64,000 bases of DNA, from the NCBI GenBank assembly GCA_947259885.1, contig CAMYNW010000012.1:74769-138768 (forward strand), in the 5' to 3' direction. The position numbers were made by a program, and so were the translations under genes. Shown piece after piece: positions 1 through 64,000 of this stretch. Under the pieces are notes generated by a model, which saw nothing but the letters and a program-made list of their open reading frames with translations, ran no database searches and was not told the DNA's origin. The DNA is from an uncultured Gammaproteobacteria bacterium (GTDB lineage Bacteria > Pseudomonadota > Gammaproteobacteria > Arenicellales > Poriferihabitantaceae). How positions within the stretch are numbered: the first letter of the stretch is position 1; each line of letters starts with the position of its first letter.

Positions 1-255
1 TCCCTCGCTGAAGATCTAAAAGTGGTGAGGGTTCTGGTTAATCAGGCCCATACTTTTGGCAACGGTGGCGGATTTACCAGCGGCCTCCCGTTCACACTTT
101 CCATGGGTTGCGGTACCTGGGCAGGTAATTCGATTTCAGAAAACCTGAATTACAAACACTTTATTAATATCACTCATGTGGTCACGACGATTCCAGAGGA
201 TAAACCTTCAGAGGACGAGCTTTTTGGCGCCTACTGGAGCAAGTACGGAAAATAA
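1..255 (+). CDS. CoA-acylating aldehyde dehydrogenase, C-terminal end (5' part lies outside the window)
   Basis: The frame is open from base 1. The C-terminal motif FTLSMGCGTWAGNSISENLNYKHFINITHVV matches the LTLGCGSWGGNSISENV...KHLIN signature at the end of AdhE/SucD-type acylating aldehyde dehydrogenase domains. Confidence 0.6.
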   Translation, partial: SLAEDLKVVRVLVNQAHTFGNGGGFTSGLPFTLSMGCGTWAGNSISENLNYKHFINITHVVTTIPEDKPSEDELFGAYWSKYGK

Positions 256-324
256 TCCGCTCGCGGTTTTTACCTTGACCACATCTGTCTAATTTACAGT
301 TATTTCATCGAGACCTATCGTCGC

Positions 325-1851
325 ATGCATACCATCAGACAGTGTATCGAACACCACGCCGCCGAGCGCGCTGATAAAACTTTTCTGATCGCACCCGACA
401 CCAAACAGGAGCTTAGCTTCGCCCAGCTGAAGGCCAATGCAGATTTGATCGGCAACCAGCTTGATCGGCTCGGTGTCGAACAGGGTGCGAAGGTTGCCTT
501 TCTGCTGAATAATGGCTACTGGACTGCACAGCTGTTTCTCGGCGTAATGGCCAGCAATCGGGTAATCGTCCCACTCAATGCGGTGGCGGGTACAACCCAA
601 CTGCAGCATGTCTTGAGTCATTCGGATGCCGAGATCGTATTCGTTTCAGCAGAATATCGGGAGAAGTTAAAGGATCTCATGACAGTAATCGATCGCAAGA
701 TTCTGGTGATTGATTGTGATGATATGAATGGCCCCGAATGGTCCGAATTCTCCGGCCGCGGCGCAACCGCAGACACGCCTGGATCAGACGATGCCGCTCT
801 TCTGCTTTATACCTCGGGTTCGACTGGTCTGCCTAAAGGCGCAGTACTTTCACACCTGGCCGTTACAAGTGGTGGCGCCAACGTTGCGGGCGGACATCAA
901 CTTGATCAAGATGACCGAGCGTTATGTGTACTGCCCGTCTATCATATCAATGGCGCCATGGTGACGGTCTCGGCGCCGCTGGTGAGCGGCTCAAGCGTCG
1001 TCATGCCCGGTCGCTTCAGTGCCCGAACATTCTGGACATTGGTGGCGCAGTACCAGTGCTCCTGGTCGAGTGTAGTCCCCACAATAATCAAATATTTACT
1101 GGATCGGGCGCACCAGGAAGAGTTCAACTTCGGTCATGATGAGCGTCTGTCCTGCTTTCGATTTGGTCGCTCTGCTTCGGCGCCGCTTCCCGCCGTGGTC
1201 TTAAAGCAGTGGGAAGACACGTTTCATGTCCCCATGATTGAAACCCTCGGCCTCACCGAAACCGCGGGCACAGTGGCCACCAATCCCATGCCGCCTTTGC
1301 CGCGTAAACCAGGTTCAGTTGGTCTTCCTTACGGCAACGAAATAGAGATCGTGGACGAGAATGGCGACTTTTGCTCCGCCGGCGACCCAGGAGAGCTGGT
1401 CATTAAGGGCGACAACGTGCTCAACCACTACTACAAGAATCCGCAAGCCACGCAAGCCGCCCTCATGGGTGAGTGGTTTCGCACCGGCGATCTGGGACAG
1501 AAAGATGAGGATGGGTATCTGTTCATTACAGGCCGGCTCAAAGAGCTGATCATACGCGGCGGTGAAAACATCGCACCCCGGGAAATAGACGATGTGCTCT
1601 ACAAACATGACGCCATCCTCGAAGCCGCGGCGGTCGGCGTGGATGATGACAATTATGGCCAGGAAGTCGTGGCCTGCGTGGTAGTTCGGGATGGCTATGA
1701 CTGTAATGAACAGGAGTTAAAGGACTTCTGCGAAGCGTCGGTTGGAAAGTACAAGGCCCCAAAGACGATCTACTTTTTTGACGATCTGCCCAAGGGGCCT
1801 TCCGGGAAAATTCTCAGATTAAAATTGCCGGACCTTATCGCTTCTTTATGA
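325..1851 (+). CDS. AMP-forming acyl-CoA synthetase / ligase (ANL superfamily)
   Basis: 508-aa ORF with an ATG start. It has the AMP-binding motif LYTSGSTGLPKG, TGD in WFRTGDLG, and a C-terminal PKGPSGKILR lysine motif. Confidence 0.85.
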   Translation: MHTIRQCIEHHAAERADKTFLIAPDTKQELSFAQLKANADLIGNQLDRLGVEQGAKVAFLLNNGYWTAQLFLGVMASNRVIVPLNAVAGTTQLQHVLSHSDAEIVFVSAEYREKLKDLMTVIDRKILVIDCDDMNGPEWSEFSGRGATADTPGSDDAALLLYTSGSTGLPKGAVLSHLAVTSGGANVAGGHQLDQDDRALCVLPVYHINGAMVTVSAPLVSGSSVVMPGRFSARTFWTLVAQYQCSWSSVVPTIIKYLLDRAHQEEFNFGHDERLSCFRFGRSASAPLPAVVLKQWEDTFHVPMIETLGLTETAGTVATNPMPPLPRKPGSVGLPYGNEIEIVDENGDFCSAGDPGELVIKGDNVLNHYYKNPQATQAALMGEWFRTGDLGQKDEDGYLFITGRLKELIIRGGENIAPREIDDVLYKHDAILEAAAVGVDDDNYGQEVVACVVVRDGYDCNEQELKDFCEASVGKYKAPKTIYFFDDLPKGPSGKILRLKLPDLIASL

Positions 1852-1935
1852 TTGCAGAGCAAGTTATTGAAAAAATTGATCTCAACGCCCTGGAATTCGC
1901 ATATCATTCCTCCTCTGCAATGATCACGAGGATGC

Positions 1936-1962
1936 CGCTGTGGTCCTGAACTTGATTCAGGA
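1936..1962. repeat. Short interspersed palindromic element, copy 1 (CGCTGT-NN-TCCTGAACTTGATTCAGGA)
   Basis: Hairpin with 7-bp arms TCCTGAA/TTCAGGA and a 5-nt loop, lying in an intergenic region. The same 25 of 27 nt recur in inverted orientation at 43561-43587. Confidence 0.7.
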
Positions 1963-2202
1963 CTTCCATAATTGAAAAAAACGACTCAACTGCCCACTGA
2001 ACCTGTTCAATTTTTTTACCTGCGAGTTCTAATCCAAACTCCCTCGGCAATTATCAGCCTGCAGATCTCTATCAAATTCGATTTGCCCTATTTTGCACAT
2101 TAGAAACAATTAATATTGATCAAGATCAGTATCGGCAGGTAGTCCTCAGGATATACAATCCCTAGGCTGTTAAATAACTATTTCCCTGGGGGGTAAACGC
2201 TT

Positions 2203-2859
2203 ATGAATAGTACGAATTCAGGTCGTCGCAAGTTACTTAAATCGTTGACCGTAGGCGGCGCCGCCGCTGTTACAGCGAAGTCAATGCCTGAAGAGTGGAC
2301 CAAACCATTGGTCAATGGGGTCTCGCTCCCCGCTCACGCGCAAACCACTGTTCCGCCAGTTTCTCCGAATTTTCATGGCGGATTTGGGATGGCGGGTCCT
2401 GGACCGTTAACGGACCTCTCAGCACCCGAACAAATATTCAAGAGTCTCATTGATTCGGTCATTCCACCAGCGCTGGCATGTCCCTGCAAAAGTGTGGTAG
2501 TGGAAATGCAGCAAGACGGTCTTAAACCAACTGGAAGTAACAATCAGGAATTCGATGTGCAGGTGGCCTTTTCGATTGTGCGTGAGGGCGACCCAGGCAC
2601 TAACATCGAGCGTTGGGAGAATAAAAAGGTGCCCGTAGGCCCAACCGTTCCTTTGACACGCTTAAGTAGTTGTGTCGGCGTTGAAGCAACCATTTCAATT
2701 CAAAAGACAGGCCCAAAAAATGAAGGGACTATTTTTTATAAAACTGAATTCTCTTCCTGGACGAAAATACCATACACAATTGACCCGGGCGTCAAATCGC
2801 TACCTGTTGCAAAATGTTTCGCTCCAGGGGGCGAGGGAAGTGAGGGGGGAGGGAAATAG
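2203..2859 (+). CDS. Hypothetical exported protein with a twin-arginine-like signal peptide
   Basis: The N-terminus GRRKLLKSLTVGGAAAVTAKS resembles the S/T-R-R-x-F-L-K Tat motif followed by an h-region. I recognise no catalytic motif. The C-terminus is Gly/Glu-rich (GGEGSEGGGK). Confidence 0.5.
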   Translation: MNSTNSGRRKLLKSLTVGGAAAVTAKSMPEEWTKPLVNGVSLPAHAQTTVPPVSPNFHGGFGMAGPGPLTDLSAPEQIFKSLIDSVIPPALACPCKSVVVEMQQDGLKPTGSNNQEFDVQVAFSIVREGDPGTNIERWENKKVPVGPTVPLTRLSSCVGVEATISIQKTGPKNEGTIFYKTEFSSWTKIPYTIDPGVKSLPVAKCFAPGGEGSEGGGK

Positions 2860-2871
2860 GTCGACTCGCCT

Positions 2872-3882
2872 TTACTCCAGACCACCACCGTCATAACAGG
2901 CGGACCCTCGCTCTCGGTGCCATAACCGAAACAGGTGGCGCTTCTGATCCGGGTCGCTGTGATCGGTAAATGCACTGCGATAATGTCCAACCTCGTGGTT
3001 GTTCAAATACTGCATCTGCCCGCGTTGCAGCGGCCCTTCAAACCAGATGTCTTGGTCCGCGCAGACTTCATCGATGGCTTCAAGCGCATCGGCTAATTCA
3101 GCATCCATGGTTTCATCCGCGACCTCATAACCCTTGCGCACCAGCTGTGAGTTTGCGCGTGCGTTCAGTCGATTACCAACCCAGCTGAAGTACGGCGCGA
3201 GGCAGACCTTCGGCGCGCCTTCTCCATGTTCTTTCTGACGATCAAACAGCATCGGCTGATAAAGGCGTTGCAGTGATTTCGGATACTTACCCATCATGCG
3301 ATCATGCACCGTGTATAGGCTGCAGAAACGACTGACACCGCCCTCTGGAGCCGGGTAACGGCACAGCAGTCCTACATAATCCGGCACCATCTGCGCGAAG
3401 GCGTTGTCGGTGTGAAACACAAGTTCAACCGAGGTGTGGGATCCACGCACGCCATAATCGTAAACCTCACCAGTATCGCGAACGTCATAGATCATTTCCC
3501 CGTTCCATTTCTGGGCCACAGGCCGGCCAATTAATTGACCGAGCAGCCAGTATATTTCAACCATGGTATCGATCGGATGGTCATCCATGGGCAACCTGTC
3601 CAGCACGGCAAAACCCACCCCGTCATCTAAAATTGATTTCATATGTGCCATCTTCGCCCCGCATGCAGGCAAGTCAAAATCCTTTATATTGCGTTGCAGA
3701 TTCTGTAGCGGGTTTTCTTTAATAAACTCAGATAACTTATTAATTTCACTCAACATTGCCTGCTCGAGAGGCACCACCCAATCTTGTTCGGTTATCTCGT
3801 AAGCCAACCATGCCCTGCGCTCGTGCGGCGTATTTCTGATCTCGGACAGTTCTCGGCGACAGTCAAGGAAGGCGACGGACAT
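2872..3882 (-). CDS. TauD/TfdA-family Fe(II)/2-oxoglutarate-dependent dioxygenase
   Basis: 336 aa with an ATG start. It has the H-x-D motif in VFHTDNAF, a distal His in NNHEVGHYRSAF, and family-typical size and layout. Confidence 0.7.
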   Translation of the reverse strand: MSVAFLDCRRELSEIRNTPHERRAWLAYEITEQDWVVPLEQAMLSEINKLSEFIKENPLQNLQRNIKDFDLPACGAKMAHMKSILDDGVGFAVLDRLPMDDHPIDTMVEIYWLLGQLIGRPVAQKWNGEMIYDVRDTGEVYDYGVRGSHTSVELVFHTDNAFAQMVPDYVGLLCRYPAPEGGVSRFCSLYTVHDRMMGKYPKSLQRLYQPMLFDRQKEHGEGAPKVCLAPYFSWVGNRLNARANSQLVRKGYEVADETMDAELADALEAIDEVCADQDIWFEGPLQRGQMQYLNNHEVGHYRSAFTDHSDPDQKRHLFRLWHRERGSACYDGGGLE

Positions 3883-3888
3883 CTTTAC

Positions 3889-4578
3889 TTAGGCCACCCT
3901 GACATGCAGCTCCCCTATCCCTTCAATGGATCCCTCCAGGGTGTCACCCCGCTGCACCGGTCCAACCCCGGCCGGGGTGCCGGTCATGATCAAGTCGCCC
4001 GGCTGCAGTTCGAACAGTCCGGACAGGATCGAAATTATTTCCGGTACTTTCCAGATCAACTGATTAAGATCGCCCTTCTGACGTAGCGCACCATTCACAT
4101 TTAACGTGATCGAACCTTGGGCGGGATGGCCAATTCCCGCAGCGGGCACAATTTGCCCACAGGGCGCTGAATGTTCGAATGCCTTGCCAACATCCCATGG
4201 CCGCCCCATTTTCTTTTGTTGAGCCTGCAGATCACGCCGGGTCATATCGAGGCCCACCGTATATCCATACACGCATTCCAGCGCATTCTCCACATCTATA
4301 TCCTTTCCTCCCCGCTGTAAAGCGACCACCAGTTCGATTTCATGATGGACATCACTGGTCATTGGCGGATACGGAAAATCTGCACCCTCTACGACCAGAT
4401 TATCAGGATTCTTCTGAAAGAAAAACGGCAACTCCTTATCCGGATCATGTCCCATTTCAATGGCGTGCTCCGCATAGTTTCTGCCTACACAATATATTCT
4501 ATGCACGGGAAACACTTTGTCCGAGTCGAGAATGGAAAGGTTTGGTGTGGCGGGAGGAGAAAATACGTAATCAGACAT
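3889..4578 (-). CDS. Fumarylacetoacetate hydrolase (FAH) family protein
   Basis: 229 aa. The N-terminal IYCVGRNYAEHAIEMG and the ELVVAL / DLIMTGTPAGVG motifs are typical of the FAH / 2-keto-4-pentenoate hydratase fold. It lies 6 nt downstream of the TauD-like gene. Confidence 0.8.
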   Translation of the reverse strand: MSDYVFSPPATPNLSILDSDKVFPVHRIYCVGRNYAEHAIEMGHDPDKELPFFFQKNPDNLVVEGADFPYPPMTSDVHHEIELVVALQRGGKDIDVENALECVYGYTVGLDMTRRDLQAQQKKMGRPWDVGKAFEHSAPCGQIVPAAGIGHPAQGSITLNVNGALRQKGDLNQLIWKVPEIISILSGLFELQPGDLIMTGTPAGVGPVQRGDTLEGSIEGIGELHVRVA

Positions 4579-4682
4579 GAAAGTTTTATAGGATAAACAA
4601 AGATTATCGCGCGCATTCTACAGAATTTTCTATAATCGGTGCTATCAAATCACAACAACACTCACCAACCGATTCAAAAATC

Positions 4683-5483
4683 TTGGCGTTATCAGCGACA
4701 ACAAATTTTTTTACCCAGGGATGGAGAGTATTTGAACCGGATCCCGCAATCGAATCCTGGACAAAATCGTGTCTTGGGTCATGCAGACGGGCGGTCAATA
4801 ACCCAGCCAACCTGCGGTGGCTGCGGCATGACGGCACCTGGTTCGCCGGCGTCAATGCACTCGATAATAATGAACGCGGCGAGGTCAACGGCAGCCCGCC
4901 TCTTAACGGAAAAGCGGTGCAGTTTTTATCCAGGCAATTGGACATTCAGCCGATCCGCTGGGATAAGGCACAGATTTCTGTGTGTTACCCAGGCTATCCG
5001 AGAGCTTCGGACGATGAACCAGAAGCCGCCTTTCGCTATCGCCTGAAACGCGACGCGGCCCATATTGATGGACTGTTGCGAATCGGACCTGAGAAGCGCA
5101 GATTCTTACGCGAGTACCATGGATTTATTCTGGGCATTCCAATGGTCGAGTTCAGCCATGACGCCTCCCCGTTAGTGGTGTGGGAAGGCTCCCATGAGAT
5201 CGCTCGTGATACGTTCAGTAACGTGCTTGATGCAAACACCCCGGACAGCTGGGAACAGATCGATTTGACCGAGATCTATCACGCGCTGCGTCGCAAAATA
5301 TTCGATCAATGCAAACGCGTCGAGATCGCGGTCAAACCAGGGCAGGTGTTTGTGGTGCACCGCCTGGCCCTGCATGGCATGGCGCCCTGGGGAGAAAATG
5401 CCAGCGCCGGCCCCGATGGCAGAATGATCTGCTATTTTCGTCCAGAGCTTGCAGACCCGGTTAAGTGGTTACAGGCCCCGTAA
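4683..5483 (+). CDS. Hypothetical protein, PhyH-like Fe(II)/2OG dioxygenase superfamily
   Basis: It has H-x-D (AAHIDG), a W-E-G-S-H element aligned with the V-P-G-S-H of PhyH proteins, and a distal His in HRLALHG. The start is TTG and there is no in-frame ATG near the 5' end, so the start is uncertain. Confidence 0.45.
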   Translation: MALSATTNFFTQGWRVFEPDPAIESWTKSCLGSCRRAVNNPANLRWLRHDGTWFAGVNALDNNERGEVNGSPPLNGKAVQFLSRQLDIQPIRWDKAQISVCYPGYPRASDDEPEAAFRYRLKRDAAHIDGLLRIGPEKRRFLREYHGFILGIPMVEFSHDASPLVVWEGSHEIARDTFSNVLDANTPDSWEQIDLTEIYHALRRKIFDQCKRVEIAVKPGQVFVVHRLALHGMAPWGENASAGPDGRMICYFRPELADPVKWLQAP

Positions 5484-5493
5484 ACACCATCGG

Positions 5494-6726
5494 CTAGCCG
5501 GCCCGCGAACGCATGGCGTGAAACAGCACCTGACAGCCCGCGGCGATATCTTCAGGCGTGGCGTTTTCAATTTCGTTGTGACTAATCCCACCTTCACAGG
5601 GTACGAATATCATCGCTACAGGATATTTTCTTGCCATGTACACTGCATCATGCCCTGCACCGCTGATCATCTCACGGTACGGATAACCACTTTTTTCAGC
5701 GCCCTCCCTGACCAGAGCGATACAGTCTTGATCAAACTGTGTAGCGGGTGAAATCCAGAAGTTTTGCAGATCAAAGCTGCACCGATGCTTGTCCGCAATT
5801 TTTTCCAGCGACTCACGCATCGAACTCTCCATCCGTATCAGCACGTCGTCATCCGGATGCCGGGTATCGACGGTGACCCAAACGTGTCCCGGTATCACAT
5901 TACGACTGCCCGGCAGCACCTTGATCAGGCCACAGGTGGCGCAGGCATCCGGTCCATTGTCCAGTCCCAGTCGATTGATCATCTGAATCATCTCTGAGGC
6001 ACACAGCAGCGCATCCTTTCGCAAAAGCATCGGGGTTGGCCCGGCGTGGGCCTCCTGCCCATGGACGTTAAGCTCAAACCAACGCTGACCTTGTCCGCCG
6101 CTGACAACGCCTATAGTTTTGCCCTCGTTTTCAAGTACCGGGCCCTGCTCGATATGCGCTTCGAAGTAACAGTCTACCGCCTGACCGAATGGACGTGAAC
6201 CGATCCAACCAAGCCGGTCCAGCTCCTGTTTGACAGTTTTAGTGTCTTCGTCTTCGATCTGGTACGCCCAATCCAATTCAAAAATTCCGGTATGCACACC
6301 AGACCCCATCATCGGCGGGGAGAAGCGACTGCCTTCTTCATTGTTCCAAACCACCAGCTCAATAGGAGCCTCGGTCTCAATATTGTGGTCCGCGAGTGTT
6401 CGCAGAACCTCCAGACCCGCCAGCACCCCATAAACTCCATCAAATCGCCCACCAGTTGGTTGACTGTCTAAATGACTTCCGGTCATCACAGGTGGTCGCT
6501 CGCTGTCTTTACCCGAGCGCCGAATAAACAGATTACCTACGGCATCGCATTGATGCGCGCACCCTAACTCATCAGTCCAGCGTAACAGTAGTTCCCTGCC
6601 TTGTTGATCTAAATCGGTCATCGTCAAACGACATACTCCGCCTTTGTCCGTGGCACCAATTTTCGCCATCTCCATTAGTGAATCCCAAAGGCGTTCGGCA
6701 TTAATTCGAATATTTTTTTGCTCCAT
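5494..6726 (-). CDS. M20-family Zn-dependent amidohydrolase (N-carbamoyl-L-amino-acid hydrolase / allantoate amidohydrolase type)
   Basis: The layout is the hydantoinase/carbamoylase-family amidase type: ERLWDSLMEMAKIG...GGVCR, GSHLDSQPTGGRFDG, WNNEEGSRF and EAHIEQGP. The ATG at 6726 (MEQKNIRI) is preferred over the longer ORF extension to 6810. Confidence 0.8.
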   Translation of the reverse strand: MEQKNIRINAERLWDSLMEMAKIGATDKGGVCRLTMTDLDQQGRELLLRWTDELGCAHQCDAVGNLFIRRSGKDSERPPVMTGSHLDSQPTGGRFDGVYGVLAGLEVLRTLADHNIETEAPIELVVWNNEEGSRFSPPMMGSGVHTGIFELDWAYQIEDEDTKTVKQELDRLGWIGSRPFGQAVDCYFEAHIEQGPVLENEGKTIGVVSGGQGQRWFELNVHGQEAHAGPTPMLLRKDALLCASEMIQMINRLGLDNGPDACATCGLIKVLPGSRNVIPGHVWVTVDTRHPDDDVLIRMESSMRESLEKIADKHRCSFDLQNFWISPATQFDQDCIALVREGAEKSGYPYREMISGAGHDAVYMARKYPVAMIFVPCEGGISHNEIENATPEDIAAGCQVLFHAMRSRAG

Positions 6727-6830
6727 GAATATCCTCAGTAGCGTGCAATGATTAGGGTTTAAATTTACTCTAACAGTTGCAAATCGACGCAGCGATACTA
6801 CAATCCTCAAAAGATAGTGAATACTCTCAT

Positions 6831-7386
6831 ATGCTCTCTCCAGAACAAATAGATATTTATCAACAGCAAGATGCCGGGATCAGGTACCGTTGTGAAATGG
6901 CACCAGGACTTTCCCTTTGATCCTCATACCAATGATGACTGCGTCACCGCGATGTTGTATCTCGACGATGTCACCAATGAAAATGGCGCACCCAGGATAG
7001 TGCCCGATTCCCATCGTGGTCCGATTCATTCCCTATGGCACAACGGAATTTTTACTGGCGCTGTAGAAGATAAGATTGCTAGAGAGTGCGAAACAAGCGC
7101 GGTCGAATGCGCTGGCCCCGCGGGATCAATTTGTCTGATGCACACTCGCGCACTGCATGGTTCTTCCACCAATCGAACCAGTTCACCGCGCACCCTATTT
7201 ATTGCCAATCTGACGAGCGCAGACGCCATCCCACTTTCGCCCAATGCGGTGCCCAGCGTTTACTCTGACCAAATCGTATATGGCAAAGACCCGGGCAAAA
7301 TCAGGGTCCAACGCCAAACTCTTGAAGCGCCGGAAATTCCCGCCGGAGCTTCTTTTTTCAATCAGCAGTCTCAGCAGGGAATGTAA
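6831..7386 (+). pseudogene. Phytanoyl-CoA dioxygenase (PhyH) family gene with an internal deletion and frameshift
   Basis: The ATG at 6831 encodes MLSPEQIDIYQQQ (compare LTVGQVEFFQKN of the intact paralog at 32651-33535) and terminates after 29 codons. The +1 frame then resumes at INSKMPGSGTVVKWHQDFPF (compare INSKLPGGQTEVKWHQDFPF) and runs to 7386. About 115 codons of the N-terminal half are missing. Confidence 0.6.
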
Positions 7387-7395
7387 AATCTGGCG

Positions 7396-8310
7396 ATGGA
7401 TATCGGCCAGCCACTTCCCTATTTAGCGCGCATCAGGTCCTACTATCTGGCTCTCGGTTACGAACACCCTTATCAATGGGCGCATTTTGATGAGGTACCT
7501 TTCTCTCATCTTGAAAAGCCGCTGTCGCAAGTACGAATCGGTCTGGTAACGACCGCGGCATTGTTCTGTGAAGAATGCGGTGACCAGGGCCCAGGGGCAG
7601 CTTATAACGCCGCCGCCAAGTTTTATTCCGTTTATGCTTCGCCAACGAAAGGAAATCCTAATGTCTATATTTCCCACGTAGGATACGACCGCAAACATAC
7701 TACGGCTAAAGATCAAAACAGCTGGTTTCCGTTAATACAATTAAAACTTGCCGCAGCGTCGGGCAGAATCGGTGCTGTATCCAGACGCTTCTATGGGTTG
7801 CCCACCAATCGGAGTCAAACCACGACCATGGAACGTGATGCACCAAACCTTTTAGAACGATTAATAGAGGACGACGTCAATGCTGCGGTGCTGGTTGCTA
7901 ATTGCCCTGTTTGCCATCAATGCTGTTGCCTGGCTGCCAGACATCTTGAACAAAATGGAATTGCCACAGTGGTATTGGGCTGTGCTAAAGATATTGTCGA
8001 ACACATTGGCATTCCCAGGTTCATGTTCAGCGACTTTCCCTTGGGTAATGCAGCGGGGAAACCGGGAGACGAGAATTCACAGCATCGGACTTTGGACCTG
8101 GCGCTGACATTGCTGGATACTGCTACCGGTCCTCGAACTACCTTAGTTTCCCCAATCCAATGGTCGGAGAGCGAAGACTGGAAGAAAGACTTCTACAATA
8201 TCGAGCGGCTATCAGAACAGGAGCGCCAAGCACTGCGAGAAAAATTTGATCAAGATAAAGCGATCGCGAAAAAGAAAAAACAAACTGAAGGGCGGGTAAT
8301 TTCTCGTTAA
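7396..8310 (+). CDS. Glycine/sarcosine/betaine reductase component B (GrdB) / PrdB-like protein, Cys-type (no selenocysteine)
   Basis: 304 aa. The N-terminus has ARIRSYYLALGY..., and a Cys-rich segment LVANCPVCHQCCCLAARHLEQNGIATVVLGC resembles the redox-active region of GrdB-family proteins. The assignment is from memory of the family and needs an HMM search. Confidence 0.4.
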   Translation: MDIGQPLPYLARIRSYYLALGYEHPYQWAHFDEVPFSHLEKPLSQVRIGLVTTAALFCEECGDQGPGAAYNAAAKFYSVYASPTKGNPNVYISHVGYDRKHTTAKDQNSWFPLIQLKLAAASGRIGAVSRRFYGLPTNRSQTTTMERDAPNLLERLIEDDVNAAVLVANCPVCHQCCCLAARHLEQNGIATVVLGCAKDIVEHIGIPRFMFSDFPLGNAAGKPGDENSQHRTLDLALTLLDTATGPRTTLVSPIQWSESEDWKKDFYNIERLSEQERQALREKFDQDKAIAKKKKQTEGRVISR

Positions 8311-8867
8311 ACAACCTCAACGCCGAATTGCAGCGCCGATTCGAACAGGATCTCCCATATGGACAACGCAAATCCTCTTGGAATAAATAGTTCATAGCCT
8401 GATGCGGAGTGCCATAGAGTCACACCTACGTGATGCATGGCGGATGATGCCACCGCGCCTTCACGAAAATTGGTGTCACGTAAATCAAGAGGGAGCAGTC
8501 GGTTTAAAAGTGTAGTCGACTTAGGTCCGGTTATGCGAATTTGAGTTCGCGAGTGTGACAAATCAAGGACGGCTCCTTGTCCAGAATCGATCTGCATCGA
8601 ATCCACACCGACAAGCCACCACTTCAGTGGCTCTGATCTCAGTATCGCACCGCGTTCACCACTAATCGCTTTGCCCGGCGCCGGCGCCTCATCAGCACCC
8701 GCAGCTTTGGCAGCAGCATCTGCGGCTTTCTTTATCGTGTCGGGCCAGGCAGCGACTTGCTGCAACTGCAAATCTCTTATCAGCTGCAGACCAACATCAG
8801 TGTCCCCATCGGTTCCGAAGCGTCCAGACTGATAGTGCCCGTCTAGGGCTGAAATCCGATCAACCAT
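8307..8867 (-). CDS. soxG: Sarcosine oxidase gamma subunit
   Basis: 186 aa from the ATG at 8867, which overlaps the soxA stop by 8 nt (ATGGTTGA). It is the last gene of the soxBDAG order, and its size and sequence (MVDRISALDGHY...) are typical of SoxG. Confidence 0.8.
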   Translation of the reverse strand: MVDRISALDGHYQSGRFGTDGDTDVGLQLIRDLQLQQVAAWPDTIKKAADAAAKAAGADEAPAPGKAISGERGAILRSEPLKWWLVGVDSMQIDSGQGAVLDLSHSRTQIRITGPKSTTLLNRLLPLDLRDTNFREGAVASSAMHHVGVTLWHSASGYELFIPRGFALSIWEILFESALQFGVEVV

Positions 8868-11850
8868 ACATCTTCTCCCCGCTTGGGTCATACATATGTG
8901 GTGAAACGATTTCCACCTCGACGTCACCTTTTCTAACAGGATCCGCCGCAATTGCGGTTTTTTCTGCCCAGGCTTGGTGGCCTCCAGAGATAAAGCCAAT
9001 ACCGATCCAATGTCCCTTTGCCGGCGAGTGGGTGACTCCGGTAATCCAGCCCTCGCCCAGTCCGGAAACCTGATCAACACTGCAAAGAATTGCGCCCGCA
9101 TTGAAGGTCTGGCTGCGATCTTTCGGAAAGATACCGACCAGCTTAGGCCTGTCTTCTCTGGTCATATCGGGTCGGCTGCGCAGTGCGCTACCAATGAAAG
9201 ATTTCTTTGGTGACGCCATTTTGCCCAGCCCAGCATCCTCAATGGTTACCCTTCCATCCAGCTCTGCACCGGTGACGTGACCCTTCTCTATTCGCATCGC
9301 ACCCAAGGCTTCTAATCCATATAAACAGCCGCCGGATTGCTCCGCTTTGGGCCACAACAGATCCATCATTGCGGCAGCATAATCCGAGGGCACATATGTT
9401 TCATAGGCCAGCTCACCAGAGAAGCTGATTCTTGCAATGCGACATGGAATACCACCCTGCAATTTAGTTTCGATCACCCCCATAAAAGGAAACGCTTCGT
9501 TATCCATAACCGACGCATCCTCAACACAGGCAGCCAGAACCTTTCTTGATTCGGGACCGGCTACCGCACACCCGGCCCACTGCTCGGATACCGATGTAAC
9601 GTGAACTTTCAGATCCTGCCACCGAGTCTGTAGCAGCTCCTCTAACCAAACCATGACCTTGCCAGCGTGTGCCGTTGTTGTGGTCATGAAGTATTCTGTC
9701 TCGGACAATCGCCATGTGGTGCCGTCATCCATCACGAAGCCGTCGTCCCGCAGCATAATGCCATAACGCGCCTTACCGATAGGAAGTTTGGCAAATGGAT
9801 TGGTGTAAATGCGATTTAAAAATTCAGTGGCGTCCGGGCCCTGTACCGCAATTTTTCCAAGAGAAGTGACGTCACATAGCCCTACTGTTTTTCTGGTTGT
9901 CTCAGTTTCTCTGACATAGGCCTCGCTGATGGTTTCACTCAAACGTGCGAAATACCACGGACGATGCCATAGACCGGCCATCGTCATCGTAGCCCCATGA
10001 GATAAATTCCAGTCGTGCATCGGTGTGCGACGCAATGGTCGAAAATGTTTATCCACACTGCGCCCACGCAAGGCACCAATTGAAACCGGCGTGTAAGGCG
10101 GTCTAAAAGTCGTAGTGCCGACTTCAGGAATTTCCCGACCTAACGCTTCGGCCATCAGCGCGAGCCCGATGACATTACCCATCTTGCCGCCATCTGTTGC
10201 CATTCCTAATGTGGTGTAACGTTTCAGGTGTTCAACAGAAACAAAACCTTCGCGATGGGCGAGTCGAATATCTTCAGCAGTCACATCATGCTGCGGGTCT
10301 ACCAGGCATTTTAATTTTTTTCCAGGCACTCTGATTTCGTAGACAGGTTTGATCGCCAAATCCCAGCCGCCGATTGGAGGCAGCACGAGAGTCTTGGCTT
10401 TCTTACCAAGCGCACTGGCCGCAACGGATCCGGCAGCGATGCCCGACAATTCGCAGTCTGCTGCGCGCCAGTAACCCGCCGCAGAACCTGCCATTTGAAT
10501 GGTTTCATGGCGGGATGGCGCTAGGAAACACGCATTTTCAGAGTCCCACTTCGGCTTAACTCCACGGTGTGACATCAGATGGACCACAGGTGACCAGCCA
10601 CCGGACACCAGCACGGCATCACAAGACTCAGCGCCTCGGGCCCTCCAGCCACTACCTGAGACAACGGCTAGTTCCAGCCCATTCACAGATGACCGGCCTT
10701 TCGCTTTTAGCGGGACTGTATTTGTTCTAAGGCTGACGCCCGCTTCTCCGGCCTGTTCCGCAAGCTCACCAGGTAATGTCGAGCGCGCATCGAGCAGCGT
10801 CACGTCTGCACCGGCACAAGCAAGATCAATCGCACATTTGTATGCCGAGTCGTTATTTGTAGCAACGACAACTCGTTCTCCTGGTAATACTCCATAACGA
10901 TTGACATAGGCCCTGCCCGCAGCAGCATTCATGACTCCCGGCCGATCGTTATTACCAAATGCAATATGCCGCTCCAAGGCACCACTGGCTAAAATTGTTT
11001 GCTTAGCCCGTATGTTCCAGAATCTTTGACGGGGCTGATAACGGTCCGGATTCTGCAGATGATCCGTGACCCGTTCCAGCAACCCTGCGACGCCATAGTC
11101 ATAGAGTCCAAATGCAGTGGTTCTGAGCATAATGCGCACTCCTGCATTGTTAAGTGACGCCACCATATCCGCGCATCTATTTTTTGATTCACTACCAGTC
11201 TGCGATAAAAAGCTACCACCAAGCTCCCAATCCTGCTCAATCAGCATTACGTCCAGGCCGGCTTCTGCAGCGGCTAGAGCTGAGGACATGCCAGCTGGCC
11301 CAGATCCCACCACCAGCAGATCACAGAAGTCATGACCATGCTCGTAGTGATCTGGATCAGCCTCCCTTGAGGCGCTTCCCATACCCGCAGCTTTACGAAT
11401 AAACTTTTCGTACCACATCCATGCACCGGTACCTTTGCCCCACTCAAATGGGGGAATCCCCATAAATGTTTTATAGTAGAAACCAGCAACAAGAAACCGG
11501 CCCAGCATGTCGTTGACCTCACCAAAATCAAACCGCACATTTGGCCAGGCATTTTGTCCGGTGGCTGTGAGCCCGTTAAATAGCTCCTGCATCGGTGCTT
11601 TGACGTTTGGATCCTGACGCGCACCCTCACCAACAGTCACCATCGCTCCGGATTCTTCTACCCCCGCAGACATCACCCCGCGCGGTCTATGGTATTTAAA
11701 ACTGCGTCCAAGCACCTGCTCCCCATTGGCCATCAAGGCGGAAGCGAGACTGTCACCTGGGTGACCAGACATCGCGCGATCATCCCAGGTAAACCTAATA
11801 ACCTGACTGCGGTCGATCCGACCACCACTTGGCAATCTTCTGGCGCTCAT
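8860..11850 (-). CDS. soxA: Sarcosine oxidase alpha subunit
   Basis: 996 aa. It has an N-terminal 2Fe-2S-like/NAD region, the dinucleotide fold LLVVGSGPAGMSSALAAA, and a C-terminal aminomethyltransferase (GcvT-like) folate-binding domain. Its ATG overlaps the soxD stop (ATGA). Confidence 0.92.
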   Translation of the reverse strand: MSARRLPSGGRIDRSQVIRFTWDDRAMSGHPGDSLASALMANGEQVLGRSFKYHRPRGVMSAGVEESGAMVTVGEGARQDPNVKAPMQELFNGLTATGQNAWPNVRFDFGEVNDMLGRFLVAGFYYKTFMGIPPFEWGKGTGAWMWYEKFIRKAAGMGSASREADPDHYEHGHDFCDLLVVGSGPAGMSSALAAAEAGLDVMLIEQDWELGGSFLSQTGSESKNRCADMVASLNNAGVRIMLRTTAFGLYDYGVAGLLERVTDHLQNPDRYQPRQRFWNIRAKQTILASGALERHIAFGNNDRPGVMNAAAGRAYVNRYGVLPGERVVVATNNDSAYKCAIDLACAGADVTLLDARSTLPGELAEQAGEAGVSLRTNTVPLKAKGRSSVNGLELAVVSGSGWRARGAESCDAVLVSGGWSPVVHLMSHRGVKPKWDSENACFLAPSRHETIQMAGSAAGYWRAADCELSGIAAGSVAASALGKKAKTLVLPPIGGWDLAIKPVYEIRVPGKKLKCLVDPQHDVTAEDIRLAHREGFVSVEHLKRYTTLGMATDGGKMGNVIGLALMAEALGREIPEVGTTTFRPPYTPVSIGALRGRSVDKHFRPLRRTPMHDWNLSHGATMTMAGLWHRPWYFARLSETISEAYVRETETTRKTVGLCDVTSLGKIAVQGPDATEFLNRIYTNPFAKLPIGKARYGIMLRDDGFVMDDGTTWRLSETEYFMTTTTAHAGKVMVWLEELLQTRWQDLKVHVTSVSEQWAGCAVAGPESRKVLAACVEDASVMDNEAFPFMGVIETKLQGGIPCRIARISFSGELAYETYVPSDYAAAMMDLLWPKAEQSGGCLYGLEALGAMRIEKGHVTGAELDGRVTIEDAGLGKMASPKKSFIGSALRSRPDMTREDRPKLVGIFPKDRSQTFNAGAILCSVDQVSGLGEGWITGVTHSPAKGHWIGIGFISGGHQAWAEKTAIAADPVRKGDVEVEIVSPHMYDPSGEKMYG

Positions 11851-12131
11851 TGGTCATCCTCCAGAACGCTGGCCAGCCCTTCATGGGCAGGCCGCACCGA
11901 CCGTATTTCATGGGTCATGGTATCTCTTTGCACAATCAGCCACATGCGACATCCATTCACGTGATGCCAGGTTTCAGTCTGCATACCCCGAATATTCTCC
12001 CGCATAAAGACAGCCTCATGCCATTCTTCTGCTGGTGCATCCAACGCAGGATAAACGATCGAGGCATCGCCGCCATATGTAAATTCACTATGGTCACGCT
12101 CGCCGCAGAAGGGACACTTTATTCGTATCAT
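11847..12131 (-). CDS. soxD: Sarcosine oxidase delta subunit
   Basis: 94 aa. MIRIKCPFCGERDHSEFTYGGDA is the characteristic SoxD zinc-ribbon N-terminus. Confidence 0.9.
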   Translation of the reverse strand: MIRIKCPFCGERDHSEFTYGGDASIVYPALDAPAEEWHEAVFMRENIRGMQTETWHHVNGCRMWLIVQRDTMTHEIRSVRPAHEGLASVLEDDQ

Positions 12132-12154
12132 GAAGTTAAATTATGCTCATCCGA

Positions 12155-13420
12155 CTACCCGTGCAGCTTGGGATCTGGTCCCGCGCCTCGCTCATCAATA
12201 TTGACACCTCTTGCAAACCTGCCCACATCAAAATTTTCAATGATCGGATCCGGTCTGTCGTTGGCGATCAAATCCGCAAAATACCAACCCGATGCGGGGG
12301 TTGCCTTAAACCCACCGTAATTCCAGCCGGCATTTAGATAGAGATTATCCACAGGGGTTTTACATATAAAGGGTGAACCATCCATCGACATATCCATTAC
12401 CCCGGACCAGTGTCGCAGTAACCTGACCCGGCCCAGACAAGGCAGTATCGAAGTGGCGGCTTCCGCAACATCTTGAACAATCGGCAAATTGCCTCTTTGG
12501 GCATAAGATTTATACCAGTCTAGGTCGCCGCCGAACACCATCCCACCTTTGTCAGACTGCGAGATATAAAAGTGGGCGCCGCCTACGCCGAATACCACCA
12601 CCTGATCCAATAGCGGCTTTAAAGGTTCCGACACAAAAGCTTGGAGCTTGTGTGTCTCGATTGGGAGTTTGCCAAGTCCTGCCATCCGCCAAAGCCTTGA
12701 GGTATTCCCAGCGACTGCAAATCCCACCTTGGCGGCGCCAATATCGCCCCGAGTAGTTTCCACCGCTGTCACCCGCCCGTTCTCTCGCCGCACCCCAGTG
12801 ACTTCACAATTCTGGATAATATCCACGCCATACTGATCCGCTCCCCGCGCATATCCCCAAGCCACCGCATCATGGCGTGCACTTCCTGCACGTCTCTGCA
12901 CCGCGGCACCAATTATGGGGAACCGCGCATTGTCATAATTTAAATGGGGCACCTCTCGTTTAAGCGTTTCTAGATCCCACAGCTCTGCACCGGTGTCGGT
13001 CAACCGCATCGTGTTGTAGCGCCGGGCTGTCGCGTCTCGCGCCGCGGGGCTGTGCAGTAAAGAGATATGCGCACGCTGGCTGAACATGACATTAAAATTC
13101 AACTCGTGACTCAGGTTCTCCCACAACTTGAGCGAGTGCTCGTAAAAGAACCGGTTACCCGGCATCATGTAATTTGATCTGACAATCGTAGTGTTACGGC
13201 CGGCGTTTCCACCCCCAAGCCAGCCTTTTTCAACCACCGCAATATTGCGAATGCCATGATTCTTCGCAAGATAAAACGCCGTAGCAAGACCATGTAATCC
13301 CGCCCCAACGATGACAATCTCATAGTTGTCTTTGGGCTGCGGATCACGCCACACCCGGTCCCAGCCTTTTTGGCCGGTTATTCCATTTTTAAAAACATTC
13401 CACGCGCTATATCGCGTCAT
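12155..13420 (-). CDS. soxB: Sarcosine oxidase beta subunit (FAD/FMN)
   Basis: The ATG at 13420 (MTRYSAWNVFKNG) gives 421 aa. It has the FAD fold IVIVGAGLHGLATAFYLA. The gene order soxB-soxD-soxA-soxG is canonical. Confidence 0.9.
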   Translation of the reverse strand: MTRYSAWNVFKNGITGQKGWDRVWRDPQPKDNYEIVIVGAGLHGLATAFYLAKNHGIRNIAVVEKGWLGGGNAGRNTTIVRSNYMMPGNRFFYEHSLKLWENLSHELNFNVMFSQRAHISLLHSPAARDATARRYNTMRLTDTGAELWDLETLKREVPHLNYDNARFPIIGAAVQRRAGSARHDAVAWGYARGADQYGVDIIQNCEVTGVRRENGRVTAVETTRGDIGAAKVGFAVAGNTSRLWRMAGLGKLPIETHKLQAFVSEPLKPLLDQVVVFGVGGAHFYISQSDKGGMVFGGDLDWYKSYAQRGNLPIVQDVAEAATSILPCLGRVRLLRHWSGVMDMSMDGSPFICKTPVDNLYLNAGWNYGGFKATPASGWYFADLIANDRPDPIIENFDVGRFARGVNIDERGAGPDPKLHG

Positions 13421-13983
13421 CTTTACCTCGTCGGCTGGATACCGGGTTGACGAACTGCTTGGCTGCATCTCCGGTCGAAAATGGACATCAACTTAACTGG
13501 GACCAGCATAAGATCGCCAATCTCTTGCAGCGGATAGTAGCTGAACAGTGCCTTAGTACATAGCGGTTTGCCGTCACAATATTAGATAAAAACGCCCCTG
13601 AACAGAACGGTTCTGCAGGCCTTCTTTGAGGCCAAACTGTTCCAGGCTCCCTCCGGCCGACAAATCTATTGGCGAATCTGCATCGAGATATAGAGCTTCA
13701 CGGCTCTGAACGACTCGAATGAATTAAAAATCCGAACCATGGTTGCCATTTGATCGGGCCGACACCCGCTAAAATGTCGATGAAATATCAGGCTATTATT
13801 GTTCGTAAAAAACAGGATTAATGCTTTAATAACCATATGATTAATATATAATATTCAGTGAATTAGAAGGGATTTCCCTATTTTTTCTACTTTATCTGGA
13901 ATACCTGATTTCGGCTGTTTTTTACTTTAAAATTGAACCGAATACAGGCATGATTAAGGGTTACGGGGGTAATCGATAGCATA

Positions 13984-15972
13984 ATGACAACTAATATCGA
14001 AAAGTTTGAGCGGCTGGAGCGCCGTCTCAATATCATCACTTATTTTTCCCAGTCGGTATTCCGAAGAAATACTGTGGAAGATGTCCTGTGGGATATCGTC
14101 TCCAATTGTATCAACCGACTTGGGTTTGAAGATTGCGTCATTTACCTTGTAGATGAAAAACGCAACATGCTGGTCCAGAAAGCTGCTTACGGTAATAAAA
14201 ATATTGATGATGAGACGATCAAGGACCCGATCGAGATTCCGATAGGAACCGGAATTGTCGGCACCGTCGCTAAAACCGGCAAGCCGGAACTAATTGCAGA
14301 TACTCGGCTTGATGATCGATATATTATCGATGATCACGCACGCCTGTCTGAGCTCGCGGTACCGATATTCGCAGAGGGCGAGCTAATTGGCATTATCGAC
14401 AGTGAACATTCCAGACCGGGTTTCTACGATAATTATCATCTTGAAATCCTGCAGGATCTGGCCATTATTTCCGGCACCAAGATCTCTAAGACAATACATC
14501 AGCAGGAAAGAGAAGATATTGCTCTGTTTGCACTTGAAAATCCGAACCCGGTGTTCCGCCTGTCCTCAGAATTTGACGTTTCGCTGGCCAACCAACCCGC
14601 TGAAAGCATTCTAAAAGCCCTGGAGGAGAGTACTTTCCATTTTCGCTATCACAATCTTTACAAGTATGTGTCCGAAGCCTTGGTAACCAGTGAAAGTGGT
14701 CTCATCACATTACCGATCGATAAGCTGATCTATTCGGTTGATATAATTCCGTTCCCGGAACGAGGTTATGCCAATCTATACTTCATTGATGTCACTGCAT
14801 ACTTCAAAGCTAAGGAAACCGCGGAAAAAGCAGATCAGGCAAAAACTGAATTCATGAGCATGATGTCCCATGAAATTCGCACCCCGCTAAATGGAATATT
14901 GAATTTGAGCCGGCTTCTTCGAGAGTCCGTAGAAGGAAAAAAAGCCATTGAGCTACTCGAGACCATGGAATATTCGGGTGAGAATCTTCTTAAAATTATC
15001 AACGATATCCTGGAGTTCGAGAAACTTGGCGCGGGTAAAGTAGTGTTTGAGCAAAACACCTTCGACCTATATGATCTACTCGCCCGATTGCAACAGATGT
15101 TATCTCCTCACGCAGAGGATAAATCAATCGGCTTAGAGTACGAAATTGCCGAAAACGTTCCGCAGCTTCTGCTCGGCGATGCAACTCGGTTATCGCAGGT
15201 ACTAAGCAACCTAACTTTAAACGCTCTCAAATTCACTAATTACGGTAAAGTCAAAATCATTGTGGGACTCATAGAAAGGGATGATTCGCAGGTCACACTA
15301 GCAATCCGGGTAATTGACACTGGCGTCGGCATTCCACTTGACAAGCAGGCTTCAATTTTCGATCGTTACGAACAGGCTCACGCTCAACAAAGCAGTTTGT
15401 TCTTTGGGGTTGGACTTGGCCTCGGAATTTCCAAGCGATTGGTGGAACAACAAGGTGGCTCCATTGCAGTAAAAAGTGTACCGAGTAAAGGTACTACTTT
15501 CACAGTCGTCCTATCGTATAAACTGGGTTCTGTTGCTGAACACAAACCTGCTTCAGATGTCGCAGAAGATTTTGATCTTTCAGGATACCGAGTACTGATT
15601 GTAGACGATAGTCCGATAAACATTTTGGTAGCGCAGGAATTCCTTGAAAAGTGGAACGTCGAAGTTTTTACAGCGGTTGATGGTTACAAGGCACTCGAAA
15701 TGGTAAACGCGGAACATCTCGATCTGGTGCTGATGGATTTACAGATGCCGGGATGGACTGGCTACCGCACCGCGAAAGAGATTCGACGCTCGACCACGGC
15801 AAATGCCAGAATTCCAATTATTGCGATGAGTGCCGACGTCTTATCCGCTTCTCCTGCGGAAATCAGAGGCGCCGGTATGGATGGACAGTTAGTCAAACCT
15901 TTCCACCCGGATGAGCTGCGCAGCAGGATTGTTGACTTACTTCGCCCTTCGACCCACGCCGTAGCGGTCTAA
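13984..15972 (+). CDS. Hybrid sensor histidine kinase (GAF - HisKA - HATPase_c - receiver)
   Basis: It has an N-terminal GAF-like region ([18 protein letters not shown]...[18 protein letters not shown]), the H-box [12 protein letters not shown] boxes (LNALKFT, DTGVGI, GLGLGIS), and a C-terminal receiver ([10 protein letters not shown]...[14 protein letters not shown]...K). Confidence 0.85.
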
Positions 15973-16247
15973 GCCGCTGAGAAGACGCTCGACCGGTTAA
16001 TTGTCAGGTTGGTTTTTACCTGATTTGGTATATTCAGGGTACTATCTTCATTAAATATGCGTTACTTCTTGCATTTTCTGCTCTAATAAACGTTCATTTT
16101 TCAACATTTTAAGTGTAGGATTGACGGTAATTTGTAGTTAAGCGGGTTAGAGTAAGAGCTAGCCATTCTTTCGCGGCTGAAGTAAACGAACTCAGCCTGC
16201 CAATTGAGGACCTGGAATTTCGGGTATTCAGACCAAAAAAATTGGGC

Positions 16248-17378
16248 ATGCAGAGCTTCGACAACGAACAAAAAAACTCTCACGTGAAAACCACACTCGA
16301 GTTCATCAATGAAAATGTCGTGCCGTTTCCGGCGCGACGGGCAACCAAGGACTCTCTGCCCATGGTAGACGTCGGTGGGTTGTACGACAGGAACCCATTG
16401 GTTCAACGCAGCACCGCAGCTCAAATCTGTGATATCGCCATGCAGAATGGATTTCTGTATCTGCATAACCACATGGTCTCCAAGGCCCTAATCGATGCGG
16501 TGTATGAACAGGCAAAGTTTTTCTTTGACAGAGATATCGCGGAGAAGAACAGATTATATATTGGTCATTCTCGTAATCATCGCGGATATGTCCCAACCAC
16601 TGAAAAAGGCGACTACGCTGATGAACAAGGCCCGAGACGTTACGAGGCGTTCGATATGGGCATGGATTTACCGGCGGATGACCCTGACTACGTAAATGGC
16701 AATCCGTTGCTCGGTCCAAATGTGTGGCCTGATCAACCTGGTTTTCGCTACATACTCGGACGTTATGTCAAAGAGATGAATCGAGTGTCCCAAGCTATGT
16801 TTCGGGCGTTCGAAATGAGTCTTGGTCTGCCTAAGCGATTCTTCCGCAAACAAATAAACAAACCTGTTTCTCAATTACGTCTGCTTCACTATTTACAGAA
16901 CGATCGTATCCCGAGCAATGTAGACGTAAATATGGGTGCGCATACCGACTACGAGTGCTTTACTATTCTGCATTCCAGAAGACCTAGTTTGCAGATACTA
17001 GATCTTGACTCAAACTGGGTTGATGCGCCCCCTATCGACAATACCTTCTACTTTAACATTGGCGATATGATGGAAGCTTGGAGTGGCGGTTTGTTAGTGG
17101 CAACTCCGCACAGGGTCATTAACCAGGGCGAAGAAAGGTTTTCAGTTCCGTTTTTTGCCGCCACTAACTACGATACGGTGGTAGCGCCGGTTGACTGCCC
17201 TAAATTCCGCCACAAGCAGAAACACTATGAACCTGTACTCGGCGGTGAACACCTTCTCAGCCAGTTACTGCGGGATTTTCCTTATCTTCGCAGGCGCTAT
17301 GAGGCAGGATTGCTTGAATTTCCTGACGTGCAGCCAGGACCCAACCCGTTCGAAGAAAGGATGCGAAGTTATCTATAG
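16248..17378 (+). CDS. 2OG-Fe(II) oxygenase, isopenicillin-N-synthase-like family
   Basis: It has H-x-D in GAHTDYECFTILH, a distal His in ATPHRV, and R-x-S in ERFSVPFF. The ATG at 16248 is preferred over the TTG at 16242. Confidence 0.75.
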   Translation: MQSFDNEQKNSHVKTTLEFINENVVPFPARRATKDSLPMVDVGGLYDRNPLVQRSTAAQICDIAMQNGFLYLHNHMVSKALIDAVYEQAKFFFDRDIAEKNRLYIGHSRNHRGYVPTTEKGDYADEQGPRRYEAFDMGMDLPADDPDYVNGNPLLGPNVWPDQPGFRYILGRYVKEMNRVSQAMFRAFEMSLGLPKRFFRKQINKPVSQLRLLHYLQNDRIPSNVDVNMGAHTDYECFTILHSRRPSLQILDLDSNWVDAPPIDNTFYFNIGDMMEAWSGGLLVATPHRVINQGEERFSVPFFAATNYDTVVAPVDCPKFRHKQKHYEPVLGGEHLLSQLLRDFPYLRRRYEAGLLEFPDVQPGPNPFEERMRSYL

Positions 17379-17453
17379 GCCTGACTCGAAGTAATCTATA
17401 GGCCTGACTCGAAGTAATCTATAGGCCTGACTTGAAGTAATCTATAGATCTAT
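17361..17453. repeat. 23-bp tandem repeat, about 3.5-4 copies (ATCTATAGGCCTGACTCGAAGTA)
   Basis: Perfect units lie at 17371-17393 and 17394-17416. The unit at 17417-17439 has one C-to-T change, followed by a partial unit. The first unit contains the TAG stop of the upstream oxygenase gene, and the last coding bases (GCGAAGTTATCTATAG) look like a degenerate copy. Confidence 0.85.
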
Positions 17454-17550
17454 CGTAAAGACTAAAGTCGGCTTTCACTGCATCCAGAAAGTTGCAATAA
17501 TGCTGGTATAGATACTGGATAAAAATCACAACATTAGTTAAAAGGGGAAT

Positions 17551-18198
17551 ATGCCAAGTGTTGATATGATTGTTGCCGTCACGGTGGCAGGTCTGCTTTT
17601 GAGTGCTTCACCAGGGCCGTCAATGTTGTATGTGCTATCCAGAAGCGTCGGTCAAAGCCGGAGTGCCGGATTCGCCTCTACAATCGGACTAGCAATAGGC
17701 GGCATCATTCTGGCAATTGCAACAGCATTGGGGCTGGCAGCGATATTTGAGTATTCACCAAAGGCGTTTACTATTCTTCAAATCGCTGGGGGTTGTTATC
17801 TGTGCTATCTCGGCTACAGCTTGATCAGAGGCGCCGGTAACGACGATTTGTCAATCCGCAAAGTCAAAGACGCTGCTTTTTCGACCATCCTCTATCAAGG
17901 CATTCTGGTCGAAGTTCTGAACCCCAAGACCGCGATTTTCTTTCTTGCTTTTCTTCCCCAGTTCATCGACTACTCGCGAGATGACATTACCACACAGGTC
18001 CTGGTGCTGGGGATGCTGGTACCGCTCACTGCAGTTCCCTCCGATGTTGTTGTGTCGATGGCAGGTGGTACATTGGCACAAAAGCTAAAAAGGAACCCAT
18101 TGGCAGGAGTGATTCTTGCATGGATTGCAGGTCTGATTTTGATCGGACTGGCCGTCCGCATTTTCTTTGTCAGCTCGCCCTGCTGTGTTGCTGGCTGA
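17551..18198 (+). CDS. LysE/RhtB-family amino-acid exporter
   Basis: 215 aa and polytopic. It has SPGPSMLYVLSRS and NPKTAIFFLAFLPQF, which are hallmark LysE-family motifs. Confidence 0.8.
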   Translation: MPSVDMIVAVTVAGLLLSASPGPSMLYVLSRSVGQSRSAGFASTIGLAIGGIILAIATALGLAAIFEYSPKAFTILQIAGGCYLCYLGYSLIRGAGNDDLSIRKVKDAAFSTILYQGILVEVLNPKTAIFFLAFLPQFIDYSRDDITTQVLVLGMLVPLTAVPSDVVVSMAGGTLAQKLKRNPLAGVILAWIAGLILIGLAVRIFFVSSPCCVAG

Positions 18199-18225
18199 TC
18201 CGATCCCAGGACTTGGAATCGATTG

Positions 18226-18540
18226 CTACTTATCCAGTAGCAACAGGGTATGATTAACCAGCGTTTCGACGCGTGACGATAGCTCTTTCAGTTGTTCGCC
18301 CTGTGGCTTTTTGCGTTGAATCTCTTCCAGGATATCCGCAATGTTATCGAATCCCATGGTGCGCATAGCGGAACACATTTTGTGGCACTGAAATGAAACC
18401 TTCTCCTGATCATCATTTTCAACCGCAGTCAGCAGCTCGGACAGATAATCGGGCACATGCTGACGGTAAAGCGCAATAATTTCATCGCTGGGCTGAGGCA
18501 AATTGGTGTCACCACTATTTCGCATATCGGTATCGCTCAT
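18226..18540 (-). CDS. Histidine phosphotransfer (Hpt) domain protein
   Basis: About 104 aa and helical. It has an Hpt-like motif FQCHKMCSAMRTMGF (compare HxxKGSxxxxG). The ATG at 18540 is preferred; a GTG alternative lies at 18552. Confidence 0.55.
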   Translation of the reverse strand: MSDTDMRNSGDTNLPQPSDEIIALYRQHVPDYLSELLTAVENDDQEKVSFQCHKMCSAMRTMGFDNIADILEEIQRKKPQGEQLKELSSRVETLVNHTLLLLDK

Positions 18541-18767
18541 GCTAGCACTCACTTCGACTTAGTTCGTTGTTATAGACACAACTTCATGTCTGGCAAGACA
18601 GGGAATACACACCTCCTTTGCTCTTTATCGCCAATTTACCACCGATTACAGGCCGCTGCCAGACAAAATTAACAGGCAGTACCCGTGAGAACATAGAAAA
18701 ATACCCCCTCTGATATCGGGCGGCTTCGTCTGTATATACCCTCAAACATTTCGGAGATACAGCATAA

Positions 18768-20153
18768 CTACTTCCCCTGTTTCAGGTGGTAAGATTTTAC
18801 TCGGGTCAGGCTATGATAGCCTAAGGCGGATAGTGAGACACCTCGACCAGTGTCTTTACAGCCAGTCCAGCACAATGCTGGATCAAGGTAATCACACCGA
18901 TTCATAAAGACAGTTCCGGTCTGCAATTGGCGTCCGATTTTTTCCGCAGCACTGGTATCTTCTGTCCACAGAGACGCGGTCAAACCAAAGTCTGAGTCGT
19001 TCATCAGAGAAACCGCCTCTTCATCAGAGCTGACCTTCATAATACCTACTATCGGGCCAAAGCTTTCTTCAGTCATCACACGCATGGAGTGATCAACACC
19101 CAGCAGAATCTGAGGGGCCAAGTAAGTGGAATCTCCAGTATCCATGGCAAACAGTCCAGCATCTACTAGCGGTCTAGCTCCGGCCAAAATCGCCTCCGAT
19201 GTTTGTTCACGCACTAGATTAGCAAAGCGAATATTTGCCATTGGGCCGAGCGTGGTCTCAGCCTCTAATGGATTACCAAGTTTATATCCCTCAACAATTG
19301 CTTTGGCTTTATTGCAGAACACATTAAACAGCGTTTCGTGTACATAAATTCGCTCAATCCCACAACAACACTGCCCTGAATTAAACATTGCACCGTCAAT
19401 CAGGGTCTCTACCGCAGATTCGAGGTCAGCATCCTGTCGAACATAACCAGGATCCTTACCGCCCAGTTCTAAACCGAGGCCTGTAAACGTACCCGCCGCC
19501 GCCCGTTCTATGGTTTTACCCGCAGAGACCGAGCCGGTAAAGTTAACGAAATTAAAACTACGATCGGCAATCAATGCGGCGGTCAGGTCATGATCAAGCC
19601 ACAGGTTGGTAAAAAGCCCATCAGGAAGTCCTGCCTGATCAAACGCCTTTTCCAGGTGCTCGCCTACCAACAATGTCTGACTGGCGTGTTTCAAGAACAC
19701 CGCATTGCCGGCAATCAGCCCTGGCACAATGCTATTAATCGCAGTCATATAGGGGTAGTTCCATGGCGCAATGATCAACAATAGGCCCAATGGTTCTCGA
19801 GCGATATAGCGCCTGAATTCTGCAGAATCTTCGATATAGGTCGGTTCCAGAGTCTGTTCGGCAATTTTTGACATGTATTCGGAGCGTTCCTTAACGCCTC
19901 CAATCTCACCGCCGTATCGAATCGGACGCCCCATCTGCCATGCCAGCTGGGGCACTATTTCATCGTTCATGGCCTCTAATGAATTAATTGCTTTACCAAC
20001 AATTTCCCGTCGTGCCGAAACCGGCTGCTCTGCCCAAGCTTGCTGTGCGACTCTGGCCTGTCGAAGTTTTTCCTCCACCGACTCTCGGGCGTCAACCTCT
20101 CGCTCCGCATATACGGATCCATCAATGGGACTTATACAAACAATCTTTTTCAT
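18768..20153 (-). CDS. NAD(P)-dependent aldehyde dehydrogenase
   Basis: It has the ALDH superfamily motifs PWNYP, FTGS, ELGGKDP and the catalytic Cys region NSGQCCCGIERIYV. The ATG at 20153 (MKKIVCISPIDGS) lies 16 nt after the upstream gene's stop. Confidence 0.88.
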   Translation of the reverse strand: MKKIVCISPIDGSVYAEREVDARESVEEKLRQARVAQQAWAEQPVSARREIVGKAINSLEAMNDEIVPQLAWQMGRPIRYGGEIGGVKERSEYMSKIAEQTLEPTYIEDSAEFRRYIAREPLGLLLIIAPWNYPYMTAINSIVPGLIAGNAVFLKHASQTLLVGEHLEKAFDQAGLPDGLFTNLWLDHDLTAALIADRSFNFVNFTGSVSAGKTIERAAAGTFTGLGLELGGKDPGYVRQDADLESAVETLIDGAMFNSGQCCCGIERIYVHETLFNVFCNKAKAIVEGYKLGNPLEAETTLGPMANIRFANLVREQTSEAILAGARPLVDAGLFAMDTGDSTYLAPQILLGVDHSMRVMTEESFGPIVGIMKVSSDEEAVSLMNDSDFGLTASLWTEDTSAAEKIGRQLQTGTVFMNRCDYLDPALCWTGCKDTGRGVSLSALGYHSLTRVKSYHLKQGK

Positions 20154-20169
20154 TTTTTTGCCTCTTATC

Positions 20170-21540
20170 TCATGCCCGTTCAAAACCGCGGGCAATTTCC
20201 CAGTCGGTCACTACCCTGTCGAATTCCTTCTGTTCCCAGTTGGCAGCATGCACATAGTGGTCAATAACTTGATCTCCAAACGCCGAGCGCAACATATCAG
20301 ATTCATCCAACGCGCGAATTGCGGCGCGCAGAGTCCCGGGTATTTCGCGCAAGTCTTCGCCATGATACGCGTCACCCTGAAAGGCTGGCTCGAGCTCAAG
20401 CTCATTTTCTATTCCCTTGATGCCCGCGGCAATTAACGCCGCATAGGCAAGATATGGATTCAGGTCTGAACCGCCTACTCGGCATTCAACTCTTACGCTC
20501 TCGGTATCTTCTGCACAGAGACGATAACCTGCGGTGCGATTATCTGGGCTCCAGATAGCCCGGGTAGGCGCGAAAGTACCTGACTGGAAACGTTTGTAAG
20601 AATTAATGAATGGAGCCAAGAAACAAGTTATCTCACTTGCATGGGACAATAGTCCAGCCAGATAACTCCGCATCAATGGTGACATACCGTATTCTGCGTT
20701 GGAATCATAAAACAAAGACTCGGTTCCAGTCTTATTCCACAAACTCTGATGAATATGGGAGGAACTTCCCGCCATATCGGTATCCCACTTGGCAAGAAAT
20801 GTAAGTGACTTGCCTTTACTCCAGGCAATCTCCTTACAACCGTTCTTTACAATTACATGATTATCCGCTGAAGTCAGCGCATCCGCGTACAGTATATTAA
20901 TCTCTTCCTGGCCGGCACAAGCTTCACCTTTTGAACATTCCACCGGTATTCCCGCACCATGCAGTCCATTGCGAATTGAGCGCATTACATCCTCTTCCTT
21001 GGTGGTTTGAAAAATATGGTAATCCTCGTTGTAACTGCTCGCGAGATCCATGTCACGATATCCTGCCTGCTGACACTCTGTATAGCTGGTACTAAATAAA
21101 AAGAACTCCAGTTCAGAAGCCATCATCGCACTCATTCCCATCTGCTCCAATCGAGCCAACTGTTTCTTAAGTATCGCTCGTGGAGAATGTGGCACATCTT
21201 CGTGGGTATGATGGTCGAGCACATCACATAGCACCATTGCGGTTCCTTCCAACCAGGGAATACGTCGTAAGGTCGTGAGATCAGGCTTCATGGTGTAGTC
21301 TCCGTAGCCTGCAGCCCAGCTAGTCGATCGATATCCTTCCACGGTTTCCATTTCAAAATCTGTGGCCAACAGATAGTTGCAGCTGTGGGTCTCCTCCCAG
21401 GCGCTATCAATAAAAAACTCGGCATGAAAGCGTTTACCCATCAGTCTGCTCTGCATATCCACCTGACATACGAGCACCGTATCGATCGATCCTGCACTAA
21501 CCTCTGCTTTCAATTCCTCAAGTGTCATCAAGCCTTTCAT
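20170..21540 (-). CDS. Glutamine synthetase-family ligase (gamma-glutamyl-amine synthetase, PuuA/PauA/TdnQ-like)
   Basis: 456 aa with a GS type I-like catalytic domain (SELEFFLF, GSSSHIHQSLW, NPYLAYAALIAAG). It lacks features that would mark it as the housekeeping GlnA, and it sits in a catabolic context. Confidence 0.8.
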   Translation of the reverse strand: MKGLMTLEELKAEVSAGSIDTVLVCQVDMQSRLMGKRFHAEFFIDSAWEETHSCNYLLATDFEMETVEGYRSTSWAAGYGDYTMKPDLTTLRRIPWLEGTAMVLCDVLDHHTHEDVPHSPRAILKKQLARLEQMGMSAMMASELEFFLFSTSYTECQQAGYRDMDLASSYNEDYHIFQTTKEEDVMRSIRNGLHGAGIPVECSKGEACAGQEEINILYADALTSADNHVIVKNGCKEIAWSKGKSLTFLAKWDTDMAGSSSHIHQSLWNKTGTESLFYDSNAEYGMSPLMRSYLAGLLSHASEITCFLAPFINSYKRFQSGTFAPTRAIWSPDNRTAGYRLCAEDTESVRVECRVGGSDLNPYLAYAALIAAGIKGIENELELEPAFQGDAYHGEDLREIPGTLRAAIRALDESDMLRSAFGDQVIDHYVHAANWEQKEFDRVVTDWEIARGFERA

Positions 21541-21732
21541 TACCGTTACTCTCTACTATTATCTGTATGCGCAGAATAGCGCTTCAGTCACAACAGCGCC
21601 AGCTTGATTAGTTACCTGAGCCAACCAGGATAAAACTAAGGCCGAACAGGCTCAACACAGTGAACAGCAGTCAAATATAGATATTGGTCTTCCGCACCAC
21701 GGCATATCACAACGCTGATCGAAGTTGGTAAA

Positions 21733-22794
21733 TTAGTTACCCTTCTCAGTACCAATAATTAAACTATACCGATCCTGAAAATACATCACACCCTGCTCAT
21801 GTCTCGGAGACAAAGGCCCGGGGTGGTAGTTTCCCGAAACATAGTTTTGGTGGGTATCGAAACAAATCTGGAAATCCTGACGCACAACTTCGAGGTTGCG
21901 TGCAATGGTGTTGGCCTTAAATTCAGTATCTTCACAATGGTCTTGTTCGAAGTAAAAATGATAAATAAGTTCAGTTCGATCGTGACCGAGCGGATTTATT
22001 CTTGAAGTATTCATACCACCATTAAACAACGAAAGCGTCCAGTTAGGCCACATCCAGTACCAGCGACCCGTGTAAAACAGATCCTCTTTCGCCGGCGCAC
22101 GCATAGACACTAGACCCTTGTCAGCCGTGGTGCTGAATTTTTCGAAGTCTATGGCAGCATAAAACTCAGGATGGATTCCGGGTATGTGATAGCCCTCAAC
22201 GAAGTTGTCGGTATACACCTTCCAGTTCGCGCTGAATTCTACCCTGTGCTCATCGACACATTGGTAGTCCTCGATTAGCACATCATCAAGCGCACCTTCT
22301 GTATCTCCGAGTTGCTCCAGCAACAATTGATGTGGTTCGATACAAATAAAGACCAGGTTGCGCCATTGTTGTATGTGTATAGGCTGCAATGGCCATTGAT
22401 CGAGGGAAAAATCTGAATCCCCCCCAAACCAGGGCGCATGCCTAAGGACTCCGGTATCGTCGTAAACCCAATTGTGATACGGACAACGAATGGTGCGGCA
22501 ACTTCCTATGCCATCTGCGATCAGTTGTGCACCGCGATGACGACAGACATTACGGAATGCGCGAAGAATTCCGTCTTGACCACGAATGGCCACCACTTTA
22601 ATTCCGGCGATATCATCGCTAACGTAACTTCCTGGGTTCTCGAGAAGTGAAAGTGGTCCGAGCAATTGCCAGGTGGTGGAGAACAGCTTTGATCTCTCAG
22701 TCGAGAAAATCGATGGGGTTATATAATAATCAGATTCGAGATTGGTTTTCACAGGCACGCTGTGGCGATTTGTTGCCACAGCGTACCAAATCAA
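21733..22794 (-). CDS. Rieske [2Fe-2S] non-heme-iron oxygenase, alpha subunit
   Basis: It has the Rieske motif CRHRGAQL...CPYHNWVY and a catalytic-domain motif NWKVYTDNFVEGYHIPGIHPEF (choline monooxygenase / GbcA-like group). The start is TTG at 22794, 1 nt after the thiolase stop, so the start is uncertain. Confidence 0.8.
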   Translation of the reverse strand: MIWYAVATNRHSVPVKTNLESDYYITPSIFSTERSKLFSTTWQLLGPLSLLENPGSYVSDDIAGIKVVAIRGQDGILRAFRNVCRHRGAQLIADGIGSCRTIRCPYHNWVYDDTGVLRHAPWFGGDSDFSLDQWPLQPIHIQQWRNLVFICIEPHQLLLEQLGDTEGALDDVLIEDYQCVDEHRVEFSANWKVYTDNFVEGYHIPGIHPEFYAAIDFEKFSTTADKGLVSMRAPAKEDLFYTGRWYWMWPNWTLSLFNGGMNTSRINPLGHDRTELIYHFYFEQDHCEDTEFKANTIARNLEVVRQDFQICFDTHQNYVSGNYHPGPLSPRHEQGVMYFQDRYSLIIGTEKGN

Positions 22795-22795
22795 A

Positions 22796-23974
22796 CTAGG
22801 CCTGTCTTTCTACGCACATGGCGATGCCCATACCGCCGCCAATACAGAGGGTCACCAGGCCTTTCTTTGCCTCCCGTTTTTGCATTTCGTGTAACAGCGT
22901 CACCAGAACCCGTGTTCCCGAGGCACCAATAGGGTGGCCAAGCGCAATTGCACCACCGTTGACATTAACGATATCGGTGTTCCAACCCATATCCTTGTTG
23001 ACCGCACAAGCCTGCGCCGCAAACGCTTCGTTGGCCTCTACCAGATCCAGGTCATCAATGGACCATCCTGCGAGCTGCAGAGCACGACGGCTAGCCGGAA
23101 TCGGGCCCGACCCCATCACAGCGGGGTCAACACCGACGGTGGCCCAGGACCGGATGGTTGCCAATGGTGTAATACCTCTTTTCTCAGCATTTTCCGCAGA
23201 CATCAGCACGGTAGCCGCCGCACCATCATTGATACCCGATGCATTGCCTGCAGTCACACTTCCCTCCTTACTAAATGCCGGTCGTAGTTTCGCTAGCGTC
23301 TCGGCGGTGGTGCCATGCTTTGGATGTTCGTCAGTGTCAACAACCGTGTCACCCTTACGACCCGGCACCGTGACAGAAACAATTTCATCTTTGAATTTGC
23401 CGGCGGCCTGAGCTGCTTCTGTCTTTTGTTGAGAAGCCGCGGCAAATTGATCTTGCTGATCCCTGCTGATGTTCCATTTTTCGGCAACGTTTTCCGCGGT
23501 CGTACCCATATGGTAGTGATTAAACGCATCCCACAATCCATCTACAATCATCGTATCAGCGAGGTTTAAGGGACCCATCTTCTGACCCGTGCGCATCTGC
23601 GCGGCGTGGGCCGAATGACTCATGTTTTCTTGACCACCCGCGACCACTACTTCGCTATCACCGGCTTTGATGGCCTGGTAGCCCATTGCGACCGATCTGA
23701 CGCCGGAACCACATACCTGGTTGATGGTCACTGCGGTGCGATCCGTGGGAATCCCAGCATTTACTGCTGCCTGACGCGCTGCGTTCTGTCCGACTCCTGC
23801 GGTTAAAACCTGTCCCATGATAACTTCAGATACTTCATCCGGTTGCACACCGGCACGGGTAAGCGACTCAGCGATAGCGATTTCTCCTAATTTCGATGCG
23901 GGCAAGGATGAAAGGCCTCCCAGGAAGGCACCAATTGCGGTTCGAGTGGCGCTGGCGATGACAACTTCAGTCAT
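22796..23974 (-). CDS. phaA: Acetyl-CoA C-acetyltransferase (beta-ketothiolase)
   Basis: 392 aa from the ATG at 23974, with a GGAG RBS. It has the thiolase motifs NQVCGSG (active-site Cys), [17 protein letters not shown] and CIGGGMG. Confidence 0.9.
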
Positions 23975-24020
23975 TGGAGACTCCTTTTGGAATAATAAAT
24001 TTAGAATTGTCGGGCACAGA

Positions 24021-24036
24021 ATTGTGCACTGCACAA
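24021..24036. promoter_or_regulatory. Putative PhaR-type operator (ATTGTGCA-C-TGCACAA), upstream of phaA
   Basis: A near-perfect 8-1-8 palindrome 47-62 nt upstream of the phaA ATG. The same motif recurs at four other PHA promoter regions in this window. Confidence 0.5.
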
Positions 24037-24167
24037 AACCATTATACCGGTCACCCTACTCTATTACAACGTCATACTATCGCGCCACTATTTTCACGCA
24101 GTGGTCGAATTGCATGACGGCCGTACTGGGTTTTCAGCAAATAAAAAATACGCCGCGGAAACAGTGA

Positions 24168-25043
24168 TTAACTCTTGAGCCACTCAACAACCGTTTCGAT
24201 CTGCTGGGGCACCATGAGAGACGGCGCGTGGGCACAATTGGCGAATTCAACTGATTCTGCCCCAGGGTGGCGTTGCTTCATCTGCTTGACGGTTGGCTTC
24301 AACAATAAACCAGATTTTTGCCCTCGAATAATCAGCGTCGGAATATCGACTTTTTCCCACAAATCCCAGAGCTCTATATCTTTGCACTCGAGCGAAACAA
24401 ACTGATCAATCATTGCGGGGTCGTAGTTCAAGACATATCCAACACCACTTTCGGCACGGGACACACCGTGTTCGACCAGATGCCGATAATGCTCATCCTC
24501 TAGCGGGCCGAAACTGGCATATACGGTACGATAGTATTGTTCCGCTTGTTCAAGCGTCTCGAATGACGGCTGCACACATAAGTACTCATTGATCAATGCC
24601 AGCGCATCACCTGGAATGAACGCGCCGACATCATTAATTACCATCCGTCCAATGGGATGATTTGGCATCGAGGCCAAGCCCATCCCAATCAAACCGCCCA
24701 TTGATGTGCCTACCCAGTCGAGGCGCTCATACTCGATGGAATCAAGGATTTTTAGTGTATCCAACAAATACTGCTCGTTCCGGTAGTAGTCAGGATTTGC
24801 AAGCCGATCGCTAGTCCCGCGACCAGGATAATCCGGGCAAATCACCCGGTAGTCCACCGCTGCCGCTCTCGCCAGGTAATCGAAATCGCGGCCATTTCGA
24901 GAAAGCCCATGGGCACATAGCAACAATTTGGCATTAGTCACTTCCCCCCACTCTGTCCAGCGCACCTGATGGCTCTGCCCATCCGCCGTAAAGGATTCAA
25001 CCTGCCCCGAACGACAACCAATTTCTTCATTAATATCAATCAT
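24168..25043 (-). CDS. Alpha/beta-fold hydrolase
   Basis: 291 aa with an HG oxyanion motif (LLCAHGLSRNG) and the nucleophile elbow GTSMGG. It is embedded in the PHA cluster, so an esterase or depolymerase-type role is possible but unproven. Confidence 0.7.
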   Translation of the reverse strand: MIDINEEIGCRSGQVESFTADGQSHQVRWTEWGEVTNAKLLLCAHGLSRNGRDFDYLARAAAVDYRVICPDYPGRGTSDRLANPDYYRNEQYLLDTLKILDSIEYERLDWVGTSMGGLIGMGLASMPNHPIGRMVINDVGAFIPGDALALINEYLCVQPSFETLEQAEQYYRTVYASFGPLEDEHYRHLVEHGVSRAESGVGYVLNYDPAMIDQFVSLECKDIELWDLWEKVDIPTLIIRGQKSGLLLKPTVKQMKQRHPGAESVEFANCAHAPSLMVPQQIETVVEWLKS

Positions 25044-25061
25044 TTAAAACTATTTTAAATT

Positions 25062-25105
25062 TTGTTGCATTGCACAATAAATGTTGTTATGCTGCACCGC
25101 ACAAT
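25062..25105. promoter_or_regulatory. Two degenerate copies of the TGCA-N-TGCACAAT palindrome, upstream of the phasin gene
   Basis: TTGTTGCATTGCACAAT lies at 25062-25078 and TTATGCTGCACCGCACAAT at 25087-25105. Both sit in the divergent intergenic region between the hydrolase start (25043) and the phasin start (25146). Confidence 0.45.
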
Positions 25106-25145
25106 TTATTGTATATAGTTATTAACCTTTAACAGGAGACATAAA

Positions 25146-25499
25146 ATGTCAAAAGCTACTGAAACCAAGCAGTTCGAAGCTGCAATCGCACCGGTTGTTG
25201 CTTTCAACCAACTGGTTGTTAAAAACGCCGAGACCGCATTCAATATGCAAATGGCAAGCCTGCAGGCATACGCCAAGCTTGGGCTTGAAAACATGAGCGC
25301 CGGTCTTGAAGTTCGCAATCCTGACGACTTCAAAGCATACGCTGAAAAGCAGAAGAACGTTGCGGAAGAAATCACCGCTCGCGTAACTTCTGACGTGAAA
25401 GCATTCGGTGAACTGAACGCTCAGTTTATTGAAGAAGCTCGTGATCTTGCTGAAAACAACGTTAAAACCGTTTCGGCCGCTGTAAAGAAAGCTGCTTAA
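25146..25499 (+). CDS. phaP: Phasin (PHA granule-associated protein)
   Basis: 117 aa, Ala/Lys/Glu-rich and helical, with a phasin-like N-terminus (FNQLVVKNAETAFNMQMASLQAY). It has a strong RBS (AGGAGA), a strong terminator, and sits in the PHA cluster. Confidence 0.75.
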   Translation: MSKATETKQFEAAIAPVVAFNQLVVKNAETAFNMQMASLQAYAKLGLENMSAGLEVRNPDDFKAYAEKQKNVAEEITARVTSDVKAFGELNAQFIEEARDLAENNVKTVSAAVKKAA

Positions 25500-25520
25500 T
25501 CGCAACTTTTAAACAGATAA

Positions 25521-25550
25521 AGCCGCTGCCGCAAAGCAGCGGCTTTTTTA
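25521..25550. terminator. Rho-independent terminator between convergent phaP and phaB
   Basis: A 9-bp GC-rich stem AGCCGCTGC / GCAGCGGCT with a 6-nt loop, followed by TTTTTT. It lies 22 nt after the phaP stop. Confidence 0.75.
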
Positions 25551-25556
25551 TGCCCT

Positions 25557-26303
25557 TTAGGCACTCATGAACATTCCACCATTAACCGGTATGTTGGCGC
25601 CGGTGGTGTACCCATTGCGCTCATCAGCCAACCAGGCCACGGTAAAGGCAATCTCTTCCGGCGTTCCCATTCGACCAACAGGAACCTGATCAACGATGCT
25701 ATCCAATACATCCTGAGGCATCGCCATCGTCATCGCGGTAGAAACGTAGCCAGGCGAAATTGTGTTCACCGTGACACCTTTAGACGCCGTCTCCTGTGCT
25801 ACCGCCATGGTAAATCCATGCAGACCAGCTTTAGCAGCCGAGTAGTTGGCCTGACCGAACTGGCCCTTCTGCCCATTAACCGAAGCAATATTGATGATAC
25901 GACCGAACCCGCGTTCCAGCATGCCGGCAACAATCGGTTGGGTGATGTTAAAGGCACTGTCCAGATTTGTATTGATCACCGCCTTCCATTGGTCGGGTGT
26001 CATCCGCTTTAAAGTCTTGTCACGAGTAATTCCGGCACAATTAACCAGAATATCGATGGCACTGTGCAATTTCTCGACGTGCTCGACCATGCTTTTAGCA
26101 CTGTCGTAATCCGAAACATCAACCGGAGCAAGGGTAAAATCGTACCCTTGTTCGCTGTTATGTTTCTGCCAGGATTCGGCCAACTCTTTTTCAGGGGGGA
26201 AATAACCGGCTATGATGGTGCAGCCTCGGTCGAATAGTTCTTTACATATGGCAGTGCCAATACCGCCGGTACCTCCAGTAATCAACGCAATTTTTTTGGA
26301 CAT
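25557..26303 (-). CDS. phaB: Acetoacetyl-CoA reductase (SDR family)
   Basis: 248 aa with TGGTGGIG, NAG and YSAAK SDR motifs. The end ANIPVNGGMFM is typical of PhaB-type reductases. Confidence 0.85.
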   Translation of the reverse strand: MSKKIALITGGTGGIGTAICKELFDRGCTIIAGYFPPEKELAESWQKHNSEQGYDFTLAPVDVSDYDSAKSMVEHVEKLHSAIDILVNCAGITRDKTLKRMTPDQWKAVINTNLDSAFNITQPIVAGMLERGFGRIINIASVNGQKGQFGQANYSAAKAGLHGFTMAVAQETASKGVTVNTISPGYVSTAMTMAMPQDVLDSIVDQVPVGRMGTPEEIAFTVAWLADERNGYTTGANIPVNGGMFMSA

Positions 26304-26337
26304 CTCAAACCTCAGGATTGATTATTAGGACAGACTA

Positions 26338-26369
26338 ATGCTGCGATGCAACATTGTGCGCTGCACCAT
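26338..26369. promoter_or_regulatory. Tandem/overlapping copies of the TGCA palindrome, upstream of phaB
   Basis: ATGCTGCGATGCAACAT lies at 26338-26354 and ATTGTGCGCTGCACCAT at 26353-26369, 35-66 nt upstream of the phaB ATG at 26303. Confidence 0.45.
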
Positions 26370-26550
26370 AATAAGATGAGACGCTGATGTCAAGAGCAGG
26401 CAATTTTCGAACAAGGTTAAGATCGGCGATGTTCCGATAGCTTAAGACGGATGTCGGCGCCTACTTGGCCCAGTCAGAGCGTTATTCAGACCGGAATAAG
26501 TTAGGGTTTATGAGCGCCCTAGAGTTGCAGGAGATAGTGTTGCGGAGCCA

Positions 26551-27024
26551 CTAATCCTTGGACTTTTTGTCTTCCTGCTTATCCTGGCCAAAAAACGCAC
26601 CCTGCATCTGCTGCCACATTTCCATATTTTGTTTGCTGATGTCAGACCACACTTTGACCGGATTATTCTCAATAATGTCGCTCATATTCGACTGGAACTG
26701 CTCCTGCTGCTGCTGAAAAAACGAGAGACTCTGGTTGATAAAGTCGGAGAATCCATGCTGCTGGTTTTCGCCATAATACCGTATGAAGTGCTGCAGATTA
26801 TCGGTGGAGAATAATGGATCATTTTCAGACTCCTGATCGATAATAATTTGCAGCAGAATACTGCGGGTGATGTCTTTCTTTGACTGGGTGTCGATCACTT
26901 TAAATTCAACGCCCTTCACAACCATATCCCGCACATCATTGATCGTGATGTACTTGCTATCATGGGTGTCGTAAATGCGCCGGTTTGGGTATTTCTTGAT
27001 CGTTCTAATAGATTCGTCGCTCAT
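26551..27024 (-). CDS. phaR: PHA synthesis repressor PhaR
   Basis: The N-terminus IKKYPNRRIYDTHDSKYITINDV is the conserved PhaR DNA-binding signature, and a second PhaR repeat region follows. Confidence 0.85.
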   Translation of the reverse strand: MSDESIRTIKKYPNRRIYDTHDSKYITINDVRDMVVKGVEFKVIDTQSKKDITRSILLQIIIDQESENDPLFSTDNLQHFIRYYGENQQHGFSDFINQSLSFFQQQQEQFQSNMSDIIENNPVKVWSDISKQNMEMWQQMQGAFFGQDKQEDKKSKD

Positions 27025-27151
27025 TGTGCTGCAGGCTCAGTAATAATCTGAATAAAAGTGTCTAAGTATTTGATGATACTATGTCTGTCAAGGCTATGTG
27101 GCGTGATTGCCCTGGTTCTTGACAAAACCTTAAAAATCCATAGAATACTTT

Positions 27152-27168
27152 ATTGTGCACTGCACAAT
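27152..27168. promoter_or_regulatory. Perfect 8-1-8 palindrome ATTGTGCA-C-TGCACAAT in the phaR / phasin-2 divergent region
   Basis: It is a perfect inverted repeat. It lies 23 nt upstream of the ATG at 27191 and 128 nt upstream of the phaR ATG at 27024. Confidence 0.55.
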
Positions 27169-27190
27169 TTTCGACCTAGAGGAATATCCC

Positions 27191-27652
27191 ATGTCAAATA
27201 AAAATCCCTTCGATTTCAGTGACCTAATCAAACAGATGGACCCTACCAAGTTGGCCCAGCAGTTCCAGGAAATGCTTTCCAGTTTACCTGTTGCCAATCT
27301 TGATCCCAGCGCAATCGCAGAATCTCAACGCAAGAATTTCGAGACCATGATGCAAGCTAATCAGGCTGCTGTTTCCGGTGCCCAGTCCTTACTTAAGAGA
27401 CAGGCCGAAATGATGCAGACCACGCTCTCGGAAGGAGCACAAGCAGTCCAGTCCTTGTCGGATTCTGAGCCATCTGAAATGGCCGAAAAAAATACCGAAC
27501 TGATTGAAAATGCTATGAAAAAGTCCATGGATAATTTCACTGAAATCGCTGGAATGATCGAAGGGATTTACGGCGAAATGTCTGAAAAGGTAGAACAGCG
27601 ATTGAAGGAAAATCTCGACGAACTCAGAGATACGCTGGCCAAAACTAAATAG
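27191..27652 (+). CDS. Phasin-family protein (second phasin)
   Basis: 153 aa from the ATG at 27191; the GTG at 27155 lies inside the palindrome and is rejected. It is helical and Gln/Glu/Met-rich, with a phasin-like segment NFETMMQANQAAVSGAQSLLKRQAEMMQ. It lies immediately upstream of phaC. Confidence 0.6.
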   Translation: MSNKNPFDFSDLIKQMDPTKLAQQFQEMLSSLPVANLDPSAIAESQRKNFETMMQANQAAVSGAQSLLKRQAEMMQTTLSEGAQAVQSLSDSEPSEMAEKNTELIENAMKKSMDNFTEIAGMIEGIYGEMSEKVEQRLKENLDELRDTLAKTK

Positions 27653-27702
27653 AGCTATCTGCTCTTATATCCTGCGCGCCATATCAGCCAAGAGACCACC
27701 CT

Positions 27703-29499
27703 ATGTCAGAAAATCAAAATAATACCGACCCGACTCCTGAACAAACTGATCCATCTGAGATACTAGCCAGTAATATCAAACAATTAGAGTCGCTGCTCCG
27801 AGAGATTTCTAATGGGAATAATCACTTCAACCATGATCCTTATAATCTGAGCGAAGCCTGCTCTGCTTGGTTTGAAGTGATCTCGAAGAATCCAGAGAAA
27901 GTATTCGAGGCCGGGCTGCAATACTGGCAGGATGCAATGAAGCTCTACCATCAAAGTGCGTTGGCTTTGATGGGTGGGGAGACCGCCGAGCCGGTGATTA
28001 CGGAACAAAAAGGCGATCGCCGATTCCGGCACGAAGCCTGGCAGGACCAGCCCGTGTATAACTTGATCAAGCAATCTTATCTGCTGACATCACGCTGGGC
28101 ACGTAATCTAGTCACCGACGTTGACGGTCTCGATAAACAGACTGCTGAAAAAGTTGCTTTCTTTACAGAGCGTTATCTTGACAGTCTGTCGCCCACCAAT
28201 TTTGCGACCACTAATCCGGCGGTAATTGAAAAAACCATTGAATCCAATGGCGAAAATTTGGTCAAAGGCCTGCAAAACATGCTCGGGGATTTGAAGAAAG
28301 GCAACGGCTCCCTGCAAATTTCCATGACGGATACTGAAGCATTTGAGCTAGGTAAGAACGTCGCGACCACTCCTGGTAAGGTAGTATTTCGCAATCGAAT
28401 GCTGGAATTGCTGCAGTACACCCCGACTAGCAAATCTGTCTACACCAAACCCCTACTGATCATCCCGCCGTGGATCAATAAATACTATGTGATGGATCTT
28501 CAACCAAAGAATTCACTGATCAAATGGTTGGTCGACCAGGGACACACTGTATTCGTTGTGTCATGGATTAATCCCGATGAAAGTTATCGTGATACTGGTT
28601 TTGAGGATTATGTCATCGATGGAGTCGGTGCCGCGTTGAGCGCTATTGAGAAGGCGACCGGCCAGAAGAAGATCAATGCAATTGGCTACTGTATAGGCGG
28701 CGCATTGCTGGCAACTGCCTTAGCCTATTACAAAGCCACCGGTGACGATCGCATTACCAGCGCTACTTTACTTACTACGATGCTGGACTATTCCGATCCA
28801 GGGGAGCTGGGTGTATTCGTCGACCAGAAACAGGTGGATAGCCTTGACCTCCAGATGCAGGATAACGGATACCTCGAAGGGAGTTCCATGGCGACCACCT
28901 TCAACATGTTGCGCGCCAATGATTTGATCTGGTCGTTCTATATCAATAACTACCTGCTGGGCAATGATCCGCGACCATTTGATCTGCTTTACTGGAACTC
29001 AGATTCAACCCGAATGCCCGCAAAAATGCACAGCTGGTATCTGCAGAACTTCTATGTTGATAATCTCTTGTGTCAGCCTGGCGGTATCAGTATTGACGGT
29101 GTTGAAATCGATCTTTCCACCGTGGATGTTCCGATTTGCTTTGTCTCCACCATCGAAGATCATATCGCCCCGTGGAAGTCGACCTATGCGGGCGCCAAAT
29201 TGTTCTCTGGCCCTGTTCAGTTCATCCTCGGGGGATCTGGCCACATCGCAGGCGTAGTAAACCCACCCAGTGAAAAAAAATACGGCTACCGGGTGACCAA
29301 CAAACCACCGGCAAATCCAGAAAAATGGTTTACATCTGCTGAACAGAATGAAGGATCATGGTGGCCTGAATGGCAGCGTTGGATCAGCCGAAAGGCCGGA
29401 AAGAAAGTACCGGCGCGAAAACCTGGAGACGGAAAACTGAAAGTCATTGAAGATGCACCTGGCAGTTACGTTAAAGTAAGGTTAGGTACAGACCACTGA
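27703..29499 (+). CDS. phaC: Class I poly(R)-hydroxyalkanoate synthase
   Basis: 598 aa. It has the lipase-like box GYCIGG (active-site Cys), the conserved PPWINKYYVMDL segment, and class I size. Confidence 0.9.
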   Translation: MSENQNNTDPTPEQTDPSEILASNIKQLESLLREISNGNNHFNHDPYNLSEACSAWFEVISKNPEKVFEAGLQYWQDAMKLYHQSALALMGGETAEPVITEQKGDRRFRHEAWQDQPVYNLIKQSYLLTSRWARNLVTDVDGLDKQTAEKVAFFTERYLDSLSPTNFATTNPAVIEKTIESNGENLVKGLQNMLGDLKKGNGSLQISMTDTEAFELGKNVATTPGKVVFRNRMLELLQYTPTSKSVYTKPLLIIPPWINKYYVMDLQPKNSLIKWLVDQGHTVFVVSWINPDESYRDTGFEDYVIDGVGAALSAIEKATGQKKINAIGYCIGGALLATALAYYKATGDDRITSATLLTTMLDYSDPGELGVFVDQKQVDSLDLQMQDNGYLEGSSMATTFNMLRANDLIWSFYINNYLLGNDPRPFDLLYWNSDSTRMPAKMHSWYLQNFYVDNLLCQPGGISIDGVEIDLSTVDVPICFVSTIEDHIAPWKSTYAGAKLFSGPVQFILGGSGHIAGVVNPPSEKKYGYRVTNKPPANPEKWFTSAEQNEGSWWPEWQRWISRKAGKKVPARKPGDGKLKVIEDAPGSYVKVRLGTDH

Positions 29500-29651
29500 G
29501 AAAAATATTCTCACAAGAATTTGACTGCTGCCAATCCTGTTGGTCTGCGTCTCTGTCTTTAGTTTAGTTCCAAGCGTTAAACCAATATGATAAATTGAAC
29601 GTTAGATCATCAATCTAGACCACTTTCCACCATAACCAAGAGGGCAATAAT

Positions 29652-30374
29652 ATGAGCAGAGTCGCTTTAGTCACCGGCGGTACCCGGGGCATCGGGGAAG
29701 CCATAAGCGTCGATTTAAAGAAAGCCGGATACAATGCCGTTGCCACCTATGCAGGCAACGAGCAATCGGCTAAAGAGTTCAGCGAACGAAACGGTATTCC
29801 GACCTATAAATTCGATGTGAGCGATTTCGACGCCTGCAGCGCTGCAATTGATAAGATTGAATCTGATGTTGGGCCGATTGAAATATTAGTTAATAATGCC
29901 GGCATCACCCGAGACGGCACCATGCATCGCATGGATTTTGCGCAATGGAATACGGTAATACAAACCAATCTTTCTTCGTGTTTCAATATGAGCCGCGGTG
30001 TAATCGAAGGAATGCGCGAGCGAGGCTTCGGTCGCATCGTCAACATCGGTTCCGTCAACGGGCAGGCCGGGCAATATGGCCAGGTCAACTATGCTGCCGC
30101 TAAATCCGGAATTCACGGTTTTACCAAAGCCCTGGCTCAGGAGGGCGCGAGTAAAGATATTACTGTAAACGCAATCGCGCCAGGTTATGTCCTCACGGAC
30201 ATGGTTAAAGCCGTGCCGGAAAAAGTTCTGGAGAAAATAATCGCCACTATCCCGGTGGGAAGATTAGGAGATCCTCATGACATTGCTCGCGGCGTTTTGT
30301 TCCTTGTGAGTGATCAAGCAGGATTTATCACTGGATCCACGGTCAATATCAACGGCGGCCAGCACATGTATTAA
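29652..30374 (+). CDS. Acetoacetyl-CoA reductase / 3-oxoacyl reductase (second phaB-like SDR)
   Basis: 240 aa with TGGTRGIG, NNAG, YAAAK and VNINGGQHMY. It is a clear paralog of the gene at 25557-26303. Confidence 0.8.
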   Translation: MSRVALVTGGTRGIGEAISVDLKKAGYNAVATYAGNEQSAKEFSERNGIPTYKFDVSDFDACSAAIDKIESDVGPIEILVNNAGITRDGTMHRMDFAQWNTVIQTNLSSCFNMSRGVIEGMRERGFGRIVNIGSVNGQAGQYGQVNYAAAKSGIHGFTKALAQEGASKDITVNAIAPGYVLTDMVKAVPEKVLEKIIATIPVGRLGDPHDIARGVLFLVSDQAGFITGSTVNINGGQHMY

Positions 30375-30380
30375 CTAGTA

Positions 30381-31445
30381 TTAACTCGGTCGATACTCGA
30401 CCGGCTCAGCTAACCAAGTACCGATTTCAGGCAGTATGGTCAGCTGGGCCTTTTTACTTACCAGCAAGCCAATATGACCGCCCTCGAACTCGAGTTCCTG
30501 GTAGGCTGACGAATCGACAAATCGCTTAAGCGCAGCGGAAGATTCCGGGGGCACCAGGTGATCATACTTGGCGAACACATTCAGCACCGGCATCTGCAGG
30601 CTGTCCAATCTGACCTGATTTCCGCCTATTTCCAAGCTATCTTGTACCAATGCGTTTTCCTGAAAAAAACCCTGCACAAACTGGGCAAAAGCCCTACCGG
30701 GCTGATCCGGGCAGTGGTACACCCATTGATCCATTTTCATCATCAATTCAAGCTTGCGGCCCACTGCTGGCTGATCGATTTGCTGCACCTGCCGAATCAT
30801 ATCTTCGAATGGGCGCATCATTTGAAACAGCATAGTTATCAGGGTACCGGGAATATTCTGTGGATTGGAAGCCAGTATGTTCATGTCCAGAAAACGCGCC
30901 CAGTGCGTCAGAAGACTGTCACCTGCGTGAAAATCGACGGGCGTGACCAGCGTCACTAATTTGTTTACCTTAGTAGGATGCAGACAGGCATAACAAAGGG
31001 CGAATGTACCTCCCTGACAGATGCCAAGAAGATTTACAGCCTCGAACCCGCCATGCTGTTGAAGGTAGCTCACCGCTGCATCGATGTATTCCTCGACGTA
31101 CACACTTATATCGTTTTCGCGATCAGGCTCACGGACCTCGCCCCAGTCAAGTATGTAAACACGATGGCCCTTTTCTATTATTCGCTTCACCAGGGAATGA
31201 TCCGGATGAAGATCGATGACACAGGGTTGATTGACGTGTGAGTAGACAATCAAAAGCGGTATCTGGGTTAGATCTCCGCCTTCAAAATGTCTCAACCTCA
31301 TTGCGCCATGTTCGAGCACCACGCTGTTCGGGCTTGACCAGTCCAGCTGCCCCTGTTGCGCAGTAATCTGACGATTAAGCTGCTGGTAACGCTTACGGAA
31401 CTGGTCAAGTTCCGCGGCCACATCAACACTGGTTTCGTCACTCAT
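30381..31445 (-). CDS. phaC: Small-type PHA synthase catalytic subunit (class III/IV PhaC)
   Basis: 354 aa from the ATG at 31445. It has the lipase box GICQGG, and its size is that of class III/IV PhaC. Its ATG overlaps the stop of the upstream small ORF by 8 nt (ATGAGTGA). Confidence 0.8.
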   Translation of the reverse strand: MSDETSVDVAAELDQFRKRYQQLNRQITAQQGQLDWSSPNSVVLEHGAMRLRHFEGGDLTQIPLLIVYSHVNQPCVIDLHPDHSLVKRIIEKGHRVYILDWGEVREPDRENDISVYVEEYIDAAVSYLQQHGGFEAVNLLGICQGGTFALCYACLHPTKVNKLVTLVTPVDFHAGDSLLTHWARFLDMNILASNPQNIPGTLITMLFQMMRPFEDMIRQVQQIDQPAVGRKLELMMKMDQWVYHCPDQPGRAFAQFVQGFFQENALVQDSLEIGGNQVRLDSLQMPVLNVFAKYDHLVPPESSAALKRFVDSSAYQELEFEGGHIGLLVSKKAQLTILPEIGTWLAEPVEYRPS

Positions 31446-32001
31446 GCTTAGCGGCACCGAGCATAGTGTTTACGACCTCGCCTATCGCCCTGGCAAAAGC
31501 GTCGGAGCGAATCAACCGGCTATATGCCTGATCGCAGGCTCCAGCCCAGCTCACAAAAAATTGCTGCAGGTCCAGATGCTCTGAATCCATTTGCTCGAGT
31601 GCAGGCAGTAACTGCTCCATGGCCTCTATACCGGCTTGTTGAGCCTCCTGATACAGTTTGTGGACCCAGTGCCATTGTTGGTCCTCATAGTTAGGCGCAT
31701 CGAGCCCCGCGTAAGCCGAAGACATCGCGCCCGACTGCTGAATAACATAGTTTTGCCAAACTGCAGCAAGTCTCGATCGCAACTGCTGATCATCTGAAAA
31801 ATTTCTACCCTGCTCGATGGCTTGTTTGACCAAAGCATAGCATTGGCCAATTTGTACGTAACATGCACCAGAGAACAGATACTTCTGAAATGGGCCGACG
31901 TCAGTGGGATGATTATCTTGTCGCAGGGTATACTCGTGATCGGAGCCGTTTGCCAGATTATCGCAGGATGCTCTGGCATAATCATCGTCAATTCCCCCCA
32001 C
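31438..32001 (-). CDS. Putative PHA synthase partner subunit (PhaE/PhaR-type); start uncertain
   Basis: It is translationally coupled to the small-type phaC and sits in the position of phaE. It is helical and Gln-rich. The longest ORF (GTG at 32001) would leave only 11 nt before the divergent LysE start, so an internal TTG start is possible. Confidence 0.4.
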   Translation of the reverse strand: MGGIDDDYARASCDNLANGSDHEYTLRQDNHPTDVGPFQKYLFSGACYVQIGQCYALVKQAIEQGRNFSDDQQLRSRLAAVWQNYVIQQSGAMSSAYAGLDAPNYEDQQWHWVHKLYQEAQQAGIEAMEQLLPALEQMDSEHLDLQQFFVSWAGACDQAYSRLIRSDAFARAIGEVVNTMLGAAKHE

Positions 32002-32012
32002 ATATTAATCCA

Positions 32013-32639
32013 ATGATTCCTATCGATATTGCACTCGGCTTTTTCGGCATTTCGGTTGTCCTTGGAATGGCTCCGGGGCCAGACAATATTTTTGTACTGA
32101 CACAATCTGCACTTAAGGGCCGGCTCGCAGGTTTCATTGTAACGCTCGGACTTTGCAGCGGGATCATCATCCACACTACCGCGGTTGCTTTCGGCGTAGC
32201 CGCTTTGTTCCAGGCATCACAGTTCGCTTTTGTCGCACTTAAAGTAATCGGTGCGATATACCTTCTGTATCTGGCCTGGCAGGCGTTTCGCGCATCGTCC
32301 CAGGAAGTCGCGTTCAGCGGAACTCAGCGCCCGGAATACGGAAAGCTTTATCGCCGTGGCTTCATTATGAACATCACCAATCCCAAGGTGTCGATATTTT
32401 TTCTGGCCTTCTTGCCGCAATTTGCCGATCCCTCCAGGGGCCCGTTACCACCTCAGATGCTGTTGCTGGGGCTGCTGTTTATCGCATCGACCATCGTGGT
32501 ATTTGGAAGTATTGCCCTGCTGGCAGGCACGCTTGGAGAGAAATTCGCCAGCTCCCCTAGAGCACAACTTATACTCAACCGCGTGGCGGGCACCGTCTTT
32601 ACAGCCTTAGCTATAAAACTTGCTGCAGCGGAGAGATAA
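32013..32639 (+). CDS. LysE/RhtB-family exporter (second copy)
   Basis: 208 aa from the ATG at 32013 (MIPIDIALGFF). It has the GMAPGPDNIFVLTQS and NPKVSIFFLAFLPQF motifs. The ORF-track extension back to 31863 overlaps the opposite-strand gene and is rejected. Confidence 0.8.
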   Translation: MIPIDIALGFFGISVVLGMAPGPDNIFVLTQSALKGRLAGFIVTLGLCSGIIIHTTAVAFGVAALFQASQFAFVALKVIGAIYLLYLAWQAFRASSQEVAFSGTQRPEYGKLYRRGFIMNITNPKVSIFFLAFLPQFADPSRGPLPPQMLLLGLLFIASTIVVFGSIALLAGTLGEKFASSPRAQLILNRVAGTVFTALAIKLAAAER

Positions 32640-32650
32640 TAGAATAAATT

Positions 32651-33535
32651 TTACTGCTGCTCGGCCTGCTGGTCGAAAAATGAAGCTGTCTGCGGCAGTT
32701 GTGGGGTCATCATTTCAAAAGGCGTGCAGCGAATTCGTCCGCAGCGCTCACCACTGACAATTATACCTTCATGGCGATTCGGCATGGGATTTGCGGAACA
32801 CGGTATCGCATCATCCGCAGAATACACGCAGATAAACAGCGTTCGCGAGTGCTCCGATTGATTTGCCGTTGAACCGTGCAGTAGTCGAGTATGCATCAGG
32901 CAAACAGACCCAGCCGGGCCAGTACAGCTTATCGATTCCTGCTCACAATCAGACGCAACGTTTTGTTCTACCGCACCGGTAAATACTCCATCATGCCAAA
33001 GCCCATGAATATCTCCAAGATGTGAGCCAGGCACCACCTGCAACGGCCCGTTTTCCTCGGTGACGTCATCGATCATGATCAATGCAGTGACCAGATCGTC
33101 ATTACTATGCGGAGTAAAAGGAAAATCCTGGTGCCATTTAACTTCAGTTTGGCCTCCCGGCAACTTGGAATTGATTTTACTATGATGGAATTTGACGTCT
33201 GGACCGATCAAGTTCGCCACCATACCGGGAACGCGACTTTCGGACATTGCCTCGTAATAGTCCTTGGAGATTTCCACTGGCGCATTCACCCGGCGTAAGC
33301 CTGGTTTGTCATAAGAGTGTCCCGGTTCCAGGTCAAAACGAGGTTTTCCATTGATGGTTTCGCCATAGGGTTCAACCTGATCCCGGCTCTCTTCAACCCA
33401 CTTATCGAATTGTTGCTGTAGCCCGACCAGTAACTGGGGCTCTAAAGCCTGCTCTACAACTAAATAGCCATTCTTCTGAAAGAACTCAACCTGGCCCACC
33501 GTAAGTTCTGACACGTTTTGAAGGTGTTCACGCAT
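32651..33535 (-). CDS. Phytanoyl-CoA dioxygenase (PhyH) family Fe(II)/2OG oxygenase
   Basis: 294 aa from the ATG at 33535. It has WHQDFPF (H-x-D), VVPGSH and a distal His in LLHGS. It is the intact paralog of the pseudogene at 6831-7386. Confidence 0.8.
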   Translation of the reverse strand: MREHLQNVSELTVGQVEFFQKNGYLVVEQALEPQLLVGLQQQFDKWVEESRDQVEPYGETINGKPRFDLEPGHSYDKPGLRRVNAPVEISKDYYEAMSESRVPGMVANLIGPDVKFHHSKINSKLPGGQTEVKWHQDFPFTPHSNDDLVTALIMIDDVTEENGPLQVVPGSHLGDIHGLWHDGVFTGAVEQNVASDCEQESISCTGPAGSVCLMHTRLLHGSTANQSEHSRTLFICVYSADDAIPCSANPMPNRHEGIIVSGERCGRIRCTPFEMMTPQLPQTASFFDQQAEQQ

Positions 33536-33703
33536 AGCCTCAATTATAGCCAATAAGCAACTTTATTCTGCAACAGGATAGGTTTTAATATCCAAGTCAG
33601 TCGGCCTGAATGCATTTAATCGAACACTCCAATTGTCATTAAAACAGGTCTATACTCAGCCGCCTGTAGCAGCAATGATCAGAATATTCCGACGGAGGCA
33701 ACT

Positions 33704-34471
33704 ATGAGCGCAACCACCCATCGATTAGAAACCCCTGGCACCGATCTTGAGCACTGGCAGCTGAGAGTTGATCTGGCAGCATGCTTCCGCATGGCAGCCG
33801 AGTTAGATTTTCATGAATCCGTCGCCAATCATTTCAGCGCAGCGGTATCGGAAGACGGCACCAAGTTTTTGATGAATCCTCGATGGAAACACTTTTCACT
33901 GATCAAAGCCAGCGACCTGCAGCTTCTCGATAGCAATGACAGCGAAACGATGCAGAGGGATGACGCTCCGGATCCGTCAGCCTGGAATATTCACTCCAAC
34001 ATTCACGCCAAGATTCCGAATGCGCGGGTACTTCTGCATTGTCATCCGACCTATGCCACCGCACTTGCGACATTGCAGGACCCCTCAATCAAACCGATCG
34101 ATCAGAACACCGCCAGGTTCTATAACCGCATGACCGTTGATTTAGGATTTGGTGGTCTAGCCGATAATGAACAAGAAGGCGAACGTATCGCGGAAGCCCT
34201 TGGTAAACATAATGTCATGATGATGGGAAATCATGGCGTCACTGCAGTGGGCAAAACCGTTGCAGAAGCGTTCGAAGATCTCTACATGTTAGAGCGCGCC
34301 TGCCGAACCATGATTCTCGCATACCAGACAGGGCAGCCACTGAACGTCATGCCCGATGATTTGGCTGAAAAGACCGCCGCGGGGTGGGATGACTTTCGTG
34401 CTGCAGGCACCGCACATTTCGAACAATTCAAATTGCTGCTGAACCAAAAAGATCCCTCCTACGCTGACTGA
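33704..34471 (+). CDS. Class II aldolase / adducin-domain protein
   Basis: 255 aa with the metal-binding His pattern (IHSNIH, LLHCHPTYATAL, MGNHGVTAVG) typical of class II aldolase/adducin N-terminal domain proteins. It has a GGAGG RBS. Confidence 0.8.
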   Translation: MSATTHRLETPGTDLEHWQLRVDLAACFRMAAELDFHESVANHFSAAVSEDGTKFLMNPRWKHFSLIKASDLQLLDSNDSETMQRDDAPDPSAWNIHSNIHAKIPNARVLLHCHPTYATALATLQDPSIKPIDQNTARFYNRMTVDLGFGGLADNEQEGERIAEALGKHNVMMMGNHGVTAVGKTVAEAFEDLYMLERACRTMILAYQTGQPLNVMPDDLAEKTAAGWDDFRAAGTAHFEQFKLLLNQKDPSYAD

Positions 34472-34529
34472 TCTAGTTGTGCTAAATCACAATTCAGTGG
34501 AAAAAAAGTGCCACTAGCTGAAAGATCTT

Positions 34530-36953
34530 TTAGAACAACTCCGCCTGAGCACTGACCAACGAGTCAAAATCGAGGCCAATGAAAGGAAGAACCGCATCGG
34601 CGACCGGTTTCAGCTGCCGGTCTATATAGTGATCATAGTCAATGGGGTTAACCATGTGTTCCAAAGGTTCGGGGCCGCCAATAGTCATGACATAACTGAT
34701 CCAGCCCTTGTTCTGATATCGCAATGTCTTTCCCTTTTTCTGATTAATTTGATCAGCAATACGTGCCGCCCGCACATGAGGTGGGACATTTTTTACATAT
34801 GCCGATAGCTTGCGCCGAAGTTGTTTTCTATAAATCAGTTTGTCGTCACGCTTCCCTGCCATTGTTTCCTCTACTGTTCGCTTGATCAGTTCACTCGGAT
34901 CCCGCTCGTGGAACACCATTTCAAACAATTCCAATTGAAATCCCTTAGCTAGATCAGTCCAGTCGGTTCGAACATTTTCGAGGCCCTTGAACACAATTTG
35001 ATCAGGCTCGCCCGGATCGCCCGCCACCAGACCCGCATACCTTTTCTTACTGCCCGCTTCCGACCCACGAATGGTTGGCATGAGAAAACGGCTGAAATGG
35101 GTTTCAAACTCAATTTCCAGAAAGCACTCAAGATCAAACTCTCTCGAAAGAACCTCTCGCCATTTGTGATTAATTATGTCAGCCAGATCCTGACCTATCT
35201 TTATGCAGGCTGCTTGATCAAGTGCCTCATCGAGCCGCACAAACGTCGAATCGGTGTCCCCATAAATGACTTCATAGCCTTTCTGTTCAATCCATTTTCC
35301 AGTGGTCTGCATAATTTCGTGACCGCGCATAGTGATCGAACTTGCCAGCCTGTAGTCATAAAATCGACATCCGCCCGAGCCCAGCACACCATAGAACGAA
35401 TTCATCAATATTTTGATTGCCTGAGAGCGAGGTAAGTCGCGGTCACGTTTGGCATGATCGCGTTGACGCCACAGATCAGTGATAATTTGCGGTAGATAGT
35501 GACGCGTTCTGTGGAAACAGCCGCCACGAAATCCTGGGATACTTTTATCGGGGTTCTTAAGACCCTCTACAAGACCCATAGGGTCGATTTTGAATGTTCG
35601 AATTATTGACGGATACAAGCTTTTAAAATCGAGAACCAACACATTGCGATACAGGCCCGGTTTTGAATCCATAACATAACCACCCGGGCTGGCTAAACCA
35701 CCATCAGCCGGCAGATTAGGCGCAATGTAGCCGCCACGATGCAGGCGCGGCAGATAAAGATTGGTGAAAGCCGCAACTGAGCCCCCTGCCCGGTCGAGTT
35801 CCAACCCGGTTATCTGGCTGCGTAATATCAAATAGTCCATGATGCCGGTGTGTTTGAAGATATCCAGGACCAGTCGACAGTCCTCAAGGTTATACGCTGC
35901 CAGCGCCGGCTTGTTGTGCAGAAAGTTATGCTGGATCTCAGCAAGCCTGTCATCCACGTCCTGATCCACTTTCTTGCCGCGTGCAAGCAATGCCCTTGAC
36001 ACGTGCTCCAATGAAAAACTCGGAAAGCTCCATGTTGCTGATTTGAGTGCATCAATACCATCGATCGCTAACCGCCCGGGAATCGTGACGTAGCCTTTTG
36101 TGGGATCGCCCCTGGTATCACGCCATGATGCGATTCGATTATTTCGTCCAATACTGAACGGAATCTTGTATCGCTCCGCGCGCTTGAGCAAAATTCGCAT
36201 ATCGAAATTTATCAGGTTCCATCCGACCAGAAGATCCGGATCAATTTGAACAATGCGATCGCGCAACCCTTCCAAAAGAGAAGGCTCGCTTTCAAACCAT
36301 CGAATCTGGGTTTGTCCGTCGTTTTCCGGGTTACCGATCATAAGCACCTCATTTACAGCAGCTACTGACTCGACTCCAGCTCCTGCCAGCCCTACCGAAT
36401 ACAACTCCCCATCCATGTCACACTCAATGTCCAGTGATAGAAGGCTCAGCGACGGAAGATAGCCAGATGCTTTTAATCTACAGTTACGATACTCGATAAA
36501 CCCCTTGCACTGAAATCGCTCGCCAACGAACGTCGCACTTCCATAAACAAATCTTTCCATTAAATAACGATTGTGCAGTCTGAAGTCAGACTCAAACAAT
36601 TCGATACCACTGTGTTGCAGTAAATCCTGTGCGGTGAAATGATCGCTGATCGTGTGCGAATAAACCCCAGCTGTTGCTTGTCCATTAAATAAATTGAGCG
36701 CGAGTGGACGCACTTCAACCTTGGGTCGCATTCGTTCAAGTAACTGGGATGCATTAGCTGCTGATTCAGCAGCAATAAAGAAGACCGGCCTCTCGCCGTT
36801 TATAAGAACCCTTGCAGGGCCTTCGTCCGTAGCAGCCCAATACTCGATCTGAGTCGAATTATTACGGTCGTGACTGGATCGGGACAGCAAAAATCCCTGT
36901 TGCACTGTAGAATACGACGGTGGGAGATCGGAGATGAGGCGATTGCTGGTCAT
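34530..36953 (-). CDS. polB: DNA polymerase II (family B)
   Basis: 807 aa with exonuclease motifs (SLDIEC), the pol motif A region VLDFKSLYPSII, motif B KILMNSFYG, and motif C YGDTDS. Confidence 0.92.
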   Translation of the reverse strand: MTSNRLISDLPPSYSTVQQGFLLSRSSHDRNNSTQIEYWAATDEGPARVLINGERPVFFIAAESAANASQLLERMRPKVEVRPLALNLFNGQATAGVYSHTISDHFTAQDLLQHSGIELFESDFRLHNRYLMERFVYGSATFVGERFQCKGFIEYRNCRLKASGYLPSLSLLSLDIECDMDGELYSVGLAGAGVESVAAVNEVLMIGNPENDGQTQIRWFESEPSLLEGLRDRIVQIDPDLLVGWNLINFDMRILLKRAERYKIPFSIGRNNRIASWRDTRGDPTKGYVTIPGRLAIDGIDALKSATWSFPSFSLEHVSRALLARGKKVDQDVDDRLAEIQHNFLHNKPALAAYNLEDCRLVLDIFKHTGIMDYLILRSQITGLELDRAGGSVAAFTNLYLPRLHRGGYIAPNLPADGGLASPGGYVMDSKPGLYRNVLVLDFKSLYPSIIRTFKIDPMGLVEGLKNPDKSIPGFRGGCFHRTRHYLPQIITDLWRQRDHAKRDRDLPRSQAIKILMNSFYGVLGSGGCRFYDYRLASSITMRGHEIMQTTGKWIEQKGYEVIYGDTDSTFVRLDEALDQAACIKIGQDLADIINHKWREVLSREFDLECFLEIEFETHFSRFLMPTIRGSEAGSKKRYAGLVAGDPGEPDQIVFKGLENVRTDWTDLAKGFQLELFEMVFHERDPSELIKRTVEETMAGKRDDKLIYRKQLRRKLSAYVKNVPPHVRAARIADQINQKKGKTLRYQNKGWISYVMTIGGPEPLEHMVNPIDYDHYIDRQLKPVADAVLPFIGLDFDSLVSAQAELF

Positions 36954-37070
36954 GGGGGAAACATACCGGCATTATTTCATTGCATCAAATCTATTACGGA
37001 CATAATTAGTTAAACGCCAGCAAAGCGATAATCCGCTAGATTGCTGCAAAGCCTGATTGGGGTGAGTAAG

Positions 37071-38366
37071 ATGAGCATATTCCAGGAACTTGTACCTTCC
37101 CTGCGACTTGGGAGTTGGACCCCTTCGTCAATCCGCAAACACCTGTTCGGAGATGAAAGTCAATCCATTGAGGCGCTTTGCGCTATGATGATGAAGTTAG
37201 ACGGGGAGTATTCTAGTCTTTTGATTGCAGAACGGATTCTAGATGCCTATAAAAAATTGGATCAGGATGGCCGATCAGACTTCTTCAAGATGCTGAACAC
37301 CGAATACGATCTAGATGTGGATTCATTAGGCTCGGCGGTAGCACAATATGCTGAGAAGCCTGACACCAAAACCCTGAAACAACTTACCAGGGAAGCTGAG
37401 CCCAGACGACAGGAATTGTTCCGGCGTCTTAACATGGCACCAGGTGGCACTCAAAGTCTGGTTAAAATGCGCGAGCACCTGCTGCAGCTGTCGAGGAAAC
37501 AACCAGAGCTTGCAAAAATGGATGTGGATTTTCGACACTTGTTTAGTTCCTGGTTCAATCGCGGTTTTCTCCTGATGCAGCCGATCGACTGGACCACACC
37601 TGCCCACATTCTCGAAAAAATTACTGCTTACGAAGCTGTGCACGAAATCCGAAACTGGAATGAACTGCGGCGACGACTGGAGCCCCAGGATCGTTACTGC
37701 TATGCGTTCTTCCATCCAGCAATGGATGATGAGCCACTGGTGTTCGTCGAGGTCGCACTGACCGACGAAATTCCATCGAAGATTGATCAAATATTGCATC
37801 AAGACCGAGCACTGCTATCACCAGATCAAGCGAGCTGTGCGGTATTCTACTCAATATCTAACTGTCACAGCGGCCTCGCCGGAGTTTCTTTCGGTAACTT
37901 TCTGATTAAACAGGTGGCTACCGGCCTGCAGCTGAGGTTTCCGCATCTGAAAAAATTTGCCACTATTTCGCCAGTCCCTGGATTCAAGAATTGGCTGATT
38001 CAGAAGGCTGCCGAAGAACCTGCGGTGGCAGAACTGATAGAGCAAGCTGAGCTTAGGCCCGAAGAAATCGAGCGCGAGCGACTCGCTGCCAGCATTTTAA
38101 AGTTGGCAGCACGTTACTTTCTGGAAGAGAAATCGTCCTATGGAACCCCTATTGATCCGGTTGCAAGGTTTCATTTAAAAAATGGCGCTTGTCTGGAGCG
38201 CTTTAATATTGCCGCAGATTTGTCGGATAAAGGCATGACACAATCACTCGGACTGATGGTGAACTATATCTACAATCTGGCAAAGGTCGAAGAAAATCAC
38301 GAAAACTACATGAAGAACCACAAGGTTGTTTGCAGCAACCAGATTAAGAAATTGTTACTAAACTGA
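37071..38366 (+). CDS. matA: Malonyl-CoA decarboxylase
   Basis: 431 aa from the ATG at 37071. It has the malonyl-CoA decarboxylase family signature region FYSISNCHSGLAGVSFGNFLIKQV and a C-terminal HLKNGA motif. It is followed directly by a malonyl-CoA synthetase-like gene. Confidence 0.8.
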   Translation: MSIFQELVPSLRLGSWTPSSIRKHLFGDESQSIEALCAMMMKLDGEYSSLLIAERILDAYKKLDQDGRSDFFKMLNTEYDLDVDSLGSAVAQYAEKPDTKTLKQLTREAEPRRQELFRRLNMAPGGTQSLVKMREHLLQLSRKQPELAKMDVDFRHLFSSWFNRGFLLMQPIDWTTPAHILEKITAYEAVHEIRNWNELRRRLEPQDRYCYAFFHPAMDDEPLVFVEVALTDEIPSKIDQILHQDRALLSPDQASCAVFYSISNCHSGLAGVSFGNFLIKQVATGLQLRFPHLKKFATISPVPGFKNWLIQKAAEEPAVAELIEQAELRPEEIERERLAASILKLAARYFLEEKSSYGTPIDPVARFHLKNGACLERFNIAADLSDKGMTQSLGLMVNYIYNLAKVEENHENYMKNHKVVCSNQIKKLLLN

Positions 38367-38373
38367 TTTCTGA

Positions 38374-39882
38374 ATGCACAACTATCTTTACCAGCGGCTG
38401 GTCGCACCACGCGAGCAATCCGATACAACGTTTCTCATACTTGAAGACAACACCACACTCAGCTATCGGAAGTTCTGTGAGCGTGCCAACCAGATTGCAC
38501 ACCGCCTGATCGCAAGCGGAGTCGAACCCGGTGACCGAGTCGCCGCGCAGGTTAACAAGTCCTGGCACGCGTTAGCGCTTTACCTTGCCACAATCAAGGC
38601 AGGGGGCGTATTTCTGCCGTTGAACAATGCCTATACTGCTAAGGAGGTAGAGTACTTCTTGCAAAACGCAGAGCCACGCCTGCTGATTTGTGATCCAGCA
38701 GACATCGCATCTCTTGGGCCCATCACCCAGTCCTACAATGTAAAACTTTTCACTCTGAGTCAGGCGGGCACTGGCAGCCTCCCCTCTGCGGCAGACGATT
38801 GCCCCATCGAGTTCGAGGCGGTAGCACGTGACAAAGATGATCTGGCGGCCATTCTCTATACATCTGGTACCACCGGCAGATCCAAAGGTGCAATGCTGAC
38901 ACACCACAACCTATGGACCAATGCGGAGGTACTGACCAAGGCCTGGCATTTTACCGATCGCGATATACTGCTTCATGCACTGCCGGTGTTTCATACCCAT
39001 GGACTATTTGTCGCGACCAATACTTCCATGATCGCCGGCGGTAGCATGATATTCCTGCCAGCTTTTCAAATCGACGCTATGATCGAGCGGCTTCCCTTGG
39101 CGACCAGCATGATGGGTGTACCCACGTTCTATACTCGCCTGCTTGACGACAAAAGATTTACCGGCGAACTGGTTAAGCACATCCGCCTTTTTGTCTCCGG
39201 AAGCGCCCCGCTGTTAGCCGAAACTCATGTCGAATTCGAGCATCGTACTGGCCACTGTATTCTCGAACGATACGGTATGACTGAAACTAGCATGAATACT
39301 TCAAATCCCTATCAAGGCGACCGTCGCGCGGGAACTGTCGGCCCAGCGCTGCCCGGTATCGAAATCAGGGTCGTGTCAACGGAGGCCGGAGGACCTATTC
39401 CTGCGAATGAAGTAGGCGCCGTGCAGGTAAGGGGCCCGAATGTATTTAAAGGCTACTGGAAAATGCCGGAGAAAACCGCCGAAGAGTTTACCGATGATGG
39501 ATTTTTTATCACCGGTGATCTCGGAAAGTTAAGTGAAGACCACTATCTCACTATAGTAGGTCGAGATAAAGACCTGATCATTTCTGGCGGATACAACATT
39601 TACCCAAAGGAAATTGAACTGCTGCTCGATGCAATAGATGGGGTAAGAGAGTCGGCGGTGATCGGTGTACCGCACCCGGATTTTGGCGAAGGCGTGGTCG
39701 CAATATTAACTGGAAATTCACTACCATCGAATGATCATATCAGAGCTACGATTAAAAACGAGATCGCGAAATTCAAACAGCCAAAAAAATATTTCCACCT
39801 TGACCAGTTGCCACGCAACAGCATGGGAAAGATTCAGAAGAATGTATTGCGGCAACAATATGCCGACTGTTTCCAGTCCTGA
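38374..39882 (+). CDS. matB: Malonyl-CoA synthetase-like AMP-forming ligase
   Basis: 502 aa with YTSGTTGRSKG, GYWKMPEKT and TGD, and a C-terminal Lys motif. It lies 7 nt after the decarboxylase gene, mirroring the rhizobial matA-matB order. Confidence 0.7.
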   Translation: MHNYLYQRLVAPREQSDTTFLILEDNTTLSYRKFCERANQIAHRLIASGVEPGDRVAAQVNKSWHALALYLATIKAGGVFLPLNNAYTAKEVEYFLQNAEPRLLICDPADIASLGPITQSYNVKLFTLSQAGTGSLPSAADDCPIEFEAVARDKDDLAAILYTSGTTGRSKGAMLTHHNLWTNAEVLTKAWHFTDRDILLHALPVFHTHGLFVATNTSMIAGGSMIFLPAFQIDAMIERLPLATSMMGVPTFYTRLLDDKRFTGELVKHIRLFVSGSAPLLAETHVEFEHRTGHCILERYGMTETSMNTSNPYQGDRRAGTVGPALPGIEIRVVSTEAGGPIPANEVGAVQVRGPNVFKGYWKMPEKTAEEFTDDGFFITGDLGKLSEDHYLTIVGRDKDLIISGGYNIYPKEIELLLDAIDGVRESAVIGVPHPDFGEGVVAILTGNSLPSNDHIRATIKNEIAKFKQPKKYFHLDQLPRNSMGKIQKNVLRQQYADCFQS

Positions 39883-39916
39883 CTCAACTTTGCGCCAGCC
39901 CATCATAGGCTAGACA

Positions 39917-41197
39917 ATGATCCGGCCAATCCTGCCTCTTCTGCTTGCGGCGGCAATTCTTCTCGGCGGCAATGGTGTGCTCGGCACCTTGGTAGCGCTT
40001 CGCGGCAACCTAGAGGGTTTCGGTACTGATCTGATTGGTCTGATGGGCGCCTGCTATTTTTTCGGATTCTTCGTCGCCAGCTTTAATGCCGCGAGAATCA
40101 TTCGGTCCATCGGCCACGTCCGGGCTTTTGCTGCTCTGGCGGCTGTGGGCGCCACCATCCCTCTGATCATGGCAATAGTGCCTAATGCCTGGGTATGGAT
40201 GGGTGTTCGGGCGCTGAGCGGGTTTTGCTTCGCCGGATTACTCATGGTGGTAGAAAGCTGGATCAATGAAATCTCAAAGAACGCTGACCGTGGGCGTGTG
40301 CTCGCGATTTACCGAGTCATTGACCTGATATCGGTGACCTGTACCCAGTTTTTAATTCCCACGGTGGGCGAAGCCGGATTCGAGATATTTTCGATCGTCA
40401 GCCTGATGTACTGCTTATCGCTGGTACCCGTGGCGATATCAAACCGGACCAAACCACAGATCCCGGAAAACCTGAAACTTGAATTACGGACCGTATGGTT
40501 GATCTCCCCTCTGGCTTGTCTGACAACACTCGCCATCGGTCTGACCAATTCAGCGTTTCGACTGGTTGGCCCAATTTATGGGGTGGAAATCGGGCTGTCA
40601 ACGTCATCAGTAATCATTTTCATGACCATGGGCATCATCGGCGGTGCCGTATCGCAGTACCCGCTCGGCCATATGTCAGACAAGTTGGGCCGACGTAAAA
40701 CCGTATTGATCGCGACTGCCGGCGCAATGCTCGCAGCACTGTTCCTGTCGCGTCAGCATTCAGACGCAGAGACTCTTGTGTTTGTTGGCGCATTCTTGTT
40801 CGGTGCATTTGCCATGCCTTTATACTCTCTTGCCGCTGCGCATGCTAACGATCGCGCAGGATCGGGCCAGTATGTGCTGATCTCGGCAGGACTGACGTTT
40901 TTCTTTTCTCTTGGTGCAGTGGTTGGGCCGTACACAGCCTCACTGGTCATACAGCATTTTGGCCCACCCGCCTTCTTTGTGTATACCTGCGCGGTGCATG
41001 GTTTTCTGGCACTGGTGGTTATGATCAGGATTAAGTCGCGGGCTTCGGTGCCGGTCGAGCAGCGCTCGAGATTTGTGAGCTTGCTTCGGACTTCGCCTGT
41101 ATTTTTTCGTATGGCAAGAAGAATCAGTCGTGACCGTCCGACCTCAGACCAGTCATCTAGTCAGGGGCAAAATAAAGAGACTACTGACGGTCATTGA
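39917..41197 (+). CDS. MFS transporter
   Basis: 426 aa with about 12 predicted hydrophobic spans and an MFS loop motif GHMSDKLGRRK. It is the third gene of the malonate module. Confidence 0.8.
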   Translation: MIRPILPLLLAAAILLGGNGVLGTLVALRGNLEGFGTDLIGLMGACYFFGFFVASFNAARIIRSIGHVRAFAALAAVGATIPLIMAIVPNAWVWMGVRALSGFCFAGLLMVVESWINEISKNADRGRVLAIYRVIDLISVTCTQFLIPTVGEAGFEIFSIVSLMYCLSLVPVAISNRTKPQIPENLKLELRTVWLISPLACLTTLAIGLTNSAFRLVGPIYGVEIGLSTSSVIIFMTMGIIGGAVSQYPLGHMSDKLGRRKTVLIATAGAMLAALFLSRQHSDAETLVFVGAFLFGAFAMPLYSLAAAHANDRAGSGQYVLISAGLTFFFSLGAVVGPYTASLVIQHFGPPAFFVYTCAVHGFLALVVMIRIKSRASVPVEQRSRFVSLLRTSPVFFRMARRISRDRPTSDQSSSQGQNKETTDGH

Positions 41198-43433
41198 TCA
41201 GATAAATAGGGCTGGACCAGATATAGTGGCCGTCCTCCTGGGTAATCCTGACATACAATGCATTGTCGCGATCATGATTCAAGCGAATTTCACGTTCAAC
41301 CTGAATTCGCTCTACCTTATTTCGATCGGGTAGCCGGAATATCCGGATTCTTCTATCAATCCCACCGTTCTCAAAAACCATTTCATCCCGCCCAATATCC
41401 TTAACCCCAATTTTCTGCTTCACCAGTTTAGTATCAATGCTCAACACCCCGTTTGACGCGTGATCCAGATAGGCGTCAAACCCACCGAAGCCTCCAGTGG
41501 TCAGTGCGGCCCACTCTAGCCGTTGCTCATCGACAAGCTCAAATCGTTTGTCCACGTTATATCGATTGATCGGAGAAACATGTGTAAAGCGATTGTTTTG
41601 AACCACGGCAACACCATCCCAGATCGTCTCTCTGCCACGACCTCGATACTCTGAGCCTTCCCATATGACTCTGATCCGACTGCCCAACTCCTCTTCTTTA
41701 TAGGGGCGGTAGACTTCGATGGTATCTAACCCGTTTCGAATGTCGACACGTTCGATCGGTGCGGAACCCAGCGCATCAATTCGAAAGCGCACAGTGTCCT
41801 GATCACAACCGACGATATCCCCCATCATCGACGCCTCCACTTCAGTCACCTCTGAATGTCCAAGTAGAGGATCCTCATCATAAAGCCTCGCGGGCTTTTC
41901 AAACTCAACCCTTGTATCCAGTAACATACGACAACCTGTGGTGCCATAATGATGCCTTCGGCGAAGAGCGTCCCTAATCGCTGGACGAGTCAATTCGGGT
42001 GCCAGCATGCAGGTTAGACCGCCATAAGCGCCAAATTTGGTGGCACCCGGATGAGAGGCCCCTGGACGCCCCTTATGGCCGTCTGAATTAGACATGATGC
42101 CGACCCTATAGCCTTGTTCAAATGCGTCTTCGATTAACCATTCAAATGTGCCCCACGCAGAATGCACTTCTACCGCCCGTTCAAGGCGTTGATCATGGGC
42201 GGCTTTAATATCAGCGTAACGTCCCCCAATATGCGCGAATACCACACAATCCTCATCCTTTAGAACCTTGAACAGGTCTGCAGCAGAATTGGCGTCGGTG
42301 TGGATATCCGACAGGTCATCAACCAACGCATGGGAGGAACGGTGTATTTGCCGCCCCTCTGTCATCATCAATACATTGCGGTCTCCACCGAGACCGGTAT
42401 TGCCCGACCACTCCCAGCCTGGGTAGACGACGAACCGATGATCGACATTAAACTCCGCGGATAGCTGATTCAGCCACTCCCAGAATTCGCTGGTGATCTG
42501 GAAATCATTACCCTGATGCACACAGACATCGAGGAATGCCTTGTCTCTCGCGAACTCATAAAAATCTCTGGCCGAGTTAGTGCCGATTGTTTCTTCTGAC
42601 TGACCGTGCAGATCACCCCAGAACGGTCGCAGCATAAGCGAAGCTGCAATTCTAATTGGATTCGAACGTGCCAACACCGCACCAACGTCTGACACCAGTT
42701 CAATTACAAGATCGCCGGGTTCCGAAACAATGAGATTTTCCACCGCGACTGAAAATTCTCCTTTTAACATTGTGACCTTGGGCGGCAATCCCTCAACAGT
42801 CAAGCTCGGCCTCAAAAATAACTCTTGATCACAGCGGTGCGTCGGGTTGCCCCATTTGTCCTCAGCCTTAATCCGCAGGCTAAAGGGCTCTCCAGCTACG
42901 CTGCTGGTAGGCATGATTGCTTTGAATAGCGATGGTGGACCGGGCACGATCGCAATAACCGGCTGTTCAGGAAGCTCAACATAGTTGTAGGTGGCAATAG
43001 CATCTACGAGAATGCGAAACTCGAAAGTAGACTCACAAAAAGTCTGTACCCGGATACCAGGTGAACCCTGCCGCTGGTCTCCAAAGCGCACAAGGATCTG
43101 ATCCCCCTGTCGCAGAAAACCCCGCACGACTTTGATGTATAGCGTCTTATCCCAAGGACGAATATTACGTTTTGTATCGTACTCGACCTGCAACACCGCG
43201 CCATTGGTCGCCTCAACCGTGGTGTAGTTAGGTGCGGACGGATTGTCAAACTGCGGACGTCCCATGTCAGATGCAAACCGATGCACGATCTTGATTGAGC
43301 CGGTGTCATCTATGCCAAAATAACCGGCCGTATAGGTGACTATGAATTCCTGATACGACCCGGCTTCGAAACTGCCAGTGGGAGCAACCGTGGCTGAGCC
43401 CATCCTTTCAGGCATATACGTGGAATGGGGCAT
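41181..43433 (-). CDS. Large uncharacterised protein with a PHP-like metal-dependent hydrolase core
   Basis: 750-aa ORF. The central segment has a His/Asp-rich metal-ligand pattern (WGDLHGQSEE, VHQGNDFQ, FAHIGG, EVHSAWG, SNSDGH), flanked by beta-rich N- and C-terminal domains. No family assignment is possible without an HMM search. Confidence 0.5.
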   Translation of the reverse strand: MPHSTYMPERMGSATVAPTGSFEAGSYQEFIVTYTAGYFGIDDTGSIKIVHRFASDMGRPQFDNPSAPNYTTVEATNGAVLQVEYDTKRNIRPWDKTLYIKVVRGFLRQGDQILVRFGDQRQGSPGIRVQTFCESTFEFRILVDAIATYNYVELPEQPVIAIVPGPPSLFKAIMPTSSVAGEPFSLRIKAEDKWGNPTHRCDQELFLRPSLTVEGLPPKVTMLKGEFSVAVENLIVSEPGDLVIELVSDVGAVLARSNPIRIAASLMLRPFWGDLHGQSEETIGTNSARDFYEFARDKAFLDVCVHQGNDFQITSEFWEWLNQLSAEFNVDHRFVVYPGWEWSGNTGLGGDRNVLMMTEGRQIHRSSHALVDDLSDIHTDANSAADLFKVLKDEDCVVFAHIGGRYADIKAAHDQRLERAVEVHSAWGTFEWLIEDAFEQGYRVGIMSNSDGHKGRPGASHPGATKFGAYGGLTCMLAPELTRPAIRDALRRRHHYGTTGCRMLLDTRVEFEKPARLYDEDPLLGHSEVTEVEASMMGDIVGCDQDTVRFRIDALGSAPIERVDIRNGLDTIEVYRPYKEEELGSRIRVIWEGSEYRGRGRETIWDGVAVVQNNRFTHVSPINRYNVDKRFELVDEQRLEWAALTTGGFGGFDAYLDHASNGVLSIDTKLVKQKIGVKDIGRDEMVFENGGIDRRIRIFRLPDRNKVERIQVEREIRLNHDRDNALYVRITQEDGHYIWSSPIYLINDRQ

Positions 43434-43447
43434 CGTTAATTTAGGAG

Positions 43448-43482
43448 ATAAAATGTGATTTTAGAGGGCTCTCACATTTTAT
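43448..43482. promoter_or_regulatory. Long AT-rich inverted repeat ATAAAATGTGA-N13-TCACATTTTAT immediately upstream of the 750-aa gene
   Basis: It has perfect 11-bp arms and lies 15-49 nt upstream of the ATG at 43433. The spacer contains a nested AGAG/CTCT pairing. Confidence 0.45.
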
Positions 43483-43560
43483 AACGGTGTGCCCAAGTTG
43501 CAACATGCTAGCTCCCATTATGCCAGGCTCCGATCGAGAGTCTTTGTATAGTTCCCGTGA

Positions 43561-43587
43561 TCCTGAATCAAGTTCAGGATGACAGCG
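43561..43587. repeat. Short interspersed palindromic element, copy 2 (inverted relative to copy 1)
   Basis: Its reverse complement reads CGCTGT-CA-TCCTGAACTTGATTCAGGA, matching 1936-1962 at 25 of 27 positions. It lies in the intergenic region downstream of the sulfatase gene. Confidence 0.7.
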
Positions 43588-43694
43588 TGAGGCGTCCGGT
43601 TCATGACAACGTCGAATCCCACCTCATCCCTACAATAGTCAGTGGCTCTTCGCATTATTAAAATCATAGAGAGAACGCCTCATAAAAAACCCCT

Positions 43695-45257
43695 TCACCA
43701 TCTTCCAATCACGATCCCTTGCCGCTCATCCAGCTCGGGCCCCATTGCACCGAGAGCAGTCGCAGGCATTTCGGTTCTGCGTTTGAGACTGCGGAACCAA
43801 TCAAACAACCTACCCTGCATTTGATCAAGAATTCGTATTGATTCCGGCTTACCCGCAACATCAAAAAACTCTTGAGGGTCGGCTTCAAGATCAAACAGTT
43901 GCGGTGGATAACCTTCGTAATAAATATATTTCCACTTTCCGTCGCACAACATCCATGCGCGACACTGGTATGGCGGGATATTTAAGATGCCCCTCGCACC
44001 TCGATCACTGTAGTCTATTTCGCTTACCACCAGCTCCCTCAGTGCTTCCTCATCGGAATAAAGCAAAGGTAACATTGAAAACCCTTCCAGTTTTTCTAGT
44101 GGGGCCTGGCCACCAGCCAAATCGATCAGCGTAGGCACGAGATCAATTGATTCGATATACTGCTCCCTTACCTGTTGTCGCGCTTCGAAACCTGGCATTC
44201 GAATCATTAACGGAATTTTTACCGACATATCATGAAACAAATCCTTTTCTCCGAGCCAGTGATCGCCGAGATAATCTCCATGATCACTGGTAAAGATAAT
44301 CACTGTGTTCTCCCACTGATCATTCTGCTTCATCCAATGAAATAATCTGCCAAGATGGTCGTCTATTTGCTTAATCAGACCCATGTATACGGGCACTAGA
44401 GATCTACGAATTTCCTCGTTTGAATAGTTGATACTGTATTCCTGCTGCATGAACGCATTAACCACAGGATGCGGCGAAATCTTTTCTTGCTCGTGCCGAC
44501 ATACCGACAAGATATCCCGACCGGAGTACATCGCGTGGTATGGTGAAGGCGCCATCAATGGCCAATGCGGTTTTATGTAACTCAGGTGCAGACACCAGTT
44601 CTTTCGAGGATTCAGATCCCCAAGAAATTCGATAGCCCTGTTTGTAATAAACGCCGTCTCTGAATACTGTTCAGGAATTCGCGATGCTTTCGAACTGTTT
44701 CGCATAAGCCATCCGCTCAAGTCAGCCGCATCGCCTTGGGCAGTATTGACGTAAGATTCCCACGGATTGTCAGCCTCAAATCCATGCTTCCGCAAATAGG
44801 TGTTGTATCTCAGGTCAGGCGAGACAAGCGGGTCCGGATTTAATCCTTCATAGACCTCCCAGGGTTCGAAACCACCGCAGCGCAAGCGATTAGCCAACGG
44901 ACTTTCGAGGTCAACTCCTAATCGCTGTAAACCAGCACGGTTGATCGAGGTGTGCGATTTCCCGCACAGCGCGGTTCGATAACCCAAATCTCCAAGATAA
45001 TCCCCAAGGGTCAATTCGCCCGTAGCTAGCGGATCTGCATTTGCCATTGCGCCATGGGAAGACATGTAGCGCCCGGTGTAAAAGCTTGAACGAGAAGGAC
45101 CGCATAGCGGCGCCTGACAGTATGCGTTGGTAAAACGAAAGCCTTGCTCGGCAATACTATCGATATTTGGTGTGTGCAGGGCCGGATGACCATAACAGGA
45201 CAAGTGATCCTGCCGTAGCTGATCACACATAATAAACAGGAAGTTTGGACGCCCCAT
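43695..45257 (-). CDS. Sulfatase-family hydrolase (formylglycine type)
   Basis: 520 aa from the ATG at 45257. It has the N-terminal metal-site motif FLFIMCDQLR, the C-x-P-S-R FGly signature in LCGPSRSSFYTGRY, and the downstream GKSH and SDHGD motifs. Confidence 0.85.
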   Translation of the reverse strand: MGRPNFLFIMCDQLRQDHLSCYGHPALHTPNIDSIAEQGFRFTNAYCQAPLCGPSRSSFYTGRYMSSHGAMANADPLATGELTLGDYLGDLGYRTALCGKSHTSINRAGLQRLGVDLESPLANRLRCGGFEPWEVYEGLNPDPLVSPDLRYNTYLRKHGFEADNPWESYVNTAQGDAADLSGWLMRNSSKASRIPEQYSETAFITNRAIEFLGDLNPRKNWCLHLSYIKPHWPLMAPSPYHAMYSGRDILSVCRHEQEKISPHPVVNAFMQQEYSINYSNEEIRRSLVPVYMGLIKQIDDHLGRLFHWMKQNDQWENTVIIFTSDHGDYLGDHWLGEKDLFHDMSVKIPLMIRMPGFEARQQVREQYIESIDLVPTLIDLAGGQAPLEKLEGFSMLPLLYSDEEALRELVVSEIDYSDRGARGILNIPPYQCRAWMLCDGKWKYIYYEGYPPQLFDLEADPQEFFDVAGKPESIRILDQMQGRLFDWFRSLKRRTEMPATALGAMGPELDERQGIVIGRW

Positions 45258-45308
45258 GAATATCAATATAAATCAGTAGCGAATAGTTTTAGATAGAGCG
45301 AGATTCAA

Positions 45309-46847
45309 TTAGTACCAGGCGTCCGGCAGATGCTCCTTACGAGCAGTCATGTATGCCAGTAACTGTTCGTGAACCGCTTCCTCCATTTTTGGCTCCTGGT
45401 AATCTTTCAGAATCTTGTTCCAGCGTTCATAGGCTCGTTGCGCCGAGTCTTTTGAGCCCTGATCCTCCCACTGTTCGAAACTCTCACTGTCTGAAAGTGC
45501 AGACTCGTAGAATGCAGTTTCATAATTTGCCATGGTATGACTGCAACCCAGAAAATGACCTGCGGGTTCAACTTCATGGTAAGCCGATCTTGCCAGCGCG
45601 TTTTCGTCCATCGGCATGCCGCCAAGCATCACCTGGTAAGCGCCTAACCGATCTGCATCCTGCACTAGTTTTTCATACCCGGTGACAAGCCCCCCTTCCA
45701 ACCAACCGGCCGCATGGAGGATAAAATTAGCACCGCCGAGAACTGTGGACAACATCGAATCCGCGCTTTCCGCCGCAGCCTGGGCGTCGGGCAACTTAGA
45801 GGCAGTCAAAGATCCGCCGCATCGAAGTGGTAATCCAAGCCTCCTCGCCAGTTGTCCGATAATCAGGTTCGACATCACGGGTTCCGGCATACCAAAAGTT
45901 GGCGCCCCACTTTTAAGACTCATAGAAGACAGAAAGTTTCCCAAAATAAATGGCGCACCGGGTCGCACAAGCTGGGTGAACGCGCATACCATCATAGCCT
46001 CCGCCAGCGCCTGGGCAATAGATGCCGCCGTGGTCACCGGGCCCATAGCGCCGCTGAGAATAAAGGGCACCGCCACCAGCCCCTGGCCAGCGCCACAATA
46101 AACCCGGGCTGCCTCCGTAACCACCTTATCGACCAGTAAAGGTGAGTTAGTGTTGACGTTGCCCATAATCACGCAGTTGTCCTGCATGAATTCTTCACCG
46201 AATACTATCCTTACCATGTCTACCGAATCCTGGGCGCGGGACATTTCGGTGATGGCGCCGAGGAACGGTTTGTCGTTATAGCGCAACTGGTTGTAAACCA
46301 TATCCAGGTGCCGCTTCGATACCGGCACATCACAAGGTTCGCAGATCACCAGCCCGGTATGATGCAAACTGGGGAGCGAATAACAAATCTTCACCAGGTT
46401 TTCATGATCCTGCATGGTGCCGTAACGGCGCCCGTGGTCTAAATCGCGCACGAACGGCGGCCCATAAACTGGGGCGAACACCTGACTATTGCCACCAATC
46501 TCAACACTACGCTGCGGATTACGCGCATGCTGAATAAACTGAGATGGCGCCGTCTTACAAAGCTCTCTGGCCATATCTGCAGGCACTCTGACCCTGGTTC
46601 CTGTGACATCAGCCCCCGCCTGCTTCCAAATCCTGAGCGCTTCATCGTCGCCACGAAACTCCAATCCGATTTCCTGGATCAACCAATCCGCCTGTTTTTC
46701 CAAAGTGACCAATCCCTCCTCGCCGAGGAATTCGTAGAAGGGGATCTTGCGCGTAATATACGCTGGTGCAGTTCGCTCAACCCGTTGTTTTTTTGCAGCG
46801 CGTCCGCCACGTGATCGAGTTGCCAATTTTCTTTGGTTATCTGACAT
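45309..46847 (-). CDS. MttB-superfamily methyltransferase, non-pyrrolysine (quaternary-amine:corrinoid methyltransferase-like)
   Basis: An uninterrupted 512-aa ORF with no in-frame amber codon. The family-typical N-terminus is RSRGGRAAKKQRV...IPFYEFLGEEGLVTLEKQADWLIQEIGLEF, and it has TIM-barrel length. Confidence 0.8.
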   Translation of the reverse strand: MSDNQRKLATRSRGGRAAKKQRVERTAPAYITRKIPFYEFLGEEGLVTLEKQADWLIQEIGLEFRGDDEALRIWKQAGADVTGTRVRVPADMARELCKTAPSQFIQHARNPQRSVEIGGNSQVFAPVYGPPFVRDLDHGRRYGTMQDHENLVKICYSLPSLHHTGLVICEPCDVPVSKRHLDMVYNQLRYNDKPFLGAITEMSRAQDSVDMVRIVFGEEFMQDNCVIMGNVNTNSPLLVDKVVTEAARVYCGAGQGLVAVPFILSGAMGPVTTAASIAQALAEAMMVCAFTQLVRPGAPFILGNFLSSMSLKSGAPTFGMPEPVMSNLIIGQLARRLGLPLRCGGSLTASKLPDAQAAAESADSMLSTVLGGANFILHAAGWLEGGLVTGYEKLVQDADRLGAYQVMLGGMPMDENALARSAYHEVEPAGHFLGCSHTMANYETAFYESALSDSESFEQWEDQGSKDSAQRAYERWNKILKDYQEPKMEEAVHEQLLAYMTARKEHLPDAWY

Positions 46848-46991
46848 ACGGCGAATAGGGTAAAGTGATCACGTAAAAGGCGAGTGTGACAGGTAAAACA
46901 GGCTCCCAATGTATCAGCGACGACTTTGCTTGTCGCGCCGAGCTAAGCCGGTTATAAGACAGCAGTCAGCAATAAATTACATTCAAAACCT

Positions 46992-47270
46992 TTAGAGGCG
47001 GCTATGTCTGCTTGTGTCAGGATCGGAAAAGAAATCGTCACTGAATAATTCATCATCGTCTTCCCACCCATGTTCCTTGAACCATTTGCGTTCAAGATAC
47101 GCATCGAGGCGTTTTTTTACCGCTAGTTTCTGATTCGCCTTTTTAATTGAACTGAAGTCAAATACCTCATCTGCCAAATGTTCAAGCTCAGTATCAAATT
47201 CTCCGATTTCCGCATCGTCAATCAAATCAGACGCATCATCGTCAGACGATTGGTCTTTATCTTTGCTCAT
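46992..47270 (-). CDS. Small highly acidic hypothetical protein
   Basis: 92 aa. It has an Asp/Glu-rich N-terminus, a central basic helix (KKRLDAYLERKWFKEH) and an acidic C-terminus. Any family assignment would be a guess. Confidence 0.45.
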   Translation of the reverse strand: MSKDKDQSSDDDASDLIDDAEIGEFDTELEHLADEVFDFSSIKKANQKLAVKKRLDAYLERKWFKEHGWEDDDELFSDDFFSDPDTSRHSRL

Positions 47271-47436
47271 AATCGAATACCTAGTACGCGAAAACTAACG
47301 AGCAGATTATGATCCTGCGTAAATAAATCTCAATGAATAATTTTCAGATTAAGTATAAAGATTTATTAAAAATTCTTATCATCAAGCTAGATAATTTGGT
47401 GCAAAATTGACCGTTTTCGCAACCGAAAATTGTCGG

Positions 47437-48636
47437 TTATTGCCACACGCCTGCCCCGTCCCCATACAACCAGTCTAGTCGATGGTAGTACTCTTGTGGT
47501 GACCAGCTCCCAAGCGTCGCGTTACGCACCATCGCATGGGCGCCATCAGGATGATAAACGTGGTCCCCCATAGCTCGAGACGACAGCACTACTCTGGCAG
47601 TGCGAGTGGTTCTTAGGTTCTGATATGCGCTAAAAGCTGATTCAATATTTCCGTCGTGCGCCTTCACCTCGCGCGCCAAACACACCGCATCCTCCATCGC
47701 CATGCAGGCACCTTGGGCCATATATTGCAGCATCGGGTGTGCAGCGTCTCCGAGCAGTACCGTATTAACGTCCTGCCAGGAAGTCACCGGTTCCCTGTCA
47801 CAAAGTACCCACAATTTCCAATCCCTGCCAATATCGATAATACCGCGAGGCAGCGGATGTATATGTTCAAAGCCCTTAAGCACTTCATCTCTCGATACAG
47901 CTTTACCTGCAACCGGCTCCGGGGCATCGTTATGATAAGTTACTACTAAATTAAAATATTTCCAGTCTGAAAGTGGATAGTGAACGATATGACACTTTGG
48001 CCCGGCCCACAAAGTCGCCGCATTCCATCGCAACTCCTCGGGCATCTGCTCAAATGGAATTACCGAACGGTAGGTAGTATGTCCGGAGACACGCGGCGGT
48101 CCGTCTGCGACCAGCTGGTTGCGCACATTCGACCACAAACCGTCAGCGCCCACCAGCGCACGACCATTGATGAGGGCATTGTCAGTAAGCGTTACCGTCA
48201 CACCATCGACCCGGTTTTTATATCCAAGCACATTGGCGTTAACCCTTAGTTCGATAAAATCATTCTGCACACATGCGCGCAGCAGAACACCATGCAGATC
48301 CCCACGATGCACGACCGCATAGGGATTGCGATAGCGATCTCGAAATGTTTGATCAAGAGGAATGTGCGCAATCTCCTCTCCACTAATGGCGTCCATTAGT
48401 CGAAGCTGATCAATGTAGACCGCCATCCGTCGCGCCTCTTCCCCAACGCCTAAGAAATCAAAACAATGAAATGCATTGGGGCCTAGCTGAATACCGGCGC
48501 CGAGCTCCCCAAGTTCCGAAGCTTTTTCGAGAACCAGGCTTGAATAACCTTGCTGGGCCAGACCAAGCGCAGTCGCTAAACCCCCAATTCCACCTCCGGC
48601 GATAATTATTTTATTGTTGCCAGAGTCGATTGCCAT
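47437..48636 (-). CDS. FAD-dependent aromatic-ring monooxygenase (salicylate / 3-hydroxybenzoate hydroxylase-like)
   Basis: It has the GxGxxG motif IIIAGGGIGGLATALGLA, the DG motif LVGADGLWSNVR, and LLGDAAHPMLQYMAQGACMAMEDA. Confidence 0.85.
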   Translation of the reverse strand: MAIDSGNNKIIIAGGGIGGLATALGLAQQGYSSLVLEKASELGELGAGIQLGPNAFHCFDFLGVGEEARRMAVYIDQLRLMDAISGEEIAHIPLDQTFRDRYRNPYAVVHRGDLHGVLLRACVQNDFIELRVNANVLGYKNRVDGVTVTLTDNALINGRALVGADGLWSNVRNQLVADGPPRVSGHTTYRSVIPFEQMPEELRWNAATLWAGPKCHIVHYPLSDWKYFNLVVTYHNDAPEPVAGKAVSRDEVLKGFEHIHPLPRGIIDIGRDWKLWVLCDREPVTSWQDVNTVLLGDAAHPMLQYMAQGACMAMEDAVCLAREVKAHDGNIESAFSAYQNLRTTRTARVVLSSRAMGDHVYHPDGAHAMVRNATLGSWSPQEYYHRLDWLYGDGAGVWQ

Positions 48637-48646
48637 AGAATTTTAT

Positions 48647-49627
48647 TTATCTGAGACCAGTTTTTTCTTCTAATCTATCTGTCGCTAATGCAGGTTCCTT
48701 TGACAGTGCAGAAACTTGCTCATACAGCTCCGGGTTCATCTCGATATTGAGCGCATCAAGTGAAGGATAAAGCTGCTCCAAATTACGCGCGCCGATAATT
48801 GGACAGGTCACCAAAGAGTTAGCCCTGACCCAGGCAACCGCTAGGCTCACGGGATGTATTCCCTTCTGCTTGGCAAACTTGCTGAATCGCCCGGCGGTTT
48901 TATACACCCACTTTTCATCGTAGCGCGCAGAATAATCCTCGTTATCTACAAGCCGTCCACTTTCCGGTTTTGTACCTGAGGCATATTTACCGCTTAACAG
49001 TCCGCCGCCAACAGGCCCATAGGTCATTACCCCTAGCTGTTCGGACGCTGCCATCGGCAAAATTTCCACCTCCGCTTGACGTTTCACCAGGTTATACATC
49101 GGTTGGATCACCTCAAATCTGGTCCAAGCGTGTTGAGCCGAAATTCCCAGTGCTTTCTGCACCTGCCAGGCCGCATAATTACTGGCGCCGGTATAGAGCA
49201 CCTTGCCCTCACGCACCAGATCCTCTAAAGCGCGCAGCGTCTCCTCGAGCGGTGTCACCGGACTCCAACGATGGGTTAACAGGATGTCAAGTCGATCGGT
49301 ATCGAGCCGCTTCAGACTGGCATCAACGGCATTCCTGATATGTCGGCGACTGACACCATGATCATTGACATCGTCGCTGGTAGACATGGCGCATTTGGAA
49401 GTAATCACCAGCTGATCGCGGTCTCCTGCAATTAACTTACCCAGAATACGTTCGGCTTCTCCACCACTATAAGAATCGGCGCAGTCAAAAAAGTTGATGC
49501 CGGCGTCCCGTGCTGCCTTGAACATTCTGGTCGACTCGGCGACGTCGGCATCCCCGCCAAACGACATAGTGCCAAAGCAAAGTTCGGACACGTACACCCC
49601 GCTACGACCGAGTAATTTAAAATGCAT
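48647..49627 (-). CDS. Aldo/keto reductase
   Basis: 326 aa with the AKR catalytic layout (FFDCADSYSGGEAE, ITSKC, LLTHRW) and a Kv-beta/YajO-like overall pattern. Confidence 0.88.
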   Translation of the reverse strand: MHFKLLGRSGVYVSELCFGTMSFGGDADVAESTRMFKAARDAGINFFDCADSYSGGEAERILGKLIAGDRDQLVITSKCAMSTSDDVNDHGVSRRHIRNAVDASLKRLDTDRLDILLTHRWSPVTPLEETLRALEDLVREGKVLYTGASNYAAWQVQKALGISAQHAWTRFEVIQPMYNLVKRQAEVEILPMAASEQLGVMTYGPVGGGLLSGKYASGTKPESGRLVDNEDYSARYDEKWVYKTAGRFSKFAKQKGIHPVSLAVAWVRANSLVTCPIIGARNLEQLYPSLDALNIEMNPELYEQVSALSKEPALATDRLEEKTGLR

Positions 49628-49762
49628 AGTCTTCTTATAAGATTAGTAAAAGATTTATTATCCCATGAAAGTTTCATTGACAGGCGGCAAATAACTTTTC
49701 AAATAATCTTATACCTAAATATGTTCTTCGTTTTTAATAGGCGCAAATTCAGTGAATAGGCT

Positions 49763-50695
49763 ATGATGCAGCGCTTTGTCTCTCAAGACCTGATGCCCAA
49801 TAGCGCACTATACCTGTTGACGATTTTTATCTGGGGCACGTCCTGGTATGTGATCAAACTGCAGCTTGGCGAGGTAGCGCCTCAGGTGTCCGTGTTCTAC
49901 CGTTTCGTGATCGCCGCGCTGACGCTTCTGATCTATTGCCTGATCAGACGCAAGTCGCTGCACTATCGACTCATAGATCATGCACGATTTGCATTCATCG
50001 GCCTGTTTCTTTTTAACCTCAACTATATCTCCATATACTTCGCCTCGTTTCATTTGACCACCGGTTTGATCTCGGTAATTTTTAGCTGTGTCCAGATTTT
50101 TAATATGGTGATCGGGTATCTGGTGTTGCGCGACAGAATCACCGGCATGATGCTGGTGGGGGCGCTTACCGGTATTCTTGGAATTGGGCTCGTATTCTCA
50201 CCGGAAATTAACCAACTGGACTGGTCCAGCGCCTCCATTCGAGGCGTAGGGCTCGCCCTGCTCGGCACGCTTTGCGCCGCCATCGGCATGATCAGTTCTG
50301 CTCGCTTTCAACGTCAACAGTACCCGGTTCTGCAAACTAATGCCTGGGGCATGGCTTGGGGCGCGCTATGGATGGGGGTTTATATCTGGATAACGGGTAT
50401 AGAATTCAGTTTCGAGTATTCTGCGAAGTATATCGGCGGGTTATTTTGGCTCTCTATATTCTCTACCGTATTTGGATTCGGCTGTTTTCTTACCCTCGTA
50501 GGTCGAATCGGTGCAGCTCGGTCATCTTATGCCATGGTGATTTTTCCCATTGTGGCGCTGGCACTCTCTACACTTTTCGAAGAGTATCAATGGACCACTG
50601 TGGCCAGTATCGGACTGATTCTAGCCATTGCAGGAAATGTCATTATATTGCTCGACAAACAGCACGTCATTGCCGAAAAAGCAGCGGTCGGATAA
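49763..50695 (+). CDS. DMT-superfamily (EamA-like) transporter
   Basis: 310 aa with about 10 hydrophobic spans in two EamA-like halves. Confidence 0.75.
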   Translation: MMQRFVSQDLMPNSALYLLTIFIWGTSWYVIKLQLGEVAPQVSVFYRFVIAALTLLIYCLIRRKSLHYRLIDHARFAFIGLFLFNLNYISIYFASFHLTTGLISVIFSCVQIFNMVIGYLVLRDRITGMMLVGALTGILGIGLVFSPEINQLDWSSASIRGVGLALLGTLCAAIGMISSARFQRQQYPVLQTNAWGMAWGALWMGVYIWITGIEFSFEYSAKYIGGLFWLSIFSTVFGFGCFLTLVGRIGAARSSYAMVIFPIVALALSTLFEEYQWTTVASIGLILAIAGNVIILLDKQHVIAEKAAVG

Positions 50696-50793
50696 GCCTA
50701 AAACGGAACGGTAAAATTGTCATAATTTTCAGGTCCAATTGAAGTGTCTGATTTGAAATATAGACACCAACTAAGGACGGTCGAACTGTGCGC

Positions 50794-52284
50794 CTAATCG
50801 CCCACCTCGAGGAAATCCAGGATGCGCTTTTCCATAAGATCATAAAAAGGATTCCACCGAAGACGAAGCATCGTACCAGCCGGGATCTGTGACACTCCGC
50901 GTTCGCCACGGAGTACGGCATTTCCGATTTGGATTCCCGGCGATTTTTCCGCTGTCTCGCCGCCATAGAGCGCATCCGTTTCGGGGAACGGCAGTGCCAC
51001 ATGGGATAGCGAATAGATTCCTTCAGGCCATTCTAGACCGGTTTCTTTAGTAGTGATTGTTATGCTACCTGCTTCTTTCGACCTTTCCACAATTCCCCGG
51101 CTCCCTCCATTTTCGTTCTCCAATACAGTAATCCGAAAGGGTAGCACCTTGTCCTCTTTCAGCTCATTTAACCCGGGTGTTGGATTCGGGTTGAAAACAG
51201 TCTCCATCGAATCCAGCCGATTGATATCAAACAGGACGAGTTCATGACCCTGGTCAGGCAACGAGTTAAATAAAACCTCGACCAGCGCCGGGGTGGAAAC
51301 TGTAGCGTCGACCACTGATTGAAATCCAAGCACGGGGGGGAAATCTTTCAACTCCTCCTTTTTATTAGCTTTTTCCAGTCTCTTGCTGATCTCGGATGTC
51401 AGCAGGTAAACCTGCCGCCCTGCGTTAAGCGCAAAAGATCCATATTTGTAGGGATCATATTCCGGTTGAATTGCATTCCACGCCAGCTTCTTTAGCCCTA
51501 AAACGTGACCCAGCCGACTTTGCCAGATCGCCAGTGCTGCTAATTTGGTAACTCCGATCGACGGCGATATCAGCACAATTTTTTCGACCCGCGGCAACTC
51601 GGAGTTTTCGATAACCGAAAGCGCATACTCGATTGCGAGTGCTCCCCCGTTCGAATAGCCGATGATCGAAATGGGGCCATTACCGATCCGTCCTTTTAAA
51701 TGGGCAACAGCAATTTTTACCGCCGCCGCCATATCTTCCCATTCAACATCGAGCAGCCCGGAGGGTGACGTACCGTGGCCAGGAATACGCAGGGCGATCG
51801 CAGCTGTTTTAGCATCCGCAATTTTCTCTCCCAGTGAGCGCATGCTATACGGTGAGTCCGACATTCCATGGAGCAAGAGGACCCCACGAGTTGGAGATTC
51901 TGGCTCAACTACCCATGTTCGATTCCAGTTCTTTGGCCAACGTTCGGGGTCACTCAAACTTCCGGCATAGTAGCGATTGATTTCACGCTTATCCCCTTCT
52001 TCTATCTTGTCGTTAACTTTCTCTCCTAATTCCTCAAACAGTCGATCTTCAAGTTCCAGATACCCGGAGAAGGTATGGATATTGGCCGAATTCGTAAATT
52101 CATGGTTGAGCCTCGCTTCGTGCCAGACCTTTAAATCTGGTCGTCCATTAAGAACAATTACGAAGGCAATAATTCCAGAAATTAGACCACCCAAGACAAT
52201 CATCGCCGCGATCTTCAATGTGCGAATTAGTAGCGCTTTGGCATATCTTCCTTTGATTGGTATCCAGTTAATGAGTGATTTCAT
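50794..52284 (-). CDS. Membrane-anchored alpha/beta hydrolase
   Basis: The ATG at 52284 (MKSLINW) precedes an N-terminal TM helix (IAAMIVLGGLISGIIAFVIVL). It has HG in LLLHGMSDSP and the nucleophile elbow GYSNGG. Confidence 0.65.
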   Translation of the reverse strand: MKSLINWIPIKGRYAKALLIRTLKIAAMIVLGGLISGIIAFVIVLNGRPDLKVWHEARLNHEFTNSANIHTFSGYLELEDRLFEELGEKVNDKIEEGDKREINRYYAGSLSDPERWPKNWNRTWVVEPESPTRGVLLLHGMSDSPYSMRSLGEKIADAKTAAIALRIPGHGTSPSGLLDVEWEDMAAAVKIAVAHLKGRIGNGPISIIGYSNGGALAIEYALSVIENSELPRVEKIVLISPSIGVTKLAALAIWQSRLGHVLGLKKLAWNAIQPEYDPYKYGSFALNAGRQVYLLTSEISKRLEKANKKEELKDFPPVLGFQSVVDATVSTPALVEVLFNSLPDQGHELVLFDINRLDSMETVFNPNPTPGLNELKEDKVLPFRITVLENENGGSRGIVERSKEAGSITITTKETGLEWPEGIYSLSHVALPFPETDALYGGETAEKSPGIQIGNAVLRGERGVSQIPAGTMLRLRWNPFYDLMEKRILDFLEVGD

Positions 52285-52451
52285 TTGGTTATTGTGGATG
52301 TCCACTGAACCAGTCAAGCACACGATTTCTTGACCCAATCCAATCTAGCCTTAACCACTGCTTGAAATTGATCCGCGACGATTTTAGTTTTACGTTGGGC
52401 TCATTCTTTTAGAATATAGCTTTAGGTTATTTCCAATACGATAAAGATCGT

Positions 52452-53072
52452 TTAATTCACTCGCTGAAGTACTACCCGCGATTCCGGTGAAACCGCGATT
52501 AACTGATCACCGTCCACCGAAAATTTGAAGTTATTAACATAAGTCTCACCGGTGTCTGGGTCCTGGCCCGTAATCACTATCGCGTCCGCAACGATACGAT
52601 ATTGCTCCACTGTTGTTTCGGCCTTACCATCTTTGTGTACTGCCATGGTGGTGAGCTTGCTGCTGGAAGGAAAATTGACCACCATCGAAGCGTATTCCGG
52701 GTAGGGATCTTCGGATACCAAGCTGACGACTTGCCAGGTGCTGCCTACAAACTGGTTAGTGACTGGCGATTTATAGGCCGTTTCCGGATTTTCAGTGACT
52801 TGTGCCTGGGAGCGAGCTTTTTGCTCAGCATCAGCCTGCGCCTCGGCCTTTTTTTTGTCGTCTTCATTACCCGTCAAATAACCAATTCCACCGCCAGCTA
52901 CCGCGCCTACCGCCGCACCCCCCAGGTCACCACCGATAATCCCGCCTGCCAGAGCGCCGATGCCGGCACCAATCCAACCCTTTTTTTTTGCCTCCGTCTG
53001 GGCATATATGGTTGCAGAAGGGATCGAAAGAACCAGGGCGATAAGGAGGCTCGCAGCGTATCTGTTATACAT
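52452..53072 (-). CDS. Secreted glycine-zipper protein
   Basis: It has a signal peptide (LLIALVLSIPSATIYAQ), a glycine-zipper segment GAGIGALAGGIIGGDLGGAAVGAVAGGGIG, a charged linker and a beta-rich C-terminal domain. Confidence 0.6.
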   Translation of the reverse strand: MYNRYAASLLIALVLSIPSATIYAQTEAKKKGWIGAGIGALAGGIIGGDLGGAAVGAVAGGGIGYLTGNEDDKKKAEAQADAEQKARSQAQVTENPETAYKSPVTNQFVGSTWQVVSLVSEDPYPEYASMVVNFPSSSKLTTMAVHKDGKAETTVEQYRIVADAIVITGQDPDTGETYVNNFKFSVDGDQLIAVSPESRVVLQRVN

Positions 53073-53439
53073 AAATGTCTCCTATAGAGGTTTTTGATAG
53101 AGCATTCGACGCGTCAAATATCATAAATGCTTTCGCTATCTAATGATTAAGCACAAGTCTGAAATTTAACCCACATGAACACAACGCGCAAATAGCTAAA
53201 GCAGCGCTGGATCAGCGACACACTTCGCATAATCGATACTCCTTGCGGCTGTCAGAATAAATATCGAATTTAATGGAGTGAATGACATACTTATTAAGAT
53301 CACAAATTTTATTCTGCCTTTGTTACTGGGGCTCCAGGGCCTCGCTCTGATAGCGGATGCAGTGCTTTTTTTCTCGAGCAGTAAAAGTTTGTATTAATTT
53401 CCGCCCTGATGTCATTAGGGTTCTAGAATCACATCAAGA

Positions 53440-54051
53440 CTAAGAAGGAGACTTCCCATCATCTTCCTCATCTTCCTCATCTTCCTCATCTTCTTCATCT
53501 TCTTCATCTTCCTCCCCACCATCTGACGCATCCTCATCATCAGGGTCGTCGACATCGCTGCGATCATCATCCATTGAATTATTATCATCGTCCAGATCAT
53601 CGAAGTCCGAGTCAGTGCGCGTGATCACGACGGGGCTAGCCTTACCGGAACCAGTATTGATCGTAATATCCCTCAAGGTGATGGTCTGGCCCGAAGCCAC
53701 TTGTCCTACTGGTAATATGGCAGTTCCCGAATCAGTCACGGTAAATGTGAGTACAAGATTTTCACTCGGTGCGACACTGGCAAGCTCAAAGCCACCAAAT
53801 TGATTGAGGGGGGTCGACTTGCCGCCACCGGTTACCGTCACATTCTCAAATATAGCCGCACTCGAGAACAGAGCTTTGGCCTGACCGGCAGATGTCTGGC
53901 CATTAACGCTGACAACGTTGCCCTTTACAAAGCTGATCCCGGTGCCACCTATGCCGGAACCGCCACCTGAAATAGCGTCTCCACCCCCGCCGCACGATGC
54001 GGTAAGTAAGGCTATAACCAGCACAACAACGTGTTTCCAGGACATTGACAT
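53440..54051 (-). CDS. Lipoprotein with a beta-sandwich-like domain and a roughly 55-aa poly-acidic C-terminal tail
   Basis: It has a signal peptide plus lipobox (LLTASC), a Gly-rich linker and a beta-rich core. The tail is DSDFDDLDDDNNSMDDDRSDVDDPDDEDASDGGEEDEEDEEDEEDEEDEEDD. Confidence 0.6.
   Translation of the reverse strand: MSMSWKHVVVLVIALLTASCGGGGDAISGGGSGIGGTGISFVKGNVVSVNGQTSAGQAKALFSSAAIFENVTVTGGGKSTPLNQFGGFELASVAPSENLVLTFTVTDSGTAILPVGQVASGQTITLRDITINTGSGKASPVVITRTDSDFDDLDDDNNSMDDDRSDVDDPDDEDASDGGEEDEEDEEDEEDEEDEEDDGKSPS
53461..53514. repeat. 9-bp in-frame microsatellite (ATCTTCYTC x6) encoding the (EED/EDE)n tract
   Basis: Six contiguous 9-nt units make up the tract: three ATCTTCCTC, two ATCTTCTTC and one ATCTTCCTC. 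They lie inside the 3' end of the gene at 53440-54051. Confidence 0.85.
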
Positions 54052-54091
54052 GATTCCGAGTCAAAGAATATTAGATCAAACTAAACTATAT

Positions 54092-54108
54092 GTGGGAATT
54101 GATCCCAC
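54092..54108. promoter_or_regulatory. Perfect 17-bp palindrome GTGGGA-ATTGA-TCCCAC (putative operator)
   Basis: It is centred at 54100, exactly 49 nt from both divergent ATGs (54051 and 54149). The same arms and spacing recur at 55117-55133. Confidence 0.55.
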
Positions 54109-54148
54109 GTCAAATTTAGTGGTAATGTATTCATAGAAGCGAGGTCAG

Positions 54149-54994
54149 ATGAATACAGAATCGGATAACAGCGCGTCAGGCGCCCCTACTCCCGCCCTCA
54201 CCCGCGCCGTCAAGCAGCTGCTGCGGCCGCTGGTAGGGCTGTTGCTGGATAATGGCCTGACCTACAGCTGGCTGACCAAGGTGCTGAAGATGATCTATGT
54301 AGACGTCGCCGAATCGGAGTTTGGACTCGAACAAAAACCTCAGACCGATAGTCGCATCAGCTTGTTGACCGGTGTGCACCGCAAGGATGTCAGAAAGCTG
54401 CGAAGCAGTGACAAGGAGACGTTCGATCCGCCGACGAGTATTTTTATTGGTGCCCAACTGGTTGCGATCTGGACCTCCGAAGAACGTTTTCTCGACACTT
54501 CTGGTAAACCGGCTCCCCTGCCCAGACTGAGCAGTAGCCTGGAAAATGACGATGGGTCCAGTTTCGAAAATTTGGTGACCTTGGTCAGCAAAGACATTCG
54601 TCCCAGGGCGATCCTGGATGAATGGCTAAGGCTCGGTGCAGTTTCTATGGACCAGGACGACCGTGTATCTCTCGAAATTGACGCTTTCATTCCGGCCAAG
54701 GGCTTCGATGAAAAAATGTTCTACCTCGGTAAAAATGTGCACGATCACATGGCCGCTGCGCGCGCTAATGTGCAAAGTACCCACCCACCGTTTCTGGAAC
54801 GCAGTGTTTATTACGATCAGCTTTCTGATCAATCCGTGGAAGAATTGGCACAGCTTTCCGAGAAAGCAGGCATGCTCCTTCTAAAGCGGCTGAACAAACG
54901 AGCGCTGCAACTTCAGAAACGAGATATAAAATCAGAAAAGACAGGTAAACGGATGAATTTTGGCCTGTATTTCTTTAGTGATAAAGATAGTTAA
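54149..54994 (+). CDS. Hypothetical protein with a helix-turn-helix-like segment (candidate local regulator)
   Basis: 281 aa and soluble. The segment TDSRISLLTGVHRKDVRKL resembles an HTH recognition unit. I recognise no enzyme motif. It is flanked on both sides by the shared palindrome. Confidence 0.4.
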   Translation: MNTESDNSASGAPTPALTRAVKQLLRPLVGLLLDNGLTYSWLTKVLKMIYVDVAESEFGLEQKPQTDSRISLLTGVHRKDVRKLRSSDKETFDPPTSIFIGAQLVAIWTSEERFLDTSGKPAPLPRLSSSLENDDGSSFENLVTLVSKDIRPRAILDEWLRLGAVSMDQDDRVSLEIDAFIPAKGFDEKMFYLGKNVHDHMAAARANVQSTHPPFLERSVYYDQLSDQSVEELAQLSEKAGMLLLKRLNKRALQLQKRDIKSEKTGKRMNFGLYFFSDKDS

Positions 54995-55116
54995 GTCTTA
55001 TTACTCGTAACCGGCCCTGGCCTGGGCCAGCACCTCTTTCCTATTCACCCACCCCTTTTAATCGCCGCGGCCCAGCGGCTTGACGAGAAAATTTATTCCA
55101 CGTATATTTAGTTTGT

Positions 55117-55133
55117 GTGGGATTTTTTCCCAC
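55117..55133. promoter_or_regulatory. Perfect 17-bp palindrome GTGGGA-TTTTT-TCCCAC (second copy of the putative operator)
   Basis: It is centred 41 nt upstream of the ATG at 55166. The flanks are also similar to the first copy (TGTGGGA...TCCCACRTCA). Confidence 0.55.
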
Positions 55134-55165
55134 ATCATTAACTTATAACTTTAAAGGGGGCTCCC

Positions 55166-55828
55166 ATGCAACTTAACTTTATCCAGCGCGCCGTCTCGGC
55201 GCTCATCATTACACTTTTTTCCCTGATCCTTGTAGTTGGATGCAGTGGAAGCAGTGACTCAACCACTGGAAGTGGTGGTGCGCTTGCAAGTAAATCCAGT
55301 ATTTCCGGTAATGTCAGTAGTGGCGTCTCTTTGTATCAGCAAGAACTGCCTGACGGCGGTTTATTGGCGGCGATCTCACGTATCGTGATACCGCCGGCAT
55401 TTGCCGCTGCGGTAGCGGGTGTCGAAGTGCAGTTACTGCTAAACGGTGCGGTTGTAGACAGTCAGATCACTGATAGCTCTGGAAATTTTTTGTTTAGTAA
55501 CCTGCCGTCTGGCAGCTACTCTCTTCGTTTAATGATGGATGGACAAAGTGTGGGAGAGTCGCCGGCGATATCCCTCGATCCAAATACCAAAACTGAGCTT
55601 GAGCTGATGCTTGACGGTAGCCTGATCAACATGAAGGTAGACGCCTCTGACGATCAGATTTCGGGTAATGTCGAGTCCAATGACTCCGATAACAGTCCTG
55701 ATGACATGCAGAGTGACGATGATTCCGAGGATAATGATTCGGATGATGAATCCGAAGATGATGACTCTGAAGACGATAATTCTGAAGATGACAACTCTAG
55801 TGACAACGATAAACCCACTGTCAGTTAA
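55166..55828 (+). CDS. Lipoprotein with a carboxypeptidase-regulatory-like beta-sandwich and a poly-acidic C-terminal tail
   Basis: It has the lipobox LVVGC and a Ser/Gly linker. The pattern VEVQLLLNGAVVDSQITDSSGNFLFSNLPSGSYSLRL is typical of CarboxypepD_reg-like domains. The tail is DDQISGNVESNDSDNSPDDMQSDDDSEDNDSDDESEDDDSEDDNSEDDNSSDND. Confidence 0.65.
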   Translation: MQLNFIQRAVSALIITLFSLILVVGCSGSSDSTTGSGGALASKSSISGNVSSGVSLYQQELPDGGLLAAISRIVIPPAFAAAVAGVEVQLLLNGAVVDSQITDSSGNFLFSNLPSGSYSLRLMMDGQSVGESPAISLDPNTKTELELMLDGSLINMKVDASDDQISGNVESNDSDNSPDDMQSDDDSEDNDSDDESEDDDSEDDNSEDDNSSDNDKPTVS

Positions 55829-55851
55829 TCGATCACGATAGAGCTCTAGCA

Positions 55852-56658
55852 GTGAAGCAAAGCGTCGCACTGTCCGACCAGGGCCGTAATGGCTTACTCA
55901 GTTCGGCGGTGTTTCTATTGGACTGGAGGCATCGCCCCCTTTTGATTATTTTCCTTGGTTGTCTTAGCATAGAAATCGCTCTGGTTATTCTCGATTTGTC
56001 GATAAACTGGTATAAATGGAGTGAAACCAGTGCGATTAGAAGGCTATTTAACATTACCAGGGAGGACGGACTTGCATCACTTTTTGCTGTACTGCAAACC
56101 GTCGCGGTAGCCTCAGTCCTATGGTTGACCTGGTTTTTGACGCGAGCTGCCAAAGCAGAAAAGCGTAATCAAACCGGATGGCTAATAGTGGCATTGTTCC
56201 TCAGCTATATTGCGATAGATGATGGCGCTATGGTTCATGAACGCATTGGTACGGCATTCCAGCAAAACAATGGTGGAATCAGCCTAGTGAGTTATGGGTG
56301 GCAGTATGTGATGGGCCCGATATTTGCCCTCATGGGCATCATTATGTTCGGTTTTTTGTGGAGGCAGGGAAATAACGCGATACGGCGTGACTGGCTGGTA
56401 ATAGCGTTTGCGTGCATGGGGACCGCGATATTGCTGGATTTTTTTGAGGGCATGGAAAATGGGTACCAGGTTCTGGTGAACATGACCGGATGGCGAACTA
56501 AAACCATTACCCATTTTGCAAAATCTTTCGAGGAGTTTCTGGAAATGCTTGGGATGAGTATTTTTTTGGTATTATTTCTTCATCACTTCGGATATCTCGC
56601 AGGGCGATTAGAGATTCGCATCGTGGGTGGTAAGATTTCCGTGACAAAAAACAAGTAA
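55852..56658 (+). CDS. Hypothetical polytopic inner-membrane protein
   Basis: 268 aa with a GTG start and no upstream ATG. It has about 6-7 hydrophobic spans and lies 23 nt after the acidic lipoprotein gene. Confidence 0.5.
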   Translation: MKQSVALSDQGRNGLLSSAVFLLDWRHRPLLIIFLGCLSIEIALVILDLSINWYKWSETSAIRRLFNITREDGLASLFAVLQTVAVASVLWLTWFLTRAAKAEKRNQTGWLIVALFLSYIAIDDGAMVHERIGTAFQQNNGGISLVSYGWQYVMGPIFALMGIIMFGFLWRQGNNAIRRDWLVIAFACMGTAILLDFFEGMENGYQVLVNMTGWRTKTITHFAKSFEEFLEMLGMSIFLVLFLHHFGYLAGRLEIRIVGGKISVTKNK

Positions 56659-56677
56659 CGCTGACCAAACACTAGGG

Positions 56678-57538
56678 TTAGTCGAGAAACAATTTCGACC
56701 ATTTTTTGAAATCCTCGGCACGGGTAAACTCATCAATAAACCGACTATCCGGGACACCATCAAGATCAGCCGGCGCGCTCCCCTGCCGAAGTGCTTTTAA
56801 CGTTTTATAAACCGCCTGCATGCCGGCCATGATCGGCTGATGACCCTGAAGACTGATCCGCACTCCCCTGTCTGCTAAGGAAGTAAGGTCCATCATATCG
56901 TGGGAAGCACCGCCTAGAATTAATGGCAATCGACAGACTTCCGCGACTTGATCCAGCTGCTCCGCCTGCTTAATCCCGATCAGAAAAATCGCGTCCACAC
57001 CTGTCTCCTGGTATGCGCGAATTCTTTCGATGGCATCGTCAACGCCGTTGATTGATACTGCACTGGTGCGGGCCGCAATGACCAGGGAGGAATCCTGTCG
57101 CCCCGCGACAGCGGCCTTCATTTTTCCGACCCCTTCCTCTACAGAAATCAATCGGCTTTTACCCTCGGTGCCAAATGGCCACGGCAAATCAGTATCCTCG
57201 ATAGACAAAGCGGATACGCCTGCGGTCTCAAGCTCTTCAACCGTTCTCTTCACATTCAGTGCATTGCCATAGCCGTGATCGGCGTCGACCAGAAGCGGCA
57301 AATTGCAGGCTCTGTTAATCCTGTATGCCTGCTCGGCAAACTCGCTTAAGGTCAAAACGATCAGGTCAGGATCGCCCAGTACCGTCAGTGACGCCACCGA
57401 GCCGGCGAACATTCCGGCTTCGAAACCTAACGACTCGGCCATGCGCGCCGAAACAGGATCAAAAACTGAACCCGGGTGGATACACTGGTTACGAGCCAGT
57501 TGCTGTCTAAACTTTTCGCGTCTGTTATTCCAATTCAT
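56678..57538 (-). CDS. Isocitrate lyase / PEP mutase superfamily protein (oxaloacetate decarboxylase / 2-methylisocitrate lyase-like)
   Basis: 286 aa with the superfamily motifs PGSVFDPVSARMAE, LLVDADHGYGNALN and SIEDT. Confidence 0.75.
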   Translation of the reverse strand: MNWNNRREKFRQQLARNQCIHPGSVFDPVSARMAESLGFEAGMFAGSVASLTVLGDPDLIVLTLSEFAEQAYRINRACNLPLLVDADHGYGNALNVKRTVEELETAGVSALSIEDTDLPWPFGTEGKSRLISVEEGVGKMKAAVAGRQDSSLVIAARTSAVSINGVDDAIERIRAYQETGVDAIFLIGIKQAEQLDQVAEVCRLPLILGGASHDMMDLTSLADRGVRISLQGHQPIMAGMQAVYKTLKALRQGSAPADLDGVPDSRFIDEFTRAEDFKKWSKLFLD

Positions 57539-57592
57539 CGGCCTACCTTTTCAAAAATATTTTTCCACTCGGCCAAAGTATAAACCAGACGT

Positions 57593-58525
57593 CTAACTTG
57601 CGGTCGCAAGACACCCAGTCATTCCGCTGACAAGCCCCTGCATTAAGCGAAACCACATTTCCCGGCCGGGTTTAATCTCGACGCCTAGTGGGTCGAGCAT
57701 TCCAATTCGAACATCAGTGTCTTCGACCAGAATGTTTACAGCATCCGAGCTGAATTGAGGTTCGGTAAATATACAGTTTACGTCATCGGCCTGCAGCCGA
57801 TGCCGTAATTCTCGGAGGTGTTTTGCTCCGGGTGGTCTTTCGGGATCGATCGTGACCGATGCGGAGGCGGTCAGTCCGAAATCGTGTTCAAAGTACTGGT
57901 AGGCGTCATGAAATACCATGAACTTTAAATCTCTTATTGGCGCAAGTTCAGCCTCTGCCTTTGCTCGCCAGCCCGCTATCTCTGCGTTGAGCGCCTGGGC
58001 GTTTCGGTGATAGTGCGGTGCGTTGGATCGGTCATGCTCGATCAGCCATTGCGCGACGGTATTAACGATGATTGATGCATTTATTGATGACAGCCATATA
58101 TGAGGATCGACAGTTGTTTGACTACCGGGTTGAACCCCGTCGTCATCTTTTTGATCCTGGTCACCGTGCTCATGCATCGCGCTGGCCGGTCGAATCTGGC
58201 GCAGCCGCATTCCCTCTGCCGCCAGCAGAGATATTTTACGATCCGGCTCCAGCCCATCAAGAGCCTTGACCAGACTCCCTTCCAGTGGCGGTCCGACCCA
58301 TACCACCAGATCGGCAGAGAGCAAGGACCGCACCGTTGAAGGAGGAAGGCTGCCAGAATGGGGCGACCGATTGGACTTTAGCAGCAGCTCAGCGCTGGCG
58401 ACACCATGCATCACGCCCTGCACTAACGAATGCACCGGCGCAATAGAAACGGCCACTCGCGGCGCAGCATTGAGAATGGTAAATGGCGCCACGACCAACA
58501 GTATTGTCAGGAGAAATCGTGTCAA
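57593..58525 (-). CDS. znuA: Zinc ABC transporter periplasmic binding protein
   Basis: It has a cluster-9 SBP layout, the His/Asp-rich loop HEHGDQDQKDDDG, DPHIW and FHDAYQYF. It is divergent from zur-znuCB. The start is TTG and uncertain. Confidence 0.85.
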   Translation of the reverse strand: MTRFLLTILLVVAPFTILNAAPRVAVSIAPVHSLVQGVMHGVASAELLLKSNRSPHSGSLPPSTVRSLLSADLVVWVGPPLEGSLVKALDGLEPDRKISLLAAEGMRLRQIRPASAMHEHGDQDQKDDDGVQPGSQTTVDPHIWLSSINASIIVNTVAQWLIEHDRSNAPHYHRNAQALNAEIAGWRAKAEAELAPIRDLKFMVFHDAYQYFEHDFGLTASASVTIDPERPPGAKHLRELRHRLQADDVNCIFTEPQFSSDAVNILVEDTDVRIGMLDPLGVEIKPGREMWFRLMQGLVSGMTGCLATAS

Positions 58526-58556
58526 TGAGAGGTGGCGAAAGACTATTTGGAAATTG

Positions 58557-58571
58557 TGTTATATTATAACA
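58557..58571. promoter_or_regulatory. Zur box (TGTTATA-T-TATAACA)
   Basis: It is a perfect 7-1-7 palindrome of the TGTTATAnTATAACA type in the znuA / zur divergent intergenic region. Confidence 0.75.
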
Positions 58572-58601
58572 TAATAATTTTAATTCTCTGCCGACCATTC
58601 C

Positions 58602-59087
58602 ATGAGCATCGATAGCATTGCAGGACCGTTCCAACCCGGACATAACCATAAAGTCTGTATTCGGGATGCGATGAATATTGCGGAACAATTGTGTCAGTCT
58701 AAAGATCTGCGTCTGACAAAAATACGTAAGCGTGTTCTTGAGCTGGTATGGACTGGACACGAGCCCGCGACGGCTTATCAGCTTCTCAAGAAATTACGGG
58801 CCGAGAGAGAAAACGCGGAACCCCCGACGGTCTACCGAGCACTCGATTTTCTGGTCGAACACAATCTGGTGCATCGAATCGAGTCGCTCAACGCATTTAT
58901 AGGCTGCGATCATCCAGAGAGCGAACATGTCAGCCAGTTCTTGATCTGTTCTCACTGCAATCAGGTTGCGGAACTGGATGATTCAGTGACGATTAACAAT
59001 GCGGTATCCGAAGAAGCAAACAGACTTGGCTTTAGAGTTTCAGATCAAACTGTTGAAATAATGGGGCTTTGTGCAGCATGTCAGTAG
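58602..59087 (+). CDS. zur: Zinc uptake regulator (Fur family)
   Basis: 161 aa with a winged-helix region (TVYRALDFLVEHNLVHRI) and CxxC pairs (CSHC, CAAC). It lies directly upstream of znuC. Confidence 0.85.
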   Translation: MSIDSIAGPFQPGHNHKVCIRDAMNIAEQLCQSKDLRLTKIRKRVLELVWTGHEPATAYQLLKKLRAERENAEPPTVYRALDFLVEHNLVHRIESLNAFIGCDHPESEHVSQFLICSHCNQVAELDDSVTINNAVSEEANRLGFRVSDQTVEIMGLCAACQ

Positions 59088-59851
59088 ACGACCTTAATCA
59101 GGTAAAGACAGCGGAAATATTGCTTGAGCTGAGCGACATATCGGTCGCCCACGATCAGACACCAATTATCGAACATATTGATCTGACCCTTCATCGAGGT
59201 GAGATCGTCACTGTAATTGGACCCAATGGTGCCGGTAAAAGCACCCTGATCAAAACCGCCTTGGGGATCATCCGCCCTGACCAAGGAAGAGTGAAGCGGC
59301 TGGGGTCATTATCCGTCGGCTATGTCCCACAAACTGTAACGCTGGATTCCGCGCTGCCGTTGAAGGTATTACGCTTTTTGAGATTGTCATCTAATGCGGG
59401 CCGTGACGAACTGATACACGCTTTGTCTCAGGTGGGCGCTGACGGATCGCTCGATGCATCCATGCATATTCTTTCCAGCGGCGAACTGCGTCGCGTCCTG
59501 CTTGCCCGGGCATTGTTGAAAAAACCGGACATCCTGATTTTGGATGAACCTACAGCGGGCGTGGATATTACCGGACAGGCAGCGCTATATCACTTGATTC
59601 AACAGATCCGCGATCAGTATCAATGCGGGGTGTTACTGGTATCCCATGATCTGCATATCGTCATGGCTGCAACCGACCGAGTGTTCTGCCTTAACCGGCA
59701 TCTGTGTTGTTCCGGTGCCCCGGAACAGGTGCGAGAACACCCCGAATATCTGGCGATATTTGGACCACAGGCGCCGGCTGAAATAGGCATCTATCGACAC
59801 CATCATGATCACGACCATGACCTGCACGGAGATGTTTGCGACTATGGATGA
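59078..59851 (+). CDS. znuC: Zinc ABC transporter ATPase
   Basis: It has Walker A GPNGAGKST, the signature LSSGE and Walker B ILILDEP, plus a His-rich C-terminus HHHDHDHDLHGD. Its ATG at 59078 overlaps the zur stop. Confidence 0.88.
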   Translation: MSVDDLNQVKTAEILLELSDISVAHDQTPIIEHIDLTLHRGEIVTVIGPNGAGKSTLIKTALGIIRPDQGRVKRLGSLSVGYVPQTVTLDSALPLKVLRFLRLSSNAGRDELIHALSQVGADGSLDASMHILSSGELRRVLLARALLKKPDILILDEPTAGVDITGQAALYHLIQQIRDQYQCGVLLVSHDLHIVMAATDRVFCLNRHLCCSGAPEQVREHPEYLAIFGPQAPAEIGIYRHHHDHDHDLHGDVCDYG

Positions 59852-60650
59852 GTTTCTGCTGCGTGCCCTGATCGGTGGCATCCTGGTGGCGTTGGTGAGT
59901 GCACCGCTTGGTTGCCTGGTGGTATGGCAGCGTATGGCCTATTTCGGCTCTACACTTTCCCATGCGGCGTTACTCGGCATTGCTCTGGGTCTGCTGTTGG
60001 AACTAGATGTGCGCCTGACGATACTGCTGGTTTCTGTGTTGATCGCTTTACTGCTGATGGTCATTCAGCGCTTTCGCACCCTCAGCAGTGACACAATATT
60101 GGGCATACTGGCCCATGCTTCCCTTGCGTTTGGTTTGCTGGCGCTGTCGATGATGCCCACTCTGCGTGTCGATCTGATGGCATATCTGTTTGGCGATATA
60201 CTGACTATTAACTGGCAGGATATTCGGTGGATAGCGGGCGGTGGAATCCTGATTACCGTTGTATTGATAAAAATCTGGAAGCCACTCCTTTCAACTATTA
60301 TCCATGCCGACCTCGCTGGCGTCGACGGCTACAACCGTGAGCGGTTACAACTTGTTTTTCTGCTGTTGTTGAGTATCGCGGTGGCGGTATCGATGCAGGT
60401 CGTGGGGCTGCTTTTGATCGTATCGCTGCTGATCATTCCCGCTGCTACAGCGCGCATGTTCTCCAGCTCACCGGAACAAATGTTGGGTTGGGCCGCCGCT
60501 GTGGGGGTGCTCGCGGTGATCAGCGGTTTAGGCATGTCGATGACGCTGGACACCCCGGCCGGACCTTCTATCGTCGCCTGTGGCAGCGTGTTCTTCTTTT
60601 TAAGTCTAATAGGATCGAGTGTCGGCGCTTTCGGCACAAATAGCCACTGA
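59844..60650 (+). CDS. znuB: Zinc ABC transporter permease
   Basis: 268 aa from the ATG at 59844, which overlaps the znuC stop by 8 nt. It is polytopic with a ZnuB-type sequence (MDEFLLRALIGG...). Confidence 0.88.
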   Translation: MDEFLLRALIGGILVALVSAPLGCLVVWQRMAYFGSTLSHAALLGIALGLLLELDVRLTILLVSVLIALLLMVIQRFRTLSSDTILGILAHASLAFGLLALSMMPTLRVDLMAYLFGDILTINWQDIRWIAGGGILITVVLIKIWKPLLSTIIHADLAGVDGYNRERLQLVFLLLLSIAVAVSMQVVGLLLIVSLLIIPAATARMFSSSPEQMLGWAAAVGVLAVISGLGMSMTLDTPAGPSIVACGSVFFFLSLIGSSVGAFGTNSH

Positions 60651-60658
60651 CCACTCGA

Positions 60659-61237
60659 TCACTTACGCACAATCTTCCACCCGGTGATCATCGCCTTCAC
60701 CAGGTTTTCTCGTTTCCAAAGTAGATAAAAAAGTATCGCCGAGATGTGTAGAAGAACAACAATAAGAACAGCTTTTGATGACAGTTGGTGATACGCGGTT
60801 AGAGTGGTTCTTGTTGAACCGGATACCATGCTCGCCAGCGGTCCGTCGAAGAACAATGCATCATCTTCTGAAAACAATCCAGTCAAGACCTGCACGCTTA
60901 GCAGTACCAGCATCAGAATCACTGAAACAGCGCCGACTGGGTTGTGACCCGCAGCTCCGCTTGGTTCTCGTCGGAGCATTTTTCCAGCATACTTTTTCAA
61001 TGTTGAAGGAGTAACCGCCAGCGCGCGAAAGCGTACTGGCGGTGGTCCGATAAAACCCCAGACAATCCGAAACAGTATTAATATGCCCGTGGTATACCCA
61101 GCATAAATATGCCACTGCATAGTACTGAAACTGCGAAATTCTCCGAGCAGCCAGCCGGAGACCACGCTGAACACCAGCATCCAGTGCCAGATCCGTATTG
61201 CCGGGTCCCAGACCTTCTGAGGTTCGAATCTGGACAT
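60659..61237 (-). CDS. Cytochrome b561-family membrane protein
   Basis: It has four TM helices with conserved His residues (IRIWHW, WHIYAGY, HQLSSK, LLHISA). The ATG at 61237 is preferred; alternatives lie at 61267 (ATG) and 61309 (TTG). Confidence 0.7.
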   Translation of the reverse strand: MSRFEPQKVWDPAIRIWHWMLVFSVVSGWLLGEFRSFSTMQWHIYAGYTTGILILFRIVWGFIGPPPVRFRALAVTPSTLKKYAGKMLRREPSGAAGHNPVGAVSVILMLVLLSVQVLTGLFSEDDALFFDGPLASMVSGSTRTTLTAYHQLSSKAVLIVVLLHISAILFYLLWKRENLVKAMITGWKIVRK

Positions 61238-61333
61238 GCCAGCACTACTATCGTTGTCCTGACCCATTTTTCTAATGCACTGGATACGATCCAGAATTTC
61301 AGGCTCCAATAATCCTTGAGGAAAATCTCCGCT

Positions 61334-61822
61334 TTAGAAATCCTCGGCCCTATAATCTTCGTGACAGCTGTCGCACGCTTCCCCAACTGCGCCGATTTCT
61401 CCACGCAAAGCATCCAGGCCATCACCAGCTACCAGGGAAAGGCCCAGTGCGGCGTCTTTTAGTGTCTGTGCTTTATCGCCAATGTTGGAATCTGCGGCCC
61501 AGATTTCAGGCTGCGCACGGGTCTTGCCTTTACGCGCGGTGTTGTCCGATTCCGGCAGCCACATCATGCCGTTGTTGAGTTCTGTTACCGCCACCAGGTT
61601 ATTTGCCAGTGTAGCCGCAAGGTCCGCATTGTATTCCTGCTCGCCCTTTGCCATGGCGAAAAGCTGACCCGCATAAAAACTATACAGACGAAACCCGGCC
61701 TGCCGGGCTTTGATCGCCTGCGCAACCGCGTCATCATCTGCCGCCTGCGCCATCGGTAGCGCGGCCAGGCTCGCACATGAAATCAGTATGCCTATGAAAA
61801 TATTCTTGAATCGCTTCGTCAT
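61334..61822 (-). CDS. Cytochrome c' (class II c-type cytochrome)
   Basis: It has a signal peptide, a four-helix-bundle-like sequence and a C-terminal haem motif CDSCHEDYR. Confidence 0.8.
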   Translation of the reverse strand: MTKRFKNIFIGILISCASLAALPMAQAADDDAVAQAIKARQAGFRLYSFYAGQLFAMAKGEQEYNADLAATLANNLVAVTELNNGMMWLPESDNTARKGKTRAQPEIWAADSNIGDKAQTLKDAALGLSLVAGDGLDALRGEIGAVGEACDSCHEDYRAEDF

Positions 61823-61922
61823 CAGATAGTTCCTTGAATGGTTTGAGTGTTTGTTCAGGCGAAATGTAGCATAATGTAAATTTACAACAAACTAACTTTT
61901 TTCGCACCTTAAGAGGGCAAAT

Positions 61923-62819
61923 TTGCACAAGTCTAAGATAGACTGGGACAACCTGCGCTACGTCCTTAAAGTCGCACAGACCGGGACCATTGCGGCAGCG
62001 GCCGCCGCCTTGTCTGTAAATCGCACGACGGTCCTGCGGCGCATAAATCAGTTCGAGCAGGATCTCGACTACCAGCTATTCGATCGACGCGGATCTCGCT
62101 ACGCCCTTGCACCCGGAGCTGAGCAATTGTTGACTGCGGCAATGAAAGTTGAAAAAACGGTGGATGATCTGTATCGACAGATCCAAGGGAAGGCAATACA
62201 ACTCGAGGGAAACCTGAGAATCACCACTACGGACGCGTTGCTGGTGTCCACCATTGCACCGCATCTAGAATCATTTCGCGCATTGCACCCACAAATAAAA
62301 CTGGAGCTGGTAATCACGAGCCACCAGCTCAGTCTTTCGAAACGGGATGCCGATGTCGCCATCCGCCCCGGCAAGAGCATCCCAGACAATCTTGTAGGCA
62401 ATAAAATCGGAGTCATGCAATTCGGAATTTTCGGAAGCACTAAGTATTTGCAGTCACATCAATCAAAAAAACTGAACCAGCATCGATGGCTCGGTGTGGA
62501 CAGCCCCGTATTGCAGTCGCCGCCGGGGCAGTGGATCACGGCGCATATACCCGAACATTGCTTCTGTCTTAAAGCGGATTCATTTATGGTCCTGCGGACT
62601 GCTGCAGAGAACAATATGGGACTGTGCCTGCTGCCTATTAAGCTTGGCAAACAGTCGAAATCTTTATTGCAGGTATTTCCCGGGCAACCGGAAATCACCA
62701 ATAACTTGTGGATCGTGACTCACCCCGATCTTGCGCGATCCGCTAGAGTGCATGCCTTTATGCAGCATATTTGCGGCCTGATGGGCGATAAGGATATACA
62801 AGACCCAAAGGTTAGCTAG
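61923..62819 (+). CDS. LysR-family transcriptional regulator
   Basis: It has an N-terminal HTH (LRYVLKVAQTGTIAAAAAALSVNRTTVLRRINQFE) followed by a substrate-binding domain. The start is TTG and there is no nearby ATG. Confidence 0.85.
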   Translation: MHKSKIDWDNLRYVLKVAQTGTIAAAAAALSVNRTTVLRRINQFEQDLDYQLFDRRGSRYALAPGAEQLLTAAMKVEKTVDDLYRQIQGKAIQLEGNLRITTTDALLVSTIAPHLESFRALHPQIKLELVITSHQLSLSKRDADVAIRPGKSIPDNLVGNKIGVMQFGIFGSTKYLQSHQSKKLNQHRWLGVDSPVLQSPPGQWITAHIPEHCFCLKADSFMVLRTAAENNMGLCLLPIKLGKQSKSLLQVFPGQPEITNNLWIVTHPDLARSARVHAFMQHICGLMGDKDIQDPKVS

Positions 62820-63041
62820 AGCACTGATCAGCAATCAACTACTTCAAATTGCATGGTTCACTAAACACCGCGACCTTACGAATGTTGGATCGAACTTACC
62901 AAACTCGATCTCTCTCACTATGCAACCGATGACGATTGCGACGTAATTCTGCGTAGTGATAAATTTTCAATCGTTAGAAAATTTATTCTTGCGCAGAGGA
63001 TTACGATAGGAACGTTGGACACTGGCCAGCTAATCCAGCAA

Positions 63042-64000
63042 CTAAAATATTTCGAGACCTCTTTCCTCTGCTATTTGAACCAGGGACTTACCCTCCAGGT
63101 CTACGAGATTCGTATCGGCACCATTTGAGACTAATAGATTGGCTATATCCTCGTGGCCTTCCCATATTGCAAAGAACAATGCGCTGCGCCCGTTTCTGTC
63201 AATATTATTTAAATTGGCCCCCGCCTGGACTAACCTATTCGCCAACTCGAAATGGCCATTAATAGACGCCGCCATTAATGCGGTTTTTCCGCCCGCTGAC
63301 TGAGTATCCAGATTAGCACCTGCTTGCACTAATAGCTGGGCAGCGGAATCGTGACCCGCAATGGCGGCTTGTATTAGAGGCGTCCTGCCTCGACGGTCTG
63401 CCAAGTTCACTTCCGCACCTGCCCCCAGCATTTGCTCCATATATTCGACCTGACCGCGCCATGCCGCCTTAGCAAGCAGGGTTTCACCTCCGTTGTTAAC
63501 AATATTAGGATTCCCCGACGCTTTTAAAAATACTTCGATCGGTTCAAAATTGTTTTGTTGTAAAGATGAAAACAAATTACCGGCCTCGGAGGAGTCCATA
63601 TTTTGCGTCTGCTCTTCAATCGAACTGATACTCGTATTGTTACTGCTTTTTTCGGCAAGATTCTCATTTAGCTTTTCTGTTGTCGCCGCTTTGCCTGCTA
63701 TAGCTTCCGCCTGAGCCCGCTGTGTTTCTTCGATCTTGACTTGGGCAGCCAGCGCCAAGGCTCTATCGTTGGCAACAGAAGCTTTAACCACGGCAATTTG
63801 TTCTTCAGCAATTTTTGCTTGCCGTTGTAGCGCCGCCGTTCTTTCCGCAATGTCTTTCGCTTCCGCCTGGGCCCGCTGTGCTTCTTCGATCTTGACTTGG
63901 GCAGCCAGCGCCAAGGCTCTATCGTTGGCAACGGAAGCTTTAATCACGGCAATTTGTTCTTCAGCAATTTTCGCTTGTTGCCGTAGCGCTGCCGTTCTTT
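63042..64000 (-). CDS. Ankyrin-repeat protein with an N-terminal 52-aa tandem coiled-coil repeat (5' end outside the window)
   Basis: The frame stays open past 64000. The C-terminal half has 4-5 ANK units (GRTPLIQAAIAGHDSAAQLLVQAGANL, GKTALMAASINGHFELANRLVQAGANL, GRSALFFAIWEGHEDIANLLVSNGAD). Confidence 0.8.
   Translation of the reverse strand, partial: RTAALRQQAKIAEEQIAVIKASVANDRALALAAQVKIEEAQRAQAEAKDIAERTAALQRQAKIAEEQIAVVKASVANDRALALAAQVKIEETQRAQAEAIAGKAATTEKLNENLAEKSSNNTSISSIEEQTQNMDSSEAGNLFSSLQQNNFEPIEVFLKASGNPNIVNNGGETLLAKAAWRGQVEYMEQMLGAGAEVNLADRRGRTPLIQAAIAGHDSAAQLLVQAGANLDTQSAGGKTALMAASINGHFELANRLVQAGANLNNIDRNGRSALFFAIWEGHEDIANLLVSNGADTNLVDLEGKSLVQIAEERGLEIF
63702..64000. repeat. 156-bp (52-codon) tandem repeat inside the ankyrin gene; at least 2 copies, continuing beyond the window
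   Basis: The unit IKASVANDRALALAAQVKIEE(A/T)QRAQAEAKDIAERTAALQRQAKIAEEQIAV recurs with very few nucleotide differences (compare 63716-63790 with 63871-63945). Confidence 0.85.

Follow-up and report, generated by a model that had tools for sequence, protein, structure and literature searches.

A conserved four-gene envelope module with acidic-tailed lipoproteins and a probable DUF6502 operator in a gammaproteobacterial genome

The locus lies in a 64-kb stretch of gammaproteobacterial DNA (hereafter the window) for which an initial annotation had proposed a set of five neighbouring genes. All five ORFs were found, namely lipoA (53440..54051, minus strand), a gene for a 281-aa protein (54149..54994, plus strand), lipoB (55166..55828, plus strand), memb (55852..56658, plus strand) and a gene for a glycine-zipper protein (52452-53072). 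The proposed arrangement, in which two tailed lipoproteins bracket the 281-aa protein and a membrane protein then follows, was also confirmed, but the conserved unit consists of four genes only, with the glycine-zipper gene outside it. The 206-aa product of the latter is indeed a secreted glycine-zipper protein, having a signal peptide and a Gly-zipper_Omp match (27.3 bits versus a cutoff of 25). In relatives at 77-79% identity, this gene and a hydrolase gene are missing between EamA and lipoA; none of the relatives examined had it within the module, and no operator of the type described below was found next to it. It is a lineage-specific insertion and a neighbour of the module rather than a component. 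At the opposite end, a terminator-like hairpin predicted by consensus scan (56681..56699, plus strand), located between memb and a convergent PEP-mutase-like gene, is the probable 3' boundary of the module.

LipoA (203 aa) displays a signal peptide with the lipobox L-T-A-S-C20 (Cys20 codon at 53992-53994, minus strand), a G-rich linker, a GIGGTGI motif (53935-53955, minus strand), a beta-rich domain and a poly-D/E tail of 57 aa (residues 147-203; 53443-53613, minus strand). In an alignment of 15 orthologues, the columns corresponding to the Cys, to SG(I/V)GGTG and to GN are conserved. LipoB (220 aa) has the lipobox L-V-V-G-C26 (Cys26 codon at 55241-55243, plus strand), followed by an S/G linker, a CarboxypepD_reg beta-sandwich and a D/S/E/N tail of 60 aa (55646-55825, plus strand); its domain, which had been described as carboxypeptidase-regulatory-like, matches PF13620 above threshold (36.6 bits versus 32.3). 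That both proteins share one architecture holds for the succession of lipobox, linker, beta-rich domain and tail, but they have no pairwise similarity (BLASTP E=7.6) and a common fold emerges only when the trimmed domains are aligned profile to profile (HHalign 94.8%, E=5e-8), which suggests that LipoA is a distant paralogue of LipoB. Since Gly or Ser occurs at position +2, the sorting rule makes the outer membrane their most likely destination.

Both tails are acidic and dominated by Asp, Glu, Ser and Asn as first noted, but they are longer than the 45-55 residues initially given. The LipoA tail contains 65% D+E and 79% D+E+S+N for a net charge of -35, and that of LipoB 47% and 82%, respectively, for a net charge of -27. 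They are encoded by tandem repeats of 9 nt in lipoA (53459-53514) and of 12 and 15 nt in lipoB (55729-55791). Among 34 clade members, ca. 28 have acidic tails, as do all of 10 additional database homologues, the composition being kept despite complete sequence turnover and changes in repeat length; more than 40 orthologues keep the tail in frame and its composition conserved. Two loci of the clade, L010 and L021, have instead N/G-rich tails, (GNS)n and (NG)n. More broadly, low-complexity C-terminal tails occur on the partners of the central protein in 54 of 86 loci, and in other lineages these are zwitterionic ((PEK)n, (EK)n), neutral ((SG)n), basic (Pro/Arg-rich) or His/Asp/Arg-rich (in Gallionellaceae and Nitrosomonas). 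Given this diversity and the tails of L010 and L021, what the family as a whole conserves is a C-terminal tail that is disordered and extremely hydrophilic, negative charge being the version specific to this clade.

The central 281-aa protein belongs to the DUF6502 family (PF20112, 118.6 bits, E=2.8e-34). It has no signal peptide and is therefore cytoplasmic, as expected for a transcription factor. The initial annotation had recognised in it only an HTH-like segment; the HTH is present in the AlphaFold model, and the protein is far from incidental, forming the conserved core around which the module is built and very probably acting as the regulator. In this model of moderate confidence (pLDDT 73.7), the canonical HTH assigned to residues 66-86 (54344-54406, plus strand) is formed by residues 67-86 and a winged-helix-like unit by residues 139-175. 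No Pfam HTH family scored above threshold, and structural matches were weak and none significant (best Foldseek E=0.47); nearly all were wHTH regulators or sigma domains, with PcaR (IclR family), MarR and MepR at the top. Identity across classes is 45-55%, and 48 columns are invariant among 32 sequences. These include the HTH residues G75, R78 and R85, whose invariance parallels that of the operator half-site (see below), and, in the C-terminal half, the motifs NxHDH and ERSVYYD.

The description of the last product, Memb, as a 268-aa polytopic membrane protein is borne out: in the model (pLDDT 92), this inner-membrane protein consists of six long helices plus a beta-hairpin at the C-terminus, a new fold. 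It carries the invariant motifs TRED, DDGxxxHER, DFxEG and HFxKSxEEFxEM, and its invariant residues include D48, N52, R70, E71, D72, D123, D124, H129, E130, R131, D196, E199, H221, E227, E228 and E231. The K+R counts of its termini (4 at the N- and 5 at the C-terminus) suggest by rule that both ends are cytoplasmic, which would place these residues at the periplasmic face. Since memb starts 24 nt after lipoB, both genes are probably co-transcribed. The gene memb follows lipoB in L001, L013, L014, L022, L091, L093, L215 and L216 as well as in L092, a rearranged locus. Only about half of the loci with LipoA/B contain it, and it is also found without DUF6502, for example in the Acidobacteriota locus L095.

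The two transcription units share a 17-bp palindrome that is newly recognised here as the operator of DUF6502 loci. The first copy, O1 (54092..54108, GTGGGAATTGATCCCAC), lies 57 bp upstream of the DUF6502 ATG and the second, O2 (55117..55133, GTGGGATTTTTTCCCAC), 33 bp upstream of that of lipoB. The perfect form, GTGGGA-N5-TCCCAC, occurs exactly twice in the window, both times at this locus, where 0.07 copies would be expected by chance. The sequence that DUF6502 would recognise is written more broadly as GTG(G/T)GA-N5-TCCCAC, and its GTGGG and CCCAC cores are always 7 nt apart. Of 89 loci drawn from gamma-, beta-, alpha- and deltaproteobacteria, 75 have an operator with up to 2 mismatches in the 250 bp preceding DUF6502, compared with ca. 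1% of 2,701 control segments, and a second copy at the O2 position was found in 14 loci of the gamma-clade. When ca. 185,000 species genomes were scanned with the motif alone, 119 new loci were retrieved, 92 of which have DUF6502 within the same 8 kb, the motif being located 39-300 bp upstream of it and in the same orientation in ca. 80. The operator is thus specific for DUF6502 loci, and both results together make DUF6502 most likely the cognate HTH (auto)regulator that binds it. Orphan operators were also observed elsewhere, upstream of other small secreted proteins with acidic tails. The possibility of an RNA hairpin was rejected: changes in the arms led to loss of pairing in 116 cases and were compensated in 12, which indicates that the palindrome is a DNA site.

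Sigma-70 promoters, of a kind that the consensus scan predicts no more often here than in shuffled sequence, were predicted in front of lipoA (54085..54113, minus strand; TTGACG, 17-nt spacer, TATAGT) and of lipoB-memb (55080..55108, plus strand; TTGACG, 17 nt, TATATT), each with 10 of 12 consensus positions. O1 fills the -35/-10 spacer of the former and is also downstream of a candidate DUF6502 promoter; of 16 related intergenic regions, 14 conserve the palindrome together with its plus-strand flanks, ACTATA and CGTCAA. O2 begins 9 nt past the -10 box of the predicted lipoB promoter. From this geometry, DUF6502 is probably a repressor rather than an activator.

The four-gene envelope module is real and conserved. 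The order lipoA/DUF6502/lipoB recurs in at least 14 distinct gammaproteobacterial loci, in which order and orientation are kept down to ca. 56% identity in DUF6502; this recurrence and the frequency of acidic tails take the observation beyond chance. The carrying clade is marine or sponge-associated (e.g. Ca. Spongiihabitans). No feature of the locus points to a particular ion, and synteny with the neighbouring zur-znu cluster is limited to close relatives. Several expectations of the initial annotation were upheld: orthologues are co-localised and mostly keep their acidic tails, family searches matched none of the proteins to a family with an assigned function, and literature searches retrieved no paper describing the module. 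Likewise, no paper was found for DUF6502 and structure comparisons revealed no related solved structure for the module proteins.

Taken together, these data would be accounted for, with a probability of about one in two, by a self-contained and locally regulated envelope module in which the tails act as a cation-binding carboxylate brush. DUF6502 would recognise the palindrome and, given the positions of O1 and O2 at the predicted promoters, would most likely repress lipoA, its own gene and lipoB-memb until released by some signal, which may be sensed by its C-terminal helical half with NxHDH and ERSVYYD. LipoA and LipoB would be exported by Sec and lipidated at Cys20 and Cys26, a flexible Gly/Ser tether holding a transthyretin-like beta-sandwich with a free, disordered, polyanionic tail of 57-60 residues. 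Whether periplasmic or surface-exposed, these tails would form a dense, strongly hydrated brush of carboxylates, which could serve as a buffer or trap of low affinity but high capacity for divalent cations (Ca2+, Mg2+, metals). Memb, with its putatively periplasmic Asp/Glu/His clusters, would likely act in the membrane as the partner of these ions or of the lipoproteins. Cation binding is plausible for the tails of the clade, and is weakened at the family level by the differently charged partner tails of other lineages.

That same diversity is what lends weight to a somewhat unlikely alternative, according to which the module is regulated as above but the tails are generic, disordered and extremely hydrophilic bristles (forming a brush by steric or hydration effects, serving as spacers, preventing aggregation, protecting against desiccation or osmotic stress, or building a periplasmic condensate) whose negative charge in this clade would be a peculiarity of the lineage rather than their function. 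The (GNS)n and (NG)n tails within the clade and an evolution by repeat slippage that keeps composition but not sequence fit this proposal, while the retention of strong negative charge in most clade proteins and all further homologues indicates that charge itself, and not disorder alone, is under selection; the His/Asp/Arg-rich tails of Gallionellaceae and Nitrosomonas, which include classic metal ligands, and the invariant acidic/His cluster of Memb also speak against it. Alternatively, the lipoproteins could be exposed at the cell surface as adhesins, matrix components or mineral-nucleation templates, on the model of Ser-Asp-repeat adhesins and acidic biomineralisation proteins, rather than act as periplasmic ion buffers. 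This is very unlikely given that the gamma-clade loci carry neither an outer-membrane protein (OMP) nor a known surface-lipoprotein export gene, that the tail is a free C-terminal end instead of a stalk between anchor and binding domain, and that domain searches detected no adhesin-type ligand-binding domain. In its favour are the weak resemblance of the LipoB domain to the B-repeats of SdrD (28.1 bits, below the Pfam cutoff of 29.7; PDB 10ps_A, E=0.012), the Sdr adhesins having Ser-Asp repeats as well, the likeness of D/S-rich tails to acidic mineral-associated proteins, the marine or sponge-associated habitat, and an OMP-like gene that follows the partner gene in 26 beta-proteobacterial loci and could serve surface export.

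Whether another regulator that co-occurs with DUF6502 binds the palindrome has also to be considered, in which case DUF6502 could for instance be a signalling adaptor, a chaperone or an enzyme that modifies the GGTG-motif proteins. Its conservation is indeed unusual for a transcription factor, its invariant His/Asp/Glu motifs lie outside the HTH, no HTH family is matched significantly, and a histidine kinase or sigma-54 response regulator is found near some loci (L092; small clusters of 6 and 3 loci). These, however, concern only ca. 10% of the loci, whereas the sole constant neighbour of the motif is DUF6502, a cytoplasmic protein with a canonical HTH signature whose invariance parallels the half-site, and a different binder is accordingly quite unlikely. 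Finally, a chance assembly of genes with tails that arose neutrally by repeat expansion, as the slippage-prone short tandem repeats might suggest, is already disfavoured by the conservation data and highly improbable: order and orientation persist, the tails stay in frame and both transcription units have the same operator. In L092, where the module is split into two separated gene pairs, each pair is even preceded by its own copy, one at 5225 before lipoB-memb and one 69 bp upstream of DUF6502.

When compared to known systems, the glycine-zipper neighbour resembles SlyB/Pcp-type outer-membrane proteins by its Gly-zipper_Omp match, but has a signal-peptidase-I type signal in place of a lipobox. 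DUF6502 recalls the winged-helix repressors of the MarR, IclR and ArsR types, as a cytoplasmic HTH protein with a palindrome overlapping the -35/-10 region of a divergent intergenic region and with probable autoregulation and control of the adjacent gene; it differs by the absence of sequence or significant structural membership, by its larger size and by its two HTH-like units and long helical C-terminal half. The staphylococcal Sdr/Clf adhesins likewise combine a prealbumin/CnaB-like beta-sandwich with a long Asp/Ser-rich low-complexity region. The present lipoproteins, however, belong to a Gram-negative host and are anchored by a lipid at the N-terminus instead of a C-terminal LPXTG; their acidic region does not form a wall-spanning stalk, and a ligand-binding A domain is missing. 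Long, disordered Asp/Glu runs on a membrane-associated or compartment-resident protein also characterise polyanionic cation buffers of high capacity and low affinity and acidic proteins associated with minerals, such as the C-terminal tail of calsequestrin and the magnetosome proteins Mms6 and MamJ; this likeness is one of analogy without homology, cation binding being hypothetical here, and the chemical diversity of partner tails implies that negative charge cannot be what the family as a whole depends on for its function. The closest parallel is provided by the loci in which DUF6502 has its usual partners, a secreted DUF5666 protein (PF18914) and a DUF3187-like outer-membrane protein, an association that is uncharacterised, DUF5666 being mentioned in the literature in omics tables only. 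In these loci, a DUF6502 member with the same operator upstream is followed by a secreted protein with G(I/T)GGTG close to the N-terminus and a C-terminal tail of low complexity. In the present module, the partners are two lipoproteins with a CarboxypepD_reg-type beta-sandwich and no DUF5666, with which only a 7-residue motif can be aligned (HHalign probability 17%); one of them is divergently transcribed, a six-helix inner-membrane protein takes the place of the OMP, and the tails are polyanionic.

The gene order lipoA(-)/DUF6502(+)/lipoB(+), searched with DUF6502 as the anchor, was found in at least 14 distinct gammaproteobacterial loci (L001, L002, L009, L012, L013, L014, L016, L018, L020, L021, L022, L091, L093 and L215/L216), down to ca. 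56% DUF6502 identity. In the window, a stretch of an Arenicellales MAG, the divergent pair formed by lipoA (53440-54051, minus strand; 203 aa) and the DUF6502 gene (54149-54994, plus strand) is followed by lipoB (55166-55828, plus strand; 220 aa) and by memb (55852-56658, plus strand), which encodes a membrane protein and also occurs after lipoB in L001, L013, L014, L022, L091, L093, L215 and L216. In L092 the unit is rearranged and split into a lipoB-memb pair and a lipoA/DUF6502 pair. All five ORFs of the initial annotation were present where it had placed them, and the lipobox, linker and acidic-tail architecture that it described was borne out; the system of five genes that it had proposed was reduced to four. 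The excluded glycine-zipper gene (52452-53072), whose secreted product of 206 aa matches Gly-zipper_Omp (PF13488) with 27.3 bits for a gathering score of 25, lies together with a gene for a membrane-anchored alpha/beta-hydrolase (514 aa) between the EamA gene and lipoA. Both genes lack an operator and are absent from every relative examined, and in L215 and L216 (77-79% DUF6502 identity) the EamA gene abuts lipoA. Judged from this synteny, the region 50794-53072 is a lineage-specific insertion, for which reason neither gene is counted in the module.

Downstream of memb, the region 56678-60650 contains a PEP-mutase/methylisocitrate-lyase-like gene, whose 168.8 bits fall well short of the 354 required for the prpB equivalog, and then a divergent zur-znuA / znuC-znuB zinc-uptake cluster; neither was linked to the module because the synteny is limited to close relatives. 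A histidine kinase and/or a sigma-54-dependent response regulator adjoins DUF6502 in just ca. 10% of the loci (e.g. L092:8410-11514, L003:3306-4748, L036:1929-3413 and L045:1885-3294), which argues against a core partner of either type, and may represent a second regulatory input in some lineages.

The 97-bp region between lipoA and DUF6502 carries a perfect palindrome, GTGGGA-ATTGA-TCCCAC (O1, 54092-54108), and a second copy, GTGGGATTTTTTCCCAC (O2, 55117-55133), precedes the start of lipoB by 33 bp. No further site exists in the 64 kb, in which 0.07 would be expected by chance. The element, (T)ATGTGGGA-N5-(T/A)CCCACGTCAA, is kept in 14 of 16 related intergenic regions whose surrounding sequence is not, and L092 has a copy before each of its split pairs, one at 5225 ahead of lipoB-memb and the other 69 bp upstream of DUF6502. 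Overall, a site with two mismatches at most occurs within 250 bp upstream of DUF6502 in 75 of 89 loci from gamma-, beta-, alpha- and deltaproteobacteria, compared to ca. 1% of 2,701 control segments, and 7 nt separate the GTGGG core from the CCCAC core in every case. A reverse scan with TGTGGGA-N5-TCCCACGTCAA (18 specified bases), conducted on one genome per species for ca. 185,000 species, returned at least 120 stretches when ca. 17 chance matches were expected. Among the 119 new loci listed, 92 have a DUF6502 gene inside the same 8 kb, ca. 80 have the motif 39-300 bp upstream of DUF6502 in the same orientation, and 22 have sufficient downstream flank and no DUF6502, a number that is about the chance expectation. 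In at least two of these 22, both alphaproteobacterial, the orphan motif (L161:786-1347 and L213:3314-3942, with no DUF6502 in the same 8 kb) is found directly upstream of genes for small secreted proteins whose tails are acidic repeats (EAAEEAEDAAREAAEEE… and EARSAADDAEDEARSAADD…), and these genes may be distal members of the DUF6502 regulon.

Other identities of the palindrome were considered and rejected. Substitutions in the arms were mostly uncompensated (116 lost, 23 G·T and 12 compensated) and beta-proteobacterial sites are often asymmetric (GTGTGA…TCCCAC), so that the element is read as a site in DNA, and a role as hairpin or terminator in RNA is rejected. The variant GTGTGA-N5-TCACAC contains a 15-bp TGTGA-N5-TCACA core, the spacing of which differs from the CRP consensus, TGTGA-N6-TCACA. 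For an ECF promoter, GGGAA and CGTCAA, which are just ca. 9 nt apart, are too near to each other to be a -35/-10 pair.

Scanning for promoter consensus sequences predicted a sigma-70-type lipoA promoter from 54113 down to 54085 on the minus strand (-35 TTGACG, 17 nt, -10 TATAGT), the spacer of which is nearly exactly occupied by O1 and the two hexamers of which are the conserved flanks of the palindrome, CGTCAA and ACTATA. The predicted lipoB promoter (55080-55108, TTGACG-17-TATATT) ends 9 nt ahead of O2, and transcription from a candidate promoter of DUF6502 (54045-54072) would pass across O1. Relative to these promoters, which as consensus predictions are no commoner than in shuffled sequence, the placement of O1 and O2 suggests classical repressor positions.

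The DUF6502 product is matched over its full length by the Pfam family of that name (PF20112; E=2.8e-34, 118.6 bits for a cutoff of 27, profile positions 3-264 of 268), as are all 32 aligned homologs, and has no signal peptide. Conservation is very strong: members from different classes are 45-55% identical, and 48 columns are invariant in the 32 sequences. The AlphaFold model (pLDDT 73.7) displays a canonical HTH at residues 67-86 (SRISLLTG-V-HRKDVRKLR, in which G75, R78 and R85 are invariant), then a second helix-turn-helix with a beta-hairpin wing at 139-175 and long C-terminal helices; the C-terminal half also contains the invariant motifs NxHDH and ERSVYYD. No Pfam or NCBIfam HTH family, including MarR, IclR, ArsR and similar wHTH families, was matched above threshold, and HTH_54 or HTH_29 were weakly matched by two of the 32 members. 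Foldseek comparison of the model with the PDB gave nothing significant (best E=0.47), the weak top matches being almost all winged-helix regulators or sigma-factor domains (PcaR, MarR, MepR, FadR, CRP). Sequence searches of the PDB with DUF6502, Memb, LipoA, LipoB and one DUF5666 partner returned nothing meaningful, the V8 protease and Hsp70 matches being low-complexity or spurious. As wHTH-type regulators do, the gene carries a conserved palindromic putative operator in its own promoter region. Taken together, the modeled HTH, the weak winged-helix fold matches and the operator data are best read as pointing to DUF6502 as the cognate DNA-binding (auto)regulator of this operator. DUF6502, a family to which no function has been assigned, was present in at least 537 species-representative genomes, including those of nitrifiers (Nitrosomonas, Nitrotoga), iron-oxidizing Gallionellaceae, Comamonadaceae, Acetobacteraceae and sponge symbionts.

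LipoA is composed, in order, of a signal peptide, a lipobox (LLTAS-C20-GGGG), a Gly-rich linker with an SGIGGTGI motif, a beta-rich domain and a tail of 57 residues (65% Asp+Glu, net charge -35). In LipoB, the lipobox (LVVG-C26-SGSS) is followed by a Ser/Gly linker, a CarboxypepD_reg domain (PF13620, residues 81-149, 36.6 bits for a gathering score of 32.3) that is also annotated in its orthologs, and a tail of 60 residues (82% Asp/Glu/Ser/Asn, net charge -27). LipoA has no Pfam match at all, CarboxypepD_reg included, and neither protein matches DUF5666 (PF18914). BLASTP detected no similarity between LipoA and LipoB (E=7.6); when the profiles of the two ortholog sets were compared by HHalign after signal peptides, linkers and tails had been stripped, they aligned with a probability of 94.8% (E=5e-8, 63 columns), and on this basis the two proteins are distant paralogs with an architecture in common. 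A word-indexed homology search with the LipoA core retrieved 10 relatives only, the family evolving too fast for that tool. Where the repeats that encode the tails are read in another frame or on the complementary strand, long overlapping ORFs appear (53415-53600 and 55529-55870, both minus strand; e.g. …KMKKMKKMRKMRKMRKM…), which are artefacts of low-complexity DNA and not genes.

The lipobox Cys is invariant across 15 LipoA orthologs and a lipobox is present in 32 of 34 family members; with a signal peptide that ends in such a lipobox, LipoA and LipoB are, by their sequences, bacterial lipoproteins (putative Lgt/LspA substrates). Under the E. coli rule for Lol sorting, lipoproteins that lack Asp at position +2 go to the outer membrane. 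LipoA has Gly at +2 and LipoB has Ser, so that both would be sorted to the outer membrane, with the reservation that a rule drawn from E. coli may not suit Arenicellales. One LipoA ortholog (P0249) has Asp at +2 (C-D-G-G) and, unlike the others, would be retained in the inner membrane if this rule applies.

Within the clade of Arenicellales-like loci that encode LipoA and LipoB, tails are strongly acidic in ca. 28 of 34 proteins (net charge -14 to -45), as they are in all 10 of 10 further database homologs, and this acidity persists through complete sequence turnover and changes in repeat length. Exceptions are the (GNS)n tails of L010, the (NG)n tails of L021 and one G/P/N-rich paralog. The canonical palindrome is absent from L010 (6885-7001) and L021 (4871-4968), which have in common the intergenic element TTGGTGTTAATTTAG instead; in L010, the place of lipoB is occupied by MacAB-like efflux genes. 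A third LipoA/B paralog, found in Ca. Spongiihabitans (L009:8992-10077), has a tail that is not poly-acidic; a unit of ca. 45 aa with many His, Cys and Glu residues (HLPETGDQKTLFVTEPEYIAEHKVHGDIIGECKPFGEHEFPIC) is repeated three times in it and looks like a metal-binding sequence.

Across the wider DUF6502 family, the gene downstream of DUF6502 on the same strand encodes a secreted protein in 54 of 86 loci. These partners carry, after the signal peptide, 3-12 copies of a G(I/T)GGTG repeat with a unit of ca. 12 residues (loci L024-L090, e.g. L028:5831-7243 and L003:6797-8725), then two to four DUF5666 domains and a low-complexity C-terminal tail, and in 26 loci the next gene encodes a DUF3187-like outer-membrane protein. 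Partner tails are (PEK)n or (EK)n in Rhodocyclales, Thiobacillus and Hydrogenophilales, (SG)n in Comamonadaceae, rich in His/Asp/Arg in Gallionellaceae and Nitrosomonas, and rich in Pro/Arg in Myxococcota. LipoA and LipoB take the place of the DUF5666 partners in the Arenicellales-like clade, the common part being the GIGGTGI motif only: homology of their domain to DUF5666 was rejected after HHalign comparison with 58 DUF5666 partners, in which this motif alone aligned (probability 17%). Since tail chemistry differs by lineage while being acidic within the clade, what the family conserves is a C-terminal tail that is disordered and very hydrophilic; in the clade this tail takes a specific, polyanionic form, which is under selection there.

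The model of Memb (268 aa) has six long membrane helices and a C-terminal hairpin (pLDDT 92.2, pTM 0.86). No Pfam or NCBIfam family was matched above threshold, nothing was found in the PDB by sequence, and the best Foldseek match reached a TM-score of 0.35 (E of at least 0.22) despite this high pLDDT. The family is nevertheless large, with 5,707 50%-cluster representatives at E≤1e-3 and no Pfam model. Some members (P0251, P0252 and P0340; 458-528 aa) are tandem duplications or fusions that contain no extra domain. Sixteen charged or polar residues are invariant (D48, N52, R70, E71, D72, D123, D124, H129, E130, R131, D196, E199, H221, E227, E228 and E231). Both termini are rich in Lys/Arg, which under the positive-inside rule suggests an N-in/C-in topology that would put all sixteen at the periplasmic face. 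Memb homologs also occur without DUF6502, for instance in Acidobacteriota, and Memb is thus regarded as an accessory partner and not as a core component.

In the mechanism that we propose, DUF6502 would bind O1 and O2 and most likely repress lipoA, its own gene and lipoB-memb until a signal lifts repression. This regulatory half is given a probability of about 0.75. Binding of the operator by a protein other than DUF6502 is judged unlikely, and the view that the genes form no coherent system at all is highly improbable for an order kept over so many loci. LipoA and LipoB, probably at the outer membrane, would each carry, on a Gly/Ser tether, a beta-sandwich of transthyretin-like type and a polyanionic tail with a free end. 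Together, these tails would make up a hydrated brush of carboxylates that could buffer or capture divalent cations, with the acidic/His cluster of Memb, presumably facing the periplasm, as a plausible partner. Cation binding by the tails specifically is put forward as a tentative proposal, and it is not the common denominator of the family. According to its main rival, the tails are generic hydrophilic bristles whose charge is incidental; this explanation is judged possible, though less likely than not. A role as surface adhesin or mineral template is quite unlikely.

The module is genuine, conserved and uncharacterized: the novel envelope locus first suspected from the sequence holds, with no functional study of DUF6502, DUF5666, DUF3187, the DUF6502 operator, GIGGTG or acidic-tail lipoproteins in the literature searched, where the G(I/T)GGTG repeat and the partner tails are not mentioned at all. 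On a conservative reading, it would be an HTH repressor that regulates itself locally and controls a set of envelope genes. As no member has been characterized in three of the four protein families, a categorically new function is possible. One broader and speculative proposal is that DUF6502 founds an unrecognized family of proteobacterial regulators with a fixed 17-bp operator, whose regulon would be a new envelope system. Through hyper-hydrophilic low-complexity tails tuned by lineage (polyanionic ones in marine gammaproteobacteria, His/Asp-rich ones in oxidizers of iron and ammonia, zwitterionic or neutral ones elsewhere), its secreted or lipid-anchored proteins would determine the local ion conditions or hydration in the periplasm or at the cell surface, together with a new-fold inner-membrane protein in the clade or a small outer-membrane barrel in beta-proteobacteria. 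From this analysis DUF6502 gains a concrete, testable candidate role as a DNA-binding regulator with a defined operator, and its proposed regulon is made up of secreted proteins whose low-complexity tails are striking. Three families so far annotated as "hypothetical protein" thereby become a system open to experiment. Memb adds a large family that lacks both a Pfam model and a solved relative and whose fold is predicted with confidence. Should the ion chemistry or hydration of the envelope indeed be tuned by the tails, they would represent a widespread, unrecognized layer of Gram-negative envelope physiology, with bearing on metal handling, biomineralization and life in high-Ca/Mg seawater.

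Searches of the five proteins against Pfam and NCBIfam matched DUF6502, CarboxypepD_reg and Gly-zipper only, and no enzyme or transporter family. By these matches the locus belongs to DUF6502 and, through LipoB, to CarboxypepD_reg; it matched no characterized family of regulators, adhesins, transporters or metal-binding proteins. In the control of adjacent envelope genes by its proposed repressor, the module resembles MarR- or IclR-style local repressors. By analogy only, LipoA and LipoB are comparable to polyanionic cation buffers and to Sdr-type proteins that combine a beta-sandwich with Ser/Asp repeats, SdrD_B being matched in LipoB with 28.1 bits, under the cutoff of 29.7. However, Sdr adhesins have SD dipeptide repeats and an LPXTG anchor, whereas the tails of the module are rich in D/S/E/N, with neither an SD array nor LPXTG.
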